The notes: generated by a model not told the origin, from the letters alone. A stretch of DNA of 64,000 bases from Candidatus Magasanikiibacteriota bacterium (GCA_018650645.1 JABIFP010000005.1:35486-99485), one strand, 5' to 3'. Shown: positions 1 through 64,000, counted from the first letter of the stretch. Numbers and translations are program-made.

Positions 1-603
1 ATTCTGGCAACAAGAAATCCAGCAAAGGAAGATAGGTACAAAAATATTCTTGCTCCAATAAAAGGTTTGGTCACCGTGAACCTGGACTCTCTTAAGATTA
101 CAATAGCAGACTGTGCAGAAACTGGGGATACAGTGGATAAAAACGCAATTATCAAGGCGAATCACTACTATAAGGCCACAAAATCTGCAGTTTTTGCTTC
201 GGATGAGGGAATGTTTCTAGATTTTGACGATGGGCTGGGTAGTCCGGGTGTTCATGCTAGAAGACTTGTAGATGGTATTCGACCTCTTACGGATGAAGAA
301 ATCATTGAGTACTGGGTAAAGAGGCTTAAAGATGCTCCTCAAGGGGCTGGTGGCTGCTGGCGGTATGCGTATGTCATGTTGGAAGGGAATAGAAAAGTAA
401 CGGGAACTGTAGAGTCAAAGTTTGAGTTTGCTAAACAGCCTGCAGGGGAGTACGTCCCGGGATACCCGCTTTCATCGATGTGCTTAGTAAAAGGTTTGGA
501 TAAACTGTACACAGAAATGACTTCAGAAGAGAAGAAGGAGCATTATGATGAGATGTATGGTGAATTTAGAAGGAATATTGAAAAGGGTTTCTGTATAGAC
601 TAG
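1..603 (+). CDS. Ham1/RdgB-family non-canonical purine NTP pyrophosphatase; 5' end lies just outside the window
   Basis: Reading frame is open from base 1 (ILATRNPAKEDRY... resembles the RdgB N-terminal LATGNxGKxxE motif); 'GSPGVHARR' and C-terminal 'YPLSSM...TEMTSEEKKEH' resemble RdgB APGVYSARYAG and FGYDPIF...AEMSxEEKN motifs. The ORF track begins at TTG 67 but the upstream frame has no stop. Confidence 0.55.
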   Translation: MLATRNPAKEDRYKNILAPIKGLVTVNLDSLKITIADCAETGDTVDKNAIIKANHYYKATKSAVFASDEGMFLDFDDGLGSPGVHARRLVDGIRPLTDEEIIEYWVKRLKDAPQGAGGCWRYAYVMLEGNRKVTGTVESKFEFAKQPAGEYVPGYPLSSMCLVKGLDKLYTEMTSEEKKEHYDEMYGEFRRNIEKGFCID

Positions 604-610
604 TCTATAC
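593..610. promoter_or_regulatory. 18-bp perfect palindrome GTATAGACTAGTCTATAC (copy 1); overlaps the stop codon of the upstream CDS
   Basis: Read directly: perfect inverted repeat; the same 23-bp context TGTATAGACTAGTCTATACAAAC recurs 110 bp downstream. Confidence 0.5.
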
Positions 611-702
611 AAACGCACTTCGGTATAGTCTGTGTACGGTGTGTGCATAAGTTGTCTAAAAAGTGGTTGAGCCTGTGTACAACCCAGTTAGCAAAGTTTA
701 TT

Positions 703-720
703 GTATAGACTAGTCTATAC
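703..720. promoter_or_regulatory. 18-bp perfect palindrome GTATAGACTAGTCTATAC (copy 2), ~75 bp upstream of the SPFH gene start
   Basis: Identical to copy 1; candidate operator for a dimeric regulator. Confidence 0.5.
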
Positions 721-794
721 AAACAAAGGGTGTAGTCACTTGCACTTTATCTACCGATACACTATAGTATACATATATTCATAACCAGTTACAT

Positions 795-1541
795 ATGGCA
801 GAGTTTCTATCATTTGTCCTATTTGCAGGGATCTTCGTGGTCCTCATCAGCATTAGACAAGTAAACGAGTACCAAAGAGGTGTGAAGTTTCAATTAGGAA
901 AGTATAGAAAAATGGTCAATCCGGGCTGGAGATTGATTGTCCCAATTTTTCAGTCCATGACAAAGGTAGATTTACGTGTAAAGGCGGTAGATGTACCTTT
1001 TCAGGAAGCAATTACCAAGGATAATGTGTCAGCGCGTATAAATGCTGTTATTTACTACAAAGTAAGTGATGCCGCAAAGGCAATTTTGGAGGTTGAGAAC
1101 TTTTGGTTCGCTGTGAGTCAGCTGGCGCAGACAACCATGAGAAATGTCGTTGGGGAAATGGAACTCGATGAACTCCTCGCAAACAGAGACCAGGCAGCAA
1201 AAAAAATTAAGATTATTGTAGATCAGGCAACTGACCCGTGGGGAATTCAGGTTGATGCTGTTGAACTTAAAGATGTTATTTTACCAGATGATATGCAGCG
1301 TGTCATTGCAAAACAGGCAGAGGCTGAGAGAGAGCGGAGAGCTGTTATCATTAAATCTAAGGGTGAGGTAGAGGCTGCTGAGAACCTGACTAGAGCTGCT
1401 GAGATGCTTTCACAGCAAACAGGAGCCCTGCATTTAAGAACACTTAACACCTTAAATGATTTAAGCTCTGATCAGTCAAATACCGTGATTTTTGCAATGC
1501 CACTAGAGATTTTGCGTGCATTTGAGAGATCAAATCAATAA
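795..1541 (+). CDS. SPFH/band-7 (stomatin/prohibitin-like) membrane protein
   Basis: N-terminal TM helix followed by a typical SPFH domain (VDLRVKAVDVP...ARINAVIYYKV...) and a coiled-coil tail rich in AEAERER. Confidence 0.85.
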   Translation: MAEFLSFVLFAGIFVVLISIRQVNEYQRGVKFQLGKYRKMVNPGWRLIVPIFQSMTKVDLRVKAVDVPFQEAITKDNVSARINAVIYYKVSDAAKAILEVENFWFAVSQLAQTTMRNVVGEMELDELLANRDQAAKKIKIIVDQATDPWGIQVDAVELKDVILPDDMQRVIAKQAEAERERRAVIIKSKGEVEAAENLTRAAEMLSQQTGALHLRTLNTLNDLSSDQSNTVIFAMPLEILRAFERSNQ

Positions 1542-1662
1542 ATAAGGTAGGTCATCATAAGCCGGGCTGTTGTCCGGCTTATGTATTGACAGAGAAAAAA
1601 ATTTCCTCTATAATTACGCAGCATCATGATGATGCAATACAGAATCAAAAAGCCCCAATCGG

Positions 1663-1737
1663 GGTGGCTATGGTGTAGTGGTAACACAGAGGCTTGTGGT
1701 GCCTTTATCACGAGTTCGATCCTCGTTAGCCACCCCA
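1663..1737 (+). tRNA. tRNA-His (anticodon GTG) with genomically encoded G-1 and 3' CCA
   Basis: Cloverleaf folded by hand: acceptor GTGGCTA/TAGCCAC, D-stem GTGT/ACAC, anticodon loop TTGTGGT (GTG), T-loop TTCGATC; an extra 5' G pairs with discriminator C as is typical of tRNA-His. Confidence 0.85.
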
Positions 1738-1750
1738 ATCGGGGTTTGTA

Positions 1751-1782
1751 CAAAAAAGAAGGCTGTTAGGCCTTCTTTTTTG
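1751..1782. terminator. Rho-independent terminator (hairpin AGAAGGC-tgtta-GCCTTCT with A/T tracts on both sides; bidirectional)
   Basis: Perfect 7-bp GC-containing stem followed by TTTTTTGT; lies between tRNA-His (+) and the end of cheD (-). Confidence 0.7.
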
Positions 1783-1793
1783 TGTCTTGATCT

Positions 1794-2264
1794 TTATATT
1801 TTGCTGTCTACTTTTAGAATACCCGCGTGTACATTAAATTCGGCAAGCCGTCCATGTGATCCACCGGTATCTTCACCGGTTAGGGCTACGTGTTTGGCTT
1901 TTAGATATTTTTTTGCGGCTTCAATATTTTGAAATCCAATTCCTTTATTATCGCCACTTAGGTGTTTGAACATCTTTGCACCGCCTACAATTTTTGCATT
2001 CAGGTGCTTGACATCACCTCCGAGCTCTCTAATGCCCTCGAGGAGTAGGTCAATGGACTCATCAACAAATTTAGCTGTTTTTCCTACAGAAGCTTGTGAT
2101 CGGGTGTGTCTTTCTGGAAGCATGGCATGAGCCATACCGCCAATATGAGCCGCAGGGTCAAAAATGACGATTGCTACACACGAACCAATGCTTCCTGTTT
2201 CAATTATTTCCTCTTTATCGGTGACGTAATATTCAGCCGTTTTGACATTTACAGTACTACTCAT
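1794..2264 (-). CDS. cheD: Chemoreceptor glutamine deamidase CheD
   Basis: GSIGSCVAIVIFDP...GGMAHAMLP motif is characteristic of CheD. Confidence 0.85.
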   Translation of the reverse strand: MSSTVNVKTAEYYVTDKEEIIETGSIGSCVAIVIFDPAAHIGGMAHAMLPERHTRSQASVGKTAKFVDESIDLLLEGIRELGGDVKHLNAKIVGGAKMFKHLSGDNKGIGFQNIEAAKKYLKAKHVALTGEDTGGSHGRLAEFNVHAGILKVDSKI

Positions 2265-2266
2265 AT

Positions 2267-2878
2267 TTATGCGCCTAATTTTTCTTGAGTCTTCTCGAGA
2301 ACGGTTTTGGATGATTTAGGATCAAAAAGGAAATATAACTTTCCAGTTTTTGCAGCTTCTTTGACTGTCAGATCGACCTCAAACAATAGAAGTGAACCCT
2401 CTGTATCGAGTTCAACAAGAATTTCATCAAGAGAAGCTCCAAGCATGTCTACTGACACGTCTGGAATGGAATGGAGCAAGTTCATATCCAAAAATTTTCC
2501 AAGAGCCGTTACCGAGGCTCCAAGCAAAATATTGCCAACCTCTTGAAGGGCTGACAAATCCTCATCCTGGAAGTCCTTGATATCTTTGTGATTCGATTTT
2601 GTAAGCATGTTTGCAAAGCCTACAGCATCCTTCTTGTTGAAAATAAGAAGCATGGCACCTTCCATGTCACCATGAATTCTGAAAAACACATTTACAACGA
2701 CTTCATTTGTGTCTCCGAGTACGTTATGAATGTCTTCGATAGCTCCTGTGTGAATAAAGGGAACGGTCATGTCTACACCTTTCCCAATCATGTGTGACAT
2801 GGCAGTGGCTGCATTTCCAGCTCCTATATTTACTACCTCGGCCAGCTGCCCGATTTGCTCTTCTGTGATCTTTTTCAT
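2267..2878 (-). CDS. cheC: CheC-family chemotaxis phosphatase
   Basis: EVVNIGAGNAATAMS and a second E..GNILLGASVTALG motif (duplicated CheC signature); start chosen at internal MKKITEEQ so that cheA is not overlapped. Confidence 0.75.
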   Translation of the reverse strand: MKKITEEQIGQLAEVVNIGAGNAATAMSHMIGKGVDMTVPFIHTGAIEDIHNVLGDTNEVVVNVFFRIHGDMEGAMLLIFNKKDAVGFANMLTKSNHKDIKDFQDEDLSALQEVGNILLGASVTALGKFLDMNLLHSIPDVSVDMLGASLDEILVELDTEGSLLLFEVDLTVKEAAKTGKLYFLFDPKSSKTVLEKTQEKLGA

Positions 2879-2891
2879 AGTGTTTATATTA

Positions 2892-4646
2892 TTAAGCGCG
2901 CAATAATTGCAATCTGTTTTGTAAAATTGAACCGACATCTAGGATTAATATGGTTTTTCCATTTCCAAGAATTGTTGAGCCTGAAAATCCATTTACGCCT
3001 TGCAAGACAGGTGGAAGTGATTTAACAATGATTTCCTGCTCATCAAGTATGTCATCAACGATTAAGCCAACGACTTCCTTTCCATGAAAGGCGATTACCA
3101 CGGTGATTTGTTGTTGTTTCTGTGGGACTTCAGAGGGTTCAGTCGGCACAGCACTCTGAGTTGCAAAGGTTTTCTTTAGATCAAGTAGTGGCACCTCAAT
3201 CCCTTGAACTATCGCAATGTTTTGATCACCTACACTTTTGATATCACTGGGAGAGACCAGTACAGAGCGTTTTACTACCGAGAATGGGATTGCCGCTGTT
3301 TCACCGCCAATGCTAACTATAAGTGCGTTAATAATAGCAAGTGACATGGGTAGTTGCAATGAAAATCTTGTTCCGCCTTCTTGAAGAGGGGACTCAACAT
3401 GTAAAAGACCGCTACTTTTTTTTACAAACTCATCTACAACACTTAATCCGACCCCTCTTCCAGAAGTTTCTGTCACAACATCATTTGTAGATAGCTCGGG
3501 ATGAAAAATGAGAGATTCCACCAATCGGTTAGCTGCGGCATCTCGGGTTCCTTGCAGTGTACTTTTTTGCTCGGCGCTTATGATGCCTCGAGCATGAGCA
3601 GTTTCAATCACTTTGCTCCAATTAATACCGTTTCCTGAGTCTTGCACAGAGATGGTCGTGAAATTTTTGTCTCGCTGAGCTGAAAGAATAATATCTCCGC
3701 TTGTATCAATTCCATGATCGATAGCATTTCGGAGTAGATGCACAAGTGGTTCAGCAAGCGTATCAATGATAGAGCGATCGAGCTCAAGCTCGCTCCCTTG
3801 TATTGAAAAATTAATTTCTTTATTTTTTTGCTTTGAAAGATCGCGAACCATTCGTGGAAATCGAGCGAACACCTGTCCAAGAGGAATAAGCCTTGTTTGC
3901 ATAACGGTATGTTGAATGGCTGAAACAAGTTGACTCATGTGGTCCACAACAGGTGCTACTCGGGCATGGAGTGGGAATTTTTGCTCAATTGTTTTGGCGT
4001 TCATACCTGTAAAATGAGCAGCATTTGGGTCCATTACTGCATCAAGCTTCATTTTATCAATAAGAAGCTCTTCCACAAGGTCGAACAGCGTATCAATGCG
4101 CTCTGTGGGTACTTTAATATGAGAAATCGTATCGACTTTCACCTGCTCAGTTGCTTCAGTACGAATATTTCCGGAAGGCTCAGCTGGTTCTGGAGTGGGG
4201 GCACTAAGAGGTTTGCCCGTATCATCTCTTTCAGATTTTCCAGCACCCTTGGTTTTTACTCCCGTAAGTTTTCTAAGCGATTCTATAAATGTTGGGTCAA
4301 TTGATTCAGTGTTTTCTTTTGCAATATGGTCAAGGGATTGATCAAGAGCGTCTACAGTATGAAATAGCTCATCAAGTATGGAAGGAGAAATCGCAAGCAT
4401 CTCATTGCGTGCATAATCAAACACATCTTCCATGACATGGGTTAATTCTGCCATGTGAGTAAAGCCCATTGTTGCTGCAGATCCTTTAATAGTATGTGAA
4501 GAGCGCATGAGCTCATTTAAAATATCCTTTGAATCAGTTTTGTTCGCAGGATCACATTTTTCCAAGGCTAAAAGATGCTCATTTAGGAGAGCTATATGTT
4601 CTTCCGCCTCAGAAATGAAGAGTTGCTTGAATTGAGAGAGATCCAT
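2892..4646 (-). CDS. cheA: Chemotaxis histidine kinase CheA
   Basis: HPt motif HTIKGSAATMGF, dimerisation and HATPase regions (DHGID..G), and a C-terminal CheW-like domain. Confidence 0.9.
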   Translation of the reverse strand: MDLSQFKQLFISEAEEHIALLNEHLLALEKCDPANKTDSKDILNELMRSSHTIKGSAATMGFTHMAELTHVMEDVFDYARNEMLAISPSILDELFHTVDALDQSLDHIAKENTESIDPTFIESLRKLTGVKTKGAGKSERDDTGKPLSAPTPEPAEPSGNIRTEATEQVKVDTISHIKVPTERIDTLFDLVEELLIDKMKLDAVMDPNAAHFTGMNAKTIEQKFPLHARVAPVVDHMSQLVSAIQHTVMQTRLIPLGQVFARFPRMVRDLSKQKNKEINFSIQGSELELDRSIIDTLAEPLVHLLRNAIDHGIDTSGDIILSAQRDKNFTTISVQDSGNGINWSKVIETAHARGIISAEQKSTLQGTRDAAANRLVESLIFHPELSTNDVVTETSGRGVGLSVVDEFVKKSSGLLHVESPLQEGGTRFSLQLPMSLAIINALIVSIGGETAAIPFSVVKRSVLVSPSDIKSVGDQNIAIVQGIEVPLLDLKKTFATQSAVPTEPSEVPQKQQQITVVIAFHGKEVVGLIVDDILDEQEIIVKSLPPVLQGVNGFSGSTILGNGKTILILDVGSILQNRLQLLRA

Positions 4647-4655
4647 AGCAAGTAG

Positions 4656-5705
4656 TTATGAGCAAATGGAGGTTATTTTTTCAGCAATTTGTTTGGGAGA
4701 AAGAATTTCGTCAGCGGCTCCGGCATCAATGACAGACTGCGGCATAGAAGCAATAACGGCAGAGTAAGGATTCTGGACAAGGGTCAGCCCTCCATGTTTT
4801 TTAATATCTTTCATGCCGGACTGTCCATCTTTACCCATTCCAGTTAATTCAATTCCAATAATTTTTTCTTTAAAAAGAGGGGCTGCGCTTTGCATGGTGA
4901 CATCAATGGAGGGCTTTAAACCGTGAACAGGGTCTTCATCGGTCAACAAGCATACCGATGAGCCATTTTTTTTGCCTAATCGCAAATGTTTTCCGCCTGG
5001 AGCTATATATACACTTCCTCCATGTAAGACTGCTCCTTCATAGGCTTCTTTAACATCGAATGGAACTAATCGATCAAGCCGCTGCGCAAAGGTCTTTGTA
5101 AAAAAAGCAGGCATATGCTGCACGATAATAATGGGCGCTTTTATTGATTGTGGAAGAGCTAGTAAAATATCTTCTACAACTGGTGGTCCGCCAGTAGAAG
5201 ATCCTATGATAACCACGTGTTCAGCGGGTAGTAGCGGAGATTTATGGGAAACTGTTTTTTCCTTTAAAGGAGGTCTTACCTGAACTTTAGCTCGGTAGGC
5301 CTGTCTAATTTTTGAAAATATTTCTTCTTGTATTGTTTTAATATCGAGAGATATTTCTCCGGACGATTTTTGGATGGTAAACACGGCACCTGCCCGTAAG
5401 CTATTAAAGGTTTCCTTTGCGCCCTCAGTGGTATATGCCGAGAGCATAATAATACGAGGCTTTTTCTTTAGCGGAAGAGCCAAAATTTGTAGCACAGCCT
5501 CTGCGCCAGTCATCTCTGGCATGTTGTAATCCATGGTTATGACATCCGGATGAAGCTGCGCAGCATAGCCCACAGCTTCAATTCCATTTTTCGCTTCCCC
5601 TATTACTTCCATATCTGGAGCAGCCGAAATAAGCTCCGTTAATAATTTTCTCATGAAAAACGAATCGTCAACAACCAGTACACGAATAGGGGAGCTCTTT
5701 GACAT
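4656..5705 (-). CDS. cheB: Chemotaxis response regulator/methylesterase CheB
   Basis: N-terminal receiver domain (VLVVDDS...D) plus a C-terminal methylesterase domain (GSSTGGP...HMP). Confidence 0.9.
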   Translation of the reverse strand: MSKSSPIRVLVVDDSFFMRKLLTELISAAPDMEVIGEAKNGIEAVGYAAQLHPDVITMDYNMPEMTGAEAVLQILALPLKKKPRIIMLSAYTTEGAKETFNSLRAGAVFTIQKSSGEISLDIKTIQEEIFSKIRQAYRAKVQVRPPLKEKTVSHKSPLLPAEHVVIIGSSTGGPPVVEDILLALPQSIKAPIIIVQHMPAFFTKTFAQRLDRLVPFDVKEAYEGAVLHGGSVYIAPGGKHLRLGKKNGSSVCLLTDEDPVHGLKPSIDVTMQSAAPLFKEKIIGIELTGMGKDGQSGMKDIKKHGGLTLVQNPYSAVIASMPQSVIDAGAADEILSPKQIAEKITSICS

Positions 5706-5714
5706 ATAGATTGG

Positions 5715-6077
5715 TTATTCACCAAGAACAGCGTTCACGGCTTCTAGTACCTGCGCTTTTTCAAACGGTTTCACAATATACCCTTTTGCCCCAAGTGATT
5801 TTGCTTCTTCTGTTGTGGTATCTTGTCCTACCGCGGTTACCATAACGATGTTTGTGGTAGAACCAACTTCTTTGAGTACGTCCATTCCGCCCATTTCTGG
5901 CATGATAACGTCCAAAAGAACAAGTGCGGGGCTGTTTGCTTTAATGATTTCAAGCGCCTCTTTTCCGTTTGAGGCTTCTAAAAATTGTGTATGCCCTGCT
6001 TCAGTGAGGATGTTTTTTAATACACCGCGCATGAATGCTGAATCGTCGGTAAGAAGGATAAGTTGATCTTTTGCCAT
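5715..6077 (-). CDS. cheY: Chemotaxis response regulator CheY
   Basis: Single 120-aa receiver domain with the DD...D...K catalytic residues, located inside the che operon. Confidence 0.85.
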   Translation of the reverse strand: MAKDQLILLTDDSAFMRGVLKNILTEAGHTQFLEASNGKEALEIIKANSPALVLLDVIMPEMGGMDVLKEVGSTTNIVMVTAVGQDTTTEEAKSLGAKGYIVKPFEKAQVLEAVNAVLGE

Positions 6078-6101
6078 ATAAATAGTTATTAGTACTGAAA
6101 G

Positions 6102-6683
6102 TTAGCTCTCTTGTTGAAGTGTTTCAAGAAGAGAAGGATCAAAAACAAGATATAAACTGAGGTCTAGATGTTGTTCGTTTAACACAAGTGAGGTGTCTAA
6201 GAGGACTGAATGCTCTGCCGTCGGTTTATTGGATAGATCTGATGCAATAGATTTCATGCGCGTGCTGGTAACCATAAGAGGTGGCCCAATCATTACCTCT
6301 GACTGAAATTCTTTTGCAATAGATACGAGGTAAGCATTTGAAAGGATGTTAAGGGTTTCCTTAATCATTGATCGGTCTAAATCTTTCATAATGCCTGTGC
6401 TTCCAACAGGCTGATCATTCATGAGATCAATGAAAAGGAGTGCTTGTTCCCGAGACATAACGAAGAGTGCGAACCCTTCCATTCCTGAGATAAGCTGCGC
6501 GAAGGCAACAACGGCCTGCTCTCCATGTTTTTTAAATTTTTCAATGATCGTATCATCGGAGATTGATTGGATTTCAGTAACATTAGCGGTTACTTTTGTC
6601 TTAGACAATTTTCCAAATGCCTCTTGTACTCTTCTTGAACCCTCCGTTGCAGCGTGCTGCAATTTCGTCTTATCCATTTGCAT
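6102..6683 (-). CDS. CheC/CheX-family phosphatase-like protein
   Basis: ETLNILSNAYLVSIAKEF resembles the E..GNI..G.A..AL motif of CheC/CheX; operon context supports this. Confidence 0.5.
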   Translation of the reverse strand: MQMDKTKLQHAATEGSRRVQEAFGKLSKTKVTANVTEIQSISDDTIIEKFKKHGEQAVVAFAQLISGMEGFALFVMSREQALLFIDLMNDQPVGSTGIMKDLDRSMIKETLNILSNAYLVSIAKEFQSEVMIGPPLMVTSTRMKSIASDLSNKPTAEHSVLLDTSLVLNEQHLDLSLYLVFDPSLLETLQQES

Positions 6684-6695
6684 ATTGCTGTGTAA

Positions 6696-7292
6696 TTATA
6701 CTGAATTAGCTGATGGGGAAATTGAATCAATTGCCGTAGTTACGGTGAGGAGCTCATCAGTCTGCAATAATTTTGGTAAATTAAGCAGGACAATTAATCG
6801 AGAATCCTCGGATGTTTTTGATTCATTGGTTTTATCCTCATCTAATACTACCACACCAGACATATATTCTGCATTGATTTTAGTGGATAGTAATTCTGGT
6901 GTTGTTTTTACACTATCTTTGGGTACGGTAAGTACCTCAAGAACTTGATCTACAAGCACCCCAAAGGTACTTTTGTCTACCTCTGTCAGTATAATATGCT
7001 CTGAAACAGCTTGGTTCTCTCGTTGCAAGCCGAATCTTTTTTCTAAGTCGATGACAACGGCGATAGTTCCACGGACATTAATGATACCACTTACAAACGC
7101 AGGAGCGTTTGGCATGGTGGTTACTTCTTGAGAGGTAAGAATTTCATTTATGTCAGTTATTGGTACGGCATATTCCTCGCCATCAAGCGTAAACACAATA
7201 AGCTGCATGGTTTCTATTTGAGATTGCTCCTCGCTTTGCGATTGCTGAGCAACTGAAGCGACGATTTGTTGCATGTCTTCAGCCATAATCAT
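6696..7292 (-). CDS. cheW: Chemotaxis coupling protein CheW
   Basis: Single CheW domain (QLIVFTLDGEEYAVPITDINEI...). Confidence 0.85.
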   Translation of the reverse strand: MIMAEDMQQIVASVAQQSQSEEQSQIETMQLIVFTLDGEEYAVPITDINEILTSQEVTTMPNAPAFVSGIINVRGTIAVVIDLEKRFGLQRENQAVSEHIILTEVDKSTFGVLVDQVLEVLTVPKDSVKTTPELLSTKINAEYMSGVVVLDEDKTNESKTSEDSRLIVLLNLPKLLQTDELLTVTTAIDSISPSANSV

Positions 7293-7307
7293 TCATTAAT
7301 CTGATAA

Positions 7308-9194
7308 TTAAACACGTTTGGTTGGTGGCTTTGGTGGGGCAACAGGCTTTGTCGCCTCAGCCGCGGGTTGAGGTACTGGCGCTACTTTTTGCTCAGTAAT
7401 TGATTTTCTTGGCATTGGAGCTGCTGCCGCAATTGCTTTTTGTGCGTTCCCTGCGATGTTTTGAAGGTCAGATGAGAGTGCGAGCAGCTGTTGTGCTGCC
7501 GCGGACACTTGTTGGTTTGCCGCGCTTTCTTGCTGTGTTGAAGCTGCGAGTTGCTGTGCTCCAGAAGAATTTTGCTCTGCAACAACCGCAATGCTATCCA
7601 TAGTCTTCGCAACTTGAGTGACAGAAGAAGATTGTTGTTGAATGGTAGCTGAGAGTTCTTGAATTCTTGATGTTACTTCGCTAATTGCACCAACAGTGTC
7701 AGTAACTCCTTTTCCTACATCATCTACAACCACAGTAATTTCCTCTGCAGATTTCGCTGAACTTTCGGCTAATTTTCTTACTTCATCGGCAACCACAGCA
7801 AATCCTCTACCAGCTTCACCAGCTCTTGCGGCTTCAATTGCAGCGTTAAGGGCAAGTAGGTTGGTTTGCTCTGCAATATTTGTGATGGTACTTACGAGTA
7901 CACCAATTTTGTCTGTGTTTGCACCACTTTCTTGTGCGACTTTTGATGTTTGTGTTGCTGTGGCTGCAGCATCTTCAGCTGAGGCGGACATTTGCTGTAC
8001 AGCTGCTGCCATTTGGCTCATAGCTTGTGAAACTTCTTCAGATTGTTTTGATTGTTGCGCACTTCCGCTCGCCACCTGCTGTGCAATACTTGAATTTTGC
8101 TGAGACGCTGCAGCCGTCTGCTGAGAAGAAGCTGAAATTTGTCTTGCTGCAATATTGAGCTGTTCAATTGCTCTAATAATGGGCTTTCTAACAAAGGCGG
8201 CAAGTGATTTTGAGGCATAGAGCGCCACAAGGAAGATGCCAAGAACCGTAAAGATAATTGTCAAAATAATAGCATTTCTAATTCTTACAACAGGAGCAAA
8301 TGCTTCAGAGAGCTCAATTTGTGTAACAATACCTAAATCATATTCCTCTAAGTATCTCGATGCAGCAAAAACAGGCTGTCCGTTATAGCCTAGGGATGTT
8401 TCATGAATCGTCTCATCATTAGCAAGTGCACGGGTCATCGGGTCTTCTGAAAGTTGTTTGCTAATAACTTTATTGAGTTTTGTATTTTCCTCAAATCGGG
8501 CATTGGTAATAAGGAGTGCATCTCCATTTTCGTTTCGTTTTGCAAGGAGTGTTTCTCCTGTGTTAGTATGTTTTTCGTAATTATCTATGATTGTTTTCAA
8601 TTCTCCTTCACGTACTCTAGCACCCATAACTCCGGCAAAGGCATCGTTTAGGTGTCCAAATACCGGCGCTGCAATAACATGAGACTCAGCTCCTGTGCTA
8701 CCTGATCGATAAGTCATTTTTACATGAGGTTTTTCTTGAGTATGAGTGTAATACTCATCATTAGACTTATTAGACCCTAGAGATGCGGGGTCTGTACTGG
8801 CAATAACGGTACCATGCGCGTTTAACAAGAATAATTCTTCGTAATGAGGAATTCTGCCAAGAATTTCGGTAAATTCTTCATTGATTAATTGGAATTCCGC
8901 ATCAATTTGAGCTTGCTCTTCGGGGGTCAGCTCTCCACGCGTTTCTAAGGTGGAAGAATCACCAGCATAATCTTGAATGAATTTTCCAGCAGCGAGCCCA
9001 ATCATGGTTTCTAAATCTCTTTGAAAATATTCTCCAAGAGCAATTTCTGCTTCTGCAGCTAATGTATCAACCTCTCTAAGTGCTTCAAATTCTAAGGCAC
9101 TTTTGGACTCGGAATAGCCAAAATAGCCCACGACTCCCATTGGGATAAGTGAAATGAGAAGAAACCAGCCAATCAAACGACTAGAGAGTCCCAT
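7308..9194 (-). CDS. Methyl-accepting chemotaxis protein with extracellular Cache-like sensor domain
   Basis: N-terminal TM helix, ~270-aa periplasmic domain, second TM helix, HAMP domain, and a conserved MCP signalling domain ([32 protein letters not shown]). Confidence 0.9.
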
Positions 9195-9241
9195 TTTTGA
9201 TTCTTTAACAGACCTAGATGATCTCCTTTAAAAGTATTATA

Positions 9242-10759
9242 TTATTTTAATTTTCTTGTGCCTTCTTTTGGTTTCATACCATCAAGCGGCAATGCAATAA
9301 AGAAGGTTGTTCCTTTGTTCTCTTCAGATTCAAAATAAATAGTTCCACCTGAATTTTCAACAATTGATTTAACAATGTAAAGGCCTAATCCATTTCCCTC
9401 AACATCCATCGATTTAGCATTATCAGCCCGGAATAGTTTAGAGAAAATTTTGCTTTGTTCTTTTTTTGGGATACCGTATCCTGTATCTTTGAAAGTAATG
9501 TACACATGATTCTTTTTTGCCTTTTTTTTGCCAAGAGGCTTCATTGTAACGGAAATATCTACGCTTCCTTTTTCTGGAGTATATTTTACGGCATTACTGG
9601 TAAGATTTTGAAATACTATGCGAAGTAAATTTGAGTCCGCTTGCATAATAGGAACTTCTTTTTCAAAATGTGTTTTTAATTTCAGTTTCTTTTCTTTAAT
9701 TTTTGCTGTTAGTTCTGAAATTACGCTCTTGCTGAGCTTGGGTAAGTCAACATCAGAAAGCTCAACAGAAAATGTGCCCAGTTCGATACGAGAAACATTC
9801 AGAAGTGCGTTTACCAAATCGTTCATGTGTTGATTGCTTTCATATATCTGCTCAGTGTATTCCTTTTGCAGTTTGGTAAGTTTGCCTGTGTCTCCTGAGA
9901 GAATCATTTCAACATACCAGTTAATATTGGTAAGTGGTGTACGCAATTGATGAGATGCGAGTGAAACAAATTCTGTTTTAGCTTGATCAATTTCCTTTTC
10001 TTGAACAATATTTCTAAAGACGATTACCGACCCAACAATTTTTTTACCAAGTACATATGGAGTGACCGTAATGCTAACAGGGAACATCTCTCCCTTCTTT
10101 GGCTGATAGTAAAAACAGTGAGCAATAGAGGTTTTAATACGTTCTCCGGTTGCGAGTGCTTTTACGGTTGGGCGCTCATATACAGGAATGTCTTTTCCAT
10201 CTTCTTTTTTTACCGTTACTGCCTCTACCACAGGTTTTCCAATCATTTCATGGCTGGAATACCCAAGCAAATCTTCTGCAATTGTATTCATGAACAAAAT
10301 ATTTCCATCTTGATCCGTTGCAATTAGTCCATCTCCAATACTGGAAAGGATTGCCTCATTTTTTGATTGCTCTTTCTCACCGAGGATTGATTTTTTTTGT
10401 AAATCGTCAACCAACTCTGTCATTGTTGTGCGCGCAAGTTCAAGCTCCTCATTGCGTTTTGTTTCTTCAGAAAGTTTTGTGGCTAGTGTTTTGCTGTGTT
10501 TTTCGATGGCTTCAGAAATATATCGTGAGATGCTATAAAAAATAGCACTTGAAGTCACAATATATATTAAAGTTACCGAAAGAAATGATGGGGGAGATAT
10601 ACCTCGCTGAGCACTTTCTACTCCAAATACATAAAACAAAAGAATAGGGACAAGCATGAGCATTGCAAGCACGTGTCCAAAGAAGATTTTTGTGTAGATT
10701 CCTTTTGGTTGCGGTTCCATGTGGTGCGCAATCAATAAATTATTCGGAAACTTTTTCAA
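9242..10759 (-). CDS. Sensor histidine kinase (two TM helices, PAS domain, HisKA, HATPase)
   Basis: H-box FVSLASHQLRTPLT; G-boxes DTGYGIP and GNGLGL; PAS-like region between the TM helices and the HisKA domain. Confidence 0.85.
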   Translation of the reverse strand: MKKFPNNLLIAHHMEPQPKGIYTKIFFGHVLAMLMLVPILLFYVFGVESAQRGISPPSFLSVTLIYIVTSSAIFYSISRYISEAIEKHSKTLATKLSEETKRNEELELARTTMTELVDDLQKKSILGEKEQSKNEAILSSIGDGLIATDQDGNILFMNTIAEDLLGYSSHEMIGKPVVEAVTVKKEDGKDIPVYERPTVKALATGERIKTSIAHCFYYQPKKGEMFPVSITVTPYVLGKKIVGSVIVFRNIVQEKEIDQAKTEFVSLASHQLRTPLTNINWYVEMILSGDTGKLTKLQKEYTEQIYESNQHMNDLVNALLNVSRIELGTFSVELSDVDLPKLSKSVISELTAKIKEKKLKLKTHFEKEVPIMQADSNLLRIVFQNLTSNAVKYTPEKGSVDISVTMKPLGKKKAKKNHVYITFKDTGYGIPKKEQSKIFSKLFRADNAKSMDVEGNGLGLYIVKSIVENSGGTIYFESEENKGTTFFIALPLDGMKPKEGTRKLK

Positions 10760-11105
10760 TAACGGTGTTTATGATTTCGTCTACGGTGTGATCAGATTTT
10801 ACTAGGAAATCAACTACGTCATGTTCTAGCAGTTCTGCTTCTTTATTACTCAAGTTGGTGAGCATGATTACTTTTGCAGTTTTCCCCCATTTATCTTTGC
10901 GGAGCTCTTCTAACATTGAGATACCATCTTTTCTTGGCATGATAATATCAGCTAAAATGAGATCTGGATGCTCGGAAAGGGCTAGAGCCAATCCCTCTTC
11001 TCCGTTTTTTGCTAAAAGCACATTAAAACCTTCAGTTTTCAATTTTTCTGAAAGCAAGTGAGACTGAGGTGCCTCATCTTCTACCAAAAGAATTTTCTTA
11101 CTCAT
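10740..11105 (-). CDS. Stand-alone response regulator receiver protein
   Basis: KILLVEDE...DLILADIIMP...K receiver signature; overlaps the kinase gene start, indicating a co-transcribed pair. Confidence 0.85.
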   Translation of the reverse strand: MSKKILLVEDEAPQSHLLSEKLKTEGFNVLLAKNGEEGLALALSEHPDLILADIIMPRKDGISMLEELRKDKWGKTAKVIMLTNLSNKEAELLEHDVVDFLVKSDHTVDEIINTVIEKVSE

Positions 11106-11145
11106 AGAACGCAGTCATTAAATATAAACAAGTATACCACAATTT

Positions 11146-11823
11146 ATGACCGTGATGATAAAGAAGTGCACAGTTATGCACTTTTTTTATAGAAGTGAAA
11201 GAAAATCTGCTATAGTGCGTACTAGTATAGGTAATACAATATTTGTGACACACGCGGTTGCACAACTATCTGATGAGCAAGTAATTCCACATATTCTTAA
11301 AGACAGGGATTTATTTGCTGTGCTCGTGCAGCGATATGAAGAGAAACTCAGAAGATATATTCGGCGCATTATTGCCGTTTCAGAAGAAGATATTGAAGAT
11401 ATCTTACAGGAAGTGTTTATCTCGGTGTATAGAAACTTGCATGGATTTGATACGTCGCTTTCTTTTTCCTCTTGGATATATAGAATAGCGCATAATTATG
11501 TGCGATCACTGCACAGAAAGCGTTCAGTACGGCCAATTTCAGTCGAATTAACGCTGGATCACAGTAAAACAATTGCGGATTCAATCGATATAGCAAAGAC
11601 GTTTGATCAACAGGTGTTATCAGAGAATATTGCTACAGCAATGGCAAAGCTTCCGGATAAGTACAAAGAAGTGCTTATTTTGCAGTATTTAGAGCAAAAA
11701 GACTATAATGAAATAGCAGACATTATCAAAAAGCCTCCAGGCACGGTTGGAACCAGAATAAATCGAGCCAAAAAGAAGCTCAAAGCCCTATTAGCCCAGT
11801 TACCAGAGTCTTATGACCAATGA
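11146..11823 (+). CDS. ECF-type RNA polymerase sigma-70 family factor
   Basis: Region 2 (FISVYRNLHGF...WIYRIAHN) and region 4 (YKEVLILQYLEQKDYNEIADII...GTVGTRINRAKKKL) motifs; the true start may be internal. Confidence 0.8.
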   Translation: MTVMIKKCTVMHFFYRSERKSAIVRTSIGNTIFVTHAVAQLSDEQVIPHILKDRDLFAVLVQRYEEKLRRYIRRIIAVSEEDIEDILQEVFISVYRNLHGFDTSLSFSSWIYRIAHNYVRSLHRKRSVRPISVELTLDHSKTIADSIDIAKTFDQQVLSENIATAMAKLPDKYKEVLILQYLEQKDYNEIADIIKKPPGTVGTRINRAKKKLKALLAQLPESYDQ

Positions 11824-12541
11824 ATTTGAAAAAAAGATCCTTGAAACGCTCAAGGAGAAAGATATCACCCCAAAGTCAAAGTGGGAATTCTTGGTGAAAG
11901 ATTCTATGTTTTGGTCACTTGCAGCGCTTACGGTGCTGCTTGGGGCGGTTTGCGTATCGGCAATTGCGGCAATTTTGCATTCTGGCGATTGGGATATTGT
12001 AGAAAAGTTGGGTCATTCACCAATGGGATATGTTATTGCGCTACTACCGCACGCGTGGGTAATCATATTGGTTGGGTTTATACTTCTTGCGGATTATTAT
12101 GTGCGGCATACAAAAAAGGGATACACCTATTCGCTTTTGGCTATTGTTGCTGTGGTCGTCATAGCGAGTATTGCGCTTGGACTTCTCCTCTTTAGAGTTG
12201 GGGTTGGGCATGATGTTGACGAATTTTTGGCAGAGCGAGTTCCTCATTATAATCAATATGGAAATAAGCGTGAATTGTTCCTATTTCACCCAGAAAGTGG
12301 TGTAATTGCGGGGAAAGTCATCATGATACAGGGAGATAATTGGAATGTTGTTGATAAGCAAAAGCAAAACTGGCATATAGAAACAGAGGAGGCACGTATT
12401 TGGGGAAAGCAACGGATTCGTGTAGGAATGCATGTACGCATTGAGGGAGAAATAGAGGATGATACAGTGGAAGCAGAATATATCAAACCACTTCGACCAC
12501 CAAGACATATGCGTTTTAGGGAGCCGGCAATGGCACAATAG
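11813..12541 (+). CDS. Membrane protein, candidate anti-sigma factor (4-bp ATGA overlap with the sigma gene)
   Basis: Translationally coupled to the ECF sigma gene; 3-4 TM helices and a C-terminal soluble domain; no identifiable anti-sigma motif. Confidence 0.4.
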   Translation: MTNEFEKKILETLKEKDITPKSKWEFLVKDSMFWSLAALTVLLGAVCVSAIAAILHSGDWDIVEKLGHSPMGYVIALLPHAWVIILVGFILLADYYVRHTKKGYTYSLLAIVAVVVIASIALGLLLFRVGVGHDVDEFLAERVPHYNQYGNKRELFLFHPESGVIAGKVIMIQGDNWNVVDKQKQNWHIETEEARIWGKQRIRVGMHVRIEGEIEDDTVEAEYIKPLRPPRHMRFREPAMAQ

Positions 12542-12544
12542 AAA

Positions 12545-12577
12545 AAATATCGCTGTAATAAGCGATATTTTTTATTT
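12545..12577. terminator. Rho-independent terminator (AATATCGC-tgtaata-GCGATATT followed by a T tract)
   Basis: 8-bp inverted repeat followed by TTTTTTATTTTT, immediately after the 11813..12541 CDS. Confidence 0.65.
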
Positions 12578-12655
12578 TTGAAAGAAAATTATGAGAGCGG
12601 CGTATTACTAAGCAGAAGGGCGCAACTTCTTATAGATAATATATAAAAGACGAGT

Positions 12656-13474
12656 ATGAAGATTGATATAAAAAAACACAAAAAGAATATCGCGATTGGA
12701 ACACTTGGTGCAGCATTAATTCTCTCGAGTGGTCTGGTAGTAGTTTCTGCAGCCGAGCATGAGAGAGAAGGAAAACATGATAGAGGTGAGCATGGTGAGG
12801 CTATGCACGAGTTTCATGAGGCTGCTGTAGAAGGAGACTACGCAGAATATAAAGAACTTATTGAAGAAGGTGAATTGCCAGATCGCATGTCAGGCTTTTC
12901 TGAAGCTGAGTTTGCACAAATTGGTGAGATGATTACTTTGCATAAGGCAGGTGATAAAGAAGGTGCTGAAGCAATTCGCGATTCACTTGGATTGCCAGAA
13001 CATAAAGCCGGGCAGCGCAGAATGCACAAACAATTTGAAAACGTAACATTTGAAGATTGGCAAAATCGACTAGAAGAGAAGGGCGTTGATACTGAAAAAC
13101 TTACACAAGAGACGTTTGATGCATTTACTGCAGCAAGAGGTGATAGAGAAGCAATGACAACACTCCATGAATCACTTGGTATTGAAGCGCCGGAAAAGCG
13201 AGGTGATCGAGCACAAAAAGGAGAAAAATTACAGAGATTATTGGAATCAGATTATGAGCAGTGGTCGGAAAACGCGGCTGAAAGAGGAATGAATGAGCAG
13301 CAAATTACACCGGAAGTGTTTGCGGGATTACAGCAAGCGGCAACATTATTTGAAGCCGGAGATAAAGACGGAGCAAAAACAGTACTTGATGAACTTGGGA
13401 TTGAAAAACCAGAAGGACTTCACAAAAAAGATGGAAGCAGACGTGGTAATAGGGTAGACAAGCAAGGAAGATAA
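12656..13474 (+). CDS. Secreted His/Glu-rich protein with three internal ~60-aa repeats
   Basis: Signal peptide; N-terminal HEREGKHDRGEHGEAMHEFHE; repeated units ending ...SLGLPEHK / SLGIEAPEK / ELGIEKPEG. Confidence 0.5.
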   Translation: MKIDIKKHKKNIAIGTLGAALILSSGLVVVSAAEHEREGKHDRGEHGEAMHEFHEAAVEGDYAEYKELIEEGELPDRMSGFSEAEFAQIGEMITLHKAGDKEGAEAIRDSLGLPEHKAGQRRMHKQFENVTFEDWQNRLEEKGVDTEKLTQETFDAFTAARGDREAMTTLHESLGIEAPEKRGDRAQKGEKLQRLLESDYEQWSENAAERGMNEQQITPEVFAGLQQAATLFEAGDKDGAKTVLDELGIEKPEGLHKKDGSRRGNRVDKQGR

Positions 13475-13562
13475 CCTTATTGCCACAAGCATGGACCCGC
13501 AATGCGCGCCCTCTCCCCTGGGGTGCGTTTTGTATTGAATTATTCTCTATATTTGGTATAGT

Positions 13563-14672
13563 TTGAGCACTATGAAAAAGAAAAAAGTACTTATCGTGTC
13601 TGTCTCTGCTGGTTCTGGTCATGTGCGAGCAGCGCAAGCAATTGAACAGGCGGCTGCTGCGTTTCCAAATGCTAAGGTTCAGCATATTGATATGATGGAT
13701 TATGTCTCTGCACCGCTCAAGACAACAATTGTTGATGTATATGAGCAGCTTATTAAGCGTGCCCCGCAATTGTGGCGCTACTTATATGATAAGGCTGATG
13801 AAACAAATCGGATGAATCAATTTTACTCGCTCAGTAAATCAGTGAATCGGGTAAATGCACGCGCATTTTATGCATTTGTAAGCTCGTTTAAACCGGACCA
13901 TGTGATTTGTACACATTCATTTCCGGCACAGGTGCTTCGGCAGGCAAAAGATCCGGAGCTGCACGGAGTTCCCGTTAGTTTAGTAGTCACAGATTATGGC
14001 CTTCACCGTTTTTGGATAGTAAGTGATGTTGCACAGTATTTTGTGGCAACAAAGAAAATTGCTTGGGAGTTGCAACAGCATGGGGTAAACAAAAAATCGA
14101 TTGTTGTTTCGGGAATTCCTGTTGATGCGGCGTTTGCAAAGCGAGCAAATCAAAAACAAATGCGAACAACGTTAGGCCTGCCAGAAAAAAAGACGGTGCT
14201 CATAATGGGCGGGGGAGTTGGTTCCGTGCAAATGGATGATATCGTGAGTTTGTTAAGAGATCAGAAAGATAGTAAACCTCTGCATGTTATTGCCATAGCT
14301 GGGAAAAATGAGAAGTTGCTCAAGCGTTTACGAGCGCAAGAAAAAATCAAATCGCCTGTATCTATTTCTGCATTTGGGTGGAGCAACAACATTGCTGAAT
14401 TTATGGAAGCCGCAGATATTGTAGTGACAAAATCTGGTGGGCTGACAACATCAGAATGTATTGCCAGAAAAAGAATGATGGTTGTTGTTGAGCCGGTACC
14501 TGGGCAAGAAGAAAGAAATGCAGAATTTATTTTGGAACATGGGCTAGGGTTAGTAGCCAGATCTGCAGCAGATTTGTTATATGCACTTACACAAAAAAAG
14601 GAGTACGCACCAACATATAAAGTGCAACCTGCAAAAGCAGCGGCAACCATAATGAAGCGTGTCCTTGCGTAA
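13563..14672 (+). CDS. Glycosyltransferase of the MGDG-synthase / UgtP-like (diacylglycerol glycosyltransferase) family
   Basis: N-terminal KKVLIVSVSAGSGHVRAAQAI (MGDG_synth motif) plus a C-terminal GT28-like domain (GGGVGSV...VTKSGGLTTSE). Confidence 0.75.
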   Translation: MSTMKKKKVLIVSVSAGSGHVRAAQAIEQAAAAFPNAKVQHIDMMDYVSAPLKTTIVDVYEQLIKRAPQLWRYLYDKADETNRMNQFYSLSKSVNRVNARAFYAFVSSFKPDHVICTHSFPAQVLRQAKDPELHGVPVSLVVTDYGLHRFWIVSDVAQYFVATKKIAWELQQHGVNKKSIVVSGIPVDAAFAKRANQKQMRTTLGLPEKKTVLIMGGGVGSVQMDDIVSLLRDQKDSKPLHVIAIAGKNEKLLKRLRAQEKIKSPVSISAFGWSNNIAEFMEAADIVVTKSGGLTTSECIARKRMMVVVEPVPGQEERNAEFILEHGLGLVARSAADLLYALTQKKEYAPTYKVQPAKAAATIMKRVLA

Positions 14673-14683
14673 ATATTCAGTAA

Positions 14684-14712
14684 TAAAAAAACTGCCTTTC
14701 GGCAGCTTTTTT
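14684..14712. terminator. Bidirectional rho-independent terminator (CTGCC-tttc-GGCAG with A and T tracts)
   Basis: Lies between the convergent GT gene (+) and the last pilin-like gene (-). Confidence 0.7.
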
Positions 14713-14713
14713 A

Positions 14714-15256
14714 TTATTTGAGATATACACCATTGTTCCCATCAGCAGAAGGAGGAAGGGGAGAAAAGGCATTAATTCCTCTGTTTGATGGATCAGGGTT
14801 TGGATGTTGTTCTTTTTGTATTTCGATATAGTCACCGCTTCGTTTTTCGTCTCCGGTAGCCAGAGTAAAGGCAAGTAGTGTGAGGGAGTAGGCACTGAGG
14901 ACAACGGCCATACCAATTACACCGTTTCTAACGGTCTTTTTTCCGGTATCAACTCGTTCTTGGTTCCCTTGTGCGGTCATAATCATGTATCCCCCAAAGA
15001 TAATATAAGAGAGAACAATAATACCCAAAAATCCGAGAGCCAGGCGAATAATAAAGGCCGCAACCGCTCTAGGGTCAGTTGGCCGCTCAAATCCGGCCCC
15101 GTCGTCACCGGCAGTTGCCTGCAGTTGCCGCGAGAGGTCGTCTGTATAGCTTCCTTGTGCGTGAATTGGTGCAAGTGGGGTAAATATACCAAAACACAGT
15201 GCAATGCTCAGCAAAAGGGTAGTAATGCGTCTCATAGGTGGTATTATCCTCCCCAT
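14714..15256 (-). CDS. TrbC/VirB2-like pilin-fold protein, paralog 1 (C-terminal Pro/Asn-rich tail)
   Basis: Signal peptide, then the shared module ...FIIRLALGFLGIIVLSYIIFGGYMIMTAQGNQERVDTGKKTVRNGVIGMAVVLSAYSLTLLAF (two TM helices). Confidence 0.7.
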   Translation of the reverse strand: MGRIIPPMRRITTLLLSIALCFGIFTPLAPIHAQGSYTDDLSRQLQATAGDDGAGFERPTDPRAVAAFIIRLALGFLGIIVLSYIIFGGYMIMTAQGNQERVDTGKKTVRNGVIGMAVVLSAYSLTLLAFTLATGDEKRSGDYIEIQKEQHPNPDPSNRGINAFSPLPPSADGNNGVYLK

Positions 15257-15699
15257 TCATCAAAAAGAGTGTCATACGTTTCGCCATCAGGGGTAGTTTG
15301 GCGAATTTGTTCATTTCTGTCTAAACTAGTTTGTGTTATTTTTCCAATGAGTAGGGTAATAGAGTAGGCTCCAAGTACTACGATGAGCCCAATAACAGCG
15401 GTTCTGATGGTTGTTTGCGCTTTTTCTACCTTAGCTTCTTCACCCTTTGCGGTTGCCCACCAAAATCCAGCCATTACCATGAGGATAGTGAATCCGATAC
15501 CTACAACGCTGAGGCCGATTTTGATAACAGAAGTAATGATTTCTTGCGGATCTGCAGAACCGTCAACACCCGCTGTTTGCTCAGAGGCTTTTACTTGTCC
15601 AGAGATTTGTTGGCCAAGAGACTGTTGGGCAAGCGCCGGTGAGGGCAACATGACCAGTAGTGCAAGTGCGGCAGAGATTGTGAGGAAGAGTTTTTTCAT
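15244..15699 (-). CDS. TrbC/VirB2-like pilin-fold protein, paralog 2
   Basis: Signal peptide plus the module VIKIGLSVVGIGFTILMVMAGFWWATAKGEEAKVEKAQTTIRTAVIGLIVVLGAYSITLLIG. Confidence 0.75.
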   Translation of the reverse strand: MKKLFLTISAALALLVMLPSPALAQQSLGQQISGQVKASEQTAGVDGSADPQEIITSVIKIGLSVVGIGFTILMVMAGFWWATAKGEEAKVEKAQTTIRTAVIGLIVVLGAYSITLLIGKITQTSLDRNEQIRQTTPDGETYDTLFDEWGG

Positions 15700-15710
15700 A
15701 GCTGTTTTTT

Positions 15711-16316
15711 TTATCTGCAGAGACCTGCACGAACTTCAGAATATGATGCTGTGCCTACACTTTCTAATCTCACCTGACCTTCACATGCATCTTGAGCTAG
15801 TGCAGGATCTACACCTGTAGTGGCAAATTTTCTACAGTCAACATTGTTGTTTGGCGGACATACCTCGCAACAACCCACCATTTCTCCTCCCGCCTGTTCT
15901 GCCGCTCCGCCACCGGTAGGTTGCCCACCAGCGGTTCGTTCTACAATTCTTGGGACAACAAAGTTGGTAATTGAGTATGAACCAACGGTAATAATTAATC
16001 CAATAACTGCCGTACGCAAAATTCCTTGCGCCTTTTCTACAGCAGATGAGTCCCCGCGTGCATTCATCCAAATGAACCCAGCATAAATGGTGAGGAGTAA
16101 GAAAATCGTTCCCACAAAAGACAGTGCGATCTTAATGACGGAACCAATCGTCTGCGCCAGTGTTGTGTCATTTGTTGCGCCGCTGTATCCCCCCTGTGTT
16201 GCGGCACCTGTGGCGAGTTTTCTACCCAAATCGATTGCTTGCGCATCTACTACAAGGAGGAGGGCCGTAAGTGTTCCTGCTGCACCAGCAAGAGCGAGAA
16301 TTTGTTTCTTATTCAT
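15711..16316 (-). CDS. TrbC/VirB2-like pilin-fold protein, paralog 3, with C-terminal Cys-rich extension
   Basis: Module VIKIALSFVGTIFLLLTIYAGFIWMNARGDSSAVEKAQGILRTAVIGLIITVGSYSITNFVV followed by a tail containing CCEVCPPNNNVDC...C...C. Confidence 0.75.
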   Translation of the reverse strand: MNKKQILALAGAAGTLTALLLVVDAQAIDLGRKLATGAATQGGYSGATNDTTLAQTIGSVIKIALSFVGTIFLLLTIYAGFIWMNARGDSSAVEKAQGILRTAVIGLIITVGSYSITNFVVPRIVERTAGGQPTGGGAAEQAGGEMVGCCEVCPPNNNVDCRKFATTGVDPALAQDACEGQVRLESVGTASYSEVRAGLCR

Positions 16317-16328
16317 AATGTTGCAACA

Positions 16329-16703
16329 TTAGCCGGCAGCTTCAAGCCGTGAAGTAATAAGCGTGGTAATTGCAAATGCGCTCAGCACAACAACAATACC
16401 AATAAGTGAATTTGAAATAATTTTCTTTGCTTTATCTACCTGCGCTTCTTCTCCTCGTGCGGTCATCCAAAGGTATCCAGCGTAAATCATGAGGAGTAAA
16501 AAGATAAGTCCAACGGTGGTGAGGAAGGTGTTAATAACAGTTCCTACAATTACGTCTGGGCTTTCTTGTTGTACACCCGCTTGTCCAGCAGATCGCTTTA
16601 ACAGGGAAGAGGCATTATTCAAATTCCCTTGTGCTAACACTGGCGCAAACATCAGTGTTGTCAGCATAAGTGAAAGAGCAATCACTTTCAGTTTTTTCAT
16701 CAT
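16329..16703 (-). CDS. TrbC/VirB2-like pilin-fold protein, paralog 4 (minimal form)
   Basis: Signal peptide plus VINTFLTTVGLIFLLLMIYAGYLWMTARGEEAQVDKAKKIISNSLIGIVVVLSAFAITTLI. Confidence 0.75.
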   Translation of the reverse strand: MMKKLKVIALSLMLTTLMFAPVLAQGNLNNASSLLKRSAGQAGVQQESPDVIVGTVINTFLTTVGLIFLLLMIYAGYLWMTARGEEAQVDKAKKIISNSLIGIVVVLSAFAITTLITSRLEAAG

Positions 16704-16718
16704 ATAGGGATGTTAAAA

Positions 16719-17315
16719 TTATCCTCCGCAGCGAGCATCGCAGCTTGCTCCGTCAAGATTTGGAACCCAAACACGTGGATGTGATCGAGTATCATCTTGA
16801 GCATCTAAATCATTTGCAATTTGTTGACAGTTTGTCTCAGTATCTAATCGGCAGGCCATAATATCTGGGCCAGTTTCAATAACGCAGCAACCAAGTGCTG
16901 CATCACCAACTTGTCCAGCTGCTGGTGGTGGGGTAGAGCCTGAGCGGTCAATTAATCTTGAAGTAATAAGCGTTGTAATGGCATAGGCACTTACAACAAT
17001 ACTGATACCAATGACGGCAGCAGTAATGGTGCTTTTTGCTTTTTCTACTTGTGCTTCTTCTCCACGGGCAGTCATCCAGAGGAATCCTCCATAGACCATA
17101 AGGACTAGGAAGATAATACCAACAGCGCTGAGGAACAGTTTGATAAGCACCCCACTACTTGTAGCAAGGTCAGTTGTTTCAAGTCCCGTTGGTTCTGTTA
17201 CGGTATTTAAAAATCGAGTGGAATCACCTATTTTGAGCTGCGCTGCTGAAGCTGAAGATGGAAGCAGGAAGGCTGCCAGTAAAAGTGTGAGAATGAGTGA
17301 TTTCCAGAATTTCAT
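16719..17315 (-). CDS. TrbC/VirB2-like pilin-fold protein, paralog 5, with C-terminal Cys-rich extension
   Basis: LIKLFLSAVGIIFLVLMVYGGFLWMTARGEEAQVEKAKSTITAAVIGISIVVSAYAITTLI followed by a tail containing CCVIETGPDIMAC...C...C.ARC; start placed at internal MKFWKS. Confidence 0.75.
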   Translation of the reverse strand: MKFWKSLILTLLLAAFLLPSSASAAQLKIGDSTRFLNTVTEPTGLETTDLATSSGVLIKLFLSAVGIIFLVLMVYGGFLWMTARGEEAQVEKAKSTITAAVIGISIVVSAYAITTLITSRLIDRSGSTPPPAAGQVGDAALGCCVIETGPDIMACRLDTETNCQQIANDLDAQDDTRSHPRVWVPNLDGASCDARCGG

Positions 17316-17338
17316 AAAGGTGTTGGCAATAAAAAGGT

Positions 17339-17932
17339 TTACCCAATACATTGATAGAAAATATCTAAGCAGTTGACTTCACAATCAACGTCGTCATTAC
17401 ATTCAGGTACACAGGCTTCGTAGGGTGTATTACAGCTTAAATATTTTGGTTTGGTAACGCATTTCAAATATTCGGGACCTCGTGTAATTCTTTGACAAGA
17501 ATCATTAGCACCACACGCTTGAGAGGCAAGGCTATCGCAACTTGCTGAAGAATTGGCAACGGCTCCACCACCTCCACCAACAGAGTTAAAGACAAAACTC
17601 GTAATTGCATATGCACCAAGGACTAAGATAAGTCCAATGATTGCAGCAATGATAGTGTCTTTTGCTTTTGTAACCAGTTCTTCTTTTCCATGAGCAGTCA
17701 TCCAAAGGAATCCTCCATAAATCATCAGTACAAAGAAAACGACACCAATAACAGAAAGGGCAGTACCAACAATGGCACCCGTAAGAGTTGGTAAATCTTT
17801 TCCGTAAGCTGCAAGTCCTGATCGATTTGCTGTAGCATCAAGACCATAGTTTCCGGCAGCGAGTGCTGGAGCTACGGTGATTGGAAGCGCTAGGGTGCTT
17901 ACGGCTAGAGTATAAAAAAGTTTCTTAAGCAT
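17339..17932 (-). CDS. TrbC/VirB2-like pilin-fold protein, paralog 6, with C-terminal Cys-rich extension
   Basis: IVGTALSVIGVVFFVLMIYGGFLWMTAHGKEELVTKAKDTIIAAIIGLILVLGAYAITSFV followed by a ~80-aa tail with 14 Cys. Confidence 0.75.
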   Translation of the reverse strand: MLKKLFYTLAVSTLALPITVAPALAAGNYGLDATANRSGLAAYGKDLPTLTGAIVGTALSVIGVVFFVLMIYGGFLWMTAHGKEELVTKAKDTIIAAIIGLILVLGAYAITSFVFNSVGGGGGAVANSSASCDSLASQACGANDSCQRITRGPEYLKCVTKPKYLSCNTPYEACVPECNDDVDCEVNCLDIFYQCIG

Positions 17933-17940
17933 AGGGAATA

Positions 17941-18672
17941 TTAAGGTTGATCAGGAACAATATCTAGTGGTGCGGGGTTGTTATTGAGAATGTCATCTTC
18001 CCTGTCATTGTCATTGGGTATCCGATCTTCAACATTTCCAACCTCCGCATCAAGGCCTAAATCAAGATCAGAATTACGAAGTACGCATCGTTCATCGCTA
18101 CACATTAGGGCATCACCACCTTGCGGACCAATACAATCAGAATCTTGTGCACAAGCAACTCCCAAAATCGATTTACATTGTCCTGCATCACAATAAGAAT
18201 CACTATCAGGACAGTCAAAGTCTGTACTACAGGCCGTTATGGGTGGATTTGTGCTTCCTGCCCCTCCACTTGGCGTCCCCGCACTATTAAACACTAAATT
18301 CGTTACCGCATACGCCACTAAAATAACCACTACACCAATGATCGCTGCCGTTACAGATTCTTTTGCTTTATTAATGAGTGTTTCGTCTCCTCTTGCGGTC
18401 ATCCAGATAAATCCGGCGTATACTATTATGATAAAGAAGAGTACGCCAAGCAGTGAAAGCGCGTTGGCTATAATTCTTCCGGCTAGTTGCAAGAGTGCTG
18501 GGCCATTTTTTTCATTAATTGATTTGTCTGCAAGTTCTGCGGTTGCTACTGTTTCTCTTAATCCTGCGGCTGGATTTGATTGCACTGCAGAAACGGTCAT
18601 TGGCAAAAGTAATGCAAGACCGCATACACTTAGCAGCAATAATCGAGTAAAACTATGCAGGCGTAAGAACAT
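17941..18672 (-). CDS. TrbC/VirB2-like pilin-fold protein, paralog 7, with C-terminal Cys/Asp-rich extension
   Basis: IIANALSLLGVLFFIIIVYAGFIWMTARGDETLINKAKESVTAAIIGVVVILVAYAVTNLV followed by CSTDFDCPDSDSYCDAGQC...; start placed at internal MFLRLHSF (ATG confirmed at 18670-18672). Confidence 0.75.
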   Translation of the reverse strand: MFLRLHSFTRLLLLSVCGLALLLPMTVSAVQSNPAAGLRETVATAELADKSINEKNGPALLQLAGRIIANALSLLGVLFFIIIVYAGFIWMTARGDETLINKAKESVTAAIIGVVVILVAYAVTNLVFNSAGTPSGGAGSTNPPITACSTDFDCPDSDSYCDAGQCKSILGVACAQDSDCIGPQGGDALMCSDERCVLRNSDLDLGLDAEVGNVEDRIPNDNDREDDILNNNPAPLDIVPDQP

Positions 18673-18673
18673 A

Positions 18674-19039
18674 CTAATATCTATACGGGACTCCCGTTGT
18701 TGCTTCAAATAAGGCACCAGAAACAAATTGTGTGATTGCAAATGCAGCAAGAACAACTCCAAGACCAATAGCCGCAGCTTGTATAGTTCCCTTTGCTTTA
18801 TCAATAGCTTCTGAATTTCCTTGACTCGTCATCCACTGAAAACCGGCTTTGATGATGAGAGACACAAAGATAATACCGAGTAAACCGAGTGCCACATTGA
18901 TAATAGAAACGGCGGTAACGCGTACATCTCTTGATCCTAAACCTGTGGCAGCCCCGTATTCAAGGCCGATGTCTTGCGCAGAAGCGGCAACTGGGAGTGC
19001 TACAAATGCGGCGCAAATTGTCCAAAACGAATATTTCAT
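18674..19039 (-). CDS. TrbC/VirB2-like pilin-fold protein, paralog 8
   Basis: IINVALGLLGIIFVSLIIKAGFQWMTSQGNSEAIDKAKGTIQAAAIGLGVVLAAFAITQFV; start placed at internal MKYSFW (ATG at 19037-19039). Confidence 0.7.
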   Translation of the reverse strand: MKYSFWTICAAFVALPVAASAQDIGLEYGAATGLGSRDVRVTAVSIINVALGLLGIIFVSLIIKAGFQWMTSQGNSEAIDKAKGTIQAAAIGLGVVLAAFAITQFVSGALFEATTGVPYRY

Positions 19040-19099
19040 AGAGCTATTACTACAGGTGTGCACGGAATGCACAGTTGTAGGAACACCTGAAAGCCCGAA

Positions 19100-19120
19100 G
19101 GGGCAGGAAGTTCCTGCCCC
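19100..19120 (-). promoter_or_regulatory. Stable GC hairpin GGGGCAGGA-agt-TCCTGCCCC inside the pilin array (between paralogs 9 and 8)
   Basis: Perfect 9-bp stem; the only long intergenic gap (95 bp) in an otherwise tightly packed array; no strong T tract follows on the transcribed strand. Confidence 0.45.
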
Positions 19121-19134
19121 GCGAACGAGTTTCA

Positions 19135-19578
19135 CTATGCTGGATCAAATCCTGCAGTATTGGTTGCAGACCCGAGTGCGTTGATAACGAATCGAGTAAT
19201 AGCCCAAGCTGAAAGAATAATCGCAAGCCCGACAATACCAGAGAAGATAAGCTTTCGCGCTTCTCCAACTTTGTCTTCAGATCCACCAGATGTCATCCAC
19301 TTGAAGCCACCGATAAGAACGACGACTACAGCTACGATACCGAGGAGTGAGAGTGATACGTTGATAATTTTTGAAGCCGTAGTACGGAGATCTTGTTTAC
19401 CAAGAGCAATTCCGTCAGCATCATTATCGATTGGTTCAAGCCCCAAGGGGTCCTCAGGATTAAACTCACCTGGTTGTAACGCTTGTGACATAGATGGAAC
19501 CATGAGTGCCACCATTGCAAAAGCTGCAACAATAGCGATAATTCCACGATGGTGTGAGAGTTTAGCTAGTAAGTACAT
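19135..19578 (-). CDS. TrbC/VirB2-like pilin-fold protein, paralog 9
   Basis: IINVSLSLLGIVAVVVVLIGGFKWMTSGGSEDKVGEARKLIFSGIVGLAIILSAWAITRFV; ATG at 19576-19578. Confidence 0.7.
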   Translation of the reverse strand: MYLLAKLSHHRGIIAIVAAFAMVALMVPSMSQALQPGEFNPEDPLGLEPIDNDADGIALGKQDLRTTASKIINVSLSLLGIVAVVVVLIGGFKWMTSGGSEDKVGEARKLIFSGIVGLAIILSAWAITRFVINALGSATNTAGFDPA

Positions 19579-19706
19579 ATGTCTCACCCCCTTTCCGCAT
19601 GAAGATGTTCGACATAACCGGTCATATCGACCAGACCAAAGCGCAATATTTGTGCGTTGGGCCGGGCGATACGCTGCTAAGTGGAACAGTTTATTGAATA
19701 ATAAAC

Positions 19707-20123
19707 TTACTTGCCAGTAAGTCCTTTAATAACCAAGCTAAGTATAGCATAGGCCCCAAAAACGATAAAGAGCCCAAGCGCTGAGTAGATCATTGCATGC
19801 CATCCTTTTTTTACTTGCTCTGCAGAACCGGCTGATGTGAGCCACATAAAGCCTCCATAAATGAAGACAAGCAGAGTAAGCGACCCAACAAGTCCGAGTG
19901 CGCTTTTGATAACGCGTGCTGCTAGTTCGTTAATTGGAGCTGTGACATCTTTATCTTTTACTGCCTCTCTACTTATTCCGCGGGGGTTGTCTTTTGTTCC
20001 GCCAATTGGGTTGACGAGTTCCCCTCCAGACACTGTTCCACCTGCTGCGAATAATTGCAGCGGTAAAAACAGGCTTATCATAAGTGGTAGTGCCAGAAGC
20101 ATTGTACGTGATCTTTTTTTCAT
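19707..20123 (-). CDS. TrbC/VirB2-like pilin-fold protein, paralog 10
   Basis: VIKSALGLVGSLTLLVFIYGGFMWLTSAGSAEQVKKGWHAMIYSALGLFIVFGAYAILSLV. Confidence 0.7.
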   Translation of the reverse strand: MKKRSRTMLLALPLMISLFLPLQLFAAGGTVSGGELVNPIGGTKDNPRGISREAVKDKDVTAPINELAARVIKSALGLVGSLTLLVFIYGGFMWLTSAGSAEQVKKGWHAMIYSALGLFIVFGAYAILSLVIKGLTGK

Positions 20124-20124
20124 A

Positions 20125-21195
20125 TTACACGAACCAAGAAGTTAGCGCGTCAGTTACTTTTCTAAAGTCGAATTCTTTACTCACGCCAAGCGTATCAAGA
20201 ATAAATCCTACCAGCATATATGCGCTGAAAGAGATGGCAATACCAATCACTGCGGCTCCTAATATACTTTTTCCTTTCTTTACTTTGTCAGGGGAACCGA
20301 ATGATAAAATGATAGTAACACCACCGTAGATAAAGAAGGCAAGTGCTATGGTTCCGATAACGCCAAAGAGGATACGTGCAGCATTGATTAGGAGTTGTAC
20401 TAAATCATTTACATTTCTGCAGCCGCTATAACTAAATGCGCAATCGGGGATTGGTCCATCATAATTTGTTGGTGCACCGCGGACAGGTTTTCCGCCAACG
20501 TCGCCCCGGCATTCTGGGCAGGTTTGTACGCAGGCTTGGTGATTTTTTTGGAGGCACTCCTGTCTTGAAACAGTATTGAGAGGGGCATCTTCTCCTGATC
20601 CCAGGGGTGCCCCGATTTCGGGGCATTCAGGAACAAGCGAGCTATCAGACTGTGCCGTCATAAATACTTCACAATCGTCTTTAGTTTTAAAATTATCTTC
20701 AGGTTTTGCAACACGGCCAGCTAAACAGTCAGCAAATTTTGTTTTGCATGCATCGTTGTAGCCATCTGGAAGTGTACCGCCACGTAGGGAACAGTTTTGT
20801 GTTTCTAATTCTGCTCTACAGTGGAGTGCCTTTATGGGTGCAGATTGAAAGACTCTTCCACTTACAATCGGACTAATTCGTGCAGGAGTATAGTTTCCTG
20901 CTGGTCTAGCTTGTGTGCGGGTAAAGCCGGCACCACAGTCCTGAATTTTACAATTATTGTATCGAGGTAGTGTACAGATTTGTGCGCAGGCTGGTTGGTG
21001 ACGGCCTTCAGTGGTGTCAAACTGAATACAAATATTTCTTTTTTCGTCGAGGTCTTCAAAGACACAGGATTCTGTGTATCTATCGTCATCTACATCACCT
21101 GGATCATATCCATAGTCTGCATTTGCTGCAGCGGGAAAGATACATAATAATGAAAAAAGAGATAGGTAAAGGAATTGTTTCAGTATGTATCGCAT
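20125..21195 (-). CDS. Secreted protein: ~250-aa N-terminal Cys-rich domain (~24 Cys) fused to a C-terminal TrbC/VirB2-like two-TM module (paralog 11)
   Basis: Signal peptide MRYILKQFLYLSLFSLLCIFPAAANA; C-terminus ...LINAARILFGVIGTIALAFFIYGGVTIILSFGSPDKVKKGKSILGAAVIGIAISFSAYMLVGFI. Confidence 0.7.
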   Translation of the reverse strand: MRYILKQFLYLSLFSLLCIFPAAANADYGYDPGDVDDDRYTESCVFEDLDEKRNICIQFDTTEGRHQPACAQICTLPRYNNCKIQDCGAGFTRTQARPAGNYTPARISPIVSGRVFQSAPIKALHCRAELETQNCSLRGGTLPDGYNDACKTKFADCLAGRVAKPEDNFKTKDDCEVFMTAQSDSSLVPECPEIGAPLGSGEDAPLNTVSRQECLQKNHQACVQTCPECRGDVGGKPVRGAPTNYDGPIPDCAFSYSGCRNVNDLVQLLINAARILFGVIGTIALAFFIYGGVTIILSFGSPDKVKKGKSILGAAVIGIAISFSAYMLVGFILDTLGVSKEFDFRKVTDALTSWFV

Positions 21196-21196
21196 A

Positions 21197-22558
21197 TTAC
21201 ATCGTTTGCTGCATGCGTCTTGCAGCTTGATTTAATAAGCTCGCATCTCTATCTTCCTGATCAACATCATCTGGCACAGGAAGAAGATGCGCTTCAATCA
21301 GTGCTTCAAAAATATTTTCTGCAACGTCAGCGTTACTTCCTTGGTACCAGTTTCTTGCAGTAAGTAAGTTTACAACAAAGGGTTCAAGTAGTGGGTCTTC
21401 TAAACTTTCAGCAATATGTAATCTATATGGAGAAGGTTGGCGTGTTGCTGCAGTATATGTTTTTACATTTTCTTGTGATCCAATAAATCTAAGGAAGTCC
21501 CAGGCATAATCAGGCTCAGTTGTTTTTTTCACAACAGTTTCTACCCAATAGTTTGCGATATTTGTGGGGTTAGCAGGATCAAGTTGTGGAAGTGCAACAA
21601 CATCTAAATTTAATTGTGGATTTGCTGCGCGGATTCGTCCAGCATCAAAGGCGTATCCAATATAGAACACACTTCGGCCTCGTACAAATGCATCAAATGC
21701 ATTTTCTTGACGGTTGTTCCAGGTGTATGTGTCTCTGTCTTGCTGCGCAAAGTCGGTATAAAAACGAAGTACTTCTAATGCTGGCGCTTCTTCTGAACGT
21801 GTTCCACCTGTGGCAAAGCTGACAATACCATTTTCTGCTACACGCAATTTGCGTTGCATCATAAGTGTTGCCAAAATGTCTGGGGCATTATCTATATTAG
21901 TTGCTGTTCCCATTGCTACTCCAGATTGCACTATATCGTCTTGAGAATTAAATCGAGTTGATTTTTTCACAGCGTCTACAAATTCGTCCCATGTTGCTGG
22001 GGGAGTCGCAACACCCGCTCTGTCGAGCAAATCTTTATTATAATAAAGTGCTAAAGAATCCATGGCTAAAGGAAGACCATAAATTGCACCATTTCTGACA
22101 ACATCTGCGCCTACTGCGCTTACATAGTTTTGCCGAATGTTTGAAGCACTTGGCATGGCATTAATCTCTGGTTCTACCACAGTTTCTTTTACGTATTGTC
22201 CTTTTACATATACGTTAGAAACGCGAGTTGCTCTGGGCATTTCGAGTAGCCGTGGTTGATATTTACTGATATCTTTTGCATGTACAGAAATAATATCTGG
22301 TGCAACATCATCCGCGAGCGCATTTACAAACTTGTCTTCAAATTCTTCAAATCGCACTTGTCTAATATTTATTTGTACCTGCGGCTTTCTAGCTGAATAA
22401 GCAGAAGCGAATTGTCTGAGCTGCGATACGTTTCCAAAAACAGTCCAATAATCAAGCGTAACGCGCTGTGTGCGTTGCACTTCGGCAGCTGTTGGTCCTT
22501 TACATCCAAATCCAAAGAGAAGGAGGAGTGATAGGGTAAAAACTAAATAGCGTTTCAT
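21197..22558 (-). CDS. ABC transporter extracellular solute-binding lipoprotein (family 1, sugar-type)
   Basis: Lipobox LLLLFGFGCKG and the overall SBP_bac_1-like architecture; start placed at MKRYLV (ATG at 22556-22558). Confidence 0.7.
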   Translation of the reverse strand: MKRYLVFTLSLLLLFGFGCKGPTAAEVQRTQRVTLDYWTVFGNVSQLRQFASAYSARKPQVQINIRQVRFEEFEDKFVNALADDVAPDIISVHAKDISKYQPRLLEMPRATRVSNVYVKGQYVKETVVEPEINAMPSASNIRQNYVSAVGADVVRNGAIYGLPLAMDSLALYYNKDLLDRAGVATPPATWDEFVDAVKKSTRFNSQDDIVQSGVAMGTATNIDNAPDILATLMMQRKLRVAENGIVSFATGGTRSEEAPALEVLRFYTDFAQQDRDTYTWNNRQENAFDAFVRGRSVFYIGYAFDAGRIRAANPQLNLDVVALPQLDPANPTNIANYWVETVVKKTTEPDYAWDFLRFIGSQENVKTYTAATRQPSPYRLHIAESLEDPLLEPFVVNLLTARNWYQGSNADVAENIFEALIEAHLLPVPDDVDQEDRDASLLNQAARRMQQTM

Positions 22559-22571
22559 AGGGTACGGGCTA

Positions 22572-23354
22572 TTAAGTAAACGCATTTTCAATAATGAATT
22601 GAACAATCGCGTAAGAGCCTAGAACGATTAAGATACCAAGAGCTCCCCAATATAAAATTTCTTTTGCTTCGTTTTCTCTTTGTGCATTCCCTGTTGCTAC
22701 CATCCAGAGAATTCCTGCGTATACCATGACTACCAGCGCAATTGTTCCAATGATACCCATGGCTGTTTTAATTACACGACCGATGAGTTTTTGTGGAGAG
22801 GTGCCTGGAAGTTGGTCGAGGGCTTTTAAAGACGCTCCAAGGTTTCCGTCTGATGTTGCGAAGAGAGACTTGTCGCCGTCAGCAGACGTACCATACCACT
22901 GACAATTTGTGTAAATTGATCGATTGAGTGTTCCTTTTTCTTCTGGCTTTATGCTTTGGCCTGATTCGGCATTATCAAGCTGATTCCCCACGCTATCATC
23001 GCTACAGTTTGATTGGTTTAAGGAAGGCACCAGCTTAGGTTCGTTGGCACTTGTGCGTTCTTCGTTAGTTACTGTGCAATAACATCCTTCTTTTTTATCA
23101 GCACAGGCTTTATATTCATTTCCTTTCTTATAATTTTGTAGGCAAGTAAGGACTTTATCAATGGTAATATTTGTTGTTGCATTACACTGAGAAATTCCAG
23201 CTTGTAAACACTGTTTTTCTCTAGAAGACAGTCCTCCTAAATCTAATTTTCCAGAGCTGATACTTTGCGCCATCACATCAACCGGAAACAGCAAAGCAAC
23301 ACAAAAAAACATGATTGCTATAAAAAATGTATGTGACAAGCGTTTCAAAAACAT
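22572..23354 (-). CDS. Secreted protein: N-terminal Cys-rich domain fused to a C-terminal TrbC/VirB2-like two-TM module (paralog 12)
   Basis: Signal peptide; ~13 Cys in the N-terminal half; C-terminus VIKTAMGIIGTIALVVMVYAGILWMVATGNAQRENEAKEILYWGALGILIVLGSYAIVQFI. Confidence 0.7.
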   Translation of the reverse strand: MFLKRLSHTFFIAIMFFCVALLFPVDVMAQSISSGKLDLGGLSSREKQCLQAGISQCNATTNITIDKVLTCLQNYKKGNEYKACADKKEGCYCTVTNEERTSANEPKLVPSLNQSNCSDDSVGNQLDNAESGQSIKPEEKGTLNRSIYTNCQWYGTSADGDKSLFATSDGNLGASLKALDQLPGTSPQKLIGRVIKTAMGIIGTIALVVMVYAGILWMVATGNAQRENEAKEILYWGALGILIVLGSYAIVQFIIENAFT

Positions 23355-23355
23355 A

Positions 23356-24225
23356 CTAACAGTGAGAAGAAATAATTTCTTTTAGTGCCGGGTCTTTTTG
23401 TGCAAAGTGAAGCGTTGCTGTGAGAAGTGCTCCTTTGTTTCCTGTGTCGAAGTACTGTCCATCATATTCATACGCAAGGAATTTTTTCTTGCGGGCCATT
23501 TCGTTTGCTGCATCCGCTACCCAAATCTCTCCATCTTTTCCGTTTCCTTGTTTTTCTAGCATCTTCCAGATGTCTTTGGTAAAGATGTAGCGCATGCCCC
23601 CAATAATAAGGCCGTGCGGAGAGGTATTTTTTTCTGCAGGTTTTTCTACAAATTTTTGTACTTTATACAATCTACTTTCTTTTTCCTGTTTAGCAAATAC
23701 GTTTCCGTATTTGGTCATTGCCGCGCGGTCCTCTATTCGTTGCACACCAATAACCGGCGCTTGATGCCTGTTATACACTTTCATGAGCTGCTTAATAACA
23801 GGTGTTTTAGCATCAATAATACTGTCTCCGTCAGAGAATGCGAACGGCTCATCGCCTACAAAATGGCGGGCACACAGAAGTGCATGTCCATTTCCAAGTG
23901 GTGCCGATTGGCGTGTGTAAAAAAATTGCACTTTACTTGTAAGATCGATAAGTGGCTGGAGTCGGTCTAGTTTTCCTTTGCTCTTTAAAAACGCTTCAAA
24001 ATCTTTGTTTCTGTCAAAGTGATCTTCAATAGCGCGTTTTTGAGAACTTGTGACAAAGATAATTTGCTCAATACCACTTTCTACCATTTCTTCAACAATA
24101 TATTGTAATACTGGCTTATCCAAAACGGGAAGCATTTCTTTTGGCATTGCCTTCGTTGCTGGCAGGAATCGTGTTCCAAGTCCTGCTACAACAATAACTC
24201 CTTTTCTTACTTTCTCTTTTGGCAT
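23356..24225 (-). CDS. galU: UTP--glucose-1-phosphate uridylyltransferase
   Basis: VIVVAGLGTRFLPATKAMPKEMLPV nucleotidyltransferase motif typical of GalU. Confidence 0.85.
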   Translation of the reverse strand: MPKEKVRKGVIVVAGLGTRFLPATKAMPKEMLPVLDKPVLQYIVEEMVESGIEQIIFVTSSQKRAIEDHFDRNKDFEAFLKSKGKLDRLQPLIDLTSKVQFFYTRQSAPLGNGHALLCARHFVGDEPFAFSDGDSIIDAKTPVIKQLMKVYNRHQAPVIGVQRIEDRAAMTKYGNVFAKQEKESRLYKVQKFVEKPAEKNTSPHGLIIGGMRYIFTKDIWKMLEKQGNGKDGEIWVADAANEMARKKKFLAYEYDGQYFDTGNKGALLTATLHFAQKDPALKEIISSHC

Positions 24226-24321
24226 ATAAAAAAGTGCTGTTTTATGCGAAATTTTCGCAGATAAGATACTGCGCGTAGTATAACAAAAAAGTTGCGTGGT
24301 GCATACTCCTTATATACGTCA

Positions 24322-24356
24322 AAATAAAAAATGAGCCAGTAGCTCATTTTTTATTG
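24322..24356. terminator. Bidirectional rho-independent terminator (AATGAGC-cagta-GCTCATT) downstream of rpsR
   Basis: Hairpin flanked by an A tract and a T tract; lies after the rpsF-ssb-rpsR operon on the minus strand. Confidence 0.7.
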
Positions 24357-24370
24357 TTTGAAAATGTCTT

Positions 24371-24589
24371 TTATTTAGGCACAAATGCGATAAGTCCTGC
24401 AATGCGCGCCTGTTTGATTGCTCGTGCTACTCTTCGTTGGTGAAGTGCGCAGAGACCATTTCTTTTTCTTGGTGTGATCTTCATGTATGAAGAAACATAC
24501 CGTCTAAGAAGTGATACTTCTTTATAATCAACAGTAAGAACGTTGTTATGGCAGAAGTGGCAATATTTACTTGTTATGTTTTTTTTCAT
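24371..24589 (-). CDS. rpsR: 30S ribosomal protein S18
   Basis: KYCHFC...LLRRYVS...GLCALHQRRVARAIKQARIAGL is the S18 signature. Confidence 0.9.
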   Translation of the reverse strand: MKKNITSKYCHFCHNNVLTVDYKEVSLLRRYVSSYMKITPRKRNGLCALHQRRVARAIKQARIAGLIAFVPK

Positions 24590-24602
24590 AAATTCGGTTT
24601 AT

Positions 24603-25076
24603 CTAAAATGGGATATCCTCAACCTTGATTTCAGCATCTTCTGGTGCAGCTGCTGGAGTGCTTGGAGGAGTATATGTTTGAGAGTTGTTATTGCTATTAT
24701 TGTTGTTGTATTGCTTTGGCGCACCACCTTGGGCACCGCCTTCTCCTCTTGGCCCATCGAGCATAATGAGGTTTTCTGCAATAATTTCTGTTCTGTATTT
24801 CTTTACTCCATCTTGTCCAGTCCAATCGCGAGTTTCGATTCTTCCTTCCAAGTATACTCGGCGTCCCTTTGATAGATATTGTGCTGCAATATCAGCAAGT
24901 TTTCCCCAAAGTACCACATTGTGAAACTCCGTTCGTTCTTGTTTTACGCCTTGTTGATCATTCCAGACTCTTCCTGTCGCGATAGAGATTGACGTTACGT
25001 TTCTTCCATTTGACGTTGTACGCACTTCAGGATCACGAGTGAGTCTTCCAAGGAGGCTTGCTCTATTAAGGTCCAT
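24603..25076 (-). CDS. ssb: Single-stranded DNA-binding protein
   Basis: OB-fold N-terminus (LLGRLTRDPEVRTT...NGR), Gly/Asn-rich linker, C-terminal acidic tip DIPF. Confidence 0.9.
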   Translation of the reverse strand: MDLNRASLLGRLTRDPEVRTTSNGRNVTSISIATGRVWNDQQGVKQERTEFHNVVLWGKLADIAAQYLSKGRRVYLEGRIETRDWTGQDGVKKYRTEIIAENLIMLDGPRGEGGAQGGAPKQYNNNNSNNNSQTYTPPSTPAAAPEDAEIKVEDIPF

Positions 25077-25108
25077 ACTAAGTATGTTAATGAATACCGC
25101 CGATCAAT

Positions 25109-25645
25109 TTATACGTCTGAAATGCTTTTTTCAAGAATTTCATCAAGTTTTTCATCGATCTTCTCCAATGGTACACTATTTTTCTCTGCTTCGTCACTTT
25201 TTTCTTCAGTTTTCTCTTCTTTTTCTTCAGTTTCTTTCTTTTCTGCAGCTTTTGGAGCTTCTTTTTTCACTTCAGGTCGATCTTTTTTGACCTTGTGTGC
25301 TCCTCGAATGATTTCATTCACAGTTTCTTGAGAAGCTGGAATTTCTTTGGCTGTTTTTGGATCAATAACTTGCAAAACATGTCGGAGAAGTTCTCCATTT
25401 AGTCGAAGTTTTTGACTCAAAGCTGCCATATGTTCAGGTTCAAGCTCGAATCGGATGATAAAGAAATATCCGTATCGGATGTGCTTGATTGGGTAAGCCA
25501 ATCGGCTTTTTCCCATGTCGTGAAGAGAAATTTCTGTTGCGCCTGCGGCTGCAACCGTTTCTTTCACTGCTTCAGCCTGAGCTGAAACTTCTGTTTCTGC
25601 AACCGTTCCTGGGAAGATGCAGAGCATTTCGTAGTTAGTCGCCAT
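25109..25645 (-). CDS. rpsF: 30S ribosomal protein S6 with a long Lys/Glu-rich C-terminal extension
   Basis: YEMLCIFPG...LAYPIKHIRYGYFFIIRFE S6 core; first gene of the conserved rpsF-ssb-rpsR arrangement. Confidence 0.85.
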   Translation of the reverse strand: MATNYEMLCIFPGTVAETEVSAQAEAVKETVAAAGATEISLHDMGKSRLAYPIKHIRYGYFFIIRFELEPEHMAALSQKLRLNGELLRHVLQVIDPKTAKEIPASQETVNEIIRGAHKVKKDRPEVKKEAPKAAEKKETEEKEEKTEEKSDEAEKNSVPLEKIDEKLDEILEKSISDV

Positions 25646-25800
25646 AGCTAGATAAAAATGTACTAAAATTACGCGCGTACTATAACAAAATGGGGTTATC
25701 GTGTCAAGGGAAATACTGTTATTTGTTGCTCAGCAAACCTATCCGCAGAATTGTGTGGTCTGCGCTGAGTGAGTGTGATATACTTGTTGTAGAGAAAAAT

Positions 25801-26895
25801 ATGTATAAAACGGCTCAAAAAGTCTTATTTTTAGCACTATTGTGCTCGTTTTTGGGTATGAGTGTGTATTCTGTGCAGGCTGTTATGGAAGGGGGCGATT
25901 ATGAAATTTATGCGGACACCTTTTCTTCTATAGATGGCTCAGCTGTTGCTGGTGGAGGGTATCAAATATATCAAACAAGTGGTGAAGGGTACGCAGATAA
26001 TTATACGCAGGCAGTTACGGGGCAAATTACAGCATCGGGAACTCTGTTTGGCATCGATGAAGTAGTATATATAAGTGATGGCAGTACCACTACTCGATTC
26101 TTATATATAAATTTGGGCGGTGGAAACAGTGGATATTGCTATAACACAACTACCTTTAATCAATCTGGGCAGCCTTGCGTGAATAATCTTGTATTGATTG
26201 ATATTGGTGGCGGGTGTGATTTTGACCCGGTGTGTCTGGCAAATGCAACATATGATGCTATGGTAAGTTCTTCAGAGAAATTTCTAATGTCTGTTTCAAC
26301 CAGTACAAATGCCACAGTAAATTTGACCAATGCAAACCCTGATGCTACAGGGAATGTGGCAATTACAGATGAAGTGGCTGATGCAAACTACATAGTAAGT
26401 GGAATGACCATTAGCGGGGATAGTTATATATTAAAAGCAGGTTTTCAGGCGATGGAAAAGGGTTCGGTTACGATGACGCTAAGCACAAGCTCTCTTTCGT
26501 TTGGAACGCTGAGTGAGAGTACACTTACAACAAGCTCTATTATTGCTACAGTAACTTCAGATACCACTACAGGGTACGGAGTGACCGTTTCGGAAGATAC
26601 AAATTTATGTATTGGTGGAGTTAACTGTACGTTGGACGCGAATAATATTGATGACATTGTTGTAGCTCCAGTAGCGGCAGGTTCTGAAGGCTATGGTATG
26701 AAAACTTCAGGTGGTGCAGGACTTCTTGCGGCTGATACAGCGATTACAAGCGATGGAGTAGCTACAATAAACTCTGGAACAGATGTTACATCGCAGCAAA
26801 CGACCATACTTTTTAGTGTAGCAATCGATGCGGCTCAAACAATAGCCGGAGCATATTCACATACGGTGACAGTCACTGCAACAGCTAATCCATAG
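25801..26895 (+). CDS. Secreted Thr/Ser-rich cell-surface protein with a WxL-domain-like C-terminus
   Basis: Signal peptide (start at internal MYKTAQK); C-terminal ...AGAYSHTVTVTATANP resembles the WxL C-terminal motif (G.Y.G.LTWTL.DAP) of Firmicutes surface proteins. Confidence 0.45.
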   Translation: MYKTAQKVLFLALLCSFLGMSVYSVQAVMEGGDYEIYADTFSSIDGSAVAGGGYQIYQTSGEGYADNYTQAVTGQITASGTLFGIDEVVYISDGSTTTRFLYINLGGGNSGYCYNTTTFNQSGQPCVNNLVLIDIGGGCDFDPVCLANATYDAMVSSSEKFLMSVSTSTNATVNLTNANPDATGNVAITDEVADANYIVSGMTISGDSYILKAGFQAMEKGSVTMTLSTSSLSFGTLSESTLTTSSIIATVTSDTTTGYGVTVSEDTNLCIGGVNCTLDANNIDDIVVAPVAAGSEGYGMKTSGGAGLLAADTAITSDGVATINSGTDVTSQQTTILFSVAIDAAQTIAGAYSHTVTVTATANP

Positions 26896-26896
26896 T

Positions 26897-27736
26897 ATGT
26901 ATATTCGGCTCATGAGTTTACTTGCGCTTGCGCTCTTATTGCCGAGTAGCGTACTTGCGCTTACCGTTTCTCCGCCGCGCCAAACGGTGACGGTGGCTCC
27001 TGGGGAAACAGCAGAACTACCACTCTATGTAATAAATGAGGAGCGTGTTCCCGTTGTTATCAAAGGAGAAGTCGATGCATTTAGAATTGATCAGGAATCT
27101 GGAACGGCAATGTTTGGTCAGCCAGATAGGGCCAAAACATGGATTATTCCAAGGGAAAAAAAAGTTGTATTGCAACCAGGAGAGTCTGCAAGTCTAACAT
27201 TTGATGTGCGTATTCCAGAGGGCGCGTTGCCTGGGGCACATTATATGGGAGTGTTTGCAAGCGCAGCTGCGGGAGAGGGAAATGTGGGTGCAAAAGCTCG
27301 GATTGGATCGCTTGTATTTTTACATGTTGCGGGGGAAGTCCATGAAGAAGCGCGTATTGTTGATGTGTCTACAAAACAGTTTATTGTAAAAGAGAATACC
27401 GCAGAAGTATATATACGAGTAGAAAATTTGGGAGATATTCATATTATTCCAGAAGGAACCGTAACGCTTATTGGAGAAGAAACGCAGACACCGATTAATG
27501 TTTCGCAAGAAAAAGTGTTGGCAGATCACGCGCATACAATGGCGGTACCTGTGCCACTCGAGTTGCGGCATATCGGAAAACAAAAAGCGCGAGTTGCAGT
27601 AACGTATGGCGTAACGCAGCAACAATTATTTGAAGAAGTGACCTTTTATTATGTGCCGTTATGGCTGCGTTTTGCAGCAGGTGGAATATTTCTTCTATTA
27701 GTAATTGGAGCAAGTATATTTTTTACAAGAAAGTAG
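26897..27736 (+). CDS. Secreted protein with a C-terminal TM anchor, DUF916/DUF3324-like (WxL-locus partner type)
   Basis: Signal peptide, beta-rich ectodomain, single C-terminal TM helix (LWLRFAAGGIFLLLVIGASIFFTRK); lies adjacent to the WxL-like gene. Confidence 0.4.
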   Translation: MYIRLMSLLALALLLPSSVLALTVSPPRQTVTVAPGETAELPLYVINEERVPVVIKGEVDAFRIDQESGTAMFGQPDRAKTWIIPREKKVVLQPGESASLTFDVRIPEGALPGAHYMGVFASAAAGEGNVGAKARIGSLVFLHVAGEVHEEARIVDVSTKQFIVKENTAEVYIRVENLGDIHIIPEGTVTLIGEETQTPINVSQEKVLADHAHTMAVPVPLELRHIGKQKARVAVTYGVTQQQLFEEVTFYYVPLWLRFAAGGIFLLLVIGASIFFTRK

Positions 27737-27737
27737 T

Positions 27738-30041
27738 ATGAATCGCGGCAAGCTTGTAACAATTTTTTCTTTAGCACTCGCTTTGCCGGTGTTTATTGGC
27801 TTGTCAGTTGCGGGTGTTGCTCTTGCTGCTACTGTTGATGTAACGGCAACTGTTCCAGCACTCTGTGGAAATGGTGTAAAAGAAGGAGCCGAGGCGTGTG
27901 ATGGAGGAGATATTGGAACGACGTGTGGATTACAAGGATTTGATGCTGGTGCGATAAGTTGCAGTGGGACTTGTACGCTTGATGTGAGCGCCTGTACAAA
28001 TGATGATGGTGGAGCTGGAGCAATGGTACCGCCACCTGTTGTTAATCCTCCGGCACCAGATCCTGAACCAGAACCAGAGCCGGAACCTATAGATCCACCA
28101 GTAGAACCAGAACCAGAACCTGAACCTGTTGATCCACCTGCTGAACCGGAGCCTATTGATCCACCAGATCCAGATCCAGATGATCCACCAGCGCCAGATC
28201 CAGATCCTGCTGATCCACCTATAGAACCAGCGCCAGATAATGGAAACAACAATGCTCCACCGGCGATTATTCCAGTACCAGCACAGCCGCCTGTGGCACT
28301 CCCTCCGGTAAATAATGTTGTTGGGAATGCCGGCGGTGGTCTTGCACCAATTGATGAAAATTTGGTGCAAGGATTTGCATTTTGGGTTGGAAATCGTACC
28401 TTTAGTGTTGCGCCGCATCAAGGCAGGCTGACTTCACTAGCCGGAGACACTATTTCTATTGCTTCAAGGGTTGGGGCAGATCCAGCAGAAACTATTTTAG
28501 CGATTCGGATGGTAATTGGTCAGGATATTATCGTATTTAAAAAAGGAAATGATGGAAGTTGGTATACCGATGTAAAAATGCCAGCACCCGGGTCCTATAG
28601 AACGGTTATTGAAACAACACATAAGTCAGGGAAAGTAGAGCAGTTTGAGCTTATATTTGTGTCTGCTTCGTATGGACGAGTAACACAGTCTGGAAGTGGT
28701 GATCCTATTGCGTCTGCAAATGTGCAGCTGTTAGATAGTAACGCTGGTGGCCTGTGGGATGGAGGACCGTTTGGACAAGCAAACCCTATGGCGGCCTCAG
28801 AAAGTGGATATTATGGATATCTGGTACCAAATGGAACCTATCAGTTAATAGTTGAGCATGAAGGATATAAGCGCAGAGAAACACTAACGTTTGAAGTGCG
28901 CGATCATGTCATTAATAACAATTTAAAATTAATCGTAGAAGCTGCAGAACTTGCAGAGGTGCTCGATATATTTAATTCTGACGCGAGTGCTTCAGAAAAA
29001 ATTGCAGCATCAGTAAATGTAATTACCGGAGCTACCAAAGAAACATTGCTCGAAGCTGCAGAAACAATTACGGATGTTGCCAGAAAGATTGATGATGCCG
29101 CAGATAATCCGCAGGTTGAGGAAGTGACGCAAGAGGTTGTTGCCCCGGCTTTAGTAACAGTAGCTACGGCTGCGGTTGTGCCATCACTTTGGGGAACGGC
29201 GCTGCCACTACTCAGATACATTTTCTTGCAACCATTCTTACTCCTCGGTAGAAGAAAAAGAAAAGAGTGGGGAGTGGTATATAATTCACTTACCAAGTTA
29301 CCGATTGATCTTGCAACCATTCGTTTAATCGATGAGGCTACAGGAAAGATTAAGCAGTCAAGAGTAACAGATGCCGGAGGACGATACTTGTTTGTTGTGG
29401 AGCCTGGAGCGTATAAAATTGAAGTGATGAAGCAAGGGTTTACGTTTCCTACATCGGTGTTGCAGGGAATTTCGGCAGACGGAGAATTTTTGGATATTTA
29501 TCATGGTGAAGGCATTAAAGCCACAGCAGAAAAAATTGGTTTAACGCCAAATATTCCAGTCGATCCGGCAGGCAAACATAAAACACCAAGACGTATTGTC
29601 CGTGATAAATTTTTACGCGCATTGCAGCATACAATTTCTGTTGCGGGTGTGATTCTTTCTGGTGTTGCTTTGTATATTACTCCAACACTGACAACCAAAA
29701 TTATTTTGGGGGTAAATGTTGCTCTCTATCTTATCTTTATGCGATTTGTGAAGCCACCAAAACCATCCGGATGGGGGCTTGTGTCTGAGCGTGGAGGAAA
29801 AGAACTGAAAAATGCTGTAGTACGACTCTTTACGAAGGAATACAATAAGCTCGTTTCAACACAGGTAACAGATGCCAAAGGACGATACGCTTTTTTGGTG
29901 GGGCCGAATGATTATTATGTAAAAGTAAGTAAGCCGGGGTATCAAGAATTTAAGAGTGACGACATTGCGGTGAAAGGAAAGAAGGCGAGTTCAAAGGTGT
30001 TGAAGGAGAACATTGAGGTGGATAAGGAGGATAATAAATAA
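27738..30041 (+). CDS. Large cell-surface protein: signal peptide, Cys-rich repeat module, Pro/Glu-rich linker, three CarboxypepD_reg-like beta-sandwich repeats, C-terminal TM helices
   Basis: CGNGVKEGAEACDGGDIGTTCG...CSGTCTLDVSAC; PEPEPEP/DPP linker; GYYGYLVPNGTYQLIVEHEGY, GRYLFVVEPGAYKIEVMKQGF and GRYAFLVGPNDYYVKVSKPGYQE repeats. Confidence 0.7.
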   Translation: MNRGKLVTIFSLALALPVFIGLSVAGVALAATVDVTATVPALCGNGVKEGAEACDGGDIGTTCGLQGFDAGAISCSGTCTLDVSACTNDDGGAGAMVPPPVVNPPAPDPEPEPEPEPIDPPVEPEPEPEPVDPPAEPEPIDPPDPDPDDPPAPDPDPADPPIEPAPDNGNNNAPPAIIPVPAQPPVALPPVNNVVGNAGGGLAPIDENLVQGFAFWVGNRTFSVAPHQGRLTSLAGDTISIASRVGADPAETILAIRMVIGQDIIVFKKGNDGSWYTDVKMPAPGSYRTVIETTHKSGKVEQFELIFVSASYGRVTQSGSGDPIASANVQLLDSNAGGLWDGGPFGQANPMAASESGYYGYLVPNGTYQLIVEHEGYKRRETLTFEVRDHVINNNLKLIVEAAELAEVLDIFNSDASASEKIAASVNVITGATKETLLEAAETITDVARKIDDAADNPQVEEVTQEVVAPALVTVATAAVVPSLWGTALPLLRYIFLQPFLLLGRRKRKEWGVVYNSLTKLPIDLATIRLIDEATGKIKQSRVTDAGGRYLFVVEPGAYKIEVMKQGFTFPTSVLQGISADGEFLDIYHGEGIKATAEKIGLTPNIPVDPAGKHKTPRRIVRDKFLRALQHTISVAGVILSGVALYITPTLTTKIILGVNVALYLIFMRFVKPPKPSGWGLVSERGGKELKNAVVRLFTKEYNKLVSTQVTDAKGRYAFLVGPNDYYVKVSKPGYQEFKSDDIAVKGKKASSKVLKENIEVDKEDNK
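28045..28245 (+). repeat. Low-complexity tandem coding repeat (xDPP-xEPEPEP) inside the surface-protein gene
   Basis: Visible nucleotide periodicity ccagaaccagaacc / gatccacc; produces spurious GS-rich and W/R-rich ORFs on the opposite strand. Confidence 0.7.
29975..30028 (+). repeat. Direct repeat copy 1 (3' end of the surface-protein CDS, encodes ...SSKVLKENIEVDKE)
   Basis: ~85% identical to 31075..31130; the 42-bp core GAGTTCRAAGGTGTTGAARGARAAYATTGAGGTGGATAAGGA. Confidence 0.7.
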
Positions 30042-30056
30042 TGGAAAGATACGTAT

Positions 30057-31043
30057 ATGCAAATAACGGGAGAAGGACGGCGAGTTGAGCGGAAGGAACA
30101 AGAAAAGATGCCAGAAGTGATGTTTTATTTTTCATCTCATGTAAGCGCATCAGATTTTGAGGGTATGCGTAATGCGTTTGAAGAAGCTGATGTGTACTTC
30201 AGTGAAGCACATGGTTGGAAACAAGAAGACGCAGAATATTTAAATGCTATTTCTGAGGGAACAAAAACACCGCCTCATATGCAAGAGGGGCGCGTAGCAA
30301 AAACAGCTCTAGAGCTGGAAGAGGAGCTTCTGTTTTGTTCGCATAAACCAGTATATTTTGTTGACATACCGTCTGGGCACGAACTGGAGGATGCTGATGA
30401 TGGAATGGAAACATTAAAGCGTGCAGCGGAGGAATTTGTGTACAGAACATTTGAGCTGGCAGAGCAGCAAACGTTGAGTGCTGCAAAAAAGACTGCATTG
30501 TTTTTGAACAGGAAGGATAAGTACATAGCAGATAAAATCAGAGAAGATTTGCCAAAGATTATTCGTGAGAATCCAACATTAAAAGAAAAAAATAAAGTAA
30601 CGGCACTTGTGCAAATGGGAGCTTCCCATTCTCCAATTAGGCACCACGCTCCTCGGGAGTTTGTAGCTTCAAGCGCAGAAAAATCTACGCTTGTTTTTGG
30701 TTTCGAGGATGAACTAATCCGTCGATACCGATTCGAAAAAGAAATTCAACCTGATTTGCCGGCAAAAGCTGTCTTTGAACACCTCTTAAGAGAGGAATTT
30801 GCTGATGAAATTGAGCGGGCCCCCGATCAACTATTTGTCCTTGGATTGCGAGACCTTCTGAAAAGCATTAGTAGAGAGCAGCTGCAGCAGGTTTCATTTT
30901 GGGTTGTATATAGAATGACTTCCAGGGATGATGCAGATGAAAAAGATGTTATCAAAGAAGTGGTGAAGCGCCTTCTTCAAATTGATTTAGGAGATTTTTT
31001 TGAGGGCATTAATAGCGGCTCTGAAAATAAACGCACAGAGTAA
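30057..31043 (+). CDS. Hypothetical cytoplasmic protein, inserted between the two direct-repeat copies
   Basis: Long ORF with no signal peptide or TM helix and acidic composition; no family recognised; the real start may be MPEVMFYF. Confidence 0.5.
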   Translation: MQITGEGRRVERKEQEKMPEVMFYFSSHVSASDFEGMRNAFEEADVYFSEAHGWKQEDAEYLNAISEGTKTPPHMQEGRVAKTALELEEELLFCSHKPVYFVDIPSGHELEDADDGMETLKRAAEEFVYRTFELAEQQTLSAAKKTALFLNRKDKYIADKIREDLPKIIRENPTLKEKNKVTALVQMGASHSPIRHHAPREFVASSAEKSTLVFGFEDELIRRYRFEKEIQPDLPAKAVFEHLLREEFADEIERAPDQLFVLGLRDLLKSISREQLQQVSFWVVYRMTSRDDADEKDVIKEVVKRLLQIDLGDFFEGINSGSENKRTE

Positions 31044-31074
31044 AGTAGCAAAAAATTTATTTTACAAAAGCGGA

Positions 31075-31130
31075 AAAGGAAAGAGGGTGAGTTCGAAGGT
31101 GTTGAAAGAAAATATTGAGGTGGATAAGGA
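31075..31130 (+). repeat. Direct repeat copy 2 (outside any annotated CDS; would encode ...SSKVLKENIEVDKEST*)
   Basis: All four differences inside the shared 14-codon core are synonymous relative to copy 1. Confidence 0.7.
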
Positions 31131-31144
31131 ATCCACATAGTAAT

Positions 31145-31180
31145 AAAAAAAGACTTCCGTGCAAGGGAGTCTTTTTTTAT
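31145..31180. terminator. Rho-independent terminator (AGACTTCC-gtgcaa-GGGAGTCT followed by TTTTTTT)
   Basis: Hairpin plus T tract immediately after repeat copy 2. Confidence 0.65.
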
Positions 31181-31184
31181 TTGT

Positions 31185-31598
31185 TTATCTACAGAGCCAC
31201 ATGTTCGCTTCTTCTTCTGATGTGAATATATTAATCTTTTTATTCTTTTTTGCAAACAAACTGAGAACAAACGATGCAATTTTATGTTGAGTGTCCGTAT
31301 CATCCACAAGAATCGCTATTTTTTCAAAGGCTGGGTGATTGATGAGTTTTTCGTATTGTTTTGTAGAGTGTTTACTCATTGAATACACTTTTGTGGTTGC
31401 TGTATCAACAGATACTCGCCATATCAAATCAGGATATGTTTTGTGGACGGCCATAATTTCTTTGGCCACAAGGTCACTTTGCAGATCAATGTTTTCTTTT
31501 CCAACATCAGCGCTAATAAATCGTAATGCTATTCGTTTACTCGCTTCATCAGCTTCCACTGAGAACGTTTTTTTCAATACTTCTGCCGTGTGTTTCAT
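31185..31598 (-). CDS. STAS-domain (SpoIIAA-like / DUF4325-type) protein
   Basis: Size and the C-terminal ...INIFTSEEEANMWL pattern are typical of SpoIIAA-like STAS proteins. Confidence 0.45.
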   Translation of the reverse strand: MKHTAEVLKKTFSVEADEASKRIALRFISADVGKENIDLQSDLVAKEIMAVHKTYPDLIWRVSVDTATTKVYSMSKHSTKQYEKLINHPAFEKIAILVDDTDTQHKIASFVLSLFAKKNKKINIFTSEEEANMWLCR

Positions 31599-31607
31599 AC
31601 AACAAAA

Positions 31608-33572
31608 TTATTTTGTAATAGTTTTTACTTGTTTGGCAATGTGCTTTGCGCTAATGCCGGCTGCGTCATACAGGTCGGCTGCAGTGCCAGATAATTGATA
31701 ATGATCTACGCCGAGAGCAATATGTTTTTTCACACTTACACCTTTATCCTGAAGCATACGAGCAATTTGAGAAGCGTACCCAGAATGCGTATTGTGATCT
31801 TCAACAGTAATGAGTTGTTTTGTCTTTTTAATAGAGTTTAACAGTGCGTTTCCAAACTTCTTTGGTGATGTCATAATCACCAGCTCAACACTGAGTTTTG
31901 GTGATGTTTTTTTAAGGGATTCCCAAGCCTGCAGGGCTTCAATAACCATCGGACCACTCGCGGCTATAGTTACATCTGTTCCTTTGCGTAGTACGTGGCA
32001 ATCGCCATACGTATAGGTGTAATCTTTTCCAAATAGTGGTTTACCTTGCGCTGACGTAAGTACCGGAATTTTGTGTCTACCCATGCGCATGTATACATTA
32101 CCATAATGAGATGCGCTATAGCGAACCATTGCATCACATTGGTTTGGGTCAGCTGGTTCCATGACCATAGTATTGAATAATCCGAGCATTGAACCCATAT
32201 CATCAATTGCCTGATGGGTTGGTCCATCTTCTCCAACAGAAAGACCACAATGAGTGGCTACCATTTTAACATTTGCTTGATTCAAATCATTTACGCGTGC
32301 CTGATCTTTTGCGCGGCTTGTCATGAATGCGCCAAAGGTAGAGCAAAATGGGAGCATACCGTGAAGGCTTAATCCTCCAGAGCAAGAGACCATGTGTTGT
32401 TCAGCTACGCCAACATCAATATGTCTTTCAGGGTAGTGTTCTTTTACGCCGCTTGTTTTTACTGAATCTGCAACATCAGCTGTAAGCGCAATTACATTGG
32501 CATTTCGTTTTGCTAGATCGAGTAATGCGTTTCCGTAGGCGCTTCTGCAATCTGTGAGAGTGTCTGCGCTATAGGTCTTTCGTTGACCAGTCTTAACCTT
32601 TGGCATGGGTGTACCAAGTGGTAAAAATACTGGATCCTCTGGTTTCCATCTACCTTTTCCTACGCTAGAAAGTGCTTTTCGTTCTTGCCCAGATAATGTA
32701 AGCGATTCGAGCATAGTATCAGCAACTTCAGGTTTTGGTGCGTTGCCGTGCCAGGTTGCACGTTTCAGTCTACCTTCTTTCTCCATTCCTTTAATGCCTT
32801 TTCCCATAATGGTTTTTGCAAGCAGAAGAATGGGTTTTCCATTTTGTCTATACGCGCGCGAAAGTGCCCGCCACATGGCGGTGATATTATGGCCGTCTAC
32901 TTCAATAACTTTCCAGCCAGCTGCTTCCCATAGTTTTGCAGGGGAAATTGGCATAATCGATTTTAACGATCCACTCAGCTGCACACTGTTGTAATCCATG
33001 AAGACAATAAAATTATCAAGCTTGTATTTGGCCGCAAAGTTCATCATTTCGTATACCTGTCCTTCTTGCGATTCGCCATCTCCAATAAGAGCAAATACAT
33101 GTTTTTTTGAGTTGCGTAATTTTTCTGCAAGTGCAAAACCGGCGGCAGCACTCACTCCTGCACCAAGTGGGCCTGTACCAAAGTCTACTCCTGGTACATG
33201 TCTGGTAACGTGGCCTTCAAATTGAGAACCTATGTGTCTAAACGAATCGATAACTTCCTGTTTTTTTACATAGCCAAGCTGTGCAAGTACAGCATATACC
33301 GCCGGAGAAATATGACCATTTGATACCACAACTTTCTCTCCAGTTCTGCTGATGATTTGGGTATATAAAAGAGAAAGGTAATCAATACAACCAGCCGAGC
33401 CTCCTGGGTGACCACTTTGCGATTGGCGTAGCATGGAAATAATGGTGTGACGGCAATCTTTGGCAAACGCGTGTATTCCTTCAACGCGCTTTTTTGTGAG
33501 CGGCTTGAATTGCATAGAAGTATTTATGAATGATTGTATTGTAGCATATCGAGAGGTTTCTCTCTTGTGCAA
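31608..33572 (-). CDS. tkt: Transketolase
   Basis: TPP-binding N-terminus (HPGGSAGCIDYLSLLYT...SNGHISPAVYAVL...GPLGAGVSAAAGFALAE), pyrimidine-binding and C-terminal domains. Confidence 0.9.
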   Translation of the reverse strand: MHKRETSRYATIQSFINTSMQFKPLTKKRVEGIHAFAKDCRHTIISMLRQSQSGHPGGSAGCIDYLSLLYTQIISRTGEKVVVSNGHISPAVYAVLAQLGYVKKQEVIDSFRHIGSQFEGHVTRHVPGVDFGTGPLGAGVSAAAGFALAEKLRNSKKHVFALIGDGESQEGQVYEMMNFAAKYKLDNFIVFMDYNSVQLSGSLKSIMPISPAKLWEAAGWKVIEVDGHNITAMWRALSRAYRQNGKPILLLAKTIMGKGIKGMEKEGRLKRATWHGNAPKPEVADTMLESLTLSGQERKALSSVGKGRWKPEDPVFLPLGTPMPKVKTGQRKTYSADTLTDCRSAYGNALLDLAKRNANVIALTADVADSVKTSGVKEHYPERHIDVGVAEQHMVSCSGGLSLHGMLPFCSTFGAFMTSRAKDQARVNDLNQANVKMVATHCGLSVGEDGPTHQAIDDMGSMLGLFNTMVMEPADPNQCDAMVRYSASHYGNVYMRMGRHKIPVLTSAQGKPLFGKDYTYTYGDCHVLRKGTDVTIAASGPMVIEALQAWESLKKTSPKLSVELVIMTSPKKFGNALLNSIKKTKQLITVEDHNTHSGYASQIARMLQDKGVSVKKHIALGVDHYQLSGTAADLYDAAGISAKHIAKQVKTITK

Positions 33573-33618
33573 AAGTGATATCTGTGATATTACATGTGCA
33601 TCGCAATCGGGCGATTGA

Positions 33619-33990
33619 ATGGAGAGGGCAATGGGAGAGATGTTTGCCGAGTTCGGGCGGCTTCACTATGAGGTCCGGGAGTTGCGGCGGGATGTGCTGT
33701 ATATGCTTCGTCAGCTGGATGTACGCGGGTACACCACGCCGCGGGGTTTGGCACGCAAGTTTCGCAGCTGTGCGCGCGGTGCTGCGCGTCTGCACTTCGG
33801 TATGCGCTGGCTTTCGGTGGAACAGCTCCATCGCGGGACCGTGTTTTACGTTCCGTACATTGGGACATGCGTGTATCGCGGAGAATGTTCTGCGATGGTG
33901 GTTCACAGCGTGCTGTGGAAGTACCATCACGGTGATGTTGTTCGGCTGCCTGGTTACCAGCAGGTCAGGACCTTGCTGCCGCTGCCGTAG
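33619..33990 (+). CDS. Small hypothetical protein (GC-rich island 1, ORF A)
   Basis: High GC3 codon bias; GGAGAGGG lies 5-8 nt before the second ATG; no family recognised. Confidence 0.3.
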   Translation: MERAMGEMFAEFGRLHYEVRELRRDVLYMLRQLDVRGYTTPRGLARKFRSCARGAARLHFGMRWLSVEQLHRGTVFYVPYIGTCVYRGECSAMVVHSVLWKYHHGDVVRLPGYQQVRTLLPLP

Positions 33991-34125
33991 CCTACACGGC
34001 TGAAGATGAAAGGGGGAGGCGGCCAATGGCCGCAGGAGGGATGGGCGCTCGTAGGAGCGCCTTTTCTTTTTGCATTATTCTTTCTCTATGCTATTCTTTT
34101 CGCAGGATGTGACAGGGAGGAGAAG

Positions 34126-34548
34126 ATGTCCAATCACAGGGTGACGATTCGGCTTGTAGAAAAGCCGCGGAAGGGGCACACGCAGGTCCTGATCGAGGAT
34201 GGGTCGATTCGCGTCGACCCGGAAGTGCCGCCGTTGTATGTGCAGCAGGGAAGAGCCTTGCTCGCGGAGGTGTCGGTGCAAGTGCCAAAGCCGCATCAGG
34301 CCGAGTTTGGGCATGTAGCCGTTTCCTGCATCCAGTGGGGCATGGCAGCTCAGCTGGAAGGCGTGCAGGATGGGGCTCCAAACACTCCGGCTTTCTATTC
34401 CGTAGAGATGCGGGATGTCTGGGTTGCTGCCGGTAAGGCATTGGAGGAAAATAGGCAGCGCCGCGAGCGGGAGGCTTTGCAGCGAGGCCGTGAGCATCAT
34501 GCCTTAGTTTGCGCAGTGCGGGCAGAGCGCAATGGGAATGAGCCCTGA
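34126..34548 (+). CDS. Small hypothetical protein (GC-rich island 1, ORF B)
   Basis: Strong SD GGGAGGAGAAG before ATG MSNHRVTIRLVEKP...; high GC3. Confidence 0.3.
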   Translation: MSNHRVTIRLVEKPRKGHTQVLIEDGSIRVDPEVPPLYVQQGRALLAEVSVQVPKPHQAEFGHVAVSCIQWGMAAQLEGVQDGAPNTPAFYSVEMRDVWVAAGKALEENRQRREREALQRGREHHALVCAVRAERNGNEP

Positions 34549-34561
34549 GCATCAACCAAAA

Positions 34562-34581
34562 GGGCGACCCTCGGGTCGCCC
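34562..34581 (-). terminator. Perfect GC hairpin GGGCGACCC-tc-GGGTCGCCC; likely terminator for the minus-strand 34589..35781 genes
   Basis: 9-bp perfect stem; a T-run (ttttggttg) follows on the minus strand. Confidence 0.5.
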
Positions 34582-34588
34582 TACCAAC

Positions 34589-34921
34589 TTATAATAATGT
34601 ACGTACGTTTTCTGGTGGCCTTCCAAGGACCGCTTTTTTGTTATCTTTAATCACGATGGGCCGCTCGAGTAATATTGGATGTTGCGAAACAAGTTTCCGC
34701 AAAGCTTTTCCGGTAAGCGGCTTGTATGCGGTTTCTTTTTTTCGCACAAAGTTAGAGAGATCTGTTCCGAGAAGTATTTCGAGCTTAGCCAGCTCAGTTT
34801 CTGTTACCCCATCCTGCAAATAAAGAATAATTTCTGGAGTAATGCCTTCTGCTTCTAAAAGCGCAAGTGTTTCTCTGCTTTTTTTGCATCTAGGATTATG
34901 ATATATGCGGTATGAAGCCAT
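34589..34921 (-). CDS. ArsC/Spx/YffB-family thioredoxin-fold protein
   Basis: MASYRIYHNPRCKKSRETLALLEAEGI...LERPIV is the ArsC-family signature with the CxxS/R motif. Confidence 0.7.
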   Translation of the reverse strand: MASYRIYHNPRCKKSRETLALLEAEGITPEIILYLQDGVTETELAKLEILLGTDLSNFVRKKETAYKPLTGKALRKLVSQHPILLERPIVIKDNKKAVLGRPPENVRTLL

Positions 34922-34923
34922 AT

Positions 34924-35220
34924 CTATTGCACAAACAGCCAGCTAAAGAGCGCAATTTGCAAAGCAAGAATTACTGCCACTACAGCCTGAAAGCTTAGCT
35001 TCTTTGTTTTGTGTCTAAAATATTTCATGCCAAGAAGTGCACCAATCGATCCGCCAATAAGGGTAAACAACCACAATGATTTTTCAGAAACTCGGTCTCC
35101 TCGTTTACGTGCTCTGAGTTTATCAAAACCAAACGCAAAAAACGTAATAACATTGATAATTAAAAGATAGACAATGGCAATCTGTGTGCCAATAGGCAAT
35201 GTGAGCAAAAGTGCTTTCAT
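34924..35220 (-). CDS. DUF1294-family small membrane protein
   Basis: FFAFGFDKLRARKRGDRVSEKSLWLFTLIGGSIGALLGMKYFRHKTKK matches the DUF1294 pattern. Confidence 0.6.
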   Translation of the reverse strand: MKALLLTLPIGTQIAIVYLLIINVITFFAFGFDKLRARKRGDRVSEKSLWLFTLIGGSIGALLGMKYFRHKTKKLSFQAVVAVILALQIALFSWLFVQ

Positions 35221-35223
35221 ATA

Positions 35224-35781
35224 TTAGCTTTCGTCTGCAATAGCGACGGTGTAATGATATTTTCTGTCTTCATGAGAGAGGCGAATGAGCTGCTCTCTGA
35301 TAACATCTGGATGAGACACATCTTTAAACACAATATGTATATTGTTTGATGCTGTTTTAATGGTGACCACTCCATACTTCAGCAGCGTTGCAAAGAATCC
35401 GTGTACATCACTCGTTACATCTTGAATACGGAATAGGTCGAGTTCAGAAATAGTTCTTGAAAACAATCCAATCTGCTCAATATCTACAATCCTATCATTT
35501 GTAATAACCCACATGTCTAAATAGAAGACAATAAATTGCGTATAAAAGAACAGCAAAATACCAAGATAATAACAGCTCATAAGGAGAACTGATAGGGTAA
35601 AGGCAACGTCTGCGTTAAAGAGCTCTGGATAAATACTGCCAATCATTGCTCTTACAATAAGTGGCAAAGCGATGAGCACTAAAAAGAGAATAATTTTCGG
35701 AATAAACGTAAACCAATGCCTACGCAGTATGTATTGCACGTGTTCGTAGCTTTTCAGTTCCAAAAAATGCGAGACATTCAT
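35224..35781 (-). CDS. Membrane protein with a bacterial PH-like (YdbS/DUF304-like) domain
   Basis: Two N-terminal TM helices followed by a beta-rich cytoplasmic domain; family assignment is tentative. Confidence 0.45.
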   Translation of the reverse strand: MNVSHFLELKSYEHVQYILRRHWFTFIPKIILFLVLIALPLIVRAMIGSIYPELFNADVAFTLSVLLMSCYYLGILLFFYTQFIVFYLDMWVITNDRIVDIEQIGLFSRTISELDLFRIQDVTSDVHGFFATLLKYGVVTIKTASNNIHIVFKDVSHPDVIREQLIRLSHEDRKYHYTVAIADES

Positions 35782-35790
35782 ATATATGTA

Positions 35791-36051
35791 TTAAAACACT
35801 CCAGATATCCAGTCTATATTAAAGAGTGTTACCGGTTGGCGAAAATTGATACCTGCAGAAGTAATTGCTGTCCAGGTAAAGTACATAATTAGAGTAACAG
35901 AGGCAAAAACAAAGAAGGTCATGAAGAAACTTGGGAAGGTAAAACTTCCACTCGCAATGATGTGGTACAAGTTAATCAACATGAATGTGACAAATACCGC
36001 AACAAAAATCCAGTATAGGAAGAGGAATAGGTAAAGGGGAATTTGAAGCAT
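35791..36051 (-). CDS. Small hydrophobic membrane protein
   Basis: Three predicted TM helices in 86 aa; adjacent to and co-oriented with the upstream membrane genes. Confidence 0.35.
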   Translation of the reverse strand: MLQIPLYLFLFLYWIFVAVFVTFMLINLYHIIASGSFTFPSFFMTFFVFASVTLIMYFTWTAITSAGINFRQPVTLFNIDWISGVF

Positions 36052-36059
36052 GTCAGCAA

Positions 36060-37091
36060 TTAAAAATCAGTATTAGCAAGATGATCGTGAGCCTTTGGGG
36101 TGACCTTGCGTCCTCTGGGAGTTCGCTCAAGCATTCCCATTTGCAATAAAAACGGTTCATAGATGGTTTCTACCGTATCCATGTCTTCTGCAATGGCTGC
36201 GGCAAGGGTGCTGAGCCCAACGGGGCCTCCCTGAAACGAATCGATAATAGTTTTCAGAATCTTTCTATCAATGTCGTCTAATCCGTGCGCATCAACGCGC
36301 AGCATAGTAAGGGCAGTTTGTGCTACTTCTTGATCAATTATACCATTAGCACGCACCTGCGCATAGTCTCTGACGCGTTTTAAGAGCCTGTTAGCAATTC
36401 TAGGGGTCCTGCGGGCGCTATTCGCTATCTGCTCAGCTGCTACCTCGTGCATATCTACTTCAAGCAGCGCGGCATTGCGTTTTACAATCGAGTGCATATC
36501 AACGGCATCGTAATATTCAAGGTGGAAGACATGTCCAAATCGATCTCTAAGGGGAGAAGAGAGCAGATTGAGCCTTGTTGTAGCGCCAATAAGGGTAAAT
36601 GGCTCAACTGGCATACGCAAGGTGCGCGCTGCAGGGCCTTTTCCTACAATAATATCAATGGCAAAATCCTCCATTGCCGTATAGAGGACTTCTTCAATAG
36701 TTTTATTCATTCTGTGGATTTCATCTATAAAGAGAACGTCTCCAGCAGAGAGGTTCGATAAGATTGCGGCGAGATCTCCTACTCGGTCTAATGCTGGACC
36801 CGCAGTAATACGTATATTGGCATTCATTTCTTTGGCAATGATGTTTGCCAGGGTTGTTTTTCCAAGCCCTGGGTTGCCGTATAGCAGCACATGTTCGAGT
36901 GGCTCAGTTCTTTTTTGTGCAGCTTCAATAGAAATGATAAGTGGCATCTTTATGTGAGACTGGCCAACAAACTGATCCAGTCGTTGTGGGCGTAGAGTAA
37001 CCTCAAGGACGTCCTCAGTGGTAGTTGCTGACGGTTCTACAATACGCGGCTCGCTTGGCGCTTCATCATCTATAAATGTGTATTCGCTCAT
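36060..37091 (-). CDS. ruvB: Holliday junction branch-migration ATPase RuvB
   Basis: Walker [16 protein letters not shown], sensor motifs and the RuvB winged-helix C-terminus. Confidence 0.9.
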
Positions 37092-37270
37092 AGTGTTGGT
37101 ATGGTAGCATGGGTGTGTGCTTCACTCAAGGAAACCTTTTTGCACAGCACTGTGCACAGGGTGTGTGGATAACGTGTGCAAAAGGTGAAAAAAAACGGTC
37201 TTTTTGGCTGCATGAAGCAATAATTGCTGCACAGCAAAGGCCGTGCTATAATGGGACGACCATTTGGCTC

Positions 37271-37286
37271 ACACAATATGTAGTGG
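37271..37286 (+). promoter_or_regulatory. NrdR box 1 (ACACAATATGTAGTGG)
   Basis: Matches the NrdR-box consensus acaCwAtATaTwGtgt; lies in the nrdA leader. Confidence 0.6.
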
Positions 37287-37303
37287 TTCACGCAAACACT
37301 CAT

Positions 37304-37317
37304 CACTATATATAGTT
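37304..37317 (+). promoter_or_regulatory. NrdR box 2 (CACTATATATAGTT)
   Basis: Second palindromic NrdR-like box ~32 bp (three helical turns) from box 1, the typical tandem arrangement. Confidence 0.6.
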
Positions 37318-37389
37318 TTTTCAGAAAAAAGAGATCATTCGGTTTTTTCATTCGACTGCCTGCTATAAAGGCACATTAATACTGGAGGT

Positions 37390-40248
37390 ATGGCCATTTC
37401 AAGTACCATTACACAGATTAAAAAACGAAACAGCGACGTTGTTCCGTTTGAACCTGCAAAGATTGAAGCTGCAATGCTTAAGGCATTTAACGGAACTCGC
37501 GCGGGAGTTGACGCGGGACTTTTGAATGCACTTGCAAAAGAAGTGATTTCAACGTTAGAGACATTATTTGCCCAAAAATCACCAGGAGTAGAGGACGTAC
37601 AAAATGTAGTAGAAAATGTTTTGATGGAAGCGGGATATTTTGATGTTGCAAAGCACTATATTATTTATAGATACGAGCACACAAAAAAACGTGCCAAGAA
37701 AAAAGAAGAAACGGTAAAGAAATTAGAAGAGGGTGGTATCTATGTTGTAAAAAAGAATGGACAACGCGAGCCATTTTACATGGACAAACTCAAAAAGGCG
37801 GTACGATTTTATATTCAAGGATACGAATCGATTATTGATATTGATGTCATTACCAATCAGATTCGCCAAGAAGTATATGAAGACATTGCTACCAAAGACA
37901 TTGCACGCGCAATTGTCATGGTGCTTCGAAGTTTTATTGAACATGACCCAGCATATTCTTTTACCGCTGCAAGAGCAGTATTAGCAACAGTATATAAAGA
38001 AGTGATTGGAAAAGAATCAATCGATTACAAAAATATTGAAAATCAACAGCGTGCAGCATTTGTAAATAGCATTCAGCGTGGTGTAGGAGCAGGTAGACTC
38101 GACCCAAGAATGCTCATGTTCAACCTCACAGAGCTTGCTGATACATTAGTAATGAGCAGAGACAATTTGCACACATACTTAAGTACGCAAACTATTGTTG
38201 ATCGATATTTCTTGCGTATTCCAGAAACAAATGAACTCCTAGAAACACCACAAATCTTTTGGATGCGTGTGGCAATGGGACTTGCATTAGATGAAAAGGA
38301 AGACAGAAACGAATGGGCAAAGAAATTTTATGAAGAAATGTCTGCGCTTCTGTACATTCCATCTACGCCAACATTGTTCCATTCAGGAACTATGCATCCG
38401 CAGATGAGCTCATGCTACCTTACAACGGTAGAAGATTCATTAGATCATATTTTCAAATGTTTTGGAGATAATGCGCAGCTTTCTAAATGGTCTGGTGGAA
38501 TTGGAAACGATTGGACAAACCTGCGTGGTACGAGCTCACTGATTAAAGGAACGGGAGTTGGAAGTCAGGGGATTATTCCATTTTTGAAAATTGCGAACGA
38601 TACAACAGCCGCAATTAATCGATCTGGAAAAAGACGTGGTGCAACATGTGCGTATTTAGAAACATGGCATTGGGATATTGAAGACTTCTTGGAACTCAGA
38701 AAAAACACAGGTGACGAACGCAGAAGAACACACGACATGAATACGGCAAACTGGATTCCAGACCTCTTTATGATGCGTGTAAAAGAAGACGCAATGTGGA
38801 GTTTGTTTAGTCCAAATGAAACACCAGACCTGCATCACACATACGGAAAAGAATTCAAACGCAGATACGAAGCGTACGAAGAAAAAGGGAAAGCAGGAGA
38901 ACTGCAACTCTTTAAACAAATCAAAGCAAAAGATCTTTGGAAAAAGATGCTTACCATGCTCTTTGAAACAGGTCATCCATGGATTACGTTTAAAGATCCA
39001 TGTAACTTACGTTCGCCGCAAGATCACGTTGGTGTGGTACACAGTTCAAACCTTTGTACTGAAATTACCCTCAACACATCTGAAGACGAAACAGCTGTAT
39101 GTAATCTTGGTTCATTGAACTTGGAACGATTTATCAGCGGTGGAACTTTTGATGAAGAAAAAATCAAGCGATCAACAGGTATCGCAATGCGCATGCTTGA
39201 TAATGTGATCAACTTGAATTTTTACCCAACAAAAGAAGCAAAATTCTCTAACATGAAGCATCGTCCGGTTGGAATTGGTGTTCGTGGATTCCAAGATGCG
39301 CTCTTCATGCTCGGCATCAACTTTGATTCTGATGAGTGTGTAGAATTTGCAGACAAGAGTATGGAAATCATTTCTTACTATGCAATTTTGGGATCAAGTG
39401 AGCTGGCAAAAGAGCGTGGTACATACGAAACATACCGCGGATCAAAATGGGATAGAGGAATTTTCCCAATCGATACCATTGCGCTTGTAGAACAAGAACG
39501 CGATACGGTGATTGATGTACCAAGAACAGAAACAATGGATTGGTCTGTGGTGCGTGAACACGTTGCAAAGCATGGAATGAGAAATTCAAACTGTATTTCA
39601 GTTGCACCGAGTGCCACAACAGCAAATATTGCTGGATGTTTCCCAACGGTTGAGCCAATTTACAAAAATATTTATGTAAAGGCGAATCAAGCTGGGGACT
39701 TCACTATTGTAAACCCGTATTTGGTTGCAGAATTAAAGCAAAGAAATTTGTGGGATGCAGAAATGCTTGGGAAATTGAAATATTATGATGGGCAGCTCGC
39801 TCAAATTACAGAAATTCCACAAGACATGAAAGATAAGTTCAAAGAAGCATTTGAAATTCACCCAATGTGGCTCATTAAAGCTGCTGCATACAGAGGAAAA
39901 TGGATTGATCAAAGTCAATCACTGAACATTTTCTATTCAGGGAAAAGTGGAAAGGAAATCAATGACATATATATGTATGCCTGGGATATGGGGCTTAAAA
40001 CGACGTACTACATGCGTACCATGGCAGCCTCACAGGTAGAAAAGTCTACTGTACAAATCAGCAAATACGGAGAAACACATAACAGAGCAACAGGAACCGC
40101 CGCGGCTCCTGAGGCTTCTACTCCAGCTCAACCTGTTCCTGCTCCTACTCCTGCAGCAGCAAAAGCAACCGTGTCAGCAGCCGTTATGGCGCAGGCGGTT
40201 CCTCAGTGTCGGATTGATGATCCGGACTGTGATTCATGTGGGGGATAA
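37390..40248 (+). CDS. nrdA: Ribonucleoside-diphosphate reductase alpha subunit (class I, with N-terminal ATP-cone)
   Basis: ATP-cone (VVKRNGQREPF / KIEAAMLKAF), catalytic core (NLCTEI, PSATTANI) and C-terminal Cys pair; followed by the R2 gene. Confidence 0.9.
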   Translation: MAISSTITQIKKRNSDVVPFEPAKIEAAMLKAFNGTRAGVDAGLLNALAKEVISTLETLFAQKSPGVEDVQNVVENVLMEAGYFDVAKHYIIYRYEHTKKRAKKKEETVKKLEEGGIYVVKKNGQREPFYMDKLKKAVRFYIQGYESIIDIDVITNQIRQEVYEDIATKDIARAIVMVLRSFIEHDPAYSFTAARAVLATVYKEVIGKESIDYKNIENQQRAAFVNSIQRGVGAGRLDPRMLMFNLTELADTLVMSRDNLHTYLSTQTIVDRYFLRIPETNELLETPQIFWMRVAMGLALDEKEDRNEWAKKFYEEMSALLYIPSTPTLFHSGTMHPQMSSCYLTTVEDSLDHIFKCFGDNAQLSKWSGGIGNDWTNLRGTSSLIKGTGVGSQGIIPFLKIANDTTAAINRSGKRRGATCAYLETWHWDIEDFLELRKNTGDERRRTHDMNTANWIPDLFMMRVKEDAMWSLFSPNETPDLHHTYGKEFKRRYEAYEEKGKAGELQLFKQIKAKDLWKKMLTMLFETGHPWITFKDPCNLRSPQDHVGVVHSSNLCTEITLNTSEDETAVCNLGSLNLERFISGGTFDEEKIKRSTGIAMRMLDNVINLNFYPTKEAKFSNMKHRPVGIGVRGFQDALFMLGINFDSDECVEFADKSMEIISYYAILGSSELAKERGTYETYRGSKWDRGIFPIDTIALVEQERDTVIDVPRTETMDWSVVREHVAKHGMRNSNCISVAPSATTANIAGCFPTVEPIYKNIYVKANQAGDFTIVNPYLVAELKQRNLWDAEMLGKLKYYDGQLAQITEIPQDMKDKFKEAFEIHPMWLIKAAAYRGKWIDQSQSLNIFYSGKSGKEINDIYMYAWDMGLKTTYYMRTMAASQVEKSTVQISKYGETHNRATGTAAAPEASTPAQPVPAPTPAAAKATVSAAVMAQAVPQCRIDDPDCDSCGG

Positions 40249-40260
40249 TACTATACGCAT

Positions 40261-41295
40261 ATGCCAATTAAAAAAACATCAGAACGAATTGATATCAATC
40301 AGCGTCGGATCATTAATGGAGCCGATGCTGATGTGATGCAATTATATCCAATGCGACATACATTTGCGTGGGAAGCTTACAATGCAGGAAACGCAAACCA
40401 TTGGCTTCCAACAGAAATCATGATGCAAAATGATATTGAGCAGTGGCGAGCAGATGACGTACTTTCAGATGATGAACGTGCGGCATTTAAAACGGTCCTT
40501 GGATTTTTCTCAACAGCAGACTCGATTGCGGCAAACAATATCGTAATTGCAATGTACAAACACATCACTTCTCCGGAGTGTAGAATGTATTTGCTCCGTC
40601 AGGGATATGAAGAAGCAATTCACACGCATGCATATCAGTATATTGTAGAATCACTTGGGTTAGATGAAGGAGAAATCTTCAACATGTACAGAGAAGTTGA
40701 TGCCATTTACGACAAAGCATCATTTATTCTGACATTTAATGAAGGAATCTTTGATCCGTCATTTAAAACAGGAACGTTTGAAGCTGATCAGAAATTTTTA
40801 GAAAATATTGCCGTATTTTCTTTGATCATGGAAGGAATTTTCTTCTATAGTTCATTTGCAGTGATCTTTGGATTCCACAGACAGAACAAAATGATTGGTT
40901 CTGCGGAACAAATTCAATACATCATGAGAGACGAGTCTCAGCACTTAAACTTTGGTATTAATTTGATCAATACGATTAAAGACGAGCAACCAGAACTTTG
41001 GACTGAAGAATTCCAGGCGCACTTGGTGGGTCTGATTAGAGAAGCTGTTGATCTTGAAGCAACATTTGCAGCAACGGTATTCCCGAAAGGAATATTTGGT
41101 ATGAATGCGCCAAGTTTCCGTCAGTATATTGAGCATATCGCAGACCGTAGACTTGCACGTGTTGGTTTGCCAAAGCAATATAATGTAACAAATCCATTTC
41201 CATGGATGAGTGAAGCCGCTGATCTAAATAAAGAAAAAAACTTTTTTGAAACTCGTGTTATTGAGTATCAAACAGGTGGAGCACTCGACTGGTAA
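40261..41295 (+). CDS. nrdB: Ribonucleoside-diphosphate reductase beta subunit (class I R2, ferritin-like)
   Basis: Di-iron ligand motifs EEAIHTHAY and ESQHLNF; located directly after the R1 gene. Confidence 0.9.
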   Translation: MPIKKTSERIDINQRRIINGADADVMQLYPMRHTFAWEAYNAGNANHWLPTEIMMQNDIEQWRADDVLSDDERAAFKTVLGFFSTADSIAANNIVIAMYKHITSPECRMYLLRQGYEEAIHTHAYQYIVESLGLDEGEIFNMYREVDAIYDKASFILTFNEGIFDPSFKTGTFEADQKFLENIAVFSLIMEGIFFYSSFAVIFGFHRQNKMIGSAEQIQYIMRDESQHLNFGINLINTIKDEQPELWTEEFQAHLVGLIREAVDLEATFAATVFPKGIFGMNAPSFRQYIEHIADRRLARVGLPKQYNVTNPFPWMSEAADLNKEKNFFETRVIEYQTGGALDW

Positions 41296-41511
41296 TTGCG
41301 TACTCCTGTTGGCTCTAGATATTCTGGGGCTGCAGAAGGACACAATTGTATCGGGGGTAGAGGAGTGATAGTGAGATTACTCTGAGGGATTGTTCTTGTG
41401 CCTCTCTTGTCGTGGTAAGTCCACTCGTTAGTTCGGGTGGGCTTTTTGTTTGACGGATATTCGTTTAATCAGTACTCTGTAATAGCATTTGCTGATGGAG
41501 GAGAAAATCAG

Positions 41512-41736
41512 ATGGAAATGCAGGCGATTGTGAAGTACGAGCACCTGTCGGTGCTCAAAGGGATGCTCGCTGATGCGAAGACGCTTGAGGCGTTGCGCAA
41601 ACTCGCGGGTGTTTCGCTGCAGGAACTGCTCACTGGCATGGCATGGTTCAAACTTGAGGCATCGTCGCAGGAAGACGAGCGACGGGACTTGGGCAGCGTG
41701 ACTCTGGGCGAGCTCAGGCAGATGCTCGCAGAGTAG
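41512..41736 (+). CDS. Small hypothetical protein (GC-rich island 2, ORF A, ~74 aa)
   Basis: GGAGGAG SD 9 nt upstream of the ATG; high GC relative to flanks; no family recognised. Confidence 0.3.
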   Translation: MEMQAIVKYEHLSVLKGMLADAKTLEALRKLAGVSLQELLTGMAWFKLEASSQEDERRDLGSVTLGELRQMLAE

Positions 41737-41824
41737 GGCTAAGTGGACCGAACCAACCTATCCACCGTTGACGAGAGGGCAACGATCCTGTATTCTCTTG
41801 TGACGAACACAAGGGGGACATTGG

Positions 41825-42061
41825 GTGTTTGAAATGCGAGTACATGCTCGCGATCCATATCAGGTAAAGATTGTGGTGGGGACGGCCGGGCCGCTCGGTA
41901 GCAATTGGGAGCCTGATGTGACGCAAGAAGAGGACGGTGTTGTTGGCACGATTCGTATTACTGACCGCCGCCTTGCCAGGCAGTTTCTGCAGGATGCCAT
42001 GGTGGTAGCCCGTGCGCTGCCGAGTCAGATCACCGTCATCGGCGACCTGTCGCTGAACTAA
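41825..42061 (+). CDS. Small hypothetical protein (GC-rich island 2, ORF B, ~78 aa)
   Basis: AGGGGGA SD 7 nt before GTG 41825 (an ATG lies at 41834); high GC3. Confidence 0.3.
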   Translation: MFEMRVHARDPYQVKIVVGTAGPLGSNWEPDVTQEEDGVVGTIRITDRRLARQFLQDAMVVARALPSQITVIGDLSLN

Positions 42062-42099
42062 CTTCCCAATACAATGGGGCATTGAAGGAGGTATTGGGA

Positions 42100-42137
42100 A
42101 CAAACAAAAAAGACGCATGTGTGCGTCTTTTTTGTTT
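42100..42137. terminator. Bidirectional rho-independent terminator (AAGACGCA-tgtg-TGCGTCTT flanked by A and T tracts)
   Basis: Lies between island 2 (+) and the end of the Nudix gene (-); near-identical to the terminator at 51268..51302. Confidence 0.75.
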
Positions 42138-42717
42138 ATGTAGAGAAAAGATTTTTTAACGATTCTTTTTTCTCTGTATCAACTTGCGCTTCCCAGAAGT
42201 AACGCTGTATTTCTTTTTCGTAAAACTGTGGTTCTGTTCCAATCTTGAGTAATTCTTCAAAACTTACGGGATAGAGTGAAATTTTTTCACCAGCATCGAG
42301 GTTTAATTCAGCTACATTTGTAATCCCCTTTGCAATAAAGGTGTAAACGGCCCATTCAATCTTTGATATTGGTTGTTGTGCGTCCAAGAGAATATATTCT
42401 TTTGCGCTGTATCCGGTTTCTTCAAGAAGCTCTCGTTTTGCTGCTGTGAGAATATCTTCCCCTGCATCAACGCGACCACCTGCAGCACCAATGAAGGGCG
42501 CTTTTCCGGGCTGTTCTTGTTTTGTTAACAATATCTTTCCATCATCTGTAATTGCAAAAACAATCACGGTGTCTGGTCGCTTTAGTTTCTCAAATATCGT
42601 CGTTGAGCCATCATACATCTTTTGCTCCCATTGATACACATCAAATATTGCACCAGAGAAAACCTTTTTTGCATGTGCTGGAAGTGGTTGTGAGGATTTT
42701 GGTCGTGGAATGTCCAT
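42136..42717 (-). CDS. Nudix hydrolase (ADP-ribose pyrophosphatase-like)
   Basis: Nudix box GGRVDAGEDILTAAKRELLEETG; start set at MDIPRP (ATG at 42715-42717) because the longer ORF would run through the tRNA-Leu gene. Confidence 0.8.
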   Translation of the reverse strand: MDIPRPKSSQPLPAHAKKVFSGAIFDVYQWEQKMYDGSTTIFEKLKRPDTVIVFAITDDGKILLTKQEQPGKAPFIGAAGGRVDAGEDILTAAKRELLEETGYSAKEYILLDAQQPISKIEWAVYTFIAKGITNVAELNLDAGEKISLYPVSFEELLKIGTEPQFYEKEIQRYFWEAQVDTEKKESLKNLFST

Positions 42718-42756
42718 GTGTTTTTTTTGCTCGCCTGCCGAAGCTTTAGCGTAGGC

Positions 42757-42843
42757 TGGTGCCGTGGGCGGGACTCGAACCCGCGCGAGGTTTCCCTCAA
42801 GGGATTTTAAGTCCCTCGTGTCTACCAACTCCACCACCACGGC
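42757..42843 (-). tRNA. tRNA-Leu (anticodon TAA), type II with long variable arm, CCA encoded
   Basis: Minus-strand sequence GCCGTGG...CCACGGC-A-CCA; anticodon loop CTTAAAA; T-loop GGTTCGAGTCC; 87 nt. Confidence 0.8.
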
Positions 42844-42895
42844 GTGAAGTAGGGACAATATAGCAGAAAGAGGTAACTCAGGCAAGAGGGCGGTG

Positions 42896-42910
42896 GATTG
42901 ACAGAAAGAG
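42896..42910 (+). promoter_or_regulatory. Promoter-like motif GATTGACAGAAAGAG (-35 TTGACA), 17-nt spacer, -10 TTAAGT, upstream of island 3 ORF
   Basis: The identical 15-mer recurs at 44549..44563 in the same position relative to another GC-rich small ORF; followed by SD TAAGGAGG and ATG 42954. Confidence 0.5.
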
Positions 42911-42953
42911 GAGGGTTTGGTTAAGTTACTATAGAAACCATAAGGAGGTTCTG

Positions 42954-43322
42954 ATGAGAAATGCTCTGGTAGACGATAAGACGTTGCCGCTGTACGATCA
43001 AAGTGATGTGGCCATGTTTGGCTGCCCGCTCTGTGAGTGTAGTGATGCGTCGTACCGGGTTGTGGATGTGTGGGAAGTTGCGGGCAACCCAATTGTCCAG
43101 GTGCTTGTGCACCTCGATGCGGAGTGCTCGGGGCGGTTCCGTCAGCGTTGCGATGCAATGTTTTGTCTGGAGTCCCCGCGGACACACCCATGCGGGATTT
43201 GCTCCAGCAGGGATTTCGATCATCCTGACGACGCGGAGCTGCCGCGGCCCACGCCACCACGATCGTCTAGGCACAGGCACACGGGCTCTCCGCCCAAGGT
43301 TCCTGCCGTCCTTGATGACTAG
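42954..43322 (+). CDS. Small Cys/His-rich hypothetical protein (GC-rich island 3)
   Basis: Perfect SD (TAAGGAGGTT, 6 nt spacer); CPLCEC...HLDAEC...HPCGIC suggests a zinc-ribbon-like arrangement; Pro/Arg-rich tail. Confidence 0.4.
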   Translation: MRNALVDDKTLPLYDQSDVAMFGCPLCECSDASYRVVDVWEVAGNPIVQVLVHLDAECSGRFRQRCDAMFCLESPRTHPCGICSSRDFDHPDDAELPRPTPPRSSRHRHTGSPPKVPAVLDD

Positions 43323-43402
43323 TTCTGGCGGCGTTCGGTTCTTCGCGCGTCGCCCTGAGTATATATACGTATATTCAGGGAGGAGGATGCGAAGAATCGA
43401 AT

Positions 43403-43440
43403 AAAAAAAAGAGACTGCATAGCGCAGTCTCTTTTCGTTT
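43403..43440. terminator. Bidirectional rho-independent terminator (AGAGACTGC-atagc-GCAGTCTCT)
   Basis: Perfect 9-bp stem flanked by AAAAAAAA and TTTTCGTTT; lies between island 3 (+) and the end of the permease gene (-). Confidence 0.75.
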
Positions 43441-43446
43441 GTAATA

Positions 43447-44505
43447 TTAATTGTGTTGCAGTTCTTTATTGTAATAATGATCGTACATGGTAACAACTGC
43501 AAGGAAGAGTGACATAAGCACCGGCCCAATGACGAATCCAGAAATACCAAAGATCATGAGCCCACCAAGAGTAGAAAAGAGTACTAATAGCGGATGCATT
43601 TGTGTGTCTTTTCCAATAAGTGGTGGTCTGAGTAAATTATCAATGTTACTGATAATTACTGCGCCCACAATAAGAATGGTAAGTCCTTGCCATGTGCTGC
43701 CTGTTGCCAGCATGATCACACCAGCAGGGAACCATACAACAAACGATCCAATTGCTGGAATAATAGAAAGAATCGTCATAACTACTCCCCAAATCAGTAC
43801 CCCTTCTACGCCGGTAATGGCAAAGAGAATTGCACCAAGCACACCCTGAATTCCGCCAATAATAACGGTACTTTTCAGTGTTGCTCTTGCTGTAGAAGTA
43901 AATCGACTATAGAGCATTTTTTCATACGTGTCTCCAAGAGGAGAGAGGTGCATGAGCCTATCAAGCATGCGCTTTCCGTCTTTGAGGAAATAGAAGAGGG
44001 AATAGAGCATGAGGAAAGAAAGGAACAGGAACCGTAGTGAATTGGATGTGAGTGCTTTGACACTGGCAAAGATTGTAACTGAAAGCGATTTTGCTGCGCC
44101 CGCTGCATATTCTTGCCATTGCGCTTGAATCATATCGAATACCGGAGCTGCAAATGATTGCTGCAGCCTGGTGGTAAGTTCTGCTGCGCTTCCAAACATC
44201 TCGCCTGAAGCAATTTGTGTATAAAGGACTGCCGATTCTTGCACTAAGAGAAGTGAAAGCAAAATAAGTGGCATAAACAGGAGCACAATCACGAGTAGCA
44301 CAGTAATTGCTGCACTGGCTGATTTGATTTTGATATGTTTATCAATCCACAAATATAGTGGATAGAACATAACCGCGACAACGGCCGCCCAAAAAATTGG
44401 ATAGGCAAATGGACGAAGCAGATACAGGGCCATGAGTCCAAGTAGGATGATAGTACCTACAAAGAACCCAGATTGCATCCGCGCAAAGCTAATGCTTTCT
44501 TTCAT
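43447..44505 (-). CDS. AI-2E family (PerM/UPF0118) transporter
   Basis: 8 TM helices and the family-typical FAYPIFWAAVVAVMFYPLY...IGGIQGVLGAILFAITG...WFPAGV pattern; start set at MKESISF (ATG at 44503-44505) to avoid the extension that overlaps island 4. Confidence 0.75.
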   Translation of the reverse strand: MKESISFARMQSGFFVGTIILLGLMALYLLRPFAYPIFWAAVVAVMFYPLYLWIDKHIKIKSASAAITVLLVIVLLFMPLILLSLLLVQESAVLYTQIASGEMFGSAAELTTRLQQSFAAPVFDMIQAQWQEYAAGAAKSLSVTIFASVKALTSNSLRFLFLSFLMLYSLFYFLKDGKRMLDRLMHLSPLGDTYEKMLYSRFTSTARATLKSTVIIGGIQGVLGAILFAITGVEGVLIWGVVMTILSIIPAIGSFVVWFPAGVIMLATGSTWQGLTILIVGAVIISNIDNLLRPPLIGKDTQMHPLLVLFSTLGGLMIFGISGFVIGPVLMSLFLAVVTMYDHYYNKELQHN

Positions 44506-44548
44506 AGGGTGAAGATAAGAATATTGATGTGAGTATAGCACGGATGGG

Positions 44549-44563
44549 AGATTGACAGAAAGA
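44549..44563 (+). promoter_or_regulatory. Promoter-like motif GATTGACAGAAAGAG (second copy), 17-nt spacer, -10 TAGGTT
   Basis: Identical 15-mer to 42896..42910; precedes the island 4 ORF. Confidence 0.5.
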
Positions 44564-44593
44564 GTAATTAGTGGTAGGTTCAGGGTGCGTTTC

Positions 44594-45115
44594 ATGAAGC
44601 CCAGAAGGGAGGGCAGAATGCTGAAGAGTTTGAACAGGAAGAGGAACGGGGAGTACTCACCACCAGTGATGGGGGTCCTTATTCTGCTTGTAGGGGTGTT
44701 TGCCTTCATGCTCGGGAGGGAGCAGGGCTTTTCAGAGACCAAAACTCCGGAGCAGAAGCTCACGCGGCAACGTGCTGTCGGCTACCATCGTCTCAACAGC
44801 GGACTGGAGAATGGCTCCTGCCGCAAGAAGAGCGACTGGCGGCGCTTTCCGGGCGAGTGCATCACCGTATGCACAACGACGTCCGGCATGGCCATGGTCA
44901 CCGTTCACGAAGCAGATGACTGCAAGAACGGACAGTTCGACGGGCTGCGTCCGACACAACTGCAGATGTTGCAGACCAACCTGAACGAGTGCGGCATCTT
45001 CAACAGGTGGGCAACGGACAACCAGTGTCGGCTGGTCTGCCCGCTCGGTCGTGCCCGCTTTAGCCTTCCGCAGCACATGTGCGACAAGTTCGCAGATCAG
45101 CCACCGGAAGGATGA
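44594..45115 (+). CDS. Small membrane-anchored/secreted Cys-rich hypothetical protein (GC-rich island 4)
   Basis: N-terminal TM/signal-anchor PVMGVLILLVGVFAFMLG followed by a domain with 10 Cys; alternative start ATG 44618 is preceded by SD AGGGAGGG; high GC3. Confidence 0.4.
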   Translation: MKPRREGRMLKSLNRKRNGEYSPPVMGVLILLVGVFAFMLGREQGFSETKTPEQKLTRQRAVGYHRLNSGLENGSCRKKSDWRRFPGECITVCTTTSGMAMVTVHEADDCKNGQFDGLRPTQLQMLQTNLNECGIFNRWATDNQCRLVCPLGRARFSLPQHMCDKFADQPPEG

Positions 45116-45247
45116 TCACAACCTCTTGAGTCGGGCGCCCAAGGCGTCCGGCTCAACCAATATATGCATCCCCATGCATTATTTTTTTTGTTTCCATATA
45201 GCGTAGGGCATGGTATACTTTTCTCGTATATTTTTGCCTGTTTTTTT

Positions 45248-46243
45248 ATGAAAGAACCAACATATCGCTCAGCCCTTTCTCATGGGTGGAATATTTTCTG
45301 GGACCACAAGCTATTGTGGCTATTTGGTTTCTTTGCTGCCTTTTTAGGGCAAATGGGACTCCTCGATATAATTACACAATTGAATTTGGCGCCAAAGCAA
45401 TACACCATGTATGAACCGATTTCGAATCTTCCAGAGATTATTGCATTTATTATTGCAACAGTGAAAGCACTTCCATGGGATGCGGGAAGTATGGTGTGGT
45501 CACTGTGGTTATTGATTTTCTTTGGTGGAGCAGCGCTGTTATTAGTATTCGTATCAGTCACTTCACAAGGGGCATTGATTCACGGCATTGGGCAATCACT
45601 TAAGGGTCGTAAAAAGAAACATATCGATGTATCAAAAGCATGGCATGCTGGAACCGGACATTTTTGGCGCCTATTCTTTTTACATATTGCAAAAAAGGTA
45701 TCGCTATTTACCGTAATGGTAATTGCCGGGCTTGCAGCATACAGTTATGGTATGAGCGGCGCACCACTTGATGCTGGATTATTTTATGCAGCACTCATTT
45801 TGGCAGTAGCAGTCGGTGTAATCACTTCATTCTTGCTCATTTATGCAGCAGGGTATGTCGTTATTGAAGAGTATTCGTTTGGTGAAGCTATTAAGGCAGC
45901 CTGGGCACTCTTTAAAGATCACTGGCTCGTCTCTTTAGAAGTGGCTGCGATTATGGTGCTTGTGAATATTCTGTTTGCTATTGTCTCTGCCGCAGTATTC
46001 CTATTGTTTGTTGGAGAAATGGCTATCATTTTGGCAGGATCACTTGTACTTAGTGCGGGTGCGCTGTATACCGGTATGCTGATTTTTGGTTCATTACTAT
46101 TTGCGACATGTTTGGCATTCTTTGGAAGCTTGCTGACTGTATTTTCAACATCAACATGGATGTATTTATTTGCAACAATGCATAAAAAAGGAATGAAGAG
46201 TAGAATTCATCATACGTTTGCCCGCCTGCTCAAACGTCGTTAA
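45248..46243 (+). CDS. Polytopic membrane protein (paralog of 60088..60909)
   Basis: About 7 TM helices; N-terminal SHGWNIFWDHK...FGFFAAFLG resembles DSWNLCKKN...IGALLGVS of the other copy. Confidence 0.55.
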   Translation: MKEPTYRSALSHGWNIFWDHKLLWLFGFFAAFLGQMGLLDIITQLNLAPKQYTMYEPISNLPEIIAFIIATVKALPWDAGSMVWSLWLLIFFGGAALLLVFVSVTSQGALIHGIGQSLKGRKKKHIDVSKAWHAGTGHFWRLFFLHIAKKVSLFTVMVIAGLAAYSYGMSGAPLDAGLFYAALILAVAVGVITSFLLIYAAGYVVIEEYSFGEAIKAAWALFKDHWLVSLEVAAIMVLVNILFAIVSAAVFLLFVGEMAIILAGSLVLSAGALYTGMLIFGSLLFATCLAFFGSLLTVFSTSTWMYLFATMHKKGMKSRIHHTFARLLKRR

Positions 46244-46255
46244 TCTGAACGTAAT

Positions 46256-47986
46256 ATGCCAGGACATCAGTCTATTGAAGATCTCATTGGAGGAAAAACG
46301 AAAGCTGCACCATCTAATGCCGCGCAAGATCCGACTACTTCAGGAAAAGTATCGGCTGCATTTTCAAAGAAGATGGGTGAAATTGAAAATAAAGAAACAG
46401 AACTTGAAACAGAACGATCTGCAAGCATAACAGGTGCGCCATATATTGATTTGATTAAGTTTCCTGTTAGTCAGTACGCATTAAAACAATTGCCATTAGA
46501 GCGTGCAAAAGAATTGCAGGCTGTTTGTTTTTACGCAACACAAGAAGAAGTGCGCATTGGTGCCATCGATCCACAAGATCCGGATGTGATTGCGCTTGGA
46601 GAATCTATTGCCCATGAAATCGGTGCTAATCAGGAACTTTATACTATTTCTGAACGAAGTCTAAATAGAATTATTGAATTATATAAAACCCTTCCAGACA
46701 TTAAACCAATTTCAAAAGATGTAGAGATTGATGGGGAAGAACTAGCGCGCATTCAAGAAAGCGTTACGGACTTTGAATCATTTCAAGGACTGTTTGATGA
46801 AGCGAGCACTACCGATTTGGTAACATATATTATGGGTGGGGCGCTGAAGCTTGGAACAAGTGATGTTCATATTGAAGCAGAAGAAAATGGTATTGTTGTA
46901 CGTTTCCGTTTAGATGGAATATTACAAGACGCGGCTATTCTGCCAAAAGCGACGTTTAAAAAATTGGTATCAAGATTGAAATTAGTATCAGGATTAAAAA
47001 TTAACATCACCACAAAGCCGCAAGATGGTCGGTTTACGGTAAAAATGCCTGACGGAGATGTGGATGTGCGTGTTTCTACCATTCCAACAATTTACGGAGA
47101 AAGTATTGTAATGCGTTTGCTTGTTCAAAACGAGCAGATTATGACGCTTGAGTCGTTAGGGCTTCGTGGACGTGCATATGATCAGCTCAAAACAGAAATC
47201 GATAGACCAAATGGAATGATTGTGACAACGGGGCCTACAGGAAGTGGTAAAACAACGTCTTTGTACGCAATTATGCGTATGCTTAATAAGCCGGGTGTAA
47301 AAATTATTACCTTAGAAGATCCTGTTGAGTATAAAATGGAAGGAGTAAATCAAAGTCAGATTGATCACAGTAAAGATTATACGTTTGCAAAAGGGCTTCG
47401 CTCTATGCTTCGTCAAGATCCGGATATTGCCATGGTTGGGGAAATCCGTGATATTGAAACTGCAGAAATTGCTATTCAGGCATCTTTGACTGGGCATCTT
47501 ATCCTTTCAACAATCCATACAAACGATGCGTTTGGAGCGATTCCACGGTTTATGTCTATGGGGGTAAAGCCATTTTTGCTTGCGCCTGCACTAAACTGTG
47601 TAATTGGGCAGCGATTGGTAAGAAAGCTTTGTACTCTGTGTAAAGAAGCTTCTCCACTAGAAGCAAAATTACAAGAAAAGGTAAACACCGTCATGGCAGA
47701 GTTACCAGAACCTGAAAAATCAGAGGTGGCAGCTATGGAGCAAGTATTTTATGCACCAAAAGGATGTGATAAGTGTAATGAAGGGTATAAAGGACGATTA
47801 GGAATCTATGAAATTTTTGTTGTAAATGAAGCGATTGAAAAAGCGGTATTAGATGGACAGGTCGCAGAATATGATATTCGCAGGATTGCTATTGAAAACG
47901 GAACCGTTACTATGGTGCAAGATGGTATTATTAAGGCGTTGCTAGGAGACACATCGATTGAAGAGGTATACCGTGTGACTGAATAA
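46256..47986 (+). CDS. GspE/PilB-family secretion ATPase (type II secretion / type IV pilus assembly)
   Basis: GSPII_E N-domain, Walker A GPTGSGKTT, Asp and His boxes, and the tetracysteine motif CTLC...CDKC. Confidence 0.85.
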   Translation: MPGHQSIEDLIGGKTKAAPSNAAQDPTTSGKVSAAFSKKMGEIENKETELETERSASITGAPYIDLIKFPVSQYALKQLPLERAKELQAVCFYATQEEVRIGAIDPQDPDVIALGESIAHEIGANQELYTISERSLNRIIELYKTLPDIKPISKDVEIDGEELARIQESVTDFESFQGLFDEASTTDLVTYIMGGALKLGTSDVHIEAEENGIVVRFRLDGILQDAAILPKATFKKLVSRLKLVSGLKINITTKPQDGRFTVKMPDGDVDVRVSTIPTIYGESIVMRLLVQNEQIMTLESLGLRGRAYDQLKTEIDRPNGMIVTTGPTGSGKTTSLYAIMRMLNKPGVKIITLEDPVEYKMEGVNQSQIDHSKDYTFAKGLRSMLRQDPDIAMVGEIRDIETAEIAIQASLTGHLILSTIHTNDAFGAIPRFMSMGVKPFLLAPALNCVIGQRLVRKLCTLCKEASPLEAKLQEKVNTVMAELPEPEKSEVAAMEQVFYAPKGCDKCNEGYKGRLGIYEIFVVNEAIEKAVLDGQVAEYDIRRIAIENGTVTMVQDGIIKALLGDTSIEEVYRVTE

Positions 47987-48074
47987 CAATTGTGTACAAG
48001 CCTTTGGCGCAAAAGGAGAAATTTTGCTATACTTAGACCTAGACGTAAAAAAACTTCAAATAAAAACAAATATA

Positions 48075-49219
48075 TGGTGTCATCAAGAGGCAATACTGCC
48101 CTTCCGCCAACTCACTCGGTGCGATTTTATAAAATTATTGCACTTACGTTTTTGGCTTTAACAATTGTATTACTTGCGGTTGTTGTATTCATGTCTTCTA
48201 AACGAGCAGACATTACTATTACCACAAAAAGTAGCCCAATTGATGTGCATGCGGAAGTAGTAATTGGATCTGACGTGATGCCAAACTCAGTTGACGGAGA
48301 AGTAAAGACGGAAACAATGGCGTTATCAAAAACGTTTGAGCCTACGGGCAATAGACAAGAGCCTGGAATTTCGACTGGTGTAGTTACGTTACACAATGAT
48401 ACAAGTTCAGATCAGCCACTGGTAAAGACAACACGTGTATTAACACCAGACGGAACACTTTTTAGACTGACAGAAGCGGTAGTAGTACCAAAAAATGGTA
48501 CGGTTGACGCAGCAGTATATGCAGACAAGGAAGGGCCAAGCGGAAATATCAGCGCAGTAGATAAGTGGACTATTCCCGGCCTGAATGAAACTAAGCAAAA
48601 AGTCATTTACGGATCAAGTAGCGTAGCAATGACTGGGGGAGTGAGAAACGTAGGTATTTTATCTCAAGCAGATGTAGAAAAAGCACGAAAACAGCTTGAA
48701 GGAGAATTACAACAAGAAGCAAGTTCAGCATTTGGTGAAGTTGATGCAACAAAACCAGTTGTGTTTTCTGCCGTGATTGATTCGCTGAGTGTTGGGTCAG
48801 ATATTGGAACAGAAGTGAGTGAATTTTCTGTAACAGCAACGGCTACAGTAGTTTCTGTGCAGTATGATGAAGCCGCTGTTGCGCAGTGGGCAACAACGCA
48901 GCTCAGAAATAGAGCTATTGGTGATTCAGACATTATTACAGCCGCAAACAATAAACCAACAGTGACATTTTCAGCGTACGATGCAAATGCAGGGATTGCA
49001 ACACTCGGAGTATTTATGGATGGAACGGTAACACTCAATCCGGAAGGAAGTGATTTATCTAAAGAAATGTTCTTTGGCAAAGATAAAAATGAAGTGCGTA
49101 GATATTTGCTGACACTTGATCATGTCCATAAGGTAGAAATCGATTTTTCACCGGTATGGATGCAAACAGTACCGCATATTCATGAGCACGTCACAATCAA
49201 AGTAAAAGAAGTAGAATAA
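48075..49219 (+). CDS. Membrane-anchored (N-terminal TM) extracytoplasmic protein, function unknown
   Basis: Single N-terminal TM helix (IIALTFLALTIVLLAVVVF), then a ~350-aa Thr/Val-rich beta-type domain; immediately downstream of the PilB-like gene. Confidence 0.5.
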
Positions 49220-49223
49220 TCTA

Positions 49224-49252
49224 TTGACAGTACATAAAAGAGCGTGTAGCAT
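49224..49252 (+). promoter_or_regulatory. Sigma-70-like promoter (TTGACA, 17-nt spacer, TAGCAT) for the thrS leader
   Basis: Consensus -35 with a 17-bp spacer to a -10-like hexamer, just upstream of the T-box leader. Confidence 0.45.
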
Positions 49253-49254
49253 AC

Positions 49255-49480
49255 CTACATGCTCTTTTTGTTTCGTTAATCAAAGCCAGCCCAGCTGCCA
49301 CTCGCTCACAGAGAGGAAGGATATTTGCTGAAAATCCTTCTGCGTCGAGTTTGCATGGTACCACTTTGTCAGAAACTACAAATCAAATAAGAAGTAAATA
49401 ATTGGGTGGAACCGTCTTCCATGAAGACCCCGATGTGTTTGCAGTGTCTTTTGCTGCAGGTACATCGGGTTTTTTAATTA
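49255..49480 (+). ncRNA. T-box riboswitch leader of thrS
   Basis: Conserved T-box core AATTGGGTGGAACCG (49401-49415) overlapping the 5' side of a long terminator hairpin (CCCCGATGT...ACATCGGG followed by TTTTTT, 49428-49475); upstream Stem-I-like region with AGAGA; candidate Thr specifier codons ACC/ACU. Confidence 0.55.
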
Positions 49481-49489
49481 GTACGTTTT

Positions 49490-51250
49490 ATGAAAGAACT
49501 ATCTCAAATCGATAAAGTGCGCCATTCGCTCTCACACATTATGTCTATGGCGGTGCTTGAGTTATATCCAAACGCAGGGCTCGGTGTTGGGCCAGTTATT
49601 GAAAACGGATTTTACCAAGACTACGACTTGCCAGAACCGCTGAGCGAAGACATGCTTCCAAAGATTGAAGCGCGCATGAAAGAAATTGTGAAAGAAAAAA
49701 TTGCATTTGTGCAATCAAACAGTTCTGTAGAAGAAGCACTCGCTTTTTATAAAAATGACGTATATAAAACCGAGTTGATTGAAGAATTGGCAAAAAAAGG
49801 GGAGAAAGAAATCAGTTTTTACGACTCTGGATCATTTCATAACATGTGTGAGGGGCCGCATGTAGAAAATTCGAATAAGATTCGGTACGACTCGTTTAAA
49901 CTTATGAGTGTTGCCGGTGCATATTGGCGCGGAGACGAAAAAAATAAGATGCTTACTAGAATTTATGGTGTTGCCTTTGCAGATAAAAAAGCATTAAAGG
50001 AACATTTACATCTTTTAGAAGAAGCGAAAAAACGAGATCATAGAAAAATTGGAAAAGAGCAAGAATTATTCTTTATTGATGAAACCGTTGGGAAGGGGCT
50101 GGCTATGTGGCTGCCAAACGGAACAATTATCCGTGAGCAAATTGAACAGTTTGCTAAAGATACTGAGTCTGCAGCAGGATATGTGCGCGTGGTAACACCA
50201 CACATCGCCAAGGAAGAGCTGTTTTTGCGCAGTGGGCACCTGCCATACTATAAAGATGACATGTACCCAGCAATGGAGATGGATGACGGTACATACTACC
50301 TCAGAGCCATGAACTGTCCGCATCATCATCAAATATTCCTGCACGGGCCAAAGAGTTACAAAGACATGCCAATGCGTATTGCGGAATATGGCATGGTATA
50401 TAGAAACGAGCTTTCTGGAACGTTAGCAGGACTTTTACGTGTGCGCGGTCTTGCCATGAATGATTCACATATTTATTGCAAAAAGGATCAGATTAAAGAT
50501 GAGTTCAAAGCAGTACTAGAAATGACCATGATGTACTTCAAAGTGTTTGGTTTTGATACGTACTGGTTCAGATTATCAAAATGGGATCCAGCTCATACTG
50601 ATAAATATATCGATCAGCCTGAAAATTGGGCACACAGCGAACAGATTATTAGAGAAGTGCTTGTTGAAATGGACGTACCGTTTGTAGAGGTAGAAGATGA
50701 AGCGGCATTCTACGGACCAAAAGTAGATGTACAATTTACATCAGTGCTTGGTAGGGAAGAAAGCATGAGTACTATTCAACTCGACTTCTTGGCAAAAGAA
50801 CGTTTTGGATTTGAGTATACTGATGATAGTGGTGAAAAGAATAATGAAGTATTTGTGATTCATAGAGCGCCACTTTCTGTTCATGAGCGATTCCTCGCAT
50901 TTTTGACAGAACACTACGCAGGGTATTGGCCAGTTTGGCTTGCGCCTGTGCAGGTGTCTATTTTGCCAGTGTCTACAGACAAACATGTAGATGGTGCAAA
51001 GGAATTGGCGGCAGAACTTAGAGCGGCAGGTATGAGAGTGTCAGTTGATAGTGCAGACGAAACAGTGGGAAAGAAAATTCGCGCAGCTGCGCAGGCAAAA
51101 GTACCGTATGTATTAGTTGTTGGAGAGAAAGAACTCTCTGGAGAAGACTTTACTGTACGTGTGCGCCGGCAAGAAGAGCAGTTGGCTCTTTCAAAGGCTG
51201 ACTTTGTTCAGCGAGTTGCAGAGGACATTGCGCAAAAGCGAGTTTGGTAA
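49490..51250 (+). CDS. thrS: Threonyl-tRNA synthetase (lacks the N-terminal TGS domain)
   Basis: Editing-domain HxxxH (SHIMSMAV), class II motifs (FRLSKWD, ...GREESMSTIQLDF), and an anticodon-binding C-terminal domain. Confidence 0.9.
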   Translation: MKELSQIDKVRHSLSHIMSMAVLELYPNAGLGVGPVIENGFYQDYDLPEPLSEDMLPKIEARMKEIVKEKIAFVQSNSSVEEALAFYKNDVYKTELIEELAKKGEKEISFYDSGSFHNMCEGPHVENSNKIRYDSFKLMSVAGAYWRGDEKNKMLTRIYGVAFADKKALKEHLHLLEEAKKRDHRKIGKEQELFFIDETVGKGLAMWLPNGTIIREQIEQFAKDTESAAGYVRVVTPHIAKEELFLRSGHLPYYKDDMYPAMEMDDGTYYLRAMNCPHHHQIFLHGPKSYKDMPMRIAEYGMVYRNELSGTLAGLLRVRGLAMNDSHIYCKKDQIKDEFKAVLEMTMMYFKVFGFDTYWFRLSKWDPAHTDKYIDQPENWAHSEQIIREVLVEMDVPFVEVEDEAAFYGPKVDVQFTSVLGREESMSTIQLDFLAKERFGFEYTDDSGEKNNEVFVIHRAPLSVHERFLAFLTEHYAGYWPVWLAPVQVSILPVSTDKHVDGAKELAAELRAAGMRVSVDSADETVGKKIRAAAQAKVPYVLVVGEKELSGEDFTVRVRRQEEQLALSKADFVQRVAEDIAQKRVW

Positions 51251-51267
51251 GTTGCTAAAACACAGTA

Positions 51268-51302
51268 AACAAAAAAGACGCACATGGTGCGTCTTTTTTG
51301 TT
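51268..51302. terminator. Bidirectional rho-independent terminator (AAGACGCAC-atg-GTGCGTCTT flanked by A and T tracts)
   Basis: Near-identical to the 42100..42137 terminator; lies between thrS (+) and the 415-aa gene (-). Confidence 0.75.
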
Positions 51303-52549
51303 TAGCGTAAGAAGTTAAGTATTCTTCTTTTTATAGATGGTTTTGGAGCGTGTACATTACGCTTATTTGGTTCCATGTCCCGGATAAACATCATTAGCGC
51401 TTTGTAGTTCTCATCAAGAACAACCTTCTGTGCTCGTTTTTCAGAGCGTCTACCTTCTGCTCTATTGGTAAATTCTGAAATGTGAATCCCATATATTTCC
51501 ATAATCTTCTTTCGCGCCATATTTGCAAGATCATTCGGTGGTACGAGCTGCGATCGACGTTCTCTTCCTCTTGCTATGAATCCTCTAATATCTTCTCTTG
51601 CTTGCAGTGTGAGCGCTGTCTGATGTAAGAATCCTCTGGCTTCATTTGCAGCGCGCAGGGCTTCTACTTTGTGGTTATATCCTTGCTGGTTGCTTTCTTT
51701 TATCGCTCGCTCGCGCATTTCTCTATAGACCTGTTTTTCATACGCTGTAAGCTGATCTGCTATAGCAGAATACGCGGTTGCTGCAGTATCAAGTGCTTGC
51801 TGAATTCCAGCCAGATGTTCTTGTTTTTGCACTTGCTCCTGTGATCCATCAGCATCTTTTGTACGAATTACGGTGACTCCAGGTTCTTTTTGTTCAGCAG
51901 GTGTCATAGAAACGGGAACTTCAACCATGCTTTTTAGCAGTGCTGTTGTCTCATGCATTTGCTGCATTTCTAGAGGATCGGGTTTCAATTCGTAAATGGG
52001 TTTTTCTGTAATTTGTTCGGCAAATTCATTCCACGCATCATAAGTGGCAGCATGTTCAGCATCTATTTTTCCTTGCTCTTCCGCCAGTTTATATGCTTCT
52101 ACAAGTGCTTCGGCTTGATCAGAAAACCCTTGTTGCTCTTCGGTTATTAAAGTAACTTCGACTTCTCTAGGTGTTGTTGGTACAAGATGAGTGGTTGCTT
52201 CTACAATATCATCCAGATTATCTGCAATCGCAGCCCATTTTGCAGTGCGCTCCATTGCTGAAAGGGTAAGGTTCTCTTTAATAAGAGCCGAGATCTCTTG
52301 CACACTTAATCGTAACGCTTGTGCCTGACTGCTAGGTAGTGATTCTATAGAAGAGAAGAGCTCTTTTGCATGAGCCAGTGCCTGTTCTTGCATTTGGGTA
52401 GCCTGAAGCTCTTGCGCTTCAGAATCTTGCGTATCTTTAAAAACCTCCATTGCTTGGTGCGGCGCTGTAAATTCTAATTTTCTTGCTGCATCACCCATAG
52501 TGCACGTAGTATAGCATTTTTTATAGGAGTTCGACAGTTGCTGACGCAT
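51302..52549 (-). CDS. Hypothetical coiled-coil protein (415 aa)
   Basis: Long ORF with Gln/Glu/Ala-rich heptad-like composition; 29-nt overlap with the upstream 1348-aa gene; no family recognised. Confidence 0.5.
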   Translation of the reverse strand: MRQQLSNSYKKCYTTCTMGDAARKLEFTAPHQAMEVFKDTQDSEAQELQATQMQEQALAHAKELFSSIESLPSSQAQALRLSVQEISALIKENLTLSAMERTAKWAAIADNLDDIVEATTHLVPTTPREVEVTLITEEQQGFSDQAEALVEAYKLAEEQGKIDAEHAATYDAWNEFAEQITEKPIYELKPDPLEMQQMHETTALLKSMVEVPVSMTPAEQKEPGVTVIRTKDADGSQEQVQKQEHLAGIQQALDTAATAYSAIADQLTAYEKQVYREMRERAIKESNQQGYNHKVEALRAANEARGFLHQTALTLQAREDIRGFIARGRERRSQLVPPNDLANMARKKIMEIYGIHISEFTNRAEGRRSEKRAQKVVLDENYKALMMFIRDMEPNKRNVHAPKPSIKRRILNFLR

Positions 52550-55500
52550 TTCCTCCTTCTCCTATCTTATCAAATTTGAGCCTAAATATTTTACCTGGCA
52601 TAGTTTCGTGAGGAACACCTGCAATTAATAGGTCAACTGTTATGTCGGCTCTAATTTGGTCTTTAGTAAGTCCAGTTTTCTCTGCAATATATTCGGTAAT
52701 ACATCTAATTGGATTTCCGCCAGCGGTAAGAATTACTTCACCTTGGTTTTCTGCAATATCTTTACTCAGGAATTGTTTATGTTTTTCCATACCGTGTGCA
52801 GAAAAGGCTCGCGCTTTTACGGTGCTGTCTTTGGCTGCAAACCATGGGGAATGAGGGCGAGCAGGCCGTGCAAATTGTACAATGCCGTTTGCAATGTTAA
52901 ATACGACCAGGCGCAATGCCTTACCGGTCTTTGGAGAAATGTAATAGGTGACATCGCCAACAGAAATGCTTTCTCCTTCTCTTAGTTCTAATGATGCCAC
53001 CTCCGTTTCTGCTTCAGCCTGTGTTTCTTCTATTTCGGTTTCAGCTTTTTGCTCAGATTCTGCTTCTTCTGCAATCTCTACCAGACGATCAACTCGCTCT
53101 TCTGGCATGATAAATTCAAACGATGTCGCACCATTTTTTTGAATATCAGCGTAGATACTGTATTCAAAGCCAGGAAGAACGCGTATATCGTTCAGTTCAG
53201 ACTTTCCTTCAAGCCGCCGCATAATTACCGCATGCAGTACTGCATCTACGGCTTGTTCATGTGCGGCTTTTGGAGTCATATCTGGCAAGCGAACAATTTC
53301 TCTTGTGAGATATTTAATTGCTGCAAGGCGAATTCCTTCACCTTTTTTCACGGTAATTTCGTGATAGCTTTTTGTGGATTTTTCTTTCTTTGCTTCTGTA
53401 ACTTCTACCGGTGCTGCAGGTTCTGGTTCTAAAGGATCAGTGTCTGTAACAATTTCTGGTACGGGTAATGGTGCTGGCGTCTCTGGCGTAGCTGCATCTA
53501 ACGGAGGAAGTTCAGCTTCCAGCGGTACGAGAGCGTCAAGAGGGTCTTTTCCTGGCGCGGCATTGACAATCGGTGCTGCTTCCGGCACACCGGCGTCTTG
53601 CGGTGCTGTCTCAGGAACACCGGCAGGCAATTCAGTCGTTACGTTAGCATCCGCAGCGGTTGGTTTGGCAGCATCAGGCGCTTTGGGAGTCTCGGCACGT
53701 TTCATTTGCGTTACAGCTGCCCGTGGTGCATTGTCAGCAGGTCTATACGGTTCTGAATCTTGTTTCATTAATGCAGAAAGTGCTATAGACCAGGCAAGTG
53801 TTTTGATAAGGAAACCATGTTTCTTCTTAATTTTTTCAAATAATCGTCCTATCAGACCTCGCTGTTTTTTTTCTGGAGCAGACTCTGCGTGAACCTCAAC
53901 TTTTTTTGGAGATGTTGGCACAAAATCAGCTTCTGTAGCAGCTGCTTCATGAGCTTCTGGAATAGCATGTGCCAATGAGTCAGGAATCACAAGTGCCGAT
54001 TCTGTAATTCCCGTTTGACTCGCCTGGACGGTGGTCTCTTCTTCTAAATGGACAGCTCCAGAATCTGGATCAATGACGGAGTGATAAATTGTCACATCAA
54101 ATCCCTTGAGTGTGTCTTGCCATATCGATGCAGGAATGTCTTGCGATGCTCCTAATAGTGGGTTTGTTGCATTCTGTTGATTGCTTTCTCTTGTAAACAA
54201 TAGTACCTCGTGCGTTGTTGGGTGCACAAACTTCCATACAGTTGGAAATTGTCGTGTTCTGCGGGTATCACTACTTATAGATACTTGTGGGACATTCCGC
54301 TGCCAAGATGTGAGTACCGCAGGAGTAATTCTGAGCCATTTTTTTCTCATCAAGAACGTTTCTAATGGTTCTTTTTCCCCATCTTTCAGAGCTATTTCAT
54401 GGGGTGTTGGGTTGGCAATATCTTCAAATTGGATATGTTGTTTGGTCGTTCCACTTTGTTTTACATCATAAACAGAATATGATCGATACATCTTTGATTG
54501 ATGGGGTTGTATTGTTTTTCCTTGCACATTAATCGAGGGCGCCTCTACAGCAGCCTCAGAATAAACGGCAGCTACACGAATAGGGGGTTCATCTCCAACC
54601 TTATATGTTGCTGTAGTGATATATGTATCAGGCATGAGTCCTCCTGGAACGAGCGTTCCCCTTTCTATTGAACGCTGAAGATCTGGAGCAATAACTCTCC
54701 ATCCAAGTTTTTCTAATTCTGAATGCAGCAAGGCTGTATCTCCCTCTCTTACATTTGCATATTCTCCTTTAAGTGGCGGCATGTTCTCTGCCTCCTGGAT
54801 TGGATGAAACACTTGCTCTGCAAATTTACCAAACTTTCCACTTTTTGTAGAAATAGTACTAAGATTTTCAGAAACCATGACCCGTGTTGGTACTTCTTCA
54901 AGAACTCCGGCCTCTTTAAGTTCTGCTCCTTTTTGATGAATCAGGGCGCGCGCTTGAGCCAGCGTATCTGCTGCAAAAACGTATGTTTCTTCTTGTTCAC
55001 TTCCTTCAAAAAATATAATGCGTGCCACAAATTGAGTGAGATCGGGAATGTCCTCTGGACCTTGAATGTTTACCCATTCTTTAGTTCCAGCTGCAAGCTC
55101 AGCTTGTTTCATGACACGTTCAATCCCATGCTGAATATCAACTTTAACTTTCTCCGCATACTGCATGTTTTGTTTGAGTATACCGGAAAGCTCAACAATT
55201 TTGGTCGTATACATACTGAGCGGCCAGGGTTCTCCAGATCCATCTGGTGATGGACGCATTTTGCCTTGTAGCTCTTCTAGATCACGCTGCAGAGCATCAA
55301 AGTTTCCTCTTGTTTCATCAGGGGCTTGTGTTTTATATTTCTCTGCTTGCTTCGATAGTCCTTTAAGTACTGGTGCAAACACGCTATCCCACTTAAATGC
55401 GTTTTCTGTTTCTATTTTTCGCAGCTCAGCTAATCGATCAAAAAGATTAGGTAGCGTAAACGCTTGTTCATACAATTGCTGAATCTTTTCTGCATGATTT

Positions 55501-56567
55501 TTCTGCTTTGTTGGAAAGCGCTCCTGAATGAGCTTAAGCGTGGGGTGAAGCTCTGCTTGGTATAACGCTCGCTGTTGCTGACTCGCTTCTTGCATGCGCT
55601 GCTGGATTTCTGCATCACCAAGGATGGCTTCTTCCGTTCGCAAAATGCTCTGCCCAAATAGCTTTGGATCATCGGTGCTTTCTCGTTGAATAAGGGCATT
55701 TAGACGCTTGATGTATGCTTCACTGTTCGGAAGCTGCTCAAGTTGGTGTCTTACATGCAAAAAGTTATTAAGGAGGGCAAAATGGGCGCGTTCCATCTCT
55801 TCTGAAAATTTAGGGGCATCTGTATCAAAAAAACTACGCAAAGTATCGTGTATTTCTTGCAGAATTTTTTCTTTATCTTCTGAAGTCTCTGCAAGAATTG
55901 CCTCGATACCCGTATCCTGTAGTTTCTGCCAGAGTTCGCGGGCGGCAGGTGTCTGAACTTTCTGTAAACGACCCAAAAGGGCTTCATTTTGCTGTGCAAG
56001 GTGCTCTGCGTCAATAGCACCTTCTGGCGCAATAGGAGCCGGAGGATCAGTATCATCAGTCCTCAAAGTAGAAGATGCTTCTTGTGCCGGTTGTTGTGCT
56101 ACAGCAGCCTCTAAATCAGCCTTTAACTGTTGTAAATAGGGAATCGCATCTTTTGTGTCTTCTGGTACCGCTCGTGATCGGTCTTCAAATAGTCGTCTTG
56201 CTCCGCTATCAATTGCAGTAAGCAGGGTATTAACATCGCGGTGTAATGTGCTACTTTCCAAGACAAGCTCGGCGTCGGATTTCTGCTCAGGGACATCAGG
56301 TGTCTCTGCTGAAGCAGCCTCAATAGATGTTTGTGCGGCCACTAACTCTGCAGAAATATTTCTATACTCTGCTACAGCTGTCCGGGGATCGCTACTAATT
56401 TGAGATAATCGTCTTTTGATCATGCCAGCTTGCTGTGGATTCATTTGCATTTTTGCTATATCAAAAAGCCTGTCAGTATCAGCCTTAATCTGTGCAAGCT
56501 CTCTGGCTGCAGCGGCAAAACTCTTGTTTTCAGGTGAACGCGGCGGGTTACCGGTTGGCTCACTCAT
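52521..56567 (-). CDS. Large hypothetical protein (1348 aa), coiled-coil-rich N-terminal half, Pro/Ala/Glu-rich linker, C-terminal globular region
   Basis: Intact 4-kb ORF; no P-loop and no known catalytic motif recognised; one hydrophobic segment (LIKTLAWSIALSALM) near residue 930. Confidence 0.6.
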   Translation of the reverse strand: MSEPTGNPPRSPENKSFAAAARELAQIKADTDRLFDIAKMQMNPQQAGMIKRRLSQISSDPRTAVAEYRNISAELVAAQTSIEAASAETPDVPEQKSDAELVLESSTLHRDVNTLLTAIDSGARRLFEDRSRAVPEDTKDAIPYLQQLKADLEAAVAQQPAQEASSTLRTDDTDPPAPIAPEGAIDAEHLAQQNEALLGRLQKVQTPAARELWQKLQDTGIEAILAETSEDKEKILQEIHDTLRSFFDTDAPKFSEEMERAHFALLNNFLHVRHQLEQLPNSEAYIKRLNALIQRESTDDPKLFGQSILRTEEAILGDAEIQQRMQEASQQQRALYQAELHPTLKLIQERFPTKQKNHAEKIQQLYEQAFTLPNLFDRLAELRKIETENAFKWDSVFAPVLKGLSKQAEKYKTQAPDETRGNFDALQRDLEELQGKMRPSPDGSGEPWPLSMYTTKIVELSGILKQNMQYAEKVKVDIQHGIERVMKQAELAAGTKEWVNIQGPEDIPDLTQFVARIIFFEGSEQEETYVFAADTLAQARALIHQKGAELKEAGVLEEVPTRVMVSENLSTISTKSGKFGKFAEQVFHPIQEAENMPPLKGEYANVREGDTALLHSELEKLGWRVIAPDLQRSIERGTLVPGGLMPDTYITTATYKVGDEPPIRVAAVYSEAAVEAPSINVQGKTIQPHQSKMYRSYSVYDVKQSGTTKQHIQFEDIANPTPHEIALKDGEKEPLETFLMRKKWLRITPAVLTSWQRNVPQVSISSDTRRTRQFPTVWKFVHPTTHEVLLFTRESNQQNATNPLLGASQDIPASIWQDTLKGFDVTIYHSVIDPDSGAVHLEEETTVQASQTGITESALVIPDSLAHAIPEAHEAAATEADFVPTSPKKVEVHAESAPEKKQRGLIGRLFEKIKKKHGFLIKTLAWSIALSALMKQDSEPYRPADNAPRAAVTQMKRAETPKAPDAAKPTAADANVTTELPAGVPETAPQDAGVPEAAPIVNAAPGKDPLDALVPLEAELPPLDAATPETPAPLPVPEIVTDTDPLEPEPAAPVEVTEAKKEKSTKSYHEITVKKGEGIRLAAIKYLTREIVRLPDMTPKAAHEQAVDAVLHAVIMRRLEGKSELNDIRVLPGFEYSIYADIQKNGATSFEFIMPEERVDRLVEIAEEAESEQKAETEIEETQAEAETEVASLELREGESISVGDVTYYISPKTGKALRLVVFNIANGIVQFARPARPHSPWFAAKDSTVKARAFSAHGMEKHKQFLSKDIAENQGEVILTAGGNPIRCITEYIAEKTGLTKDQIRADITVDLLIAGVPHETMPGKIFRLKFDKIGEGGNASATVELL

Positions 56568-56871
56568 ATGGAAGATGTTAATTGTGTTTAGTATAGCAAA
56601 AAAAAAGTGTTTTGTCGTTTATCTTCTCGTTTTTATTAAAAAAACTGTGGAAAAGAAAAGTGCATGGTTAAGCACAATTTCAAATTATCCCATCTTGAAA
56701 TATAATTTGCTTTCTGATAGAATGATGCAAATCATCCGGTGGCGTATTATGCGCTATTGGTTGCCAGCAAAGCGCTATGCGGTATACTGTAAGAGAATAG
56801 AGATGCTGATGGATGGGGCATGTCGTACCCAAAGAGGATATTTATACCACCATATGTGGTAACAAGGAGAT

Positions 56872-57816
56872 ATGAACAAGCAATTACCCAAAGCAATAGT
56901 AATTTGCGGGCCAACGGCCTCAGGGAAAACTGATTGGAGTTTACGACTAGCAGAAGCGCATAACGGAGAAATTATTTCTGCTGATTCGCGGCAGGTGTAT
57001 AAAAAAATGAATATTGGAACGGCCAAGACGATTGGAGATTGGCAGTGGAGAGCAAGCTGGCGCGGATTGCGTCGCTCTTACGTGGTGAAAGATATTATTC
57101 ACCATTTAGTCGATTTTTTGGATCCGGGAAAGCGGTTTACCATGGCAGAGTTTAGAGATAAAGCAACGAAATACGCAAAATTAGCACATAAGAATAAACG
57201 GCTCCCAATGATTGTTGGGGGAACGGGGCTATATATTTCTTCTGTAGTAGATAATTTGCACATTCCGCGGGTTCCTGCGAATAACAAACTCAGAAATAGT
57301 TTAGAAACGAAGAGTAATGAAGAATTGATGCAGCTTTTAGGTGCACTTGATCCAATTGCGGCTGAAACGATTGATCAAAAAAACAAACGCCGCATTGTAC
57401 GAGCGTTAGAGGTGTGTATTTTAACCGGCGTTCCGTTTTCTGAACAAAAAAAGAAAGGGGAACAGGTGTTTGATTTTTTGGTGATTGGTGTGAAAGTAGA
57501 TAAGGAAGTATTGTATGAGCGGATTGATCAGCGAGTAGATAAAATGGTAGAGCGAGGTCTTGTGCAAGAGATTGAAGGGCTTATGAAGCAGCGCTATAGC
57601 TGGAATTTACCAAGCATGAGTGGTATTGGATACAAACAGTTTAAGCTCTACTTTGAAGGAAGTGCATCATTAGAAGAGGCGGTAGAAGCACTGAAGCGCG
57701 ATACTCGAAGATATGCACGCAGGCAGCTCACATGGTTTAAAAGAGACAAACGCATTGTATGGTGTGAATCATTTGAAGAAGCTGAGGCCGCAGTGCAAGC
57801 ATTTACGAAAAAGTAA
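56872..57816 (+). CDS. miaA: tRNA dimethylallyltransferase
   Basis: P-loop VICGPTASGKTDWSLRLAE followed by IISADSRQVYKKMNIGTAK, typical of MiaA. Confidence 0.85.
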   Translation: MNKQLPKAIVICGPTASGKTDWSLRLAEAHNGEIISADSRQVYKKMNIGTAKTIGDWQWRASWRGLRRSYVVKDIIHHLVDFLDPGKRFTMAEFRDKATKYAKLAHKNKRLPMIVGGTGLYISSVVDNLHIPRVPANNKLRNSLETKSNEELMQLLGALDPIAAETIDQKNKRRIVRALEVCILTGVPFSEQKKKGEQVFDFLVIGVKVDKEVLYERIDQRVDKMVERGLVQEIEGLMKQRYSWNLPSMSGIGYKQFKLYFEGSASLEEAVEALKRDTRRYARRQLTWFKRDKRIVWCESFEEAEAAVQAFTKK

Positions 57817-57857
57817 TTGAGTAGAAAAACAAAACATGATACGATACACGCATACTC

Positions 57858-58433
57858 ATGCGTGTATTTTGTATGCCTTTACCACTCTCACTTGGACAAT
57901 CCGGAGGCGCTTCTGTTGGCAGAGCGCAGAATTTTTCTACGTCAAAATTAATGCAGCATACACAAAGAGCACAGGCTACCACATCAATTGGAAGAGCAAT
58001 GAATCACACAATGAATAACAAACCAACCACATCGATTGCTCATCCAAGCGGGGCACCGGAAGGCGCGCAAACATCAGCACTCAGAAAAAAAGGAGATAAG
58101 CGTACAACATCATTAGGGCGCCCAGCAGAAGAAGCAAATGAAGAGAGAGAAAACAATCGATATGATTACATGATGCGCCAAAGAATGCGAAAAAAGCGTC
58201 ATGACAGGGCGGAAGCAAAACGCGGCTTTGGGAGAAAGCTTACCGGAGATGCGTCAAAAAAAAGCAAAAACTATATAAATAGAATGGTGGAGCGTCATGA
58301 AAAGAAACATGGACTTACTGTTGATGCCGATGCAAAGAAGATGATGAAGATGGAACTCAAGCGAGCCGGTAGAAGGGGAGACCTGAATACTAATGACCTT
58401 GGTGAAATGGAAAAAATGGTAGACAAATTATAA
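57858..58433 (+). CDS. Hypothetical highly basic (Lys/Arg-rich) protein
   Basis: ORF followed by a terminator; low-complexity basic composition; real start uncertain. Confidence 0.3.
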   Translation: MRVFCMPLPLSLGQSGGASVGRAQNFSTSKLMQHTQRAQATTSIGRAMNHTMNNKPTTSIAHPSGAPEGAQTSALRKKGDKRTTSLGRPAEEANEERENNRYDYMMRQRMRKKRHDRAEAKRGFGRKLTGDASKKSKNYINRMVERHEKKHGLTVDADAKKMMKMELKRAGRRGDLNTNDLGEMEKMVDKL

Positions 58434-58462
58434 AAAGAACGCAGTTGCCTGCGTTCTTTTTG
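58431..58462. terminator. Bidirectional rho-independent terminator (AGAACGCAG-ttgc-CTGCGTTCT followed by TTTTT)
   Basis: Perfect 9-bp stem between convergent genes. Confidence 0.75.
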
Positions 58463-58469
58463 GTTATTG

Positions 58470-60005
58470 TTATGAGAGTTGTTTTTTGAGCAGCTCTTCA
58501 AGCATGTTAGGATCACCGGTTCCTTCGGTGGCCTTCATTGCCATGCCGATTAAGAACTTGATAATTCCTTCTTTTCCGTTTTTATATTGCGCTACTTGAT
58601 CTGGGTAGTTCAGTATTACTTCTTCAACAACGCGTTGTAGTGCCGCGCTATCTTGCACTTGCCCATATCCTTTTTCTTCCATGATATGCGATGGGTCAAT
58701 GTTGGTGCCAGCAGCCAGCATATCTGCCAGTAGCTTTTGCGCATTTGTTGAATTGATTTTGCTGGTGTAAATAAGCGCAATAAACTCAGCAAAATTTTCT
58801 GGAGAGATTTTCACCTCTTTAATTGAATCAACGTGACTCAGGAGTTTATTAATAATCCATCCGCTGGTTAATTTGGCAGCGCGAGTTTTATGCTGCTCAG
58901 CAATCTCATCAGACGCACCCTTTACTTCCGGAAGCGAGTGCAGCCATTCAACTAATTCTGACATGACCTGCTCTGTAAATGCACCAAGGGCTTTTGTTGC
59001 GCCAAGAATATGCGCATCAGCAAAAGAAAATCCGTATTCTTCATGAAATCGAGCTCGTTTTGCCTGTGGCAATTCTCCAAGTGAAAATGTTCCTGCAATT
59101 TCAGCTGGGTGAAATGGTGGAATGTCTGGTTCTGGGAAATATCTGTAGTCTGCAGAGTTTTCTTTTTCTCTTTGCATGACGGTTTCTCCTTTGTCTTCAT
59201 CCCATCCGCGTGTTTGTTGAATCCACGGCTGTTCGTCTTCAATCATTTGCGTTTGCCGAGCAATTTCAAAGGCAATTCCACGTTCAACCGCTTTAAAACT
59301 ATTCAAATTTTTTAATTCGACTTTATTATTGAGGGTAACGCCAGGTCGTGGCACCACAAGGCCGTCAACAATATCAAAGCTATCAGTTTCTTGGACAGAA
59401 ATATTGGCTTCGCAGCGCATTTGTCCTTTTTCCATATCAGCGTCAGACACTTCAAGGAAGCGGAGCATGGTACGGAGCTCCTGGCAGTATAATTTTGCCT
59501 CAGCTCCTGACTGAAAATCAGGTCCAGTCACAATTTCTACCAGTGGCACACCAGATCGATTAAAATCAACCAGTGTTGAGCCATCCGTATCATGCAGTAG
59601 CTTTGCCGTATCCTCCTCTAAATGCGCCCTGGTGATCGAAATAGGCGCTTCAGGACGATGATTGTCTGTGAGCGTCATATCGAGCGTCATGGCACCGTTT
59701 TCGGCTACAGGCTCGTCGTATTGAGAGATCTGGTATCCTTTTGGCAGATCTGGGTAGAAATAGTGCTTTCTATCGAATTTTGAGAGTTCTCTAATACTGC
59801 AACCGAGTGCCTTTCCTATGCGGACAGTCTCAATAATGGCTTCTTTATTGGCAAGCGGCAGGGTTCCTGGGTGACCTAAACAAATATCACAAATATGTGT
59901 ATTTGGTGACGCTGCCGTAGGATTATTTACGCAGCGGCAAAACATTTTTGAGTTTGTGCCGAGTTCCACATGGACTTCCATGCCGATAATTGCAGTATAT
60001 GCCAT
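58470..60005 (-). CDS. gatB: Asp-tRNA(Asn)/Glu-tRNA(Gln) amidotransferase subunit B
   Basis: N-terminal MAYTAIIGMEVHVEL and the GatB/YqeY C-terminal domain. Confidence 0.9.
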   Translation of the reverse strand: MAYTAIIGMEVHVELGTNSKMFCRCVNNPTAASPNTHICDICLGHPGTLPLANKEAIIETVRIGKALGCSIRELSKFDRKHYFYPDLPKGYQISQYDEPVAENGAMTLDMTLTDNHRPEAPISITRAHLEEDTAKLLHDTDGSTLVDFNRSGVPLVEIVTGPDFQSGAEAKLYCQELRTMLRFLEVSDADMEKGQMRCEANISVQETDSFDIVDGLVVPRPGVTLNNKVELKNLNSFKAVERGIAFEIARQTQMIEDEQPWIQQTRGWDEDKGETVMQREKENSADYRYFPEPDIPPFHPAEIAGTFSLGELPQAKRARFHEEYGFSFADAHILGATKALGAFTEQVMSELVEWLHSLPEVKGASDEIAEQHKTRAAKLTSGWIINKLLSHVDSIKEVKISPENFAEFIALIYTSKINSTNAQKLLADMLAAGTNIDPSHIMEEKGYGQVQDSAALQRVVEEVILNYPDQVAQYKNGKEGIIKFLIGMAMKATEGTGDPNMLEELLKKQLS

Positions 60006-60087
60006 AAAGAGTTGTTATGAAGCCATTGTAACAAAGTGGCAAAAAAAAGCAACGCTATAGAGCGTTGCTTTTGATGTATGTAATGTA

Positions 60088-60909
60088 TTATTTTCGCTCT
60101 TGCAGATGCAAGTATAACAGGGTAAGAGCAGCAGAACTCAGCGGACTAATCAATAAAATCAGTAGTGCTGTCACAATATTGATACTCCATACAGCTGCTC
60201 CAATCGCGGCTGCTGCAATGCTTAACTCGGTAATAACTTTAATGAGCCAAATACCAAGTTTATCAATAAGGATCATTGGGGCCACAAAAGCCAAAGTTGG
60301 CGCTAAAATGAGCCAAAGGACTTCCCACCAGCGTCCATCAACTAATGATTTACTATATTTGAGAGATTCAACCACTTTTTTATTATCAAGCAAAATGGCA
60401 TGTGTTGTGAACGTGAGCCATACTGAGAAAATAATGGCAGGAACAACAAGGAGTAAGAATCCTCCACCAATAGCAAGACCGGTGAGGATTGATGCCAAGA
60501 TCACTGGCCACAAAAACTTTGCATTATATGTGAGGACTGTGCGAATAGGTTTTGCTGACCCTGCTTTTTTGATCGATGCTACCGCAGTAATCATTCCAAG
60601 AGAAATCCAGAGGCCAACCAAAGAGAATAGCGCTGCCAAGATGACAAACGGCAATCCTTTAATAAGTTGATCAAACGTGTCGACTGGTCCGATTAAAATA
60701 TCGGTAATAAGTGTGAGAATAGATACTCCGAGTAATGCTCCAATATATGGAACAAAGGCCTTTGCATTTTTTTTACAAAGATTCCAGGAATCTATAATAA
60801 TTTGCGATGCTGTCATAAATATACAATAAAAACTACGAGGCAAGTATACCAAGGATGCTGCTTCTTGGGTAGGTGTTAGGAAGAAAGAAGCGTAGAAAGT
60901 CTGTTCCAA
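60088..60909 (-). CDS. Polytopic membrane protein (paralog of 45248..46243)
   Basis: About 7 TM helices with the same architecture as the gene upstream of the PilB-like ATPase. Confidence 0.5.
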   Translation of the reverse strand: MEQTFYASFFLTPTQEAASLVYLPRSFYCIFMTASQIIIDSWNLCKKNAKAFVPYIGALLGVSILTLITDILIGPVDTFDQLIKGLPFVILAALFSLVGLWISLGMITAVASIKKAGSAKPIRTVLTYNAKFLWPVILASILTGLAIGGGFLLLVVPAIIFSVWLTFTTHAILLDNKKVVESLKYSKSLVDGRWWEVLWLILAPTLAFVAPMILIDKLGIWLIKVITELSIAAAAIGAAVWSINIVTALLILLISPLSSAALTLLYLHLQERK

Positions 60910-61484
60910 AGTTTATCGTGGATGTCGTCAATCGATTTGTTTGCATCAATTTCTTCCCAGCCATATTCTGCTGCAAGTTCATCATGCGTTTGTTTTACAA
61001 TGCGCATCAGTTCAGAATCTGTTTCAAATTTATGGTTTTGTTCTTGCGCTTCCATAAATCGATTTCCTACAAAATGAAATGCGATATCTTCTTTGCGGAG
61101 GTGACTGTTTGTTTCTTTTAAATACGATTGGTCTACGCCAGAACCTGTTCCCCAAGCGATTCCCGTTCCGGTATAATCTTCTGCAATAATATGTGTGCCT
61201 TCGGCAAGGTGCTTGTCTACGTCTGCCTGATACTGTGTTCTATTCAGAATGTAGAGGAGTTGCGCTTCTCTTGGCGAAAGCTTGTGTGGGTTGCCTTCTC
61301 TAAGATATGCATTCAGCTGTGGCCCGGAAGGCGCCAGATCATAAATAGGATACTTAATATACAGCGACGTTTCTCCTGCTTCGTTTAAGCGATCTACCAG
61401 TTTTTTTGCCTGCGTAGATTTTCCTAAGTTGTTAATGCCGTAGAAGACAATGAATTTTCCTTGTGCCATATTAATACAAGCCAA
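60876..61484 (-). CDS. tmk: Thymidylate kinase
   Basis: P-loop FIVFYGINNLGKSTQ plus the LID region; context with dut/folA/dCMP deaminase supports the call. Confidence 0.7.
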   Translation of the reverse strand: MACINMAQGKFIVFYGINNLGKSTQAKKLVDRLNEAGETSLYIKYPIYDLAPSGPQLNAYLREGNPHKLSPREAQLLYILNRTQYQADVDKHLAEGTHIIAEDYTGTGIAWGTGSGVDQSYLKETNSHLRKEDIAFHFVGNRFMEAQEQNHKFETDSELMRIVKQTHDELAAEYGWEEIDANKSIDDIHDKLWNRLSTLLSS

Positions 61485-61938
61485 TTATGTGTTTGAGAAC
61501 AGGAATATCATGTTCAATCCAAGTTCGTTCAAAAATCTGTGGGTCTGATAGATCAATCCATTCCATTGCTTGCCCTTCTTCTTGGAGAAGTTTTTTACTT
61601 GAGTCGAATTGTTCAACAAAAACATATTTTGTGACGTCTACTTGTTGCGACATTACTAGAAGTGGGGCAGTCAGTGTGTAATTCAATTCTTCCTGACATT
61701 CTCTCTTTACTGCTTCTTCTGGTGTCTCTCCTTCATCAATACCGCCGCCAAAAAATCCCCACTTTCCCGGAGATCGTTTTTGGTCCATTGATCTGTGTTG
61801 CACGAGTATCCGTTTTTTTTCGTCAAAAAGTAAAATAACGGCAACGCCAAATCGAATATTTTTTACGTCATCAAAGTCGCTCATAACTCGCAAATGAATA
61901 GTCTTCAAAATTTTCTCTAGCTGTCTCTTTCCACTCAT
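61471..61938 (-). CDS. Nudix hydrolase
   Basis: Nudix box GGGIDEGETPEEAVKRECQEELN. Confidence 0.75.
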   Translation of the reverse strand: MSGKRQLEKILKTIHLRVMSDFDDVKNIRFGVAVILLFDEKKRILVQHRSMDQKRSPGKWGFFGGGIDEGETPEEAVKRECQEELNYTLTAPLLVMSQQVDVTKYVFVEQFDSSKKLLQEEGQAMEWIDLSDPQIFERTWIEHDIPVLKHIIGLY

Positions 61939-62341
61939 CCCAGTTTACATCAGGAAAAAAGGTATCGCCATCTACATGTTTGTGAACATGCGTTACTTCT
62001 AGCTTGTCGGCAATGGGAAGCATCGCTTTGTAAATGCCGGCTCCTCCAAAACTGACAATTTCTTCATTTTTATGTGCCTCTATTGCCGCCTCTATAGAAT
62101 TGTAGACTTCTACACCCTTAGGAACATCATACGCTTCATTGCGGGTAATCACAATATTAGTACGATTTGGGAGAGGTCGGAATTTTTTTGGAATAGATTC
62201 CCAAGTGTTGCGACCCATGATGAGCACTTTACCAGTGGTAAATGCTTTTACGCGAGCCATGTCTTCTTTAATATGCCATGGCAGGCCGCCATCTTTTCCT
62301 ATACAGTTGTTTTCGCTCATTGCGACGATTAGTGAAATCAT
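61871..62341 (-). CDS. folA: Dihydrofolate reductase
   Basis: MISLIVAMSENNCIGKDGGLPW...LIMGRNTWESIP is the DHFR signature. Confidence 0.85.
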   Translation of the reverse strand: MISLIVAMSENNCIGKDGGLPWHIKEDMARVKAFTTGKVLIMGRNTWESIPKKFRPLPNRTNIVITRNEAYDVPKGVEVYNSIEAAIEAHKNEEIVSFGGAGIYKAMLPIADKLEVTHVHKHVDGDTFFPDVNWDEWKETARENFEDYSFASYERL

Positions 62342-62772
62342 AGAGTTCCAGTTGTTCCAAAGCCGCCACGGTTTTCATTATCCATTGAATCGACTTCGGT
62401 AAATGTTGCTTGCTCAATTTTGGTAAATACCGCTTGCGCAACGCGTTCTCCTTTTTTAATGAATTGCGATTCTTTTCCAAAGTTATATAAAAAGACAAAC
62501 AGTTCATCATCATCTCCACAGTAATCAGAATCAATAATGGCCACCGCATTTCTTTTGGTAAGGTTTCTTTTTGTTGCAGCACTAGATCTAATATACACTT
62601 TGAGTGCAAAATCTTTTGGAAAATCAATAACAAAGTTTGTTGGCAAAAGAAGTGACTCGCCTGCAGGAATTTCTGCATCAATCCTTGAATATAAATCAAA
62701 ACCAGCCGCGCCATCAGTTTTATATGCGGGCATTGGGAGGGAAGTGTCTATGCGTTTAACGCGTACCTGCAT
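62338..62772 (-). CDS. dut: dUTP diphosphatase
   Basis: Trimeric dUTPase motifs (AGFDLY, GxIDSDYCG, RGGFGTTG). Confidence 0.85.
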   Translation of the reverse strand: MQVRVKRIDTSLPMPAYKTDGAAGFDLYSRIDAEIPAGESLLLPTNFVIDFPKDFALKVYIRSSAATKRNLTKRNAVAIIDSDYCGDDDELFVFLYNFGKESQFIKKGERVAQAVFTKIEQATFTEVDSMDNENRGGFGTTGTL

Positions 62773-63772
62773 ATGTTTCTACCAGTTGATCGATTTGCGC
62801 ATAGAGTGCAGCAAAGTCGCCATTATTATGAATGTGTTCTGTTGCTTGTTCACTAAGCTTGCTGATGTTGAGTTCTGTTCCTCGTTTACTATCTTCCAAA
62901 AAGTCTTCAAACGATTTATTATCGTCAACATTTTCTCCGCGAGAGATGAGTCGATTGTAGCGCACCTTGGTGTCAGCATCAATACTTACCAGAACAAATT
63001 CCCCGGCATCTTTAATATGTGCAAAGTCGCCCTCGCGTCTAATTCCTTCTACTACCATAATGGATTGATCGAGTTGCTCAATATCAGCGCGCATGGTTTT
63101 AGACAGAATATCTTCACCAAACTGTTCGCAGAGCGCGAGGCATAATTCTTGCAGGGATTTACGTTTGTGCGGCTCATGCAAGCGGTCTAACACGTCTCGC
63201 AAAATATTTGAACTCCTATACACGCCTGCTCCGTATCGGCTTTCTAAATATGCTGCCGCTGCTCCTTTTCCACTTCCAATGTGCCCAACAATACCAAAGA
63301 TAATCCGTTTTTTGGCTTCTTTTGTAAAGGTATTGTGTGCGTCTTCCATCAAATAAACGTCACGGATGCCTGCAGCAATCATTTGTTGCCAACACGGTTC
63401 GCAGCACCACCAGTGACCCCATAAATAGATGTCGGCACCCTCTGCATCATGTTCTTTTTTTGCAGCGTCTTTGAGTGCGGCTGGTTCTGAATGATTTTTT
63501 GGATGACACCCCTCGCATAAATCATAACCCTGCCCAGTAGGGATGCCGAGTTCTTTTCGTTTGCATCCGTGGTTGTCGTGATAATCACTTCCGTTTGCTC
63601 CCATGCCAATAATTTTACCATTCTTCACCATGATAGATGCATTTGGGTAATGCTTATCGAGTGAATGCGTTTCTGCATACGCCTTTGCCATGGTCATGAA
63701 CGGATCCGAAAGTGGCGTGAACTTGAATGCACGGCCTTTTGGGATGTAGGGGTAGGCAATGTTAGCGAGCAT
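62756..63772 (-). CDS. Fusion protein: N-terminal dCMP deaminase domain plus C-terminal P-loop (nucleoside/nucleotide kinase-like) domain
   Basis: Zn-binding HSEPAALKDA...CEPCWQQMIAAGI (CMP/dCMP deaminase) followed by IIFGIVGHIGSGKGAAAAYLESRYG (Walker A). Confidence 0.7.
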   Translation of the reverse strand: MLANIAYPYIPKGRAFKFTPLSDPFMTMAKAYAETHSLDKHYPNASIMVKNGKIIGMGANGSDYHDNHGCKRKELGIPTGQGYDLCEGCHPKNHSEPAALKDAAKKEHDAEGADIYLWGHWWCCEPCWQQMIAAGIRDVYLMEDAHNTFTKEAKKRIIFGIVGHIGSGKGAAAAYLESRYGAGVYRSSNILRDVLDRLHEPHKRKSLQELCLALCEQFGEDILSKTMRADIEQLDQSIMVVEGIRREGDFAHIKDAGEFVLVSIDADTKVRYNRLISRGENVDDNKSFEDFLEDSKRGTELNISKLSEQATEHIHNNGDFAALYAQIDQLVETYAGTR

Positions 63773-63783
63773 GAAAATTCTAT

Positions 63784-64000
63784 TTATTTGGTGAACTTTT
63801 CGTGTGCATCTTCTAGCAGATATACTTGTTTAATGCCAGCCTTTTTCATTTCATTCCAGCACGGTTCGCAGCACCACCAGTGACCGTGTAAGTAGAGGTC
63901 GGCACCTGCCATTGCTTTGCCTGCTTCTGTTGTGGCGCGGATTGCGGTTGGTTCAGAATGGTTTTTTGGATGACACCCTTCGCAAAGTTCATATCCTTCT
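63784..64000 (-). CDS. dCMP deaminase paralog (stand-alone; N-terminal part lies beyond the window end)
   Basis: Minus-strand translation ...HGHWWCCEPCWNEMKKAGIKQVYLLEDAHEKFTK* is nearly identical to the deaminase domain of the neighbouring fusion gene; nucleotide identity is also visible (ccagcacggttcgcagcaccaccagtgacc). Confidence 0.65.
   Translation of the reverse strand, partial: EGYELCEGCHPKNHSEPTAIRATTEAGKAMAGADLYLHGHWWCCEPCWNEMKKAGIKQVYLLEDAHEKFTK

Follow-up and report, generated by a model that had tools for sequence, protein, structure and literature searches.

Six GC-rich open reading frames lie on one strand, at four intergenic sites within 12 kb, in the window (the whole stretch of 64,000 nucleotides that was analysed). 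Two of these sites, islands 3 and 4, are described here together with the genes and transcript ends around them:

42757..42843, minus strand: tRNA-Leu(UAA) gene (ARAGORN and Rfam), transcribed away from island 3
42954..43322, plus strand: island 3 ORF, 122 aa, 59% GC, with Shine-Dalgarno sequence AAGGAGGT at 42942-42949
43333..43402, plus strand: long imperfect hairpin with no U-tail, 3' end of the island 3 GC-rich tract
43407..43435, both strands: bidirectional intrinsic terminator, common to island 3 and the convergent AI-2E gene
43447..44505, minus strand: AI-2E family transporter gene of native composition (Pfam PF01594, E = 1.9e-50)
44618..45115, plus strand: island 4 ORF, 165 aa, 58-59% GC, with Shine-Dalgarno sequence GGGAGGG at 44607-44613
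45126..45190, plus strand: island 4 3' end and terminator, a GC-rich hairpin (45126-45156), then a small hairpin with a U-run (~45159-45190)
45191..45219, plus strand: native promoter-like site TTTCCA, 17 nt, TATACT, with TG (consensus scan), ahead of the downstream membrane-protein gene

The Pfam match of the intervening gene bears out the original prediction that islands 3 and 4 flank an AI-2E gene, whose product is 61% identical to its ortholog in the relative L018. Both 3' regions fold strongly as RNA (43320-43440, -60.7 kcal/mol, z = -8.8; island 4 3' region, z = -5.7). The gene order of L018 (transketolase ... nrdA, nrdB, tRNA-Leu, AI-2E, membrane protein, PilB) is that of the window, and comparison with it places the conserved start of the membrane-protein gene at 45249 (MKEPTYR). 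L018 is the sole relative with matching order at islands 3 and 4, and it lacks both: its spacers there measure 56 bp (tRNA-Leu to AI-2E) and 147 bp (AI-2E to membrane protein). Islands 1 and 2 are missing in two to three relatives. A different GC-rich orphan ORF, behind ATTGACA ... TAGGGT, occupies the site of island 2 downstream of nrdB in the relative L016. In L016, L017 and L018 the tRNA-Leu gene shares its strand with nrdB; relative to these it is inverted in the window. The islands are no assembly artefact, since they and their flanks recur with 100% identity in ten contigs from JGI, ENA and Logan assemblies.

The six GC-rich ORFs differ sharply from the genome in base composition (GC 0.58-0.60 vs ~0.41; GC3 0.63-0.75) and in codon choice. 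The two ORFs of islands 3 and 4 are compositionally foreign, as had been proposed, with GC3 of 0.64 and 0.75, respectively, vs 0.28-0.41 in eight neighbour genes. GC among the six ORFs spreads only from 0.579 to 0.603, tighter than binomial sampling (P = 0.011), which suggests one source, and the islands look recent because their GC shows no drift toward that of the host.

The island 3 ORF would encode the Cys/His-rich protein with CxxC pairs that was described at the outset, containing 8 Cys and 5 His, a CPLC (24-27) and a CGIC (80-83) motif, and a tail rich in Pro, Arg, Ser and His; the product is probably cytoplasmic. In a zinc ribbon, two CxxC knuckles supply the four Cys of a metal site within a beta-ribbon fold. 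Both knuckles are present in this protein, Pfam, NCBIfam and PDB sequence searches give no match to it, and its single-sequence AlphaFold2 model is unreliable (pLDDT 48.7). GC3 of the ORF (0.64) does not exceed its GC1 (0.65), and the JGI gene list of the long contig has no gene called at this position. The island 4 ORF, by position-specific GC (GC1/2/3 = 0.56/0.45/0.75), carries a clear coding signature; in some pipelines it begins at 44594 (173 aa). Its predicted product does have the N-terminal membrane anchor that had been noted, a transmembrane helix at approximately residues 15-35, followed by a C-terminal domain with 8 Cys, not the about 10 first counted. The helix is the only confident part of an equally poor single-sequence model (pLDDT 46.7). 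Population variation amounts to a single amino-acid variant, Y to N in the island 4 protein.

Neither protein has a homolog or family hit, and the idea that the two belong to one family fails: in BLASTP they match each other only at E > 4, and an all-against-all comparison of the six island proteins yields nothing below E = 0.48. A word-indexed search found no homolog of the island 3 protein, and a word-indexed search plus full HMMER against 1.84 billion representatives found none of the island 4 protein. Pfam, PHROGs, NCBIfam and PADLOC return nothing meaningful for the island proteins; sub-cut-off matches are limited to PF12236 (E = 0.016, island 2 protein I2a) and one PHROG of unknown function (E = 0.0078, island 3 protein). 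The orphan status of the island 1 and 2 proteins and of the L016 protein is as judged from family libraries. The three proteins compared with phage records and viral contigs (those of islands 3 and 4, and I1b of island 1) have no relatives there, and in the PDB the island 4 protein has 'Sugarwin' as its only sequence match, at an E-value of 0.21. Alternative frames and the antisense strand give no Pfam hits, and Rfam reports only tRNA in the neighbourhood of the islands, whether searched at the gathering threshold or down to E <= 1.

A suggestion that the cassettes are mobile was likewise not sustained: searches for mobility genes, att-like repeats and attC-type sites came back empty. Neither the genes called between 33 and 54 kb nor the 9 kb preceding the window include an integrase or transposase, and no terminal inverted or direct repeats bound the islands, the only flank motif common to islands being the 15-mer described below. 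A tRNA-targeted integrative island would carry an integrase gene and, at its far border, a direct repeat of the tRNA 3' end; island 3 adjoins the 5' side of tRNA-Leu, and the window contains no tRNA-derived repeat. No RYYYAAC ... GTTRRRY pair of cores lies 30-120 nt downstream of any of the six ORFs, on either strand.

Upstream of each ORF lies a promoter-like arrangement. Of the elements that follow, the putative promoters of the AI-2E gene and of islands 3 and 4 are read from the sequence, and the tRNA-Leu site comes from a consensus scan:

42857..42885, minus strand: tRNA-Leu promoter-like site TTGCCT, 17 nt, TATATT, with TG
42864..42873, plus strand: purine box copy A, CAGAAAGAGG, within the tRNA-Leu promoter spacer, 38 nt upstream of box B
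42898..42927, plus strand: putative sigma-70-type promoter of island 3
42902 onward, plus strand: box B, the purine box in 15-mer copy 1, where the CAGAAAGAGG repeat starts, in the -35-adjacent spacer of island 3
44532..44560, minus strand: putative AI-2E promoter, extended -10 TGCTATACT
44552..44580, plus strand: putative sigma-70-type promoter of island 4
directly after TTGACA 44552-44557, plus strand: box C, the purine box in 15-mer copy 2
44634..44644, plus strand: box D, a one-mismatch purine box, ACAGGAAGAGG, inside the beginning of the island 4 ORF

Sigma-70 promoters have a -35 near TTGACA and, 16-18 nt on, a -10 near TATAAT in which position 2 is A and position 6 is T. The native promoters of the window read TTGACA, 17 nt, TATAAT or TATAGT, that of tRNA-His being ATTGACAGAGAAA. 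Every element of the predicted succession (TTGACA, 17 nt, TTAAGT or TAGGTT, Shine-Dalgarno sequence, GC-rich ORF) is present at both copies. In island 3 the -35 TTGACA (42898-42903) is followed after 17 nt by TTAAGT (42921-42926), or after 18 nt by TAAGTT; in island 4 the -35 TTGACA (44552-44557) is followed after 17 nt by TAGGTT (44575-44580), preceded by a TGn extension. A TGGT stands in identical register in both (42918-42921 and 44572-44575), beginning 20 nt after the first base of the -35. The promoter call nevertheless comes out weaker than was implied. The -35 is exact, but each putative -10 hexamer shares only 3 of its 6 bases with TATAAT, the in-register TTAAGT of island 3 has T instead of the key A in second place, and neither site was reported by the consensus promoter scan, which missed the island 3 site because of its 3/6 -10. 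These promoter stretches have native-like GC (0.37-0.48) and hence need not have come in with the foreign DNA.

The feature that ties the two upstream regions together is the 15-mer GATTGACAGAAAGAG, made up of 2 bases, the -35 hexamer TTGACA and 7 nt of spacer. It occurs exactly twice in the window, in the same orientation on the plus strand, at 42896-42910 and 44550-44564 (the second copy had been placed one base too early, at 44549-44563), 58 nt (island 3) and 68 nt (island 4) ahead of the start codons. Recurrence of a 15-mer by chance had been put at once or twice in 64 kb, an underestimate: about 20 independent repeats of at least 15 nt, mostly intragenic, are present in the window, so a repeated 15-mer per se means little, and 3 of 100 whole-window shuffles also yield 2 copies of this one.

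Placement, which had been singled out as the real signal, is indeed non-random in tests anchored on TTGACA and on the upstream regions. The window's 17 exact TTGACA sites form 136 pairs, of which 135 have flank identity of 0-4 nt and only the island 3/island 4 pair has 9 nt. Among the 110-nt regions upstream of the six GC-rich ORFs, those of islands 3 and 4 have 15 nt in common and the other 14 pairs 6-9; with shuffled upstream regions (n=3000) a 15-nt match never arose and a 14-nt match arose in 0.07%. These figures concern a motif chosen post hoc, and G follows TTGACA at 7 of the 17 sites; the over-representation of TTGACAG(A) raises the chance estimate to roughly 0.01.

Beyond the 15-mer, similarity between the two upstream regions is near background. 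None of the four ORFs in islands 1 and 2 has the motif upstream, the corresponding spacers of L018 lack it as well, and the 9.2 kb upstream of the window (L216) has neither a GC island nor the box. A metagenome scan located the 15-mer at no fewer than 120 loci (at least 120), none of the matches listed being from this genome. The search of relatives envisaged with the original prediction did not extend it, returning 2 matches at up to 2 mismatches in 523 kb, about chance level; the relative L047 has a 14-nt match, TTGACAGAAAGAGG, in its dnaA-dnaN spacer, beside DnaA boxes. The original observation is confirmed, with corrections to some details, and the interpretation put on it finds support in part.

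The 9-mer purine box of the 15-mer, CAGAAAGAG, occurs 3 times in 64 kb vs 0.78 expected, in all cases in the regions upstream of islands 3 and 4; its relaxed form ACAGAAAGAGK, at one mismatch or fewer, has 7 matches in the window vs 2.3 expected, 4 of them at islands 3 and 4. The supposed tandem duplication of CAGAAAGAGG in island 3 is really a direct repeat whose copies lie 38 nt apart (42864 and 42902). The boxes show no dyad symmetry and no regular spacing. Box and 15-mer overlap or abut the divergent promoters assigned to tRNA-Leu and the AI-2E gene: the tRNA-Leu promoter-like site stands back to back with the island 3 promoter, and the weak -35 of the putative AI-2E promoter (TTCTGT, 44555-44560) is overlapped by 15-mer copy 2.

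We consider it about an even bet (probability roughly 0.5) that islands 3 and 4 were inserted independently, as two moron-like cassettes of orphan genes, and have an extended -35 or operator box in common. Each would be a separate, self-contained transcription unit in an intergenic spacer of a conserved chromosomal region of Magasanikbacteria (CPR), with a sigma-70-type promoter combining an exact -35, a 17-nt spacer with in-register TGGT and a weak TAnnnT-type -10, then a strong Shine-Dalgarno sequence, one GC-rich ORF, a GC-rich hairpin lacking a U-tail and a U-tailed terminator. If translated, the units would supply a 122-aa protein with two CxxC knuckles (island 3) and a membrane-anchored protein with an 8-Cys outer domain (island 4). 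The 15-mer would act as a common extended -35 element or operator, a reading taken because the purine box recurs only in the island 3 and 4 regions; a protein binding the box could then give both genes the same transcriptional input, and judged from sequence their co-regulation is plausible. Counted against this account are the 3/6 -10 hexamers and their omission from the scan, the roughly 20 other repeats, the TTGACAG(A) bias and the four box-less ORFs, as well as the missing GC3 excess of island 3 and the JGI list without a gene there.

The two sites might instead be ordinary, or merely promoter-like, sites with a consensus -35, their 9 extra identical bases being a coincidence of purine-rich intergenic DNA that caught attention because repeats were being sought. 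Most of the window's long repeats are meaningless, the whole-window shuffles and the frequency of TTGACAG(A) at TTGACA sites speak for coincidence, as does the near-background similarity outside the 15-mer, and the L047 match cannot serve as promoter of a downstream gene. We nonetheless hold chance to be unlikely, because the 9-nt flank extension is an outlier in the TTGACA-anchored tests, no shuffle of the six upstream regions reached 15 nt, and a third exact 9-mer and a one-mismatch fourth fall in those same two short regions. Alternatively the motif could belong to the minus strand, as an upstream or -35 element or operator of the tRNA-Leu/NUDIX and AI-2E promoters, its position ahead of the GC-rich ORFs being secondary. 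The presence of a good extended -10 promoter whose -35 position the island 4 copy overlaps, the location of box A within the tRNA-Leu promoter spacer and the native-like GC of the motif stretch agree with this, but the box positions are inconsistent (approximately -25 to -39 for AI-2E; approximately -46 to -60, plus the spacer next to the -10, for tRNA-Leu), both copies keep exact register with TTGACA and TGGT on the plus strand, and the counterpart spacers of L018 lack the motif; this reading appears quite improbable.

A footprint of arrival, with the 15-mer as a mobile-element end, a preferred insertion target or a promoter from one GC-rich donor or phage, would fit the uniform GC of the six ORFs, their common orientation within 12 kb and the different GC-rich orphan of L016 at the site of island 2. 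The promoter consensus reported for Streptomyces is similar to the pattern TTGACR, 17-18 nt, TAGRRT. A footprint of this kind is very improbable in view of the missing mobility genes, bounding or tRNA-derived att repeats and attC-like sites, the presence of the motif in only 2 of 6 cassettes, its position in native-like AT-rich DNA outside the GC-rich tract, and the lack of viral relatives for the three proteins compared. A bolder version, which we regard as a long shot, is an unrecognised route of gene gain in small CPR genomes, in which promoter-equipped, uniformly GC-rich single-gene cassettes enter intergenic hotspots, perhaps from a GC-rich host or its mobile elements; the 15-mer, more than just a promoter box, would then serve the delivery system as a conserved adaptor or end, and the products would be small secreted, membrane or metal-binding symbiosis proteins. 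Finally, the GC-rich tracts might be non-coding, either structured RNAs or inert foreign DNA whose open frames are a by-product of high GC. Without homologs there is no evolutionary test of coding, the structure models are poor, the antisense frames are open too, and island 3 has neither a GC3 excess nor a JGI gene call; but 6 of 6 ORFs begin after an SD-like purine run and end before a hairpin on the same strand, island 4 combines a coding signature with a transmembrane helix, Rfam has no match to the tracts even at E <= 1, and the alternative frames are without Pfam hits, making this reading hardly credible.

Should the box prove functional, two orphans that are unrelated and recently acquired would be wired to one control point beside tRNA and transporter genes, a small concrete case of a reduced CPR genome domesticating foreign genes. 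More may be gained from the wider island pattern than from the motif: six orphan ORFs of ~59% GC, together with a non-homologous ORF of a sister lineage at one hotspot, offer a handle on gene gain in episymbionts. A literature search turned up no account of GC-rich islands in Magasanikbacteria or CPR bacteria. That an apparently recent transfer has no donor homolog is mildly puzzling; nothing in these observations overturns current understanding.

Among known systems, phage morons, in the definition of Hendrix and colleagues as quoted in PMC2920897, resemble islands 3 and 4 in being single extra genes between conserved neighbours, with a promoter and terminator of their own and a GC content that departs from that of the genome around them, and in placing differing cargo at one hotspot, an example being the site downstream of nrdB, with island 2 here and another ORF in L016. 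Islands 3 and 4 appear to have the corresponding parts (an own promoter-like site, a hairpin and U-tailed terminator, and deviating GC). Unlike morons, they have no phage or prophage setting: their neighbours are genes of the conserved chromosomal core (nrdAB, tRNA-Leu, AI-2E, PilB) in the order of relatives, no phage genes lie near them, and their genes are in no phage record or viral contig searched. Integron cassettes share with the islands small, mostly orphan ORFs that all point the same way and have an imperfect hairpin behind each; the islands, however, are dispersed rather than arrayed, have a promoter each and hairpins without RYYYAAC / GTTRRRY cores, and have no integron integrase in their neighbourhood. 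Acquired orphan genes of the genomic islet type are similarly atypical in composition and codon use, confined to one lineage and predicted to encode short hypothetical proteins. Bacterial orphan genes are usually AT-richer than the host genome, whereas the islands are ~18 points GC-richer than theirs and tightly uniform, and they look recent, yet the island 4 protein lacks a donor homolog among 1.84 billion representative proteins. The putative box differs from an operator laid over a sigma-70 -35 in its lack of dyad symmetry or regular spacing and in being known from only two promoters; it resembles one in being a sharply bounded identical block on the -35 and adjacent spacer of both, with extra copies close by and a divergent promoter arrangement. 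Against these systems the locus looks like ordinary gene acquisition with a regulatory box probably common to both genes, rather than a new kind of system.

Four GC-rich islands lie between 33.6 and 45.1 kb of the window, and their six small ORFs are all on the + strand.

33631-33990, +, I1a, 119 aa
34126-34548, +, I1b, 140 aa
41512-41736, +, I2a, 74 aa
41834-42061, +, I2b, 75 aa
42954-43322, +, I3, 122 aa
44618-45115, +, I4, 165 aa

The host is an uncultured Candidatus Magasanikbacteria (CPR/Patescibacteria) and the window is chromosomal (~41% GC); in assemblies from JGI, ENA and Logan, contigs match it at 100% identity along as much as 21 kb, and NCBI lists the same proteins, as hypothetical, for a Magasanikbacteria MAG. 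At I3 the JGI long-contig gene list has no entry, and some pipelines lengthen the NUDIX gene to 351 aa, so that it spans the tRNA and runs antisense to island 3. GC of the six ORFs (0.579-0.603) is tighter than binomial sampling predicts (P = 0.011). The original prediction called the I3 and I4 genes compositionally foreign, as is borne out by an ORF GC3 of 0.63-0.75 versus 0.28-0.41 in eight native neighbours; codon preference is also very unlike that of native genes (CTG, CGG, CCG, ACG, GTG). A fifth GC-rich stretch (53400-53700, 56% GC) is not a further island; it is internal to a 1348-aa minus-strand gene, itself without a Pfam match.

The six island proteins have no relationship to one another, and the one family that had been proposed for I3 and I4 is not supported. 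Pfam, PHROGs, NCBIfam and PADLOC gave no match of weight for any of them, a word-indexed search of 5.8 billion clusters gave no homolog of I3 or I4, and for I4 HMMER, run in full against 1.84 billion representatives, gave none either. Nothing was found among PDB sequences (I3 and I4), in phage records and viral contigs (I3, I4 and I1b) or in alternative reading frames, and the tRNA was the sole Rfam match. I3 is indeed Cys/His-rich, with 8 Cys, 5 His and two CxxC pairs (CPLC, 24-27; CGIC, 80-83), and I4 contains 8 Cys, fewer than the ten or so first counted. Going by sequence features, I3 would be cytoplasmic, with a pair of zinc-ribbon-like CxxC knuckles and a disordered basic tail, and I4 would be anchored in the membrane and expose an outer domain with 8 Cys. 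Single-sequence structure models of I3 and I4 are unreliable (pLDDT 48.7 and 46.7, respectively), the only confident part being the I4 N-terminal helix, residues 17-35.

Islands 1 and 2 (33575-34560, 41445-42100) follow the plan of islands 3 and 4; both have two small orphan ORFs (58-60% GC, + strand), SD sites and GC hairpins, and island 2 also has promoter-like sites (TTGACG, 17 nt, TAYTCT); neither carries the 15-mer considered below. The I2a/I2b pair (74/75 aa) is toxin-antitoxin-like in size, yet has no family match. An alternative I1b start at 34006 would give a lipoprotein-like N-terminus (... ILFAGC), but the added 5' stretch (34006-34125) is T-rich and overlaps a terminator-like hairpin.

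Judged by gene order, the islands are insertions. The nearest species-level relatives by RNR beta subunit, all Magasanikbacteria, are represented by loci L016 (86% identity), L017 and L018 (both 83%). L018 has the gene order of the window (transketolase ... RuvB, nrdA, nrdB, one gene, tRNA-Leu, AI-2E, membrane protein, PilB), with 27 bp in place of island 1 and an ArsC-family gene, 157 bp at the island 2 position after nrdB, 56 bp at that of island 3 (tRNA-Leu to AI-2E) and 147 bp at that of island 4 (AI-2E to the membrane-protein gene). Island 1 is missing from all three relatives and island 2 from L017 and L018, L017 having a plain terminator downstream of nrdB. Directly after nrdB, L016 (11190-11690) has another orphan ORF, GC-rich and non-homologous (125 aa, 57% GC, GC3 0.75), preceded by ATTGACA, 18 nt and TAGGGT, with a GC hairpin behind. 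Such other cargo in the spacer used by island 2 marks a recurrent landing site, suggesting an insertion hotspot with cargo turnover. Small GC-rich ORFs also occur in some more distant CPR loci, including an 84-aa lipoprotein-like ORF (L026, 12543-12797, -) with several Cys and a lipobox, INGC, clearer than that of the alternative I1b start.

The tRNA-Leu(UAA) is reversed relative to all three relatives, and the NUDIX gene takes the place of another gene present there in L016 and L018 (window 42136-42843), which from its sequence we take to be undecaprenyl-diphosphate-synthase-like; the nrdB to AI-2E interval has thus been rearranged in this lineage. Between the stop codon of nrdB and the next features lie ~150 nt without coding sequence (41296-41445), ending in YTTGTCGTGG and a terminator. 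Three relatives (L016 11036-11150; L018 11036-11190; L027) share this short motif downstream of nrdB, which may point to a conserved element of the 3' UTR or to a small RNA.

The 15-mer GATTGACAGAAAGAG occurs exactly twice in the window, both times on the + strand: at 42896-42910, as predicted, and at 44550-44564, one base higher than had been given. Each copy contains TTGACA, followed after a 17-nt spacer by TTAAGT (island 3) or TAGGTT (island 4) and then, as anticipated, by an SD and a GC-rich ORF (I3, I4). The gene between the islands does encode an AI-2E family transporter (Pfam E = 1.9e-50), and the supposed tandem duplication in island 3 proved to be two copies of CAGAAAGAGG 38 nt apart. 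The remaining parts of the two cassettes are as follows.

42942-42949, +, Shine-Dalgarno of island 3, AAGGAGGT
43333-43402, hairpin without U-tail, end of island 3 tract, z = -8.8
43407-43435, U-tailed terminator after that hairpin, common to the convergent AI-2E gene
44607-44613, +, Shine-Dalgarno of island 4, GGGAGGG
45126-45156, hairpin without U-tail, end of island 4 tract, z = -5.7
~45159-45190, U-tailed terminator after that hairpin

The membrane-protein gene 3' of island 4 has its own promoter-like site (45191-45219) and retains its conserved start, 45249. TGGT stands 20 nt from the -35 start in both copies; the putative -10 elements are weak (3/6 match in both), and a consensus promoter scan listed neither site. 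GC of the promoter stretches is native-like (0.37-0.48), the GC-rich tract beginning ~25 nt within the I3 ORF and rising gradually from ~44580 in I4. Both copies lie within divergent-promoter regions. In island 3, 12 nt separate the -35 from that of a good opposite-strand tRNA-Leu promoter (42857-42885, consensus scan), whose spacer holds box A, a further copy of the purine box in the 15-mer, and the island 4 -35 would overlap the -35 position of a predicted extended -10 promoter (TGCTATACT) of the AI-2E gene. The putative island promoters (TTGACR, 17-18 nt, TAGGTT / TAGGGT / TAYTCT) resemble the consensus reported for Streptomyces promoters, which would fit a high-GC donor.

Because the window holds ~20 independent exact repeats of at least 15 nt, mostly inside unrelated genes, a repeated 15-mer is unremarkable by itself, and a whole-window shuffle test gave only mild significance. 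The 15-mer was also picked post hoc, and TTGACAG(A) is common in its own right at TTGACA sites of the window, the native tRNA-His promoter being ATTGACAGAGAAA. The original prediction placed the real signal in the matching position relative to the ORFs, and placement is indeed what is non-random. Contiguous identity past TTGACA is 9 nt for this pair and 0-4 nt in all others (17 exact sites, 136 pairs). Among the 110-nt regions upstream of the six ORFs, I3 and I4 share 15 nt and the other 14 pairs at most 9; no shuffle of these regions out of 3000 reached 15 nt, and 0.07% reached 14. The 9-mer CAGAAAGAG occurs 3 times in 64 kb (0.78 expected), always within the two 15-mer intergenic regions, and ACAGAAAGAGK, with one mismatch allowed, has 7 matches (2.3 expected), four of them at 42863, 42901, 44555 and 44634. 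Chance recurrence is an improbable explanation. Outside the 15/15 identical block similarity between the two sites is near background, and so sharply bounded an identity is more what one expects of a site under selection than of a duplication decaying neutrally. In the relative L047, TTGACAGAAAGAGG (11292-11306) lies in the dnaA-dnaN spacer beside DnaA boxes (TGTGGATAA), so the motif is not upstream of a gene in every case; this match is probably chance.

Other repeats in the window include two bidirectional terminators 9 kb apart (42102-42137, 51268-51304) with identical 16-nt arms (AAACAAAAAAGACGCA ... TGCGTCTTTTTTGTTT) that differ in the loop alone. The spacer preceding a Band_7 gene (795-1541) has two copies of a palindrome-centred ~23-nt repeat (TGTATAGACTAGTCTATACAAAC; 592-614 and 702-724) at a distance of 110 nt, which resemble paired operator sites. 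Near the right end (63393-63980), exact 12-25 nt repeats with a 467-nt period suggest a large tandem repeat within coding sequence.

In the reading we prefer, at a probability of about 0.5, each island would be a self-contained, moron-like unit of transcription, with promoter, SD, orphan ORF, hairpin and terminator, and the 15-mer an operator or extended -35 element that both putative promoters have; this presumes that the promoters are active, that a factor binds and that the ORFs are translated. A common transcriptional signal would then reach the I3 and I4 genes, perhaps tied in with the divergent tRNA-Leu/NUDIX and AI-2E promoters. Of the original interpretation, foreign small genes with a common promoter-like box stand; 'one family' and 'mobile' are not supported. 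More useful as a lead than the 15-mer is the clustering of orphan cassettes of uniformly high GC in a CPR genome.

By the definition quoted in PMC2920897, the islands resemble phage morons in predicted promoter and terminator, deviant GC, insertion between conserved genes and hotspots with varied cargo, but lack the defining prophage context. Integron cassettes were rejected, there being no attC cores and no integrase among the called genes of 33-54 kb or of the 9 kb preceding the window, and the islands being dispersed, each with its own predicted promoter. A tRNA-targeted island was rejected too, as neither an att repeat nor an integrase was found and island 3 adjoins the wrong end of the tRNA. 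Unlike ordinary horizontally acquired orphan genes, the islands are GC-richer than the host, not AT-richer, and no donor is detectable for I4 though its GC has not drifted host-ward. Islands 3 and 4 are a fresh example of an already known phenomenon, acquired cassettes of orphan genes that have promoters of their own.
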